From: Ophelia neglecta
Taxonomy: Eukaryota
Reading direction: 5' to 3'
DNA length: 64,000 bases
Assembly (NCBI GenBank): GCA_965285935.1
Contig: OZ260663.1
Span: forward strand, 64,356,001 to 64,420,000
The notes under the pieces: model-generated
Told to the model about the DNA's origin: nothing
The model's database searches: none
What the model saw: the letters and a program-made list of their open reading frames with translations, nothing else
Made by a program: the position numbers and the translations under genes
Shown here: in pieces, positions 1 through 64,000 of the stretch
Numbering within the stretch: position 1 is the stretch's first letter
How the letters are laid out: every line of letters begins with the position of its first letter

Positions 1-606
1 AATATTGGTATTAGTGCCCTTGTTGATGACAGCCCACCCTGAATCCAAAGAAGTGGATGACAGGAGGTGCTAATATCCATACCGCCTTTAGGATTTAGAC
101 TTGTCCTTTAAACTCACTAAAATCAGCTTCTTATGAGCTTTGTTGCCTCGTGCTAAACAAATGGGTACCAAGTTGAGGGAAGTAATACTGGTAATCAAAC
201 TGAAGCCTATTGTTTTTGTTTTGTTTTTCTGTATCAAAGCAATTTTCATGAAAGATATTCATGATATTGTGAAATCAAATTAAGCGGTTACACATATCAT
301 AATTTTTTTATTGCTACCTGAAATATATAATTGGAAAATCCTTATTTTGATAACAAAATATTCTAGAATATTTTTAATGGATATGATAGTATCTGCAAGG
401 AAACAAAAATCAGTAAAAAGAAGAATAGATAATATATGTTAACCTAATAACCATAATATTAAATAAGTAAAAAACTATCAATCTGAAAGGTTTATCAAAT
501 ATTGATGGGTTCCACAATATCAGATTAAAAATTTATTATTCATATGTTAATTTTTAATAAATACCTTTCAACTTGAGGCTAATAGACCTTTTTTGTTTTG
601 CTTCAG

Positions 607-735
607 AGGACAGAAAGTTGTTTGTGGGCATGCTGAATAAGCAACAAACAGAAGATGATGTCAGACAACTCTTTCAGCCCTTTGGTTCTATAGAAGAATG
701 CACCATCCTCCGGGATCAAAATGGAAACAGCAAAG
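607..735 (+). CDS. CELF4: CELF exon A (129 nt, phase 1-1): N-half of RRM2, (E)[42 protein letters not shown](G)
   Basis: Acceptor ttttgttttgcttcag at 606, donor G|gtaagt at 736, RNP2 motif LFVGML. Confidence 0.96.
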
Positions 736-3700
736 GTAAGTGCCTACTAAATAAGTATTCAACTCCAATTCCAATGACATTATCTTAAGTCTAGATTTAG
801 TTTTCAAATTTTTAGTTTGTTTTTGTTGTGGTTATTTCACTGTCATTTATAATAAAATTTGTTTTTGTTGGAATAAAAATTGTCTGTCATAAAACAAGCC
901 TAAATATTCAATTTATTTGAATATCAATTAATGGTACCTGTATGACATCAAACAAACCATAAACTCCTGACAACACACAAAAATGGGCAGACTTTTGACC
1001 CACTTTATCCAACAAAATTGCAGGTTAATACGGCAGAGCTTTTTTTCTTCACAATCAGTAGTAAAAAGAGTCCTAGTGACATGCAGGTAAATGCTTTCAT
1101 GGCATTGAAAACACCCATATGCTCAGATGCTAATTAAGTGGTTGACACATATGACCATGAGAACAAATCTGGGAATTATGTGATACAGTTACACTGATAA
1201 AATCATTTATTGAACTGAAATTTTTAACTAAGAGAAGTAATGAAACATCAAGAAATTGATTACTGCATTTTTTTTCTGCATGGCTGTTAAGTATTCTATG
1301 CCTGTTAGCAATATTGTAACTGGACTCGCACAGTGAAAATAGTCCTTAGTAAATAGTCCTTAGGTAGTGCTCTCTCTCTCCCTTGTAGATTGTTTGATAA
1401 TTGTGTTTCTGCATAAAATCTCTTGATTCGCTTCCAGTCTGCCTTTATAGCTCCCTTGCATCCCCAAGTGGAGAAAATCTGAAAGTATAATTACATCTAC
1501 CCCTTGATTACTTTCTCGCATGAAGACTATGAAATTATGCAGTTGGAATACGGAATCAAAGAAACTAAGTTTATTACATTTCTTCGATCAAGTTCCCTGT
1601 GCCCAATATTGTTCATTAATAACTATACAAATTGGAATATTTGCTCTATCAGTGAAATTTGCCAACACTTGCACAACTGGGGTGGAAATGTAGTGGGGAA
1701 CTGTTGGCACTAAAGGCATTAAATGTGAATATTTGTGGCTGTAAGGGCCTCGTGATAGCATTTTCTACCTCCTATTGTTGGTATTTAGAAACTGCCTTAT
1801 TGAATCTTGCTTGGAAATGATGCAAAAAGTGCCACCTGTCATCTCATATCCTCTCCCTCAAGTTGTCAGAAAGTGATAATCATGCAAGAAAATAGGCAAT
1901 TTACAGGCAGAATGAGAGGGGATGTTATATCAATATGATGCTGATACTGCTGAGCTAATGAAGCTGGCTTTTGTTTAGATATCATACACTGTACAATGTC
2001 CACTGTACCTATGAAAAAAAGACAACATATTTTGTACAGTGTACATAATTATACACTGTACCTATGATAAAATTACATCATTCTTTCCCAATGGTCCGCT
2101 TAGTTTGCAGGAACTTGCTGAAGATTTCCCAGGGTACCCTTCATAGCTGTTTTTTTTCAACATGAAATAAAGTTATTTCCAGATTCGCATCTATCACTTT
2201 TACCCTCAAGACTGGTATTTTGAAGGGCTTTCTTTATTCAATACAGTGATTTGATCAGATTTATCCAGGGAATGACGACATAGCCATCATCTGAGCTGTG
2301 AAGTCAGGAAGTTGTGTTTTACTTGTAACTTCAGGTCCTTTATCATCTCCTCAGGCTGATACCACCATCACCAACAACTGTAAATTATCTCCACAAAATG
2401 TCTTGGCTTCCGCAGTAAAAGCTTAGAAAAAACTGGAATAAAATGCACAGCTGCTCTGGAATGGGGGCACTTAGCATGCTCCTAGAGCTCTAATCAGGTC
2501 TAGTTTGATGAGAGAATGTGTGCACTCTTTCATGCTCACAAGGAGTGCAGTGAGTGAGCAAAGAAATCCAAGAAATGCAATATCAGCCAAATCAATTAAA
2601 TTGATCCACTCCGCCTGCTTTTCCATTCCTTCATCTCTTAGAAACAGACTGGTCTGCCTAAATTATGTCTGCGCAGCAGTTGGTGCACAACATTTTATCT
2701 ATACATTTAATAAGGTTGGGTTCACAGAAGGTCTTGTGCTTCTGTTTCAGCAGGCTTTGATGTGAAAAAAAATAGTTTCTTGTCGAGCTGTTTATTGCCC
2801 TCATAGTGATTATTATTAAAAAATGTGATTTTGTGCTGTATGGGTTGTGTTGGTTTGTGTAGTATGTGGAGTGGAGCTGTGATATACACCTTTCACAGCT
2901 GAGCCATGCCACGGGCTTTACTCTCGGTCATCACGCACAACACAGCAGCTCACAATGGAGGCATGGCTGGAGACACAGCCACCTAATTGTCATCAATAGT
3001 CTGCTTTTGGTCTTGGCTTGTGTTGTAATCAAGTTAACAGGGATATGCCCGTTTGGTATGAGTGTCACAACCAAGGGAGTTGTCAACCAAGCCTGACTTG
3101 ACAGAACAACCCCACTCTGCTCCAGCCTGCAGCAGCTCAATACACCAACAGTTCAATACTAGCCTGTTTTCCACAAGGAGGATAAAATATTGAAATTTCT
3201 ATAATGCCATGCAATTACATTCTCCTATATCTGTGGCTTGTGGCATATTTCCATCTGAGTCTCCCCCAATGATCCATTGCCAGTCAATATGTGTCATCAA
3301 TGTCTCCTCAGTTTGCCAGCCTCTGTTTGCAGTCACTTGGAGCCAGAAATCCTCCTGAGTCCCACCTGTATTGTATGGAGGTTTCCAGACACTGGTGTCC
3401 TCAAGCCAGCCCAGAGGACAAAAATGCATTGCCTTCATCCCACTAGCAAAACACAAACTTCATCCCGTTCACATATTTGATGTTCACACGTTTTTTGGGC
3501 TGATCAAGTGATTTCTGGCCCGAGGTTTTTAGTCAATTCCTCGCTTCTCAATTGGGGTGTGCCTCTGTTGATTATTTTTCATATGACCTCATTTATCAAC
3601 CATCAATGGTGTTGCTGAGAGTGAAAGTGTTCCCCAACCGTCAAATGGTTCAATGTTTCACTTGTATTGATCCCTCAAAGGGTGTTAGATGGAAATGGAA

Positions 3701-6700
3701 GCCAGTGTAAACCTGAAGAGTCGGCTCTAGAACATCCAGGAAACTTGCCTCCTCACTCTCCGTCTGCCTGCTTTCACAAACCTGACAATCACCTATTATA
3801 GCCAAACGATTTTGCTAGACATGAAAAAATACATGCCCTGCTTTGTTCGGATGTTTGCGTTGTTATAATGACGATATCGATAGGTTCCAACTTGTTTTGT
3901 AGGTGTTGCTTTGTCTAGCATCTCTTTAATGAATATGACAAGGGAAGAGAGCGTGCTTAGTTTTGGCCTGCATCCCCCGCATTTCCTCGTTTTTTTTATC
4001 TATGTACAACTAAAAGCTTTAAATGGCCTTTTCATTAACTGGTTCACAGCTGAATTGTCTGTAGGGATAGGTATTTTGGAGGAGTATATTATCTGTCCAT
4101 AGCAGCACTTCTATGGACATAAAGTGGCCATGACACCAGACCAATATCACAGGGGTCCTGCTTGTTTTTGGCCTTCACGTAGAAAGCTTCCCTGTCTGAA
4201 ATCCAAACATATTCAAGGCTGCTTTCAATAGGAGTCTGGCATTGTTTACATTTACCAGCAATGTGATCAAGTGCCAAGGGGCTTTCAGGAGAAAATGCAC
4301 AAGGGTGGATGAGTGTGTGATTATGTAAATTCCTGGAGGTTTGGAATTACTGGTGTTTCACTTTGAGCTAAGATCTGCCTGCAGAATGCCAGATCATGTA
4401 CTATCATTACAATGTACATGTACTAACTGCACTTTTCCATGTGTCTCTGACATTGGTGGGAATGCCAGCAGTCAAGTTCCAGTCATAAAACGGCTCTAAA
4501 TACCACACTATTGGTTTAATGCCCTATCTATTGAGCCATGAAGCCTGTAACTAGGCACTTTGACCGTGGCTTCTCACCAAACTAATAGCAAAATGTGATT
4601 AGATAACTGCAGCTTCTGTTAAAAAGTGTCATCACTGACTAAAGCAATGATTTTGTAGAAAATAAAACACTGAGTCATTAAGGTTATTAAATCATTGTAA
4701 AATTGCAACATGATTTAGCATAACTTTCATAGAGCTGCTAGTTGTTAATGATGCTGTTTATTGTTGGTTAAGTGCAGAGGACAATTTAGCTATTATCATT
4801 GAGAGCTTTGCTCAATTATTGAAGCACATCATCACAAATGGCAGATCTCCATATCCAGGCAGTTAAATAATTGAATGCCATCAAGAACACAACAAACAAG
4901 AGGCTATGATATCAAATTAAAATCATCATTGTAGGCTTTCCATCATTTAATAATACTGTTTGAAAAGCTATGAATAGTCTAGCCCAATGAATTCCTAGAA
5001 TTATATCTTCCTGTGCTGGTGAGATGCTTAGACAGAAAAAAGTCATGTGTAGACAGAAAAACATTATGTTATGAATGCATGTGCATGTGAATAGAACAGG
5101 TGAGGAATGTTAAAACTGGTAAATGTATGGTTCTTTATTTTTTTAACTGATATACTATAGTGCAGCTGGCAATGGTTGAGTGTAATACCATTCACTAGTA
5201 ATTGATATAAGCCTTGTGTGGAAGACACAGGGCTAGATACACATGTTGTTATTGATATGACACACTGGAATATCAACAATATAGATCCGTAGCTGGGCCA
5301 CCGTCTTTGACAGAGTTAACTGCAGCGCAAAAACTGGATTTTTACCTTGTACACATGTATACCACTAAACACATCACATCCCGCAAAGACTTCCAGCAAC
5401 CCTTCCTGGCTTTTAGTCACATGCATCCATTATCCAGGGCTAGCCTAAGTGCTTTTGTGTGGGAAAAAAGTCTGCCATATGCAGCAGGAAAACAAATGTA
5501 AGCAATAGGGACTACATCCAGGAATTGAGTGCATGTTGATTCTTGTTTATTGCTGGTTCCAGACAGTTCCAGGCTGTTTATAAGAACATTGACTAAAACT
5601 GTTAAACCAGGAATAAATCTGTCAAGAATCCTGGGTCAAATAAACGGTGTGTCCCAGGCGCATCAGATAAATGATCGCATAATATGTCTTGTAGCATTTG
5701 TTTGTGGTCTGTTGACGGACCGGGTTAGACATGCATTTACCAGGCTCAGATCACTAAAAAGAGGACGCTCTGCTGTATGAGGCCCCAGGCCCTGAAAAAC
5801 ATCATGGTTTCATGACGAAACCATCACCTCACCCTTTCTCCTCTGAATAGAGACATAAACATGTATTAAATGGATCACAGATATGATAAGGCTAGATGTA
5901 GTGATAAATGAGGCTTCAAGTACATGAATGAAAATACACTGTGTATACATGTAAATATCTGTTAGTCATCCTGTGGTATATTCTCTTATGCTAAGCTATC
6001 ACCAGCTCAACCTGGATAACCAGGGCCAGGCCTAGGTGCTGTTCTGTCAGGTCACAGGCTCAAGTCTACCAGGATGACCAGGGCCAGGCCTGGGTGCAGT
6101 ACAGTCAGGTCACAGGCCTAGAAGAGGCTGACCAGCGCCAGGCCTTGGTGCTGTTCTGTTAGATCACAGGCTCAGTTCTACCATAATGACCAGGGCCAGG
6201 CCTGGGTGCTGTTCAGTCAGGTCAAAGGCCTATAAGAGGCTGGTTGAGGTGGTCTATGACTGCTACACAGGGAGTGTAATCTGGTGTGCCGTCAGTCAAC
6301 ACTTTCCTTTAGCACTGACCAGGGATCTAAATGACAAACTAATGGCAAATGACTTGAGTTCTTCTGGGAGTGATCTCAGGCCTGGGCATTGGCATCCACC
6401 CACAGACATTGCTCATAATTCAATGAATCTAACTCTTTTTCCACATAATTTATTTGCACACAGTGTAAGTGAATTATGTCTTCAGGTCATAGGGACAATT
6501 CAAACAAGACTTCCCTGCCACATGAAAATACTCTCTTTCTTTCAGCTGAAACCTCAGCTATGTGGAGAATTAAAACACTTCCCACATTGAGGAATTGCAT
6601 GTGAACTTCCTGCTGTCATTGATTGGGGTTGATGTATATACATTGGTATATGTGTACCAGGTAGATGTCTTATTATTTTATGTTCATGTATGTTATGTAC

Positions 6701-9700
6701 CTGATCATATTTGCATCCTTCAAGGCTTTTATAAACATGTAAATGATGTGTTGGTTTAGTTCTAGACTACCTTGATACTGCCTTGTAGTTCTGTTGATAA
6801 GGTTTGAAGTCTTTCTGGCTCAGAGAACTTTGTATGCCAAGGAGGGCAGTTTTAAACCTGTCTCTATCAATTTCTTGGTACTTTGTTTGGCTTGTTTAAC
6901 AAGGATACTTAGGTGTATATGAAGCTCCTGAGCGGGACTGGATCAGTTTACATGTTCCACAGTCTTGTACTGGAGATATGCCTGCAATAAAATGTACAAT
7001 ATTAGTGTCAGTCTTGGCAAGAAATCCTACAGATCCCAAGAAGATGGAGCTGTTGAGGTCTAGACTGTGTACCAGGTCTCAGCCCACAGGAATTATGTTT
7101 AAAGAGTCAAGATAAACATGAGTGTTTGTCATGGCTTCCCCCGATCCATACTTCTCTCTAGGCTACTTTTATAGAAAGAGCCATTAAGCACTCATTTGAA
7201 TAGCTTTTCTTGCAAATTTCAGTTGGCCAGGAAATTTGAATATTTATCAGCAACTAAGTGGTTTTCTGTTGGGTGGCATGACGAGCTAGAATAAGCATAT
7301 AGCAGGTTCAATATTCATTATTCTGAACTTAGCTTGATTATACAGTAAATCCTCCAGGATTAGCAATACCATAAAGTTGTCACAGTAATAAGCATCATTC
7401 TGCTTTAGACGCTCATCCAGTAGTCTATTAGTTATAATAATATTTGGCTCTACCTGTCTAATTGTTTTATGTGTCCATCTGGTTGATGCTAATTGCTAAA
7501 TGGCATACCTGCTAAGCTTGGTTAAGCTTGTGTGCAAACATAATAAAGAGCCTATGTGTATATCACATAGGATTACAAAATCAGTGAGTTGGCTAATGAC
7601 ACTACAGACTATCAACAGATCAATGTGATGTAGTGAACTCCAGGTAAGTACTGGAGGGCTCTGTCAGTCATTAGGCTCTTTACTGTAGTGTCCTCAGCAA
7701 GAGAATCTACCTGTTATGCCATCCAGGTACAAGCCACCTGATCTGTCTTATGTTCACCTGAGCAGCAGTCTGCGTGTCCATGTCTTGTGTGCTCCACAGC
7801 AGATGAGAGATGCTGCATGTCTTCCTGCTAATGAAATCTGATCCCAGCATTACAGACACAGTGCTGATTTGTCAGCTTTGTTATTTATTCACAGTAGCCC
7901 CCAAGCTTTGTGTGCACAGTGAGTGGAGCAGTGGGGGGCTGTTGGCTGCTAATTACCTTGTCCAGATTATCTATAGAGATAAGGGAAGCCTGTGGTATGG
8001 TCACACTTCACACTTGGGTGTCCCTCACATCAGGCCTTAAACTGCTACTGTATGACACAGCATGGATCTGGTCTCTGTCACCAGCAGTCACTTCACTGCT
8101 CTCAAACTAACCAAGCTTTAACATCACCAAGGCTTTCTTACCACTGCATAATTTGGTAGCATTATCTGTATTTTATGGCTGCTCTGCTACTAATTGGTGG
8201 AGATGTTCGATTTTACAGATATTTCATGCTCCTTATTATCTTGATCAAACATGGCATTGGTGCCATGTACAGATGAGAACACCTTGTGGGTTAAATTGGT
8301 TGCCTGGAAGGAAATGTTGTATGCAATTTAATAAGAAATATCAGGCAAAATTTGTTTTAATCTATTTGGAACATGCAAGTGAGATTATAAGAATTAGTTA
8401 TCAGCAAAATTGTTCCCTTTATTGAAGTTGTTTAAGTAATATTGCAATTCATGTCAAACACACTTGCAAAGCTCCTCCTAGCAGCAGACAAATGATGAAA
8501 TGCAAAGATAGTTGGCTTTGCCTCAAGTTCTCCATGAGTACATGGATGTAGACTCACTTAAGTCATTTTATAGTGGCTCCCGGTGTGCCCATCACTCAGT
8601 GTAGATGTACACACTGAGGGCCTTGGATCCCAATGCTTGCTCTCTCCCTTCGTGTTTGTTGTTCGCTGCAGTCATTCCAGCCCCATTGCCTGTAGAAAAA
8701 AATTGTATCCTTGATGACCGTTGGTGTGGAAACTGTCAATTTCTGAAATGGATATATCTGGGGGCTAGCACTGAAAGGCCAAATGTTTGCTGCAATGATT
8801 TCCCACCTACCCCCATGTCAATCCATAGGGAATGTAGCACAGCAATAGGCTCAATATCACATAAAACTGTTGATTATGTGCTTAGGTTTTGACTGATGTA
8901 TTTTGGTGGCAAATGCTGTGTCATATTCGTCATAATCGTGCATGTATTGATTTATCCCGAACCACCCTATTTACACATTTCCTCCCTCACCGTTTGCAAT
9001 CTTCCTCCGATTGTCTTTCTCTATACCCTTAAGGTTTCCAGGCATCACAACTCAGGATGCGATTGCTCATTAGTGATGATACAGGGCATCATTTGGCTTT
9101 CAATAGACAGATAATGCAGATAAATCATATGCTAAATACAGGCTTTCCCAAGCTGTACACGTGCCATACTGTGCCCAGCCTCTGATAATTTTTCTATCAA
9201 GCCTGAGAATACCAGCATTTTTCTTTGGCCATCATCAGACCCTGCTCAGGTTGTCACCACCCTCAGCAACTGCCAACAGGAATCAATTACACATATGGTA
9301 TGTTATTGCAGGGGGCTCTTCTGGGAAAGATACAGGCCCACTTCTCATTACTTCTCAAAGTGCACTCCCCTTTTATATGAATATATGAATACTATTATTT
9401 TGTTTAAGACTCTGGAGGGAATTATATTTTCTCTGTTTAGGCAAATTGCAGCAAATAGTGGTGGGGGAACAGGGTGTGAACGGTAAACTAGAGAATGGGT
9501 GGCTTGATTTTGTCATTAGAGTTTTGGTAATTGACTGCCTAATGGAATGTGAATGTTGCCCCAGTAGAGTGGAATTGACCAGAGCCTAAGTGTCCCCTTC
9601 ACAGTGGTTGACCATGACCAATAACAGTCCCTGTGACCTGCTACTCACAGGGTCAGAAGGCAAGCACCAAATACTACTCAACTCCAATGATCTCAAATTA

Positions 9701-12700
9701 CAGGCAAGTGTAATAACAGATTTCTGGCCTTCATCTTTGTCATCAAGGCCACTATTACATTAAGCTTTATGGCTGAGTCAAGAAAGCAAGTTACTCCCAT
9801 TAATAATATCCAGGGTTTTGCTAGGAGAACGTTGGTAGTGGTCGAAGCAGTATCTACAGTCAAGTTGAAGATACCTGGCTATGTCACCAAGGCAGCCACC
9901 AAGGGAAATAGGGGGAGGGAGAGGGAGGGGGGAGGGATCAGGCTGCCTGTGTGAGCTATAAGACACATCCTGTATTTCACAGGTAACCATATGCCAACTT
10001 AAGATAAAGAAGGGGCTGGAAGTTTCTTGATGGGCCCAACAGACCGCCAACATCTGTACATGTCAAAACCTTATGTTATGTGTTATATGGCAGTCAGCCT
10101 TGGCAGTAAATCTTAAGCTTCCTGATACAGTTTAATGCATCTGGAGCAAGGGGCCTTTGGCAGACATTTGATTGATGTCTTGTGCCCTTAAGACGAGCAA
10201 CTTTGACCTTTTTGAGACCTCTAAGCACCAGGTGTATATGCTTTGTTTCACTCTCATAGATTATTGAGCTGTTTTCTTATACATAAATATCTCTAATATC
10301 ACCCATGCTGGCAGCATGTAATGGCAGAGAGCAGACGGGCTGAACACTAATGCTCAAATGCAAACATTTGCTTTTGACTGGTAGATAAATGTGGATAAAT
10401 ACACAGACCGCTGGCTGAGTCTCCCTTGGTCCATTTCCCGACAAACTCTGCTGTGTTTGCCGCCACATTTCCGGGAATGGTTTTATAAATCATTCCCTCT
10501 TGTTTGTACATTGCCTCCCTGTACTACACGATTCCCTATCACCGACTTGCCTCGAGAATAGGCCATCATTCCATTATCTCTGTCTTATCGAAAATTACTG
10601 CTGAAGAAATTTCTATCTGGTTCTATCATATATCACTGTAGGCAAAGATTCCTTTGATGGTGCAAACTTGACTTGTGCTATCTATTGGCTTTCTTCCTGT
10701 TCTCAGCAGCAGGAAATCAGGGTTGGAATGTATAAAATGTCTGTCAAGTGCTTGTGTGCCAATTATATATGTTTTTATAAAAATCCTACCTACCAACCTC
10801 ATGTGTTGCATCAACTTGTTTTAAGAGAGAAGAATGCCTATCTAAACCTACTCTGCTCCTAGATTTAATATGCTCAGAGGGGCTTCAAGGCACTGAGTAA
10901 TATGAGGAAAAACTGCTCTGAGTTGCATTAAAAGCGACAAAGGTGCTATTACAGACATTACCTGATTGCAAGACCTGCTCCCTGAAGGTAGCTAGCAAGA
11001 TGTAGTGCTTGGTGTGAGTGCTGCTGCTTTGCTGTATATGTAAAGTATCTGTGGGCAATGGACAGTAAAACTCATCATGCTAGAAACCCTCCACATCTAG
11101 CATCCTTTAATCAGGTAGATTACCTCTGCTGATAACTTTCCTCCAGGAGTCAAAAGCATAATGTATCCACTGTGAATGTATGTACTGATAGTAGATTTCT
11201 GAACCATGAAGAGTGGTGGATATTCTGTACAAGATGAGGAATGGGGGGAAGGGAGGATGGTAGAGTGTAATATCTTGTAGTTTAAGATAAAGTAAGTCAG
11301 ATAAACTAACCAAGAGTATGTCAGACATCTAGGTCACATGACATGGGGCAGAATGAAGCCAGACCACAAGTCCCCACTCCTTGGTCCACTACTACTTATT
11401 GGCTGCAGCTGTGGTAGGTTACAGCCGTGCTGCCAGCAAGTCTCATTAGGTTAACCATATGTCATCACAGTAATTTGTATGAAGGTGGGTGGATCAAACA
11501 ATAGCTAGATTACTACTCCAATGATGGTATGAAAGGAGTATAGCTAGGGATATCAGTAATGGCTGGTTTCCCAAAGCTAACCCTCTTTAACAGGGTAAAA
11601 GGCAAGGTTGTCTTGTCTCCTTTACATTTTTGATATTGTCTATAAAGCAATAAAATCATGCAAAATGAATAATTACTATCTAGTTACCTGTCTTATCAGG
11701 TCCACTACCAGTGCCTGGTGTATTTTATTTGGTATTCAAATTAAAATTCAAATGAGCCCTCCCCCAAATTGTACAACATCTGTATTATCCTAGCAACCGT
11801 TTGTTCAGACTTAGGGACATTAGCACCTCCTTTATGTCTCTCTTTTAATGTCCGTGTTAAGCATATCATTATTAACACACACATGCTCCTCTTTGGTTTT
11901 AAAACACCCAGAACAAAGCTGTCAGCACATCATCACAAAACATTAGAAAATTGCGATTTAAGGTGGCGAACAAAATACATGTACCATTGTACCTGTTTGT
12001 GGTGAAATACTCTTGGGCAGAATTCCTGTCTAGTCATGGACAAATATGAGATGTACATGTGCATGTATATGATTTAATTATTTAGTGGCTGATTTTACTT
12101 TATTCACTGTTTACAACTTACACAGTCATGTTTCCTGCGTCTTAACCGAAGACATTCAATTCATGATAGCATGTTCTCGGCCACTAACTGGCAATTCAGT
12201 TAAAAACTGCCTTCCATTTATGTGATGAGCATGCTTTGTTGTGCAGTTCTTATTGTGTACTTCAAATTCTTACAGACTAAAACTGGATTCAACTGGTATA
12301 GGTTTAAATAAATTGAAATGCAAATGGGTTGAAACTAGAAAAGTTAAACTTGTGTTGATAATTTACCGGCATTGAAATATAAATTAAAAATGAAGGTGCC
12401 CTTCAAAAATACTGGTAAAAAATTGCTCCAGTTGACATTGAAATATATCTGAAATTAGTACAGACCATTTAAAAAAAAAGCAAATTCATGATTGTACAAA
12501 ATCAATGTCTTGAAAGAGAATTTATTGTACATAGAATGAAAGCTTCTAAACTATAAATGCTAAATCAAGGCTCCCTTTGCCTTCATATTGCATTTAAATG
12601 CTACTTTAATGTCAAATCAATGCCGAATCAATGCAAAGAGCCCATTTACTTTTTTTGGAGGGAAGTCAATATATTTATGGAGGTTGATATGTGCACCCGC

Positions 12701-15700
12701 TTAAACATAAATCAATTTTTAAAGACATAAATTTTTTAAAATTTATATGAGTTGTGCAAGACTTTTTGTTTGAGACTAATAGAAGGGCTCTGTTCTGGAA
12801 CTGGTTAACCTCAGAGCAGACAATTGAGAGCTTTTTGACACAATTGACAGCTGTCTAAGGCTGAGAGAGGCAAGTGCTCAAAGTATTGCAGAATTTCAAC
12901 GGATGGTGTGACCAAAAGCACAAAACTGGTGTCCGCTAGTGTATGATACACTTGTCACTCTTACTGCTTTATATTGTCACAAGCTTTTTTTATTTTCACA
13001 AGGGAAAGCAATCTTATTCAACCAGGGTTTTATGCTCATATCTCTTTATTATCATGGAATTATCAATTATCTTGCCAGGTTCTAATTTCCTGTTTTTCAT
13101 AATTTGGTTTAACCATAAAATTGAAATTCAAGATTTTTACATGACAAAAATGTTTCAAAATATTGGGTATTTATTTTCAATGCCAAGAAGAAAAATTGGA
13201 TTGACCTTACATTGTTTAGGATACTGGTAATATGGGAAAAAACCTATTAAAAATTGGCTTAAAAGACATTTTTCAGTGCATGGTTTAATAGTAAATAAAA
13301 AAAAACACATTTGTTGGATTACAATTATCAGCATGTAATAAATAAATTATTCAGATGCAGTCCTGGATAGAATTATTGAGTTGTTTATCCATTTTCTGAG
13401 TACTGAAAATTGTTTTAGACGCAAGTGAGTAGATGAGCATTTTAAGTGAATCATTGTAAGTCATTTAATTAACAAGGGGGACAGGGTATTCCAGACATGG
13501 CGGTCATTAAAAAACAGCTTCATTTTAAATGACTAGCCTGAAGAATGATGAACCCAACTCTTCTCTGCATATAGGAGAACCCTAGGTGTGTTTAACAGCA
13601 ATCAAACCTGTCTGAAGACATTTTAGAGAGAACAAATCTCTAATACTCAGGTGAAGTTTGGAGAGCTGTACTTATTGACAGGCCTGATTTAATCAGCTGG
13701 AGGAGAGAGAATATCTGATGTCTTGGTGGACAGTAAAATACATTACTGATCCTGCCAGTTTCATCCAGGGATGGATCAAGACTGGACTTGTTTATCTTCC
13801 TCAGCTTTTTTGATTGATGACATTCTTGCTTATTGGATGGTTATGAATGTAACAGGTGACTCACCAAGTTTATGGCATTAAATATTTAAGTTATGCTTTT
13901 CATCAACTAATTTTGAAAAAAAATTTGGTGTTATGCTTTTCGGGTTGCTATATTCTGTTTTGTGATAACTGCATTAATCAGTGTGCGTCTAAAATGTGAT
14001 TACCAAATGTAATGAATTTTTACAGAGATAGTGAAATATCAATATTTTTGTATTACTCAGAACAAAAATACGGTGAACTATCTTCATATTAGTAGGTCCT
14101 TTTTAAACGAAATTTCAAGAAACTGTACTGAACCTTAAATCAATGAACACTTCTGTGGTTGTAAAGAGGTAACCAGCGAACAGACAACCATGAAGACTGA
14201 CATTATGTTACAGTACAAAAACATAAATTTATATACCTTATAGTACTAAAGACAATGTATGGATTGTAAAGCCTGGAACTATAGGTAACACTTCTAGGTA
14301 TACCTTGAAAAACCATTATAGTACACACAAAAATAATTTTATAGAAACTGAGTATGCTGGTATACAGAAATTGATCAGAAGGAACTGTGTCAACAGCAAA
14401 AATGGAGGAAAAACGTGTAGGCGGCCTTGTATGATTTCTCAGTAGCACTAGCCACTACTATACACATTGATTTATGACTTCAGTTATTACTCCAAATAAG
14501 ATTCTCTATAATTGTTTGGTTGGATGAACATTGAATTTGGCACTTTCAAGTTAGGGAAATAATGAAATATTGAGTTCCTAGACTTTCATCCTGGCGAAAT
14601 CCCTTTTCCGCGCATCCAGGAAGTGAGAATGCAGCAAGGGATTGGGTTTTGACAGGATAAAAGGATTCAGTGTCAGGAGGCACAATTAGATTCTCTACGA
14701 AACATAGCAGCAATTGGCAACAGGATGAGTGCTGCATCCGGGCACAACATGATAGCAGCCCATCTAGCAAGTTTACAGAATGAAATAAATCACTGCACTT
14801 TGAAGCTCGGCACCCGAGGTTTTTTGTATGTTTCAGATTTCAATTGGTTGACTAGGGAGATAAGAGCCTGTAGAACCTGCTTCAGACATACTTAGACACA
14901 TCTTAAGTTACTGCTGCCCACAATTTTTCTCAGAGTACATGTATATACATGTATATATGTATTCCCAGAATCCTTGGGTATGAGAAGAATTTAGCACCAA
15001 ATCACTGGATCACCATAGTAATTGCTGTTTCAGCACCACAGACCTGGTGCCTCAGGCTGGTTCTTCTGCTCAGTAGCAAGGAAAACTCTGTGGACATACA
15101 GTGGAGACCTCTGGCAAAAGTCAGTGCAATCATATCTATGAGATCAAATCCCAGGAGGCAGCAGTTGTAGTATAGAGATGTCGTGGGTATCATAATGTGC
15201 TTCACAGTGTGCTGACTGTGGATCAGCTTGTGTGTGAAGCAGTCTAATCAAATCACAGGTGTTAATATACTACTACTGTCTACATACAATGAAACACACT
15301 TATGACTTTGTGCCCAACTGATGATGGGCAGTCACATCGTTGAGCATAGCTGTAGATACTTTGTACAAAACGTTGTATAGCTGTATTCCGGGATATACTA
15401 GAAAATACAAAATTGATGTTTTTTTTACAGCATTGAGTATGTTGTCTTATGTTTGAATTTAGGAGGTTATTTATTTCAACATCACACATATAACATGTGT
15501 CATATCTCTTGTGACATGAATGGCTTGAGAATATTTAATGCTCTATGTCAAGTTTGTGGGAGTTTAGGAACTAGGCTGATTGTTTAATCATGTTTGTATA
15601 CGAAATAAACAGCAACCCTGATATTTACTTGTAGATTGAAGTGTTGTTCAAATGTCAATGAAGCTACAATTGAATGCCTGATTTCTGATGTCTGCCTTCA

Positions 15701-18700
15701 GTCTCTGGTGTCTGCCTTCACAGGCAGGTCACCAGTACTTCTAGAAACACTCTGGATTTTCTTGGCAGCCAATCAATATTCTTAGACCCAAATACCACCA
15801 GTGATTCTAGAACATGGTGCAATGAAAGCAGATGATGTTTTACTATTGTTTGCCAGCCAGTGTGAGGTGGTTACATAAAGACTGCTAATTTCTATAAGGA
15901 CTGATGTGTTGCACTCCTCAATAATCAAGGCCTGACTGCTTGGGAGCTGAGGTGATATACAAAGCAGATGGCGCATTCTCACCCACAACATCCCGGCTCC
16001 ATTGACCTCACTCTCTGATTTAATTACATCTTCAGGTGTGGATTAATAAAGATAGCTCTGTCTGCAAGAAACCAATTACATTATCAGCAATCTTGACAGC
16101 CATCAGGTATGGGCGATCTAATCACCATAGTTATTGAGCCTGTATTGATGTGTACAGTCAGCATGAGTTCTCTCCCCAGTTTGCCATCCAAACCAGAAAT
16201 CAGGCTGTTGTGAGCCTCTTGTGAGTTTGCCCTGGCTTGTAGTACTCTCGACTCACCAATTGCACAAGAGAATGTTTATTCTGCACACTTTACATTGCCA
16301 TGGATCAGCTAGAGCCATTACCTATGGTATTTCTCCGTCTTCGTTTTGGCAAGTGCTCCCTCTTTGGCCAAGTTGATTCGGCCAAACTATCCATCTGACT
16401 TGCAGATTATTGCTAAGTTTATGGCCAATTGGTGCAAGCACACCCCGATTCATTTTCTAAAGCTCAGCGGGACCATGTTGTTAATGCCACAGTGTTTTTC
16501 TTCCATGTATTGTTCAGCTTTTTGTCTAGTCCACTGTGCCTGTGTTGCCGGCACCATCAAAATATTTAGATAATAGCGAAGGCTTTAAAACATATGATGA
16601 ATAATTTAAGGGGGTTAAAAGGTATACTTCTGCAAACAAATCAGCCCTAGGCCAGCCACATTAAAATTTGATTGTATCTGCCATTACATGGGGCCTGATA
16701 TAGTGGTATGGTTTTCAGTGGTGACAGTTTAACCGTAGCCAATGGCGGCATTATGTAAGTTTAAACCAGGCGTACCAGTTCAGGTGTAATAATGTCTTAA
16801 AAATGGCTGACTAATTTAGCATGACAGGGTTGGTTCAAGCAGGAGGTGGAAGTGAGTATTAATTTATATAGAGGAAGATGTTAAGATGGCCGAGGTTGTG
16901 GGAGGGATGACACGGTGATTTGTCACTGCTGTCCTCGGGCTGACAGCTTTGTCCCAGTGGTCAGCCTGTCAGCTCCACACCCTCCATAGCCCCTAATATT
17001 CCTGGCCACATGAGGCCATCACCCCTTCCTCAATATCCACTTCTGTCTTTGTCCTCTACCAGGCTGTCTAGTAAAATTGCAATCATTGCAAACCAATGAT
17101 TGATTGCACGTTCATCTGTAGGGATGGACAAAGACATCAGAGATTAGACAAAGGTTTCAAATTCAGCTTTCGGATGCTGCTTGCATTTCCCAAATACAGG
17201 ACATGGCATGCTGCATGCTGTTGATCCTAAGTAAAGTTTAGGGATTTGGGATGTGATAAAAAATTGTCCAGTCATATTTACACAGCATTAAATTGACATT
17301 CTTCCCTTTGCATTGGAAGGTGAATAACAATAGCTGAGGTATAGAGCCCAACTGGTGCCATTCTGTCAACAGCATTGTGCAGGAGAAATATTCAATGTTT
17401 CCTGTCTGTTTTTCATTTAATGGTACCTTAGAGGGATGCTTTGGTTGTAGCCTGTACCATTAAAAGATATTATGTGTACATGCCCAACATGTGTGTGTTA
17501 GCCCGTGTGATTTGGGCAGGTGCGCACTGTCAGGATATGTGCCCGGCGTAAAGGAAATGTCTGTAACAGTACATGTCAATAAGCTTGAGCATTGACATTT
17601 AATGGTGTTGACAAAAATGGATAGCTGTGGACCTAGCCATATGAAATGGCAGCTGGGAGGCTAACTTCTAGGCACAGTGTTTACAGGGCGACACTTCACT
17701 GTCTAACGCCCTCCAAAATGACATCTGTCCATTCTCTCTTAAAACTCACACCATCCTGGCATGTGCTGAAATTTAAACCCCTAATTATAGTCTGGGTAAT
17801 AGGTTCTTCTGATGGCTGCCGGCACTGTCCATCATATTGTCGTCTGTATCATGCATGTCCAGTGAAATCTTAGCCAGCCTGCAAGCTGGCCAGGATGGAT
17901 GTGTCATGGCGTAGTCAGTGTAAATCATCCTTTTTGTGAACCCAGTTACTTGTATTGTCTGTGTATATGATGAAGGGTTCCTAGAAGAGTGACCTACAAG
18001 CTGACCCCTTGGGTATCCTGTCCTTGACAGGTGTTCAAGGACAATGGCAGATGGGCTTTCTGGGTTAGACAAAGTGGGTTACACCCTGTGGACGTGGCTG
18101 GCTGCTTTCTCGTCTGATCCTACAATTCTCTCTTCTCAACCACTCCCCAGCAGGCTGGCTCATCTGTCCCAAAACTCTCTCATTTCAACAGCAACTGAAC
18201 TGCCATATCAAAAGCAAGCCTTGGAATCCTATAGACACAAGGACAATACAAATCAATCATGTCTCCCATGTCTCAGGCACTTAATACGACTATAATACAA
18301 CACCCCAAAATTCTATCCTCATTATCCCTAGAAGATAATCGAAATCTGCTTTGGACCAATAGGCTTGCTCACTAAAGTTTGCCATGAGGTCACAGACAGT
18401 GAAATCCGCTGATCATTTTGAGAGGATCAAACTCGTTGGAGACAATGGAAGCTGAACTCTGGTCGACCATCAATTTGACAACTCCTATTATTCACCCTGT
18501 TATCTGAAGAGGATTCATGCAAATATCTTAATCACATAAAATCACTCAACTGTACACCAGTTTTGTGAGACTATTACATCAGAGAGAAGGAGTGTGATTA
18601 AGGAGGGGCTATTATAATAATCCATCAGAAACTGGTGAAAATTGCTTGTCTCTAAAGATATTATTGCTGCCTCTGTCATCATTGGGTTAGTTGTATACTT

Positions 18701-21700
18701 TTGAGAAGGTTGCATGTTTACTTCAAATTAGGAATGAAATCGACTTGACAATGTAGTTTGTCTCCTGGTGTTATCATCAAGGCAGTGAGGTTATATTTGG
18801 TCTGGCCCTGGTTAGACCAGATGAAAAATTCTTTGTTAGGAATTGCACCTGCTCAATGGAGTATCTTTAGCATTGTATTCTCAACTAGCTTTGTAGTACC
18901 ATTGTATGATCATGCAGCAGGATAATTAGACCAGGTCAACCTTACAAAAAACAAGGCCAGGTCAAACTTGTCAACCAGTTAAAATGTTATTCAAAGCAAT
19001 GGTCCTCTTTACACTTCTCAGAACATAGGTAAATGTATTAAAGCATGTATTTAATCACACATTCCAAAATCTGTTTATTATGGAACTAGGTAAATAGTTA
19101 AAAAGCTTCATGTCAAGGCTGTATGTTTTATCATTATTGCCCTAATGAGACATATTTCATCCTGAATAATTAAAGGGGGGAGGCCTTCTCTCATTTAATC
19201 ACTGTGAGGTGTGGTAGTGAGAAATGGGCCAATTTGTGAAGAGAGGGAGGCAGTGTGTATTGTGTGGAGGGGTCTGGGCCATTGTCAATGTCTGTAGCCT
19301 CGGGCGACACAGAACACGTACTACTAGATTGGAAAGGCCGGCAGACAGCCGACTCCTGGATAAGTTCAATTAATTGCCTCCTTCCCAGAATTTAATGTTA
19401 AATCCATGACTAACTGGATATGAGAGACTTTAAACTGGAAAGCAGTATTGGTACTTACTAGCAGCCCCACATTTTAGTTGCTTTTAATCACTGGTTGGAC
19501 GTTTGGTAATGAAGGAATGAGGTACATTTGTCATGTTCCCATTTCACTTGTCTTATCTGGCTGTCCACCAGTGTTAGGTACAGCTCCACACTAATTCCTG
19601 CACAATCTAAGAGGTGCTGTTATGTGCCCTGGTTGTCAACAGGCCTGTGGAATGACTTGGCTCCCAGGCTCAACACGCTCACAGTGTGGGTGTCACTAGG
19701 ATTGACCAAAGAAAACATCAAATGGAATGACCTTCCTGCTTGCCAAATGCCTGGAACTGTGGAATATTCCCATATTTCCCTTCTTAATGACCAAGATGAT
19801 TGCTGTGGCAGAATAAATTTGGAGCAAGTCTTTGGTTGTTTCTTTGTAGCGATAGCTGACCCAATTTAGAATTGAGATCATAAGCTCAATCTTTGATGGA
19901 GCATGTTGTATTGGACTTGGTAATATTATACTTGCTTGCCAGATCTGTGAAATATGAATGATTTGCAGATGAATACAGGATGTCAGAATGTGGGTAAGGG
20001 TACGCCTGTCTTCTAAACGTCCGTCCGTCTGCTCTGACCACAAAGACTTGTACCACCCTCTTTCCAAGCTGGTATTAAAAGCTCACCTTCAAAGTGTTCA
20101 GTAGATGCCATGGCACTAATGACGAATTTTAATCAATTAAAGAGAGAGCCTACTGGGCACAATTGAGTGTCCTAATAATGATTTGAGCTCCAAGGGGAAT
20201 TGTGTTCATGGTTGATGACCTTTCCCAGCCCCCTTGCCATCTGATCTTTTCGCTGACATTTGTCTTCCTTCCTTTCCTCTTGGATGTGAGTAATGTCCTG
20301 TTCAACCTTGTATTATCAGCCGTTACTTATCATCGTGAATTTATTGAGTCTTTTCATGATATGCATATTGTTATTTTATGCTAGCCAGTATGGTTATGAC
20401 ATATTTGGTCTTCTCCTTTGTGTTCTTCAGTCTATATGACTAAAAGAGAGGATTTTCTGGTCAAAAGTTCATATTGCATAAAGTGAAGAATTCCACAAAA
20501 ATTACAAAAGAATATGGTGGTAATGATGTTACTGATGTAGTAATGTTACTCCAAGAGGTGGTTAACATCAGGTGAAGTTTGTATTATTTCGTATACAGCG
20601 GTGGCTTTCAAAATTCAGTTTGTTGGCTGGCACAAACTGTGGGGCTCAGCTGGCAGGAGGACCTTGGGCGAGCAATGCTGGGATTGCTCCCCGTGACACA
20701 GTATATGTACGATGATTGCCAGTTTACCATGGCCTGTGGCTCTTTCCATACCCAGGCTGTTCATGTTATAGTGGGGAGTTCACATATTTGATTCCAATAA
20801 ATTCTGTTTTCTCTGAGGATCTGCATTAACCATGTCTGAATTAGTTGTTGACTTTATGAGGTGAGTGTGGGCCATTGTTGATCAAACCAACACATTCTGT
20901 CTTTTTTTGAAGGCATTAGGAACTGAGGAAATATTCCCATGCATTCATTGGCATTCTCCATTTTGCCCTGAATTCTCATTTACAGATGATTTATGCTGAC
21001 TAAGAATTCCCTTTCATTGAGTTGATGCCTACTCAATGATGTGATTTAAACAATTGCCATATTTTATCAATGTCAAAGCTTCATAGAGAGGCGCCCCAAC
21101 TTACAAAGCTGTCAGGAAACATTGTCAACAGAAAATTGATGGGCCTTGGTTTAAGCTTATATTATAATTTCATTGATCATTTGACTAAATATAGTCTGAG
21201 AATATTGAGAGAGTTTGGCAATTTGCCAATATTCATTGCTATTCATCAAATGGTCATAATCCATATATTTCGACCCAAATCGGAGCAGTTGTGATTGGGT
21301 GTAGTTGTTCTTTCAGGGCACGTAATCCTTTCTGCTGTTTTGTAGTTCATTGCTTTCAGCGCTCAGAGCAAAGTGTTTGTATTCGTCACACAATCTGAGC
21401 ATGATTTTTGTAGGCTATTGTTATCTAGTCAAGTTGAGTTTTTTTGGGGGGGGTTTCAGAATCTATTTTCACTTGGCCCAAATGTCATAAACAGATTTAA
21501 TGACAATAACTTAGTGTGTCGAACAAAACTCTAATTATCATGATCAGGAGTGTTCTAGGCACATCAGAATAACAGATGAGAGACAATACTGGAGCCCACA
21601 CCCTGGTTAGAGCTAGATGTTAGCATACAAGCTGTACAGTATGCAGAGAGAGGCATGTCTTTAATACTAGGATAAGAGGAGATCAAATGATCCAGCAACG

Positions 21701-24700
21701 CTTTCGTCCATCCTCTGTGGCTGAGGCCATCTGAATGACCCGGCCGCTACACCAGCTTTGAGGGTCTTCCCTCGGTAATTGACAATCAGGCCATTTCCAT
21801 TCCCCTGAATTGGTTAGCATGCTTTGGCTTCTTAGGGGGAGCCTGCCACCTGCCTTGCAGTAACTCACAGCCTGGCTGCAATCTCACTATATTTTACCAT
21901 CAATCAGGACTCCAGTTTTTTACAGGTAATCATCTGTGATCTTTATAAACCCAGCACAACATTCCCCTTGTCATCTCTAACTCAATAATGCTGATGCTGT
22001 TTTTATGATAACATAAAAAAGTACAAATATTATGATATATTAGCATTTATGAATAATATGCTAACTTTGAAGTTTTTTTCACAAACTTTTGTGGCTATAA
22101 ATTAAAATGACTATCATTGATACCAAATACATGTAGAAGATAATTACGGTTATAAGAGACGAGAATATCAATGTTGGCTGATTTGACTCCTTAGACTAGT
22201 TATATAGATGACACTAATCTGGGTTTAGAGACTCAGTTCCTGACTTGGGCACAAATGGAAAGAGGTGCTAAATGTGTCCCAAATTAAGTTTATTACCCCT
22301 GGATATAGGCTGAAATTGTGATATATAACTTTGTTGTCAGCTGTGCTAACATGTTGTGACTGGGTGATTTGGGGGCAGGAAGGCTGTTCCATGCCTCTCT
22401 AACACTGTTCACAGTCCTGTGTGATGGATTCATCAGCTTCAGACAACTCCAGAGAGGGATGGAGAGAACTTGGAGGCACGTGCCCTGGACGTGAAGAAAT
22501 GAAACCCGCGATTAGTGCTGGCTCCATTCATTAGATTGTGATGGAGTGGCTTTGTTCAAAGGTGGTGGATGGCAGGGATCACCCTGTCTTGTTTACCTCT
22601 CACTAGCAATGGCAGGGCCTGGCAATAATGGGAATTAATATTGTAGTCCGAAGACTGTGTTTGACAGCCTGGCACCAGATTTGGTGTCTAATCTCAGTGG
22701 TGTGTGTAGGGAAAGCTCTGCAATAATGCAGGCTCTTAAAGGCACAGTATAAGGTGTAATGTGAGGCGGTAAACTGTGCTCAGCCCACATAATACAACCT
22801 CTGATGTCCCAATCTATAGGCTTTAATAGCAGGGACCCTATTCAGGTGAGAGGGGATGTATACTGTTATGGGCACATTTTCCTCCCCTAAAGTACTATAG
22901 AGTGCATATTGATGTTAGACCAGTTCTCGGGGAGATGGTGTCCATCCCAAGAGGTAATCACTGTTCCTATGAGGCCTCCTTCTGTGGCCAAGGGCATGAC
23001 TCACTTGCCCTGGCTGACAAGTTCTTGTCCTTGTGCTGGTCATGCAAGGGCGCTCTGCTTCCTACAACTATTGAGCCCAATAGATTGCCCAAATCTTTCC
23101 ATTACTATTGGCATTTCATGATCCCAATATCTACTTCTATCAGGCATCTATCTGAACATGGGTGATGAGATTTGCCCTTGTTCATGGGACTTGAAGCAGA
23201 TTGAGCAGTCTGCTCCTTTGGACTGTCCATAAAACCCCCTAGCCATTTTTTGGCTGCCTCTGCTTGGGGCTGGGCAGTGTGCACACTCTGGGATGATGCT
23301 GATGCTGCTGTGGCCAGCAAGTGGCACGTCTTACTGAGAGAGCATCTCCTGGGAATGGTGGACTACAGGCAGGTGTATCAGGACATCACACTCTGCTTTA
23401 ATTGAGCTAAGCGCTAATTGTTAAGGTAGGTCTCTGATGGCTTGATGTAGGTTGGCAGGCTCATTGGCCTGTCACTGCTCATCACATGAATATTGAGCAG
23501 TCGCCATCTTGTGTACAGTCTTTAGGGAATGCCAATAATGTTCCTGTGAGTTACCATACTTACAATGTGCCATGCATGCTGTCTACCACCCTGTGCCTTG
23601 CAGACCTTCTGCTCCTGGTTCATCTGTCTTGCTGTAACTAGATTTCTGTTGCTAATGTCTCCATAATGGAGTATGGGAATGGAAATTGGCTGTTCCATTT
23701 TGTGAGTGTGTCTAATGAAAATGCTGTCACTTTCTTCCATAGTATTCCATGCAACCTGCCCCATTATTCAGTAAGAATTAGATGGATGATGACCGGTTTA
23801 TGACTGGTGTGCAGCAATTGGTGGGTGTCTGGTTCTTCTCATTAGCTGGCTTTGTGAGCTGTGTGTCATATAGGTTCTGACTTTGAGTAGCTATTGTAGT
23901 CACTCAAAGCAATACCAAGTATTGCTTCTCCACTCTTGAGTCCTCGTCTTCATATCTTGACCTTGTGGCACCTTACTTTGTCCTTCATATAACATGTCAT
24001 ATGCAGTAGACATTGAAGAACCACAGATTGGTCTCATTAAGACCTGTCGTTTATTTTTAATGCATGTCGGCCATTTTATTAGGGTTTTTGTAAGAAACGC
24101 TGCCTGCAGCCATATCATAATGTTTTTCCAATGGGTCACCCTTGTTCTAGGAAGCAGGTGGGAAGCCGTGAAGAGAATAAGTCAGAAGGTGTCTACAGAG
24201 CTGTATTTTATGGCTAGCATTGTGCTACTATCTCATTTTATTGCTGATCTTTGATGGCAACCACCATCTCCTGAATACAGAACTAGAGTGCAATGTACCA
24301 GACTTATTTATCAGTCATAGGACCACGCTACCGATTTGGCAAGAAAAAGGTCTGCTCAATAAAAGGCAGCGGACTGCAATGCTCCATGATTCAGTAGATA
24401 TTGAATCGCTGGCAGATAATCACATCAATGGAGGGAGTGCTCATCTCAACTATCCCTAGCTCAAAAGCCAAATGATGTAGTCTAGCGCGGATTGCGTGTA
24501 ATGTTCTGTTCTGGCACTCAGGTTTGTGCCGTTGGTTCCCTGTTTGGCTTCTCTTTTATATCATTACACTCCATCTTCAGTCACCTCAGACAGCCTTTTC
24601 ATGATCCCAGGCCCCTCGGTGTACCTCTATGACACCTCCGCTCTGATATATTGGAAGGAGCTGCAGGATTTGGGGCTGGGACGACTTTGAGCTGGGTTTG

Positions 24701-27700
24701 GGGCTGGGAGGACCTTGAGCTGGGTTTGGGGATTGGGGCTGGGAGGACTTTGAGCGGGGTTTGGGGTTTGGGGCTGGGAGGACTTTGAGCTGGGTTTGGG
24801 GTCGAGCTGGGTTTGGGGTTTGGGGCTGGGAGGACTTTGAGCTGGGTTTGGGGCTTGGGGCTGGGAGGACTTTGAGCTGGGTTTGGGGCTTGGGGCTGTG
24901 AGGACTTTTAGCTGTCTTATGGGCTGGGAGGACATTGAACTGGGTTTGCCGCTGGGTGGACTTTGAGCTGGGTTTGGGACTGGAAGGACTGTGAGCGGGG
25001 TTTGCCGCTGGGTGGATTTTGAGCTGGGTTTGGGACTGGAAGGACTGTGAGCGGGGTTTGCCGCTGGGTGGATTTTGAGCTGGGTTTGAGGCTGGGAGGA
25101 CTTTGAGCTGGGTTTGGGGCTGGGAGGACTAAGAGCTGGGTTTATATATGGGTGGACTTTGAGCTGAGCTTAGGGATGGGTTGACTTTCAGTTCATAATA
25201 ACTCTATAATCTTTACTCTCAGGCCATATGATATAGTATTCTGCCTGATAAATGTGGACAGTGGCAGCTACGGTAAACTGAACTACCCACAATCTCCTGA
25301 GCATTCAATGATTACACTCACTTGATTTGATTCCCTAAAAATGTGTTTTTGTAATTTATGTTCCAAAGGACTGGAGTGACTTCAGGTACTCTTATTGCAT
25401 GATTATCTCCCATTACTCTGGATTGCACTGGCCAACCAGAGGGTAAAATATATTACTATTGGCTCATTATATAGTGGCTTTTATTTTCAGGGTTTCAATC
25501 AGGCATAGCAAACTTTGTTAACAGAAAATATGTCGACTAGCGTGCATATGAACTTGAATTTTATTTCTGTTTTTTACCTTTGATAGAAACATAATAATTC
25601 CTCAAATACCACAAACAAGAGATGATAAAAGGTTTTAGGTCTATTATTGTATAGTGAGTGAATAAATGTTGTCTACTTGTAAAAATTAAAGATTAATGGT
25701 ATTTATATGTCTTTGTGGCAGATAGTCCGTTTGTGATTTATTTACTGACATATTTTATGTTTTCTTTGATACTTTGTTTGCTCTGTGCTAATGTGTTTGT
25801 TTTTTTTCGCAGGTTGTGCATTTGTGAAGTTTAGTAGCCACACGGAGGCACAGGCGGCTATCAATGCTCTCCATGGAAGTCAGACAATGCCGGTAAGCCG
25901 ACCCACCTGCGCCACTTCTACACCTCTAAGCATGACCTCAGATTCTGTAAAATATTTCGCACCCACTTCAACATCAGTACTCGCATGATGCTACCACCAG
26001 GGTGTGCACTGGGCCCGTTCCATACAAGATATATGATGTCTCCATTATTTATTGTAGACACAATGGGCATGAGCAAATTACCAGCACACATGCTTTCTGA
26101 CTCTTAAAATATTCATCAACCAAATTTTGTAATCTAGACAGGCACTGGGTCCCAATCATTAATACTGGCCCAAAAAGCATTTTATTTTAAATATTTAAAA
26201 CTTTTAGTAAGATAAATTTAAATTCATTTGAGACTCAAACTTTTTTTAATATAGAAAGACAACTTATAAATTCTTTGAACAATTATTATTAAAAATGCAC
26301 AACCCTTGGTAGCATCATATCCCAATAGCACATAAATTTGTTTCCCAGTACACTCACTAGCAATGTATTATTAATATCAACAATTTCTGTTGTTCATCAA
26401 CATGACAGAATGCAAGCTTTGTAAGTATATTCTGAACTATTGGCAGTATTGTAACGCGTTTTTGGTTGAACATTCTGACAAGCATTAATAACGGCTTTGG
26501 CTCACTAGGGTTATGGTTCATAATTATTGTCAAATTCAATATTGTGCATCATGGTTTTACTCATTTCTTTAAAATATAGGCCTTAGGATGGTAGAAATGG
26601 TGTTGTACTATTCTCTGGCTTAGCGGGGTTTTCTACTACTGAATTTTCTTTCACTCATTGTAATTCCTATCATTTTATGATTCTTTGGCATCTTGAATTG
26701 TCACTGTAAACCCTGGTTTGTCAATTCAGTGTTGTTCGTGATAATGAGACACCTTACGAAAATTATTTTGCTCTAATTTGGTGATCAAATATAAGATGTT
26801 GTAAGCTTTTACATGGTTAGCTAAGTTTGAAATTTTTGTTGGGTGAAATTATTTGAAGACTTATGTTACCCACCATAAAATAAACACAACAATCCTACAT
26901 CCACCTTGGTTAACCCCTGGCTTCTTGGTTACTATCAGAATCGTGGTAAATCACTTGTAGATTGAGATTTTCTGTAGGGAAAGGGTTAAGGGTCAACAGA
27001 CTTACATGTACCCTTGAAGGGCCAAAAGGGTTCCATTAAGTTGAGATGCAGCCCCTAGACATGGCACCATAGCACTGCAGTGCCTCTGCACCCAGTAAAA
27101 GCCACCGGAACAGGACGAAAATACCTCAAGTGATAAGGATAAGGAAATGTCCAGGAAGTTTACTAGCTGAGCATAAAAGCCTGATAAATCTCCAGATATC
27201 AGCTCCCTCAGCATTCTACTAATATCCAGGGTCTAAGTGCGTTGAGATAGGAATCCCCGAGAGGCCTCCGCTGATTGATCTGCTGCTCACCCTATCAGGA
27301 CCCGCCCTGTAATGATCTAATGGAGATGAGACAATAGCTAGATATGGGTGTGGTCCTCTTTTTCCCCTTCACATGCCACGTATTACCTGTCAGATGAGAT
27401 GTAGATTTTTATTGAATCCCAGCCCTCTCACCTGTATGAGATTAAATCTCTGTGTCTATATATATATATGAATCCCTGCCATGCAAAAGAACCTTTGAAA
27501 ATATATAGGTATTAATAATAGGCATTTGCTGGACCATTGCAGCTATCAACAGTTCTAAATGTCACTGCCTTCTCAGAAACAGTTGTATGAGAGCTGTCAA
27601 TAGCACAAACCTGGGACTTGGTGATTAATATGTCATAGAGGATTGTGGGAAGTACGCCTTCAGCTGATGAAGTCTTTCTGCTTTTGACATAGAAATCCAG

Positions 27701-30700
27701 GCAAAAAAAAGGAGTTAAAGCAGGCATGGACTATGTAGTTCTGATGTAAGGCAGGTGAAATGGGGTGGGGGTAGTGATGTTGGGCTGTTGAATGGGTTGA
27801 CCGAGGGAGTTGAGCTAATTGATGTATTGGGCCATTAGGTGGTATTTGGGCCGAGTGATCGGTGGTACTTGCTCAGAATTATGACAGCCTCTAGCCATGG
27901 CAGCACCTTCTCTATCCCCCAGCCTTCCGCCTGCTAGGTCGCGATTTACCACCCTCGGCCTCGCCTTTTGCCTCGGGGACCGGGCAAGACATTCGTAGAT
28001 AATGTTTCAATTACAATACATGCTGCTGGTTGGGCATGAAATGTGACCATGCTACTTGGCCTTGTCAGTGTAAGAAGGTAAGTCTTTGAAGCAGGGGACA
28101 AGTCTCAGCCCCCATACATATATAATAAACCCTATGATGAATGGGCCATGAGAAACAGGCCTTCCCCTGGGCCTGACAGCCTTAAAGGCAAGGTTACTCT
28201 GGCTTGACTGAGCAAACTTTATGGAGTTAAACCCCTTCCATGTTATACTGGCAGTACACGCACTGTGGTTCAGTGCCAAACTTTTCCCTGGGTAGTAGTT
28301 TGCAAGAAAATCTTCCATAACTGTGAAAACTTGGGATTGAGATAACTGTATTTATCGGCCTTCATATAAAATTTAATGCTCTTAGGAAAAGAGATTTTGG
28401 CTGTGTCTAGTGCCCTGAACATTGGAAGGCACTCCCAAATTGCCCTATAGTTGGTGTTAGGTACATTTATGGTCTGAAGCCCTGTCATCAGTGCCTGATG
28501 TAAATGTGCTCCAGTCTCCCTAAGCAGTATGATTAGTTGGTGGCCTTTTACTACTGCCATACAAGATGTCTGTGCCTGTGTGGGACAGTGTTTTACCAAG
28601 AGGGGTTAGCCATGTCCCATGATATATGGAGATTATCCCTACACGCATCTACCATATGGATCAATAAATGTAATATAGATTGGTTTTCAAGCCATGGAAG
28701 GCGACATGAAGTAAATAATGACAGTGTCAGCCTCAGTGCAATGTAAGAATGTGGGAGGAGTGCTATCCGGAGTGAGCCAGCCACCATACTGGAGGGCCAG
28801 ATCTTCAATGAATACATTCTCTGGCAGTTAAGTCACTGCCAGCTCCTTCTAAGCATGATTGATGTTCAAATCTGTAATCTACATTTCTACATCTATGAAC
28901 AAAATCACTGGCATGGGTGCTTCTACTTGACCGAAGATGTTAGAATATAGACTGGCCCATCAAATATGTATGCGTTGTAAGTTGACTGGTGTTGTTGCCT
29001 TATGGCCCACTCTGTGTCACACAAACACTTGGTCTCCATACTTACTCAGCCTGATATAATTGATTGTCTGAATTCCCTCAGTGACAATCTGTCGTTTTTC
29101 CCTGGCAGAGAGGGCTCAGTGGCAGACAAATCAAATATGGCTATCTCCAGCTTCCTGTCCAAGGTCTTGGCCATCACATTAAATACCCTGACTCCTGCAG
29201 CAGTAAACTGCCAAAGTCAACCCAAAGTTAGTGAATTTTATTTGAGATGTCACTGCATTCTGGCCATTCTTTAAAGCATTTTTAGCCTCTGTGCCAATGT
29301 GGTAATGGAAATATAAAGGACATGCTTCTTGCCTGCTCTTTTCCAATGACACATCAAATTGGAGAAGAGATAGCCAGGGGAGAGTGGTAAACACAAGCTG
29401 ACAGCTCACAGGCAAGTCATGCAAGGAAATCAGGCCGGCTTTGACTAGCCTGCTAGTTTTGTTTAGTCACTGGTGGTTTTTCTATAACAGGCCCCGATTG
29501 CACAGACCTGTGGGCCCATAAATGTAACTCCTAATCAAAGAGAAACGCAAATCGAAAAACGGTTCCATCTGAATGTAGATTGAGAAAACTGGAGTGTAGA
29601 ACAGAGGAGGCGTACATGTATCTCCACCTGGTAGGTCGGGGAGGCCTATTTACTCGGACTTGTAAGTGCCTTTTTCTAGCTATGAGGGGCCATACATTTT
29701 ACATGAGCAGGTATTGAATGTACTTGTAGTAGACAAACCCAAGCTCTCTCAGCCTCCACATCAAGACTTTGATGTACTTTGATGTGCTGTGGGGCGTTCT
29801 AATCGTGACACTTAGGAGCTATCCATTATGAGGGCAAGCCCAGGGAAACAATGTGTTGGCAGTGGGATTGTACAGGGCCTGTACAGACCATACTAATTAA
29901 TATGTATTTGCTTGTTGCATATTTCAAGAGATGAACATTGCTGTATTGATTAACATTATGGTATTAGACATTGTACAGCATCCTTGTATAAGTGTGCATT
30001 ACATTACGCCCATGTGTTCCTCCTAACTACAGGTAAGGCATGTATCCGAGTGTATATATTGCCAACTAATCTGCTTTTTATAGCTAAATGCCTCCAACCA
30101 CCTACTAGTAGTGAACTGATTGTATATGCCTACTGTAGCAGTTTTGCCTTGTATGAGCTTGTATGAGATTTCCATGGGTTTCCATGGCTGTGGAAACCTG
30201 GCTAGGAGTCGTTTACCTATGTGGCCCAATAATGGGGCCAATTTTGCCAGAAAGAAATTAGGACTCCATGTATAGGCTGTGATTAAGGAAGCCAATAAGG
30301 AGGTTTATAGAATCCAGCTACATACATGGACACTGTGACTTCAGCAGCATATTGTAAATAACGGCAACAGATGCTGTGGACAACTGAGATTTATTCTATT
30401 GATAAATCCTTAATGATTATTCTTGAACATCAAAGCACAGATAAAATTTGCAATTGATACTTTAAAGGTGTGCATATTGATGTTTGCAAACAGAGTTGCG
30501 CTATTAATGCCGTTTAATATTCTTTGTCATAATTCAGGAACAAACCCATCCAGGTGCACAGCTGCAAAAAAATGATAACCAGATTGATTTTAACTACAGG
30601 GTTTGCAACTTAGAGGATACATTTCTAATGTGCAATAGTACCATTTACATCTGAGGAATATAAAGTGGTCTTAGTACTCCATCATTTTTTATCAAATTCA

Positions 30701-33700
30701 ATATAAATCTTATTTAACACTAGAAAATGTGTGGAGGTGTTATGTTATAAACTTGTTATTGGGCCCTACCCAAATTGATCTTATCAGTCGTGTACACACA
30801 GCAGTACAATTGATTTTCTTATCTCTTTAATTGTCTGCTACCTGGGCCTTGGCAAATGTCACTGAATTGCTCATAAATCCACAGAGCATTGATTGAAAAT
30901 TGCTTTTCAAGTTATTTTGTTTCCTGGACCCTGAACATAGTAATCTGATGGTTTAACTAAAGACTGTTTGGTTCTAGTTTATTTTAACTTACATCTTGGG
31001 TATACAATGTCAATTGGTAAGCTTGTTTGCCTAGCCAGATGTAACCAGCCAGACGGGCTCCTATTGTTGTTCACCCAAAGCTATTCAGTTGTTGTCTTTA
31101 AGGATAACAACTTACATTATCCTTTAGACTTTCTGCATCTGTCTTGGGTGATAACTTTTGTTGGTTGCCTTCTGGCCTTTGTGATGGCACAGACAATAGG
31201 ACAATGTGACACCAATGCCTTAGTAAATGTCTATTTAATTCCCTTAAAGATGGCTGTTTGTAGCGCTCAGCTTGTGCAGTTGCTTGCCCTGACAAGGCCA
31301 TGCGAGTTGTTCAAATTCCAATCCTTTTTTTGTATGTGAATGGTGGCCCATAATAAATGCAGGCAATAGATCGAAGAAGCTCTGACGTCAGCTGCGCGTC
31401 AGAGCGTGGCGACGACCTGACAACAGGCTTCTGTGGGTATACACAGTTTCTTCAAGATAGCGGTGATAGGCGTTTCGTGTATAGCGGCGTTCTTTGCCGG
31501 CGAAGAAAAACAGATAAAGAAAGGGGATAATGTGTACAAGTCGGAGCTATTAGAAAGATTTACCTATAATGGTTCGCGTGCATCACATTTCAGCTCGGGT
31601 CAAAGCCAGCATGAAGGACACTTCGTACGAAATAACGGCAAGTTTGTCGTACCGTGTGCGTAAGATCTTAAATCCCCCATATTTACGCCTGTTCGCTAAA
31701 CGGTTTTTTTTATTGGGACCAGTACTAGTGGTGTATAAGGATTTTACAAGTCATGTTATGTGTAAGTAATATTATTGGGGCTTTATTATTTCAGCAAATT
31801 GGGTGTCATATTGTTTGTGACAGTGAATTAATGAATTGCAATGTCACAATGGTAATGTGTGAATTTCTGACCAGGGTTCTTGTAAATAATTGCGCAAGCT
31901 TAGTCATGCAAATGTGGCATGAGGAAGATGCACTAAATCTAAAGTGCCTACCCAATTTCAATTTCATAAAACCTATAGACTTACATTTATTAAGCTTTTA
32001 ACATTAAATAATATCTCTCAGCTTGTCCTCACAGGCAGGAAACCGAAAAAATCGGTAGATCTCTCGCAGGCTTCGGAGGTTACAGAAGGGCGGAAAACAC
32101 TGCCCAATGCTATAATCACCTTTATCAGAGCTTTCGGTTTCCACAAATGTAGAAATCTGTCAGAATCACGCATACATACTGGATTCAAACACAAAATCAT
32201 CGAAGCTGATATTAAGACCGTGTACTTTAACATGTACCCAACATGGCGGCACTAATTGTTTGTCTCCAGCTGGAGCAGTAACTAACAATATCACGTGATA
32301 AGTGACGTCCTCCTTCTTCGATCTATATCAGAGATATTGAAGTCCTGACTAATATTAAGGTATGCCTAGCAGGAGGCAGAATATTAGTCCTGTTAATCCC
32401 CAGTAAGCTCTATATTTAAACCCCTCAAAATAGAAAACAGTCTTTGGCTTTCTCCAGCTTCTATTGGCAGGTTTCATGCTTTTTGCACAAGAATTGGGCT
32501 TAAGAAGTAGTTGTAATTAATGATTTGATCTAACGAGGGTAGCTAGGGGATTGTTAATTACAGGTGCTTTGTCTGACCAAGGTGTGCTACAATGTTTTCT
32601 GCATCAGGGGTCTCCAGAACAATCATCCACTGCCATCGATTGTGCCAATATGGATTTCTGGGGAGCCCTCTGATTGGCCGGACCCGCTCGTTATGAATAC
32701 AATCAGTGCGCCAGGAGGTATTGGCTGCATTTGCAGAGCGGGTAACACACACACCAGCAGCAGTACACTCACATGTGAGAGACATCAGATCTACACAGAG
32801 ACCATCTGACTGACTGACTGTTAGGATATATTTATTTGTGTCTGCAATATGCCAGAGGAATTAGCTAAGTCTGTGACTCCAACTCCCAGTTCCACAGCTG
32901 AAAGTACCATACCGGTCTCTTCTCCTGTGCCCAGGGCAAAGAAGGTAAAGTACTGGCAGTGTGGCCTTCAGGTGTGCTGGCTTCTCTCTATCTAGAGAGG
33001 AGATGTGTGCCATTTTAACAGATTATACTTTGTCTAGGGAGTGGGTTAGGGCCAGGGTTTTAGACAGGTGGTCTGTGGAGGCCACATGTACTGCCATCTC
33101 AGGCGTCTGCCATTGTGCCCTGCTTCTCATTTTAAAGCTTTCACAGCTTTGTCAGTCTACCTTGTACAACTCTGACTTGCTATGTTAATGTCACAGTGGG
33201 ATTGACTAGCTGTGGGGTTGCTGTTAGTCTTTGGAGATTTGTATGACAGACTTGTGACTAGCTTTAGGGTGTTGTTCTCTGTATTGCCTGACTGCTCCTA
33301 CAAGACCCCTCAGTCCCCGGGGGGCTGCCAGTTATCATGTCACCTTTATTGGTGGCAACAAGCACCAAGTCCAACGCCATTTCTACCAACACACAGCTTG
33401 CATCACCATTTCATCTCCCCGTAAACAGCCGGTAGACTATATTGTGCATACATTAGTTATTAAATCAGATACACAGAAGATTAACTTATTAGATTTACAT
33501 TTATATTATTGGTAATATGCAAAATGTGTAATTATTCAAATTAGTGTCACATATGGGAACTTTTCAAAAGTTATGAGAACATGGATTTCAAAGTTGTATT
33601 GTGTGTTATTGGTTCACTTCAAGAGAAAACTTTATCTTTAGGGAATTAAATAAAATGCATAAAATGAAGTAGAAAATCAATTTCCTGGTTACTGTACATA

Positions 33701-36700
33701 TTTTATACTATTGTATTTTATTGCTTTCCAGGGTGCGTCATCAAGTCTAGTCGTCAAATTTGCGGATACTGAGAAGGAACGTCAGTTGCGTAGAATGCAG
33801 CAGATGGCAGGCCCCTTAGGACTTCTGAACCCTTTTGCGCTCTCCCAATTCGGTGCCTACGGCGCCACCTATCCACAGGCAGTTAACCCCTCTTCTGTAA
33901 GTAGTATACTTTATTCACCCACTAAGTTAATCTGCAACTCTATTTTCAGCAGATGGGACCTTTGTTAAACCGGCCATCGATGGATAAACACAGTGGTGGT
34001 GATATATTTATGGCAAAGATTTAAGTTAACACTTTTGGGATTGACCCACTTAATCTGGGATTGATAGGCACTGCCTCTCAGTGGAATTGGGATTTTGTAA
34101 GGAACATGGGCCTTCCACTATGGCCAACAACCACTTCTCTTTTGGGACACAAGTGAATTTGTTGTTCAGTCACAGATTTTGATTGCAAATTTCACACAAT
34201 CAGATTTGTGGCATTGCCTCTGGGGAGTGAATTTAAAAGTGATTCATCAGCTCTAGTAGTCGTGAGAAGAATGAAAAAACTTTGCCAGGTTGAGGCATGA
34301 AGCGGACCCCTGATGGGTCCCTAAATTACTCGTTAGTGCCAAACTTCCATTGTTTTGGGATAATCCCCAACTTCTTGGAAATTTGTTGCCAACACATTCA
34401 GTATATCTAAATAAGGGATTAAGCCTTTGACACGAGTGTGGCTTCCAGCTGGTTGTATCCATATGGCAACCGTGAGAGCTTTGTCCTTTCTGTGGTCCTT
34501 TCTGAAAGTCTACACCCAAGCAATTGGTCATCAAGGGCACCAACCACTTTTGTTTTCAGAACCATGTTTTGAAATTCTTTGGAGTGTTTGATGAGCAGTG
34601 TTTTGAAGTTCTTTTGAGTGCTTGATGATCGAATAAATATGCAAATGCTGCCGACAATAAAGAGTGTATCTCTGTAATGAAGCTTGAAAAACTCAAAATT
34701 AGTGCCAGCAAGGCCTGCCACAGTCGAGTTCTGGTTGTGGTAGGTTATGTTATAATTATATCTGGTGTACACGATAAGATAATTAAAAATGTATGACGAA
34801 TGAGCATTGGGCAATAACAAGTGCATTTCTGGCAGATAGAGGATTGACTTTTGTGTGCCTCTGATCCAGCTTGTAATTGGAGATAAGTGTTGGTTGACGG
34901 AGTTGTGTAATGGTGGTGAGGAGAACATCACAGCTGCATCCTGCTGCTCACTGTTTGGCTGTTATATTTTCCAAAATCTGCATGTGATGTCTTCATATCA
35001 GAACCAATATCAACACCAAGCTGGTAGCAGCTCTATTGCAAATTCAATAACCGTCTGAGCAAACCTGACTTGGAAATTGAATTTTCAACATTGTGTGATG
35101 AATGCCGAGTTGGACAAGTTTCGAGGCAAGCCCAAAGGCACAATCGGAGTTGTCTGTTCACTTTTACAATCAAGAGATTTTTGGGCCAAGATTCTTTCAC
35201 TTTGGCCAGGGGCAAATCTAGGTAAATGTTGCCACTTCAGAGTCTTAGAGGATTTACCGTGTGTGTGGATTGCCTTGGCATCGTAATAACACGAGTGACA
35301 AATAGAGGCTGCGCAGTAGGTTTTAGCTATCCCACAACACCCTGCGAGTTAGAGCCGAGATTAGTGCCACACTGACTCATCTTGTGAGCGGTGGAGATCG
35401 ATGCCGTTAATGACAATATCATCGACCTGCCCCCAATTCCTCGGTAGTATCTCTAGGTTACACTGCCTGTAAACGCTGTTGGTCTCCACTGACCATTAGC
35501 TATTGAGGGCCCCACCCATTGATATCGCTTCATCTGCCACTGGCAGCCTCATGGTGACACTTTGTGGACAAACCCTCTACAACACAAACCAATTCCAGTC
35601 TCTCCTGCTTGGCTGATCAAGAGGCAAATAATCCATCAGGCTGATGGCAGCCTTGTTTACAATATTATCAAACACCATTTGTAAAATAATCACAAAGATA
35701 TTACAACTTTATTTAAGTTGATAGGAATAGTTTACATTCACTACTGCTTGATCTCTCACAAGAGACATGTCTTTATTTCGCCCCTCTCCTTCTAACCAGA
35801 ACCTTGATATTGTCCTATTCTGAAGCCATCAATCCCCTCCAGAGTCGTTATATTTAATTTCCTTTGTTCTTGACATGCCTTTGTATTATTATGGACAGAA
35901 TTACATAGAGTGTATAATGAACAATGCATTAAGATGGTTTTTACCTTGCCACATAGTGAGGTTTTTGTGGTAGTATAGAGGCTGAGAGGTAGGAGGCCTC
36001 TGGCTTGCCATTCCTTTGTCCACAGATGTCTTGACTTTGCCCAGGTGAATGCCTGCAACAATATGTAATTTGCTATTTACACAGCTGGATCTCTCTTTTG
36101 ACCAACTGAAACAACTAATGCAAAGTTTGCATAGAAAATATAATGTGTTCTGGATGAAAATGGTTAATTTATCCTGTAGATTAAGGGAGTTATATATCTA
36201 AGCTTGATTAAGGCCTTGTTGATGCTTATTGACATTTAATTGGGACTCCTCCCTTGGATCTGAGGCTTATAAGGCTTGGCCAAGGTGAATCTGCCTGCCA
36301 GGTTTCACAAGCCTTTGAAGTCATCAATAATCAAGTCAGATTGTATTGAGGCGAGATAATACGTCCTTGGTGAGGTCTGGTGTATGATGGGCGTCAATCC
36401 TGTGACTGATTGAACATATTGTCCTGGCTTGGTTGGAGAGACAGGTGGGTTAGTCACAGGCACTCTCACTTGTCTGCTAACTTTACTGGCCAGTGTATAA
36501 ACAATTGTGGAGGAGGTACCTGTGTAGAGCTGTCAACACCTGCCTATATTACCATCTCCACATCTCTACAGTCCTCTCTTCTCTCTCTCACCGTGCTGCA
36601 CACTTTGATCAACATGTACATGGTGAGTGGCATGTTTTAATAATTCAGGTTGCCATATCTATTAATTTGCTGTGTAATTGCAATAGCTTGAACAAGTCCT

Positions 36701-39700
36701 TAGTGTGTTCAAGCTTTCTGTAAAGTACCATTTATATTGGTGGATATTATGCCACAAGTATTGATCCAAAAACAGTGCTCATATTATAGAGGGTTTTGAC
36801 ACACATAGTTAGACTATGGCCACAAGTTTGACTGTCAGAAATAACAAAAGAGGTACAGGGCATTGCTTCACCACATGGATGTGGTGCCAATATATTCTAA
36901 TTATTTTTGAAAGATAAATGAGTGAATAAACTCCATCTTCCATGAATGGATGTCTTTGGGATAATCCATCTGGTTTCTGCTTGTGTGTAAATACCCCATA
37001 AAAACACACAGCAGGCATTCTATACTAGATTTATGTCTATCCAGTTTGATGACAATTTTCGGCCTTCACATAAACAATCTTTATGTCACATGTAGGGCTC
37101 TATATCAAATGAAAACTGCATCAGTTTTATTAAGAAATATCTTGACTGGAACATTATTACACAAGATTGTCTAAAGCAACCGCTTTGTCCCGAGGGCTAG
37201 ACAAAAAATTGTCTGCCGCCTGCTAGGAGAGTTGTATGATGGGTATTGTGACTATAGGGACCGTGGTCTCCTTGTCTAATGAACAGCCATTGGCCAAGAT
37301 TGGTCTGGTAGGCCCACCTGCTACCAAGTACACTCTCATACCTTCTCAGTTTATGTGAAGAAATGAGAGCTCATTATCTGACGGTTAATCATCCTTTTAG
37401 CCTGTTCTTTCACTGCCTGCTTTAAACTGCATCATCCTAGTACCTTCATTGCCTGTTACAAATTTCATCATGCCAGCTAGGAGTGATTGGTGTGTATAAG
37501 CCCTGAACCCATAGCCAGGAGGTCTTTGCAGCCATCCAAGAGCTGCAGTCTCCCATGTGTAGCTCTTTCTCTCAGTTCAGCTGCAGCTGTATTTAAAGCT
37601 AGTCACATTTGCCCAGTAGCTTCCCAGTATGTACCCTTTTGTTTCCATAGGCCAATCAATATGTTTGTTCAGTGTATTTATTCACCTAAAATTACACAGT
37701 GTTGCCTCCATCGAGCCCAACTTCGTCAATTAATGCTTTGTTGGGGCTGCTATTGGAAATTACCTCCCCCTGCAGTATAGACAATTGTTTTAAGTAGTCT
37801 TGATGAAATAAGACCAACAATAAAATAACTAAAAGAGTCACATTAAGGGGTATTGATTTGATTCCATCAAGTTTGCTACACATTTGTTTGCCAGCAGCCT
37901 ACAAAGAAGACTAGAGCTTGGCTGTGTTTGTTCTTCTGTCTTAAGAGAGTTTTTGGTAACCTGCAAACACCTTGATCCTATAAAAGGCAGGCGGGCACTT
38001 TTCTTTCAGTAAAGTGTACATGTACATGTACATATAGACAGTGTACCAGCCTTTTTCACAGGATTTGGAAATGGGATTTTACTGTCCATTGTTTCAAGGT
38101 TACTGTTACTCTCTCCTCCCTGCCCTTTAAACCCCACCCCACAGAGACTTTATTTAATTGTCCCTCCAAATGAGGAGTTGAAATTGTCAGATTAGACCAC
38201 CAGCCTTGATAGTCTTGCCATGGCAGGCATCTTCAAAAGACTGGAATTTTTTTCAAGTGGTGAAAATTGGGAAGGCCCCTGCCTTTTATTCACATTGCCA
38301 GGGACTTGCAGGAGTGCATTTTGCCACAAAGAGGACTGACAATGAAAGAATAGTGTCTTGTAGATGACTTCACTTTAAAGGTCTCTTTTGTCTTGTTGCA
38401 TTGCTACTGTACCTCAACAAAGGAAGCAGTGAATCCTAGACAAGTTAAATGTACAAGCTGACAACCAAAGCAGTCCTGGCTCTGCCGGCTTTCATCACAA
38501 ACTTGTATCTCCGCTAGACGCCTCATCAACTAATAATATGAAATAGAAAGGCTAGGTGAATTAAACAGGCAGGCTGATCATACTTGAGCTTGGGCGGGTC
38601 TGATAGGGTCTGATATTGATTCATGAAAGAACCAGGTATTATAATAGTCTTATGTAAGTCTAGCGGCTGAAGCGGCCCTCAGCAGATCCAATCAAGCCTC
38701 GGTGCAGAGGGCAGCAACGTAATTACCCTGTGTCAGGGACTTGCAGGAATCCTAAAAATGGTCAAATCCAAGGTGCCGGGTTATGACCTCTTGGACTGGT
38801 GAGCTCATTGTTTCCACAGTGACAGGTCAGGTCATATGGCCATGAAGACAAATAAAGGCGCATCACCAAATTTCCGTTGTACAAGTCCTGATCACAGCCA
38901 CGCCATCTCAAACATTTTGACGGCTGTTTTTAGTTGTTTTAATATGAAAAAAGCAAGGTGTGCGCTGTAAAATCAATAGGATGAGGGTATTTCTTGGTTG
39001 TTGATTGGTCGATTTTGCTTTAAGCCAGGCCAAGCTAAGCCAGATGTGCCTGGTTCAATGTCATCATTATGCCTCATGCAAATTTTACATGTCTAATTCA
39101 TGGCAACTAGACAGAGAGAGGGTTAAATATTAATACTGTCCTGCTGGATGCACACACACATGGTGCCAACCGGGCACGACAACCACTCACAACAAAGGTT
39201 TGCCTGGCACTGCAGTTACCATGGTAGGCGCCAATGTGCACTTCTTGCTACTTCTCCACTAAACTTGTGTTGCATGAGGCTAATACAAAGCATCTGGACA
39301 TTAGTTTGGGACATATTATACTGAGTGGATTTGAAATTACTAGCTAGTGGTTTTCCTGGTCATAATTTGTGATTGATAACATATTCACACACCTTGAATG
39401 GTGCCCGTCTGCCCTGGTTGCCAGGACCGGGTCTCGATTGTGCTGCCATATCATTCATCTGTGCTTTGTGCCTGCAGATTGCACTCATAAATATCAGGCA
39501 CAACAATATGCCAGTGCCTTTGTGATCAGAATATTACTTGTATTCAGACGCAGTGAATCCACAGAGACTTTGCATTCTGGCTGTTGACTCATTCTCTGTG
39601 CTGGCTCGAGGCAGACCGGTCGTACAATTTAGTAGGAGGAGGTTTCTAATCTCTGTGAGTCTTCCTTCTTGAAGGTTTGTATCAACATGGCAGATTTAAA

Positions 39701-42700
39701 TAGCACCGGAATCTGGTTGTTGTGAATCATCGCCTGACTCAATCCGCGGCTTGTTGTTAGGTGTTGGGCGAGATTACCTCATTCATTGTTTGTCTTGTCT
39801 TGCTCGCCATCCAGGCTTTAGAGCCAGCTAAGCTGCTTTGCAGTCTTATCATTTCCTGGAACCTCTTCTGCTTTTAGCTCTGCCAACACATTTCTTGGAT
39901 TATTACTGGCTGGACTGGACTTGGTTCCCAACTGATATCAATGATTTGTGGAATATGCCACTCCAAGTACAAAATCAGGTACACGATGGCAGAGAAATGT
40001 GCCTGCATTGATTTTGCAGCTTTTGGCCTCACCCTGTGTTCTCATTGTTATTTAAACTGTGGAGCAGTGGAATATTACATTCTCATCTATCAGACTTTGC
40101 TGACAGTGTGAATGTTGTTTTTGTATAGGATATTATAGCATTGATTTTAGCGCCTTTGAGGAAAGTCCGTTCTGGTAAATTTCTGGATGGATTTACAGCA
40201 GTGTTTGGGTGGAGTGTTCTTAGCTAAAATCTCAAATTCCACTTGTGAACATTAATTTGTCTGGATAACCAGAAATTAATCAGCAGTTTGTACATGAATA
40301 TACATGTACATGTATGTATGGTACATATTAGCCTACCGGCTGCATTTAAACAGATCAATTCAGGGCTGAATGTTTCACAGCATTATCATTTGAAAGGCAG
40401 ATAATGTATTTGAAATGTACAACATAATAAATAATCTTGGCATTTCCAATCAAGTTTTGACATTCCGTGAATCATCAACTGAATTAATTTTTGATATGCT
40501 CAGTGGAAAAAAATAGGCTTGTTAATTTTTTTATGCATTTAATACTTTATGTTTTTGATATACACAATATGTTATTTTGTATTATATTGACATTTATGAA
40601 ATATTTTTAACTATGCTGTTTGTCAGGTGTAAATGACTGCTGCCACAATATATATATACCTTAGTCTCATTTCAGTCTTAATATCCCTAGTGTTTGTATA
40701 AATTTGGAGGCCTTAAAATGTAACAGCTGCCGATGAAAATGTCACCGGATATTTTTAGATGCAATTTTTGTATAATTATATTAAATTTGAAGACCTAGTA
40801 TATTATTAAGTTAGTTATTTTAACAGTTGACATTTAACACTATTTTTCCCTAGCAGCAGCAGCAGCAACTGATGCAGCAGCAAGCGGCCCTGATGGCGGC
40901 GGCAGCCGCTCAGGGCACCTATCTGAACCCAATGACTGCCCTGGCTGCGTCCCAGATCCAACATGTCAATGCGCTGGCCATGCCCAACGGTCTGACCACG
41001 GCTACCCTATCGGGTGGAGGGGACACAGAGCTCCACCGCTACCTATCCACCACTCCTATGACACCCACCAGCACAGGTAAGTCTATGATAAAACATACAT
41101 ACCCTCCCCCCCCCCTACCCCTGAATCCTAACTGGACCAATGTACACTCTGCCCTCCCTGAAATGTTATTGCCTGCTCAAAATCTTAAAATTACTGGTTA
41201 AAGACCACAAGACTGTGCTGTAGAGTCTTACTGGGCTGTAAATGTCATGGCTGGAGTTGTGAGTGTCGCAAGGGATTAGCAATATACCTGTTAGATAACC
41301 TTTGAAATGGCAGCCTTGGACAAGTACTATATCAAGCTAAACCCCAGGTATATTAGAAAGCCATAGGGTGACATTTGTTACTGCTGCTAACAAGCAGAAT
41401 TCACCAGGAAATTAAAAGAATGGTCTCTGGCATCTCACAATATCAGCAAATCGCTCCATTACTTTACCATTTCATGTTGTACATTTATACCTGATATAAA
41501 GGGAAGAACTTCTTGTGAGAACTGGTCTGTGTTATACTACTCTCTTACAGAACCTTCTATGATAGGACTTCTGCCTTTGATTCTGGTCCATTTTAATACT
41601 ACTGTTTAAATATTCAATATAATTAATCAACAAAACCTAACAGGCCTACTAACAATAGCAGTGTAAATGTATGTGATTTCAATGCTAAATTTATATGAGC
41701 CAGATTTCTCATTTATTTCTGGTGTATTTATCATTAATCTGATGCCATGAAAGGCCATTTTAAACATAAATTATGTATTTTACTTTCAAAACATCAGTTG
41801 AATTTATACTTTTTTTCAAGTATCTGACTACATTAGTTTGTTGTTTATAACACTGTACATGTATCTCAATGTATATTTTCAACATTTGAAATATCTTCTG
41901 AGTATCAGTTTGTTTATGTGTGACATGTTTTGTATATTCTGCCTTTTTTTATTTTCCAGTAGGGACCACAGCTATCAACGGTGCTCCACCCACCATGCTC
42001 TCCCCGACCATGACAGCTTTCCATGTTACTCAGGCCAATGGCCAGGCCACACTCATTGATGCCAATGGCATACCACAGTATTCAGGTAACTGCCGAGTTT
42101 GTTCGTCTTAACCGTGTATGTAGTGTAGGCATTGTAACCAGCACCAGGGCAGCAGCATATTTTCAAGGAAAGAATGGGACAATTTTCACAGAAAGTAAAT
42201 CATTATCTTCAATTATTTCAAGATAATGATTTTAAAAAAGAGGAATTTTTTTTGCAATTACATAATATAATAATGGCTCTTTTTTTCCTTGGACATAAGT
42301 TCTACCATTGTGATGATAACCTGTCAAGAGATTGAAATGAAGGGACATGACTTATGCCATTTGTCTCCCTAGTTTCCAATATGCTATTAAAAAGTGTGCT
42401 GCAAACTTAGAGTCAAAAGGCATTTGGCATGCTAGCTGTCTTCTATCTTAATGAGGAATGCCAAGTCTGATTCACAAATAGTGCAAAATACATTTCTCGT
42501 GAGTCACGTTAAGCCTATTTGATTTTTTCCCCAGTAAAATTATCACGCAATTTGATATATGCCTGTGCAGATAATACTCAGAACAAACTCTGTAGGTGAA
42601 TCAGCCTTGAGTGGATTCCTGTGTGTTGTCACATTTATATTAAACAGTTTTTGGATGTAAAGTAGATGTCTTGCTGTGGCTATAAATATCTCATATTTGT

Positions 42701-52500: not shown

Positions 52501-53740
52501 TCAAATAAAAATGTAGATACACATAAATGTAGACTCCAAGTGTAGATCGGCATAAATGATACGTCTGATAACCTTGGTTTTGTTCGCGTGAGGCAACTGT
52601 TTCCAGTCAGAACTATTTTGCTTAGCATTAATTCTGACTAGTTGAGATCTACAGTTAAGAAAGTGGTAGTACTTGTATAATTAAACAGGCATTTTGTAAA
52701 GAATTTTCATCGAGAGGGCTCTATTTTTGTAAGATCCTATTTTTCAGAGTGACTTAACATATAATACAATAAGACACCAGTTAAACTATAACTTCTATCT
52801 TTTCCCCAGTATTCTGTTTTGTGGAGTTCCTGTCCACGTTGAGAGGGTGGACCTTCCACTGTTACAGTGTGTTTTGGATGGTGTATTGTGCTGTTTGTCA
52901 GTCCCTTACTTTTATAATACTGATACCAATTCTAACCTGTGTTTAGACACACCAGTCCTGGCAATCACCGGATAGCTGCTGTGTGTAGTTATCTCACACT
53001 CTCTGCCAGAAAGGGTCCCTCTCAGAGAGATGTTCCATCCCCTATCAGAGGGGGCTGCAGAGAAATGGGCTGGCCAATTGTCTCTTAAGACTTGAGATAA
53101 CCACCTCTGCCTCCTACAAATCACCCTCAATGTTCACAAAACTAACTAATATGCATCAAAAAACAATAGACATGGAACACTTCAATAGTTCGTATGTCCA
53201 TCTTTCTCTCTTTTAGTAGACCGAGATGTGAGTTTTACCTGAGCAGTTTTCAAGATTCTGATAGTGCAGTTGATACCCTTTTTCCAGTGAAGTTTAATTG
53301 ACTAGATTACTAGCTGATGAGCCCGACTGTTTCCTCTCAAGATGACTTTTATAGGTCCTGAATGTAAGGTGATTGCCATGGATGTGTAGCGTTGTTATGG
53401 TTTAATCCTCCATGGAAACAGTTGCTATGGTAACACGAGCATCTCCCACTAGAGCTTACCTCACGTTAGGCATATTTATGCGCAAACTATTGTATTTAAT
53501 CTACCCAAGCATGACAGGGTCTACTCAACATATTTATGAGTAATCTAATCTATAATTATTATTTCTGATCGGAGAAATGCGATTATATTATCAAATATTG
53601 GTAGAGAGCTTACAAATGACATGGCATGTATCATATTTCATAATTTATAAATAAGCATAATGATAATAATTACTCTGTAAGGACTAAGCGCCTGTACCTT
53701 ACTTTGACAAATAAAGCAAGTCTGAAAAATTAATTTACAG
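49595..53740 (+). other. Putative long non-coding terminal exon (3'UTR, about 4 kb)
   Basis: T/TG-rich, with no credible ORF and no obvious TEs. AATAAA occurs at 52504 and 53710, and composition shifts to intergenic character after about 53950. The 3' end is approximate. Confidence 0.5.
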
Positions 53741-53960
53741 CCTCATTTTGGTTATTAGAAATTGAGGGATTGTTAAACCGTTATTGTTTATTTGTAATTC
53801 CTACTTTAAAAATCTGATCGTCATTAAATCCTTACATCATATCATCCTTTTCCTTCTGCGTTTGAGAAGTTCACAGGAGCAAAAAAATACATGTAGTATG
53901 GATTCCATTAATGTCCAAACCAAATTACTGTAAGTTATTAAGAACTAATATAATAGGTTA

Positions 53961-55355
53961 TGCCCAGTGTGACGTGCTGTGAACCAAACCGTTTCTGGCT
54001 ATAAGTAAACCTTTGATTTCCAGTAATAGCTAGCCAGTAATACTTTTGGATTACTACCAAAGAAACAGATTAGTATTTCAATAACCCTACTCACAAGTAG
54101 GCAGACCCGTTTCTCCGCTCAAACAACTTTTCTTATATTCATCAACGGGTCGGTTCTTTCCAACCATTTTTTTAGTTTTATAGTTATATGTCGACTTGCA
54201 TAGGAAACACTAGTAGTGTATTGCAATAAGCAGAGAATGCAATGGCAAAACCCTGTAATGGACTTCCCTGGCAACAAAGCTGTCCTCGCAAAAAGAAAAA
54301 AATAACGCAGTAATTAGCGCCAGCAAGACGTAACGGAAGAAGGCATACTCTCTTAAATATTAAAGCAGAACGTAGTAACCGCACCTTGTGCAAATGAATG
54401 TTACGTTATAATATGACGGATATTAGTAATGTCACCTAGTTCAAAGGTTAAAACCGGCTAATACCAAAAGACATACTACTAAGTTACTTCTTAAAGAATT
54501 TAAACTATATCCGCATACTAATTTCTGAATGAAAACATTAAATTTTGTGCTGAGAAGAAATTCCTATGACGTAGTTCCTTGACCTCAAAATTCTCCTTAA
54601 CAACAAGGTTTCATCGATGACAATACAATATATATTTATAAGTATGTGTAGATTTTTACACGTATGCAGTGTAATCTTAAGAAATGTGAAAGTCGACTAA
54701 ATGGCCCTATATTTATTCCAATTCCATACCTAGGTATCCGATACCTTGAAGGTAATAATTGTTCATTTTACATTATAAATAGTGGCTCTCATGCCTCTCC
54801 ATAAATAATGATTTTCAACCTTTCTTTCAAACTTTATGACAAATGTTTAAAAACGTATATAAGCTTTATTGAAATGCCTATATCATGTTTCTTTAAACTA
54901 GTTATTAATTAAACACTTTTTCAACGTATTTCAAACATTAAAACGAAATAAATATCATTTTTGGGAAATCTAGTCTTTTCAAACATTCTTGTAACCTTTT
55001 GCAATGTTTAACATAGGTTAATATCATGTTTAAAAAAACTAGATTTTTAAATGTTTTTGCAAGGTGTTTGAAACATTGACGAAAAGGTTAAGACCATGTT
55101 TGATAGTTCTTCAAACTTGCAACGTATTGGCAACGTTTATAATAAGTTACTATATCTAACACTGTTACTCGAAGCCTCCGTTAGTTATATACAGGTAGCT
55201 TTGGATAGGCGCGTACCTGTGATAAGTATTCAATGTTAATAAACTATTCATATCACGATTTCATCGAGGAAACGTTTTCAAAGAACTTAATAATAACGTT
55301 TTGAAAAAGTTCTATGCTATATGGGTATTCTCTATCTAAAAGGCTGCACTGGGCA
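53961..55355. mobile_element. Possible 1.4-kb non-autonomous TIR element
   Basis: Inverted ends TGCCCAGTG / CACTGGGCA with TTA on both flanks (53958-53960 and 55356-55358). The interior has degenerate aacgt/aacatt subrepeats at about 54810-55310. Confidence 0.45.
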
Positions 55356-55882
55356 TTAATAACAGTGTACATAAGTGTGCGCCTGGACACCGATGACTGT
55401 TGGCAACCAGCGGAGACTAGAGGTGCAATGGGCGTTTTTTTGGCTACCCATAGGGATGCAATAACTCTCCTACGGTTCATTAATTTCTGAGTAGCCGCCA
55501 AAACCGGCACTCATTCCTTACGTAGAATTACTTGCATAGCACCGACTAAGAACAAAATGTCTTACATGGTAACAAGGTAATGTACATGACAGGTAAAGGG
55601 TATTCTCGGTGTCCTTGGAATTTGAACCATTTTCTATCATTTCCTATTCAAACCTTAATAAGAACATGACCTGACCACGCTTGTGTAGTATACGCCACAA
55701 AGCGCAAGCAATTAGAATATCATACTACTCCAGTATATAAGCATATAAACTGCTCGGCCATTCAGACTATCGTCTCATTCTTACTACAGGAACCATTGTC
55801 ATACATAGCCTATAATGCCCAATGGCTCATATACTATAGCGGCAGAAGGCACTGACACTGATCCCTGTGGTTTTTACATACG

Positions 55883-55918
55883 TAATTAACAGAGATGTTT
55901 TTTCATCTCTGGTAATTA
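55883..55918. repeat. Short palindrome / hairpin (15-bp arms, 1 mismatch)
   Basis: TAATTAACAGAGATG-tttttt-CATCTCTGGTAATTA. Confidence 0.8.
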
Positions 55919-56094
55919 ATGATGAACAATGATCAACGTTCCCCAATCATAAAAATGGATAGAGTAGAGCAAATTTTCACAACTGGTAAACTATATTCTT
56001 CAAGTATTTTCACCGTTTGATCATTGATTGCATTCCAGCTGGTACATCATGCAACACGTTAATCGTTAATATGCCTGTTCAATAGACATTGGCA

Positions 56095-56160
56095 TAAATA
56101 TATATATATAATATATATAAATATATATATATGACCTTGGTATGATATGACCTTGGTATG
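56095..56160. repeat. (AT)n microsatellite plus a 16-nt tandem duplication
   Basis: AT run followed by atatgaccttggtatg twice. Confidence 0.85.
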
Positions 56161-56902
56161 TATAAAATGTTTGTATGTACGTCGCTATTTGTGAAATTGA
56201 ATAAGTAATTCCAATCTACATTTCAATTGTTATTCAAGTCGTCCTATCCCGAATGGAATATATTTGCAGGAAGCGCGAAACAGATGTTTCTACCTTGTCG
56301 ATAATCGTTCATATATAGGCTGCCATGTTGGATTACGGATGTCACAACTCTGCCACTCACGCACTCACGTAGATTTTATGCTTAGCCCAGTATGGATATT
56401 TTGGTGGTCCCGATGGCGACGATTTCCCTTCAATTCGGTAAGTAAAGTAGTGTAATGCTAGAGCGTGTATCAAAAATAATCTACACATGTATAGTGCACC
56501 TGACATTCCATGTAGGTAGATTCATTGGTACTTCATCCTCAGACTTGTGATACTGTATACGCTTCATTGCTATTTTTTTATTAACACGATTATGCTGGTT
56601 TTTTTTATATAACTGTATAAATTAAAAAAAGGAAATATAGCCATATATTGCACAGGTTAAAATATTGAAGAATAAATTAGTTTATTTGCATTATTCGTTT
56701 AATGTACGAAGACCAGTTTGTTAGTATATCGGTCATAGTATTCTATGTTAATTTAATTTTTGGAATAAAAAAAAAGCAAATGTGATCTGATTTTTTATGC
56801 AATTGTGTTAAAATGACTGTGATGCAAAAATTAGCACCAAAAATGACGTGTACGATTATTTATGACAATTTCATGTATCCGTGCCTAGCAATGTGTCTAT
56901 AA

Positions 56903-57000
56903 CCCAGATAGCAAGATGCATTGGCCCAATATCGGGCCTATGTAGGCAGTTTTTACCCAGGATTTGTCCAACGTCGGACCAATGGAAAGTGCTTAGTGGG
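56903..57000. mobile_element. About 100-bp MITE-like element
   Basis: Imperfect inverted ends cccagatagca / tgcttagtggg, with internal palindromic subrepeats (ttggcccaa, tcgggcc, tcggaccaa). Confidence 0.45.
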
Positions 57001-57969
57001 AATCAGCCCTTGCATAGATAACACTACATGATTCCCCCTATTTTGAGCCACTAGCAGTAACCCGCATCCACGGTGAACAGGGCAGAGGAGGTGCATTTAA
57101 GTTGGCAGTGTATTTGTGAAGAGCAGTTTTCATTAGAGACTAAATTAGGGCGAGAAGCATAGAGTAAAAAGGTGTAAAACTAAGAATATATAAAAGTAGA
57201 GTGATGTACTTTATGCCATGCATTCAAGGTTATAAGAGGATTTATATTGATCGATAGCCAAGTCATGGCTGTACCACTACTAACCACACACGTATATTTA
57301 TTAGTTGCAGCAAGTGGAAACCGCGAGTCAAGCATTGGCAATCAGTGAAAACTACGATCTTTTATGGGCAGCCAGACCTATATTTGAAAACTCGTGATCT
57401 AGTTAGGACGAACGGTCACTGGTTTCAAAACTGTAGCTATTATAAACACGAAATTTAAGAAATCACCCCATAATACCTATAGACATTAACGTTTCAAATA
57501 TCCAAGGCAACGGTTTCGATCTTGTTTCGATCTTTCCTCTATCTGAAAAGCGTAGACTATTGATGAAATGCTTTGTTCAGAAAAAAGTATAGGCCTATTG
57601 ACCAATTAATATCCCCTTGGTAAACTAAATCCTTATTTTTAAAATTTATGCACAGGTGCCATAACTTACCTTTAAGGGTCCGGCAATATTTGTATATCAT
57701 GACAATCTGTGGTGGCAATACTGGTACCACTTTATAAGCCCTTGCCGTTATGCTTAAATTTGGGGTATATATACAAGCTTAGTTCATACACAATCCACCC
57801 AGGAGCAAGCAAGTTATTTATATACAAATCAGCAAGTCAGGAATATAACAAAACTACGTAATCTAGATACACACATAAAAGAACATTGCATGACAATATA
57901 TATACAGCTCTGTGAAATAAGATATGCGAACACGCTATACGCTGCCCATTTTTGCCCCCACCATTGTTT

Positions 57970-58330
57970 TGAAAACAAGTTGGGGGTTATGCATTGGACC
58001 ATGCAGGTCCTCCGCCGCTGTCGCCGCCATCGCCGCCGTCGCCGCCGACATTTGTTTAGGGTATAATTGGACAACCATTAGGCCCACAGTAACTATAGTC
58101 CATGGGTATGATATATAGTCCTGGGATTTGTTTGAGTTAGATGGCGCCACGCTAGCGCCTATACTACTTCCTCTACAGCAATATGGTGACAAAAGCTCAT
58201 TGACAAGATTGCACAAAAAGTATTGGATCTACATGGCTGAAATTGACAGGTAGGGAGCGTTTCAGACCTAATATAAACTGATTAACTTTTAGAAGACATC
58301 TTAATAAATTTAGTTGCCATAGCAACGCAA
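57970..58330. mobile_element. Probable Helentron/HINE-like non-autonomous repeat fragment with (CGC)n microsatellite
   Basis: aaacaag start, degenerate cgccgc tract at 58013-58047 and a gttgccatagcaac palindrome near 58315. The layout resembles molluscan Helitron-derived repeats (recalled, not searched). Confidence 0.4.
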
Positions 58331-59071
58331 ATAGAAAATGTGAACGGCAACAAATGTCAAACTTTTTTTGCTTTTCGTGTTATTTCAGACAATTTTAAGA
58401 GTTTTGATTTCTGTTTTGATTGCTCTTGAAGATCTACCCCACACTTTCTTCATTCTCTGTTTCTTCGTAAGGTGTTTAAGTCAATCCTTCATTCATACTT
58501 AGATCAAAAAGTTCAATATTTGGGATGAGAATGACTGAACTCGTGGGAAGTGGTTGGTCATCATCCAAAGGCAACACCACGTCATCTAGTCTCTTACTTA
58601 ATACCTCGCAACTAGCTCCCTTTTACCCTTCTTCAAAGACACCTAATTTAAACCTTCTTCTTGATGATGGCTCGACAAAGGCGAACTTCGAGTAAAGCAA
58701 TAACAAAACAAGTTGGGCTCATTTTGGTGTAAGTGTTGAACCTGAAAGATATTACTAATTTTTGTATAAAAAGTTAGAATTTGACAGCGATCCTGACTTG
58801 TTGATTATTTGCAACCTTGCAATTGCGATATATTTTCAGACGTCTGTGAACATCTCAAACGTGTTATTGCACGTTGAGATCCTACACAAGCAACAAACGT
58901 TGCCTACAACAATAAAAACATATAATATACAATGCTACAATTATATTTATATCATAAAACAATTGCAAATGTCATAACTATTTATAATTAGGCCTATTCA
59001 GTAGCTATATAGTTGTGGCTTAAAAACCTCATGAATGTATAATAGGACTCTGTTACATAACCTCATGCAGA

Positions 59072-59550
59072 ACTTGACTAAATTAGACCAATAGTGTGCC
59101 TACAGGTTTTATGTTTTACATCAGATTCAGTGCAAATTACATGCATGCAGCTAGTCGTGTTTACACCTAACACTTCTGTCCCTCAGATTGAGAGGGAATA
59201 TTTACTTCTTCACTCAGGTGAGCATGATAACAACATTAGCTCTACGTCCAACGTGTCTTAGCATGGACTAGGCTCTGATTATTGAGCTCTCCGAGATTTG
59301 TTGAATTAATACAAATTTTCATCTTTACGGGGATAACAGGTAAGAGAGTTTTGTATTGTACAGATCAGATAATTTATAAGGCCTGTTGGCCATATTGTGA
59401 TTTATCATTGACATTACAAGAAAGGAAGCCCAGGCTTGGATATATATGCATGTGAGGCCGTAAGTTTAAATACGAAAAAAACATACTCGTAGAATTGTGC
59501 GCAATGGCATGATAAAATGGCCTCATGTGAGGCAAAATTTTTTATGTCTG
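59072..59550 (+). repeat. Diverged direct repeat, copy 1
   Basis: Colinear blocks shared with 61236-62050, e.g. acttgactaa, cagtgcaaatt, atgcagctagtc, ggaatattta, aggtgagcat, ttagcatgga, atttgttgaatt, aacaggt. Confidence 0.85.
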
Positions 59551-61235
59551 CACGGCAATTAAAGGAACATCAGAAATTATGCTCTGCCCACAACCATCTC
59601 GACCGCCTGATTAGAATTGAGATAAGGGTTTGGGGCCATTAGTATTGTCTAATTAAACCGAATGCAAAATATAGTTCTATGCAAAAGGTGAAAATGACCA
59701 GGATCTCGCTTCCGCCGCCCATCAAAAAATCTTGGAAAGTAAACACCCATCTAAGAATGACTCATAGTCAACCCATTACACCATGAGGGCGGTTGATTGA
59801 CGGTTAACCTCCGCTATGTTCAAACACCGTGAGGCATCGCCGAAACGGATTTCAATGCGACAAGTTGAAGACTCGGGGAAGGTTGTAGGAAAACAGTGGC
59901 TATTAGTAGAAGTCGATTTAAGAGAAAATGTGTTTAAAATCCAGTCTAAAATCTGTTTGTTTACATCAGATCACGGCCTCGAGGTAATAAAGTTACAAAA
60001 TGAATTAAACTTGGACATTTAGAACTAAGGTTAAAACTCTTGCAGGTTATTTTGTGTGTGAGGAGTAATAAGGTAAAAATCAAATGTTCAGTAAAGATTT
60101 TAGAGTGATTGAAAGTATGAATATGGTATGCCTCCTACATGTATATGGTTTTTGTACTTCATTTGAAGAAGGGTTTTAGAAGTTTCCGTAAAAAAGGATC
60201 TGGAGTCATATAATATGGAGACGCCCGTTTTAGTGACCGGCATCAACGGGGTACAAGTTAACGCACCCTTGGTCGTTATATATAGCCCACGCACGATTTT
60301 TGATACCCCTTTAAAACTTATTAAGTGACAATTATTTTTAATCATTTGTTTGTGAAATTTGTTGCATCTGTAGAGCCTCATTTTAATCATTTTCGGGTTT
60401 AAGGAATTTACGCATTCAATTTTTAGCAGTTTTACTTTATTGTTTGCGAATTTGCATGATCATATGGCGCGAAATAAGAAGGGGACTGTGCGAAGTAACA
60501 CGGTCATTTGTGCGTAATTCTTTGATACAAACCATTTGTTATTAAATCCTAACTTACAGAACTGATAGAAGCAATAAATGCCATCTGAGTAGTTATTTTT
60601 GCCATTTCATTCACATTTAATAAGTGTAAAACTTCCTGCCGGGCAGTTTGATGGTGTGCAAACTTACAAGGTCGTGTGCGCTAAATAGCAATGAAGGATG
60701 GGTGCGCTAATTTACACGATTAATTGTTCATTCGCACATATCTAGTTATTGTTGTTCCATACCATATAGCAATTTTAATGAATAATCTTTAAGTTATTAC
60801 CTATTCAAAAAGGTAAGAACCCCCCCAAACAACGCTTGGATTGCGGGGAAATCCTTGTTTGTTTGCGCAAGGGGTGCGCGAACATGCACGGGACTCTTAA
60901 CACCTGAGGAAAAAAGTAAGAGGTGCCTACTTGTTAATTAAACATTTACGACACTGGATAAAATTTAAGTATATCGATGCGGTTTTTCTGCATTAAGGAT
61001 GTGATAATTTAAAGTCAATATTTGATGTAAGTATTCAGTTAGTATTCTGGCGGGGAGTTTAGGCGAGCACCTTGCCCTTGTCTAATCCACATGGATTAAC
61101 ATTTACGACTTCTACTCTTGAAAGTACTTAATAAAAACGTCCAAGGCTGCATATATTGGTAAGGAATGCGGCTTTATAACCAGATACTGGACTAGCATTG
61201 TATTCTGCCCATACTTTCACTCGCAACTATACTGT

Positions 61236-62050
61236 ACTTGACTAAGTGAGACCAACCGTATAAGCTTTTGTTATACATCAGTGCAAATTGTATGCAGCTA
61301 GTCATGCGTTTACACCCAACACTTCGGTCACTCAGATAGAAACGGAATATTTACCTCTTCATTTAGGTGAGCATATTTATGGCATCCGATTCTACAGTCC
61401 ACGCATTTTAGCATGGATTAGGCCCTAACTGATCGGGGGTACCCAGCGATCTGTGCTGATGAATATCTATTATGATGCCACTTTCAGATGGCTGACAATA
61501 TAACCTCATAAGAACCGATCAGCTTATAAACTTCTTCACTAGCTACTATCAGATCATCTCCTAGAGACCAGTATATAAACCTGTATGTGGTGTACGCCCT
61601 TGTACTGACCAAATGTAACTGTATTATTTACTGTATGTTATTCTTAGGAGATTCAACATTTTTTATCAAAGTTGTTTAAAACTCTTATACAAGTTTTACT
61701 TTGCGGGTTTTGCTTTTCTTGCACTTTTACCAAATTGACTTCGGCGGTCGTTGGGTTATTCTGGCTGATTGGTGGGCTCTGTAATTTGTTGAATTGATAA
61801 GAATTTTTATCTCTACGGCATAAACAGGTGAGAGTATTTGTTTCGTATAAGAATAGATAGTTTATTGAACCTTCCTATATGATATGGTGGTTTAGCATCG
61901 AAATCACACGAAACAGAGTCAAGGCTACGGTAATATTTGCATTTGAGGACGTATTAGTAACTGCTAATAAAGATAAACGTAAAATTGTACTCCATAGCAT
62001 TAGAATATACCTATAGCTGTGGCATTTAAGGCATAAAATTTCATTTCTCG
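61236..62050 (+). repeat. Diverged direct repeat, copy 2, interrupted by a ~330-nt insertion (61434-61764)
   Basis: Same blocks as copy 1. The extra segment is bracketed by CTGAT at 61429-61433 and 61765-61769. Confidence 0.8.
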
Positions 62051-64000
62051 CGAGAGGCCATTTCTAGTGAAAGTTTGGTAGGTGCACACGAACAAAACGA
62101 TTCATGGGAAATTGGATTTCGGTGTTTCCGATGAATAACGTTACTATCGGGGAATGTTGTTTGTGTAAATAATTTTAAGTATACAATATGTCCCGTTTAC
62201 TTTTATATCACTGTTGTTCGACGTTTACAGTGACGAGTCGTCTATATCCGGTCAAAAGAGGAAGGTTCTCCGTGAACTGAAACAGGTTTTCCAGGAAGTG
62301 ATTTTAGATTGCTCAAAAATACATAATAGAGAATGCCTGAGCCTGAAGACTAAATATTTTCCATATATATCCCACCCCCTCGCTAATAGTGCGTCCGGAT
62401 CCCCAATTTAAACTGAATAACATCTATAATTTGCACTGTTTTCCATTTATTAGAATTCTTGAGGGATGTTCGAACCAAAATAACCCTGGGGTATATAATA
62501 TTTTAACATGTTTGGCGTTGACCGGTGTTGTTTTAAAATCTATAATTTTTTTTCTGTAACATTACAAAACAAAACAAGAATCGTAGGTAGAAGAGATCAC
62601 CTTCATAAAATTATGGTAATTGGAATGATACACCGGTAGTTTAAAATGACTTATGGATTTCCAAGGACATTTTGATGGAAATCGGCGTTTTTACGTTTTA
62701 TGTATCCAAATTTAATTGATACGGTTAAAACACAGTTATTATATTGATATGACAGGTTGCCATAACATAATAATATACAGGAGTGAGGGAGAAGCTAACC
62801 TTTCATTTATTTCGGGTCGTACTTACATGTACCATCTGACCAAATTGTTAACAAGTTTATTCTCAGTGGAATGAACACATTTTCAGGAGACCTATTTTAA
62901 ATTTTCCAGGGACACCCATAGCGTTACTTATGAGCACGGCTTTCTTTCATGATAACAAAAAGCCAGTGTCGAAAAGTTTCAATTGATTCCTGTCCGGGAC
63001 ATTTGTGGCAATATTTCGTTAGCACTAGAAGTAGAAATGTCGTTGCCGTAGTAAATATAACGACAAGTGGCAATGGAAATGAACAAACACTGTGACTTAT
63101 TTATTTCACGTTTCAAGTTGATCAGCATAGGCTACATCATTGGCTTGTTTTAAATGTGAAGGTTAAATCGATTATTTTTGAAGTTGAATTCACGGTAAAA
63201 GAGCCGACTAGGCCTATAAAAACACTACGGCATCGAGCGGGTCATGATTTAATGGCAGATTAAAACAGAGCGACGAGAGTTGGGCAAACTTTGACTTAAC
63301 CGACACTGTGCTTAGCATACTTAGAGCGTCCATAGTAAATACTGAACACTACTTTCTGGTGTCCAAATCGCATATTTACCAAGTTGCACGACTGTGCGAC
63401 AAGTCCTCTAGTTGGTGAAATCGGCGAAGTTGGCTGTATTGCAGGGCTCTCCGGTGTGTATCATATTCATGGGCATGTCATGAGAGTTTTATGCAAGGTC
63501 GTTTTTGATGAACACAACAGATTACATCGCTTATCAAGTAAGGCATCTTCAAAGGCCTAATCACACAAACAAGGACATATATCTTTTGTGGTGATACACA
63601 TGTTTAATCTTGTATAGAGATTAAAAGTAAGCATATAATATATATTATATTTTTTTCTCATGTTTTTTTAGAGAGGGTCAAGTGACGTTATAATATTATC
63701 AACGATTGAAATAGAAATTCAGATGTATTTTCAAAGAATTGTTTTAAAGGTGAATCGTGAAAGTCAATTGATTAACATTACAATTTTCCCCTTGTAGGCC
63801 TATACGTTTTAAATATTTTCGGAAATCTAGCCCTGACCTTAACTTTCCACACCAAGAACGATAACCAACAGGTCAGTTCAAGTAAAAATTATAAATATAA
63901 AGGCTTTAAACTATAGCCCATTACATTTTTAGTATATCAGATTCAATTATTTAATTTGTCAAAAAAGTAAAATTTTATTGATGATTTAAAATTACACAAT

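Follow-up and report, generated by a model that had tools for sequence, protein, structure and literature searches.

Can a CAG repeat that lies exactly at the end of an intron act as codons and splice signal at once, so that splicing sets the length of a polyglutamine tract? The question is raised by one intron of a CELF gene in the 64,000-nucleotide stretch of the Ophelia neglecta genome analysed here (the window).

Anatomy of the acceptor array

Positions 40851-40868 read TAG, four CAG and CAA, and the codons of LMQQQAALM come next. AG dinucleotides fall at 40852-53, within the TAG, and at 40855-56, 40858-59, 40861-62 and 40864-65, within the CAGs (AG1 to AG5 below); the CAA at 40866-68 is followed by CTG ATG CAG CAG CAA. 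The features on which the argument turns are these:

33732..33896, + strand: exon C, end of RRM2 and start of the linker, 165 nt, phase 0 at both ends, homologues named CELF3/4
33876..33883, + strand: CAG-GCA-GT motif with possible weak donors, GC at 33879 and GT at 33882, from sequence and in frame
33897..40853, + strand: intron C/D, 6,957 nt up to the first AG, putative equivalent of human CELF4 intron 6
40821..40838, + strand: candidate branch points, A at 40823, 40830 and 40837, from a motif scan
40843..40850, + strand: polypyrimidine tract of 8 nt, from sequence
40851..40865, + strand: five tandem YAG acceptors, TAG and four CAG, from sequence and a frame check
40854..41076, + strand: exon D (linker), up to five Gln and then a conserved segment, GTAAGT donor at 41077
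40869..40880, + strand: CTG codon and two in-frame CAG (40875-80), candidate sites

Within a nine-exon model (607-735, 25813-25892, 33732-33896, 40854-41076, 41960-42085, 43665-43724, 44856-44939, 47044-47187 and 47433-47560), each of the five acceptors leaves the frame free of internal stops, with 5, 4, 3, 2 or 1 Gln ahead of LMQQQ, and the CAGs of the array are Gln codons whenever an upstream AG serves as acceptor. An earlier sequence-only reading had proposed five in-frame YAG acceptors at a phase-0 junction and these same Gln numbers; every coordinate proved right, and all five numbers hold as coding possibilities. Three further in-frame starts of exon D (40872, 40878 and 40881) also translate without an internal stop. 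The CTG at 40869-71 is the counterpart of the human CELF4 TG acceptor, and the in-frame CAGs at 40875-80 are the counterpart of an internal acceptor inferred in a prawn.

This is the anatomy of NAGNAG-type acceptors, at least two NAG in 3-nt register behind a pyrimidine tract, here in the form of five YAG behind 8 pyrimidines. An open nine-exon frame, a consensus donor (a strong GTAAGT at 33897, after exon C) and homologues that join the same two segments mark the array as a genuine intron end, as far as sequence can tell. Contigs from three runs of one sample cover the intron as DNA would, contain no splice joints and cross the tract, with no indel among the matches listed. Tandem Repeats Finder, run on the window, did not include the CAG tract among its repeats, the tract being too short.

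Judged from its predicted domains, the gene shows the RRM1-RRM2-linker-RRM3 architecture of the CELF3-6 (bruno-3/UNC-75) subfamily, with Pfam RRM_1 above cut-off in three of the five exon pieces scanned. By the names of its homologues the linker goes with CELF3-6 and not with CELF1-2: the numbered names among matches to exons C and D are CELF3, 4, 6 or bruno 3, and the closest linkers are those of five unnamed proteins, followed by chiton, Capitella and Tubulanus, which makes a spiralian source likely. Exon D itself has a single match in the genome. RRM1 exons lie 113 kb upstream of the window's exons on the same contig and strand. Because two of them were found and the uncovered query residues 92-101 require a third, exon C is at least the sixth coding exon; from this exon count, and from matching isoforms with and without one Leu, we infer that intron C/D is equivalent to human CELF4 intron 6.

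The gene is at least 161 kb long (G000:C5:64242511-64403560), with about 113 kb separating the window's first exon from the second RRM1 exon found, and a 25-kb intron within the window. A second CELF-like locus, on the minus strand at G000:C7:46437773-46486410, has 58-84% identity over four pieces and is presumably the CELF1-2 gene.

Predicted choice among the five sites

Pyrimidines at positions -14 to -5 number 9, 9, 7, 5 and 3 of 10 for AG1 to AG5, and 5-9 of 10 at the other eight acceptors of the gene. The pyrimidine run ahead of the array reaches 9 when the T of TAG is counted, position -4 of the first acceptor is a C, and the stretch between 40827 and 40851 is free of AG. The candidate branch-point As are at 40823 (30 nt from AG1, 42 nt from AG5), 40830 (23 and 35 nt) and 40837 (16 and 28 nt); a typical distance between branch point and acceptor is about 15-35 nt, and acceptor choice falls at step 2 (PMC9984181).

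In mammalian YAGYAG acceptors, use moves towards the second site when position -4 is a pyrimidine, the distal tract is short and the branch point lies near, against a general first-site preference (PMC3250501). Of the 68 human genes with at least three CAG at an acceptor, 47 have their annotated boundary at the first CAG, 16 at the second and 1 at the third, and in 4 it is the AG immediately ahead of the run (PMC10614865). In the same paper, the choice of CAG was measured for reporter repeats: with 10xCAG, no less than 75% of events fell on the first CAG, PCR truncation being a stated confounder. In human acceptor clusters the major site exceeds lower-rank sites in strength by orders of magnitude (PMC8055015). 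A usage ratio for TAG-CAG, looked for in the available part of PMC2699507, was not found there.

The pyrimidine counts, the C at -4, the short tract and these published preferences therefore lead to a prediction that AG1 and AG2 are the working pair, one made with mammalian rules that may not transfer to an invertebrate. Recruitment of the spliceosome would happen once, through the branch point and the pyrimidine tract of 8 nt, and step-2 docking would fall on the first or the second YAG, with AG3 minor and AG4-5 used in traces. We consider it likely that the array is a two-site wobble giving five or four Gln and that it is near neutral. The predicted effect on the protein is small: one residue more or less where a weakly predicted helix begins. 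The AG1/AG2 ratio may well be tissue-regulated, by analogy with the switch scores of human NAGNAGs, which are given below.

The junction in other animals

The orthologue set comprises 585 proteins, from which 64 species sets with at least two records each were put together manually; species with one record and proteins lacking a name were left out. The forms counted here are gene-model records rather than read counts, the mechanisms are deduced from protein, and each cluster is represented by the 15 members listed for it. More than one junction form is present in 20 of the 64 species sets and a single form in the other 44.

A difference of one Gln separates forms in six sets: four decapods (Scylla 7:2, Panulirus 7:1, Cherax 7:2 and Procambarus 17:2) and two vertebrates (Callorhinchus 3:4 and Rhinoderma 6:4). 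Three sets (two Xenopus and Chlamydotis) differ by one Leu, and six, all sharks and rays, by one Ala. The Ala form would fit a GC/GT tandem donor, a kind of site that has been described (PMC1779574); in the Ophelia gene, the CAG-GCA-GT motif sits where orthologous exons end. Larger differences of 3-6 residues occur in four sets, from oysters, acorn worm and frog, and two of nine Macrobrachium records show a four-residue difference consistent with use of a CAG inside MQQQ. In several pairs of records the junction is the sole change between them. None of the 64 species sets contains three or more 3-nt steps. On these protein records, one-residue variation at the CELF3-6 junction occurs, through different routes, in crustaceans, sharks, amphibians, birds and mammals.

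The number of Gln is lower in relatives. Ahead of xMQQQ, a motif present in 393 of the 585 proteins, the Gln run is 0 in 173, 1 in 98, 2 in 117 and 3 in 5; with a range of 0-3 in all motif-bearing proteins, five Gln is therefore lineage-specific. The spacer from the end of the exon-C core to the QQAA motif measures 0-52 residues in 528 of 585 proteins (57 were unmatched) and 14 residues in the Ophelia gene. So wide a range between relatives argues for tolerance rather than tuning.

Alternatives to the proposed two-site wobble

The alternative that survives best, although we hold it to be unlikely, is that splicing here is effectively constitutive: nearly all of it would go to a single AG, in all likelihood the first, and the run would be a short coding microsatellite. 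It draws on the first-AG preference of published tandems and reporter repeats (PMC3250501, PMC10614865), on the 51 of 68 human acceptors with at least three CAG that are annotated at the first CAG or the AG just before it (PMC10614865) and on the one form found in 44 of 64 orthologue sets. However, a TAG followed by a CAG, with equal pyrimidines (9 and 9) and C at -4, is of the distal-favouring type, and one-Gln forms are annotated at the junction in six relatives.

Main variation on the donor side, at 33878, 33881 or 33896 and worth up to six residues, or in an unseen small exon within the 7-kb intron, is distinctly improbable. The GTAAGT at 33897 is consensus and the two upstream donors are weak, although CAG-GCA-GT is kept at 33876-83, all three donors are in frame, and other animals offer precedents in the one-Ala variation of six shark sets and the 3-6 residues of oysters, acorn worm and frog.

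The sequence-only reading had gone further, to a splice-tunable polyglutamine tract. The part of this that stands is tandem use, made likely by the one-residue forms of orthologues, the C at -4 and the short tract. A regulated five-step dial does not follow from it: AG4 and AG5 are poorly placed, relatives show at most two 3-nt steps and spacer length is unconstrained. In its fullest form the proposal would have three to five AGs used under tissue regulation, with Gln number tuning CELF activity or localisation through a linker helix, and we think this very improbable. All five acceptors are in frame, and a strict pattern finds the array nowhere else in the genome; the putatively orthologous junction is tissue-specific in human CELF4 (PMC2374985), and Gln number in bovine NFYA is set tissue-specifically by splicing (PMC3014979). 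Set against these are the 5 and 3 of 10 pyrimidines at AG4 and AG5, relatives with no more than three Gln and two 3-nt steps, and a spacer of 0-52 residues.

AlphaFold places the Gln run within a low-confidence helix, residues 2-18 of exon D (mean pLDDT 54.8, and 69 for the first ten residues), so that each Gln would lengthen the helix by one residue; the model is a hint only, given its low confidence and an alignment in which the two leading Gln were misplaced by MAFFT. A review describes the linker as a phosphorylation hub with localisation signals and notes a 15-18-Gln insertion in vertebrate CELF3 (PMC13326565). No tie of activity to Gln number appears in its passages, which treat linker phosphorylation and localisation signals but not Gln number at the junction (PMC13326565).

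Least probable of all, and scarcely to be expected, is that at least three of the five AGs are in use, in proportions that depend on tissue, and that Gln number alters the activity or condensation of a neural splicing regulator. The array would then extend a selected, bilaterian-wide wobble of one residue at the N-terminus of the conserved QQQAALMAA helix, achieved in different lineages through a TG acceptor, a GC/GT donor or a NAGNAG.

Comparison with known systems

The concept of a CAG run as both codons and splice signal is already in print. The NAGNAGs of human NCOR2, FOXP1, TLE4, WNK1, NCOR1 and TIA1 are likewise phase-0 acceptors that run into CAG codons, with or without one Gln (PMC3250501). 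In the human NAGNAG table, 15 rows from 13 genes alter a Gln run, and 11 of the 15 have a switch score of at least 0.25 (PMC3250501). Several of these Gln-run NAGNAGs are tissue-regulated, with switch scores of 0.30-0.82 (TLE4 0.82, WNK1 0.61, NCOR2 0.46 and FOXP1 0.44; PMC3250501). Tissue switching in 11 of 15 therefore removes the novelty, yet makes regulation of a two-site ratio quite plausible. The human rows concern two sites measured in RNA, whereas the Ophelia array has five candidate sites known from DNA. FOXP2 is absent from the supplement rows of PMC3250501 consulted, and none of the six human CELF rows there matches this junction. The PUM2, HDAC5 and SRRM2 rows of the same paper were rejected as parallels, Ala or Arg being changed there rather than Gln.

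Bovine NFYA and MED12 resemble the array in that a CAG repeat serves as codons and splice signal together (PMC3014979). Splicing gives NFYA 4 or 5 Gln in a tissue-specific manner with no polymorphism in the DNA, ESTs of MED12 differ within CAG tracts, and TNRC4 (CELF3) is named among genes that have repeats at splice sites or close to them (PMC3014979). The NFYA tract spans both exons, whereas the Ophelia run is wholly at the acceptor. When AG1 is used, the Ophelia tract reaches the threshold of that study for splice-site polyglutamine, at least five CAG-encoded Gln (PMC3014979).

Longer runs also have human parallels. Eight of the 68 human genes have at least four CAG at the acceptor and two have at least five, FOXP2 with 8 and PUM2 with 6 (PMC10614865, Supplemental Table 1, rows 1-142, distance-sorted); human CELF3 exon 7 is row 131, with 3 CAG lying 6 nt inside the exon. 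The anatomy is the same, but in Ophelia the first site is a TAG and the organism is an invertebrate.

A further comparison is human BRUNOL4 (CELF4) intron 6, which ends in a CAG/CTG tandem acceptor whose TG form is 0 in lung and 19% in brain; the tandem has EST support in chicken and in frog or fish (PMC2374985). This intron, putatively orthologous to intron C/D, shows a tissue-specific wobble of one residue that matches the Xenopus records with and without Leu. The minor human site is a TG directly after the CAG, whereas the Ophelia CTG is preceded by CAA, and the Ophelia acceptor has moved up to five codons upstream relative to BRUNOL4 (PMC2374985). The array is not a TG-AG tandem of the BRUNOL4 type, with its CTG (40869-71) coming after CAA, 18 nt from AG1 and 6 from AG5. 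In a literature search in which subscription journals are thinly covered, we found nothing on such an acceptor in an invertebrate CELF gene, and no natural polyglutamine tract with at least three CAG acceptors in graded, regulated use.

By its sequence, the array, with five candidate AGs, is unusually long for its known kind. Most likely it is a tidy invertebrate example of a one-Gln wobble at a CAG-rich acceptor combined with growth of the exon start by gain of NAG. A natural array of five AGs is suited to measuring how far docking of the 3' splice site slides. Its importance would be greater only if at least three sites were used in regulated ratios and protein function changed.

Rarity and origin of the CAG run

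Eight pyrimidines followed by AG and (CAG)4 match once in the 762-Mb genome, at the array, and the reversed control gives 0; with (CAG)3 there are two matches and two in the control. The looser YAG(CAG)4 gives at least 743 overlapping matches genome-wide, compared with 63 in the control, including 21 separate tracts on contig C1 among the matches listed; repeat match counts in the genome are lower bounds. The second (CAG)3 match, L003 (G000:C7:55959988-55960006, minus strand), was ruled out as an acceptor, as it consists of Ser codons in an open coding frame. That frame resembles a segment of a voltage-gated ion channel, a label given by eye. The arrangement is scarce in this genome, yet not rare as a class, given the 68 human genes with at least three CAG.

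If codons were independent, four CAG after an acceptor would have p of about 3e-5 (CAG being 27 of 379 codons), and the CAG run is therefore not a random draw; as a measure of significance, this p was rejected owing to slippage and ancestry. Slippage on an exon that ancestrally started with Gln would explain the run. The ancestral exon start would have held one or two Gln codons, and the run would have grown in this lineage by slippage and gain of NAG, a growth made tolerable by the free length of the spacer that precedes the conserved QQQAALMAA segment. Exon starts at phase-0 introns gain Gln by exaptation of NAG, Gln being the commonest residue added (PMC3250501). Constraint at this junction is probably weak, as ordered regions are where tandem sites are most strongly selected against (PMC2279118).

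Other features of the gene

The next acceptor of the CELF gene is also tandem, a CAG followed by a TAG at 41957-41962 in phase 1, with or without one Val. Ahead of RRM3, at 47029-47043, a pair of in-frame acceptors is separated by 12 nt; the longer form has four extra residues, which P0001, a close relative protein, carries. The frame of the last exon is open for 55 nt upstream of its acceptor (47378-47432), where several AGs are possible alternative acceptors inside RRM3.

At 41621-41870, ending about 90 nt upstream of exon E, all three runs show two divergent haplotypes, with 17 substitutions and 4 gaps per 250 nt. Intronic minisatellites include one at 24669-25188, where a G-rich unit of 28 nt is repeated about 18 times, and one at 6010-6242, with about 4 copies of a 58-nt unit. 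Short repeats of the TACATG type at 38015-38035 and 40294-40320 match many unrelated contigs and are therefore a common dispersed motif in this genome.
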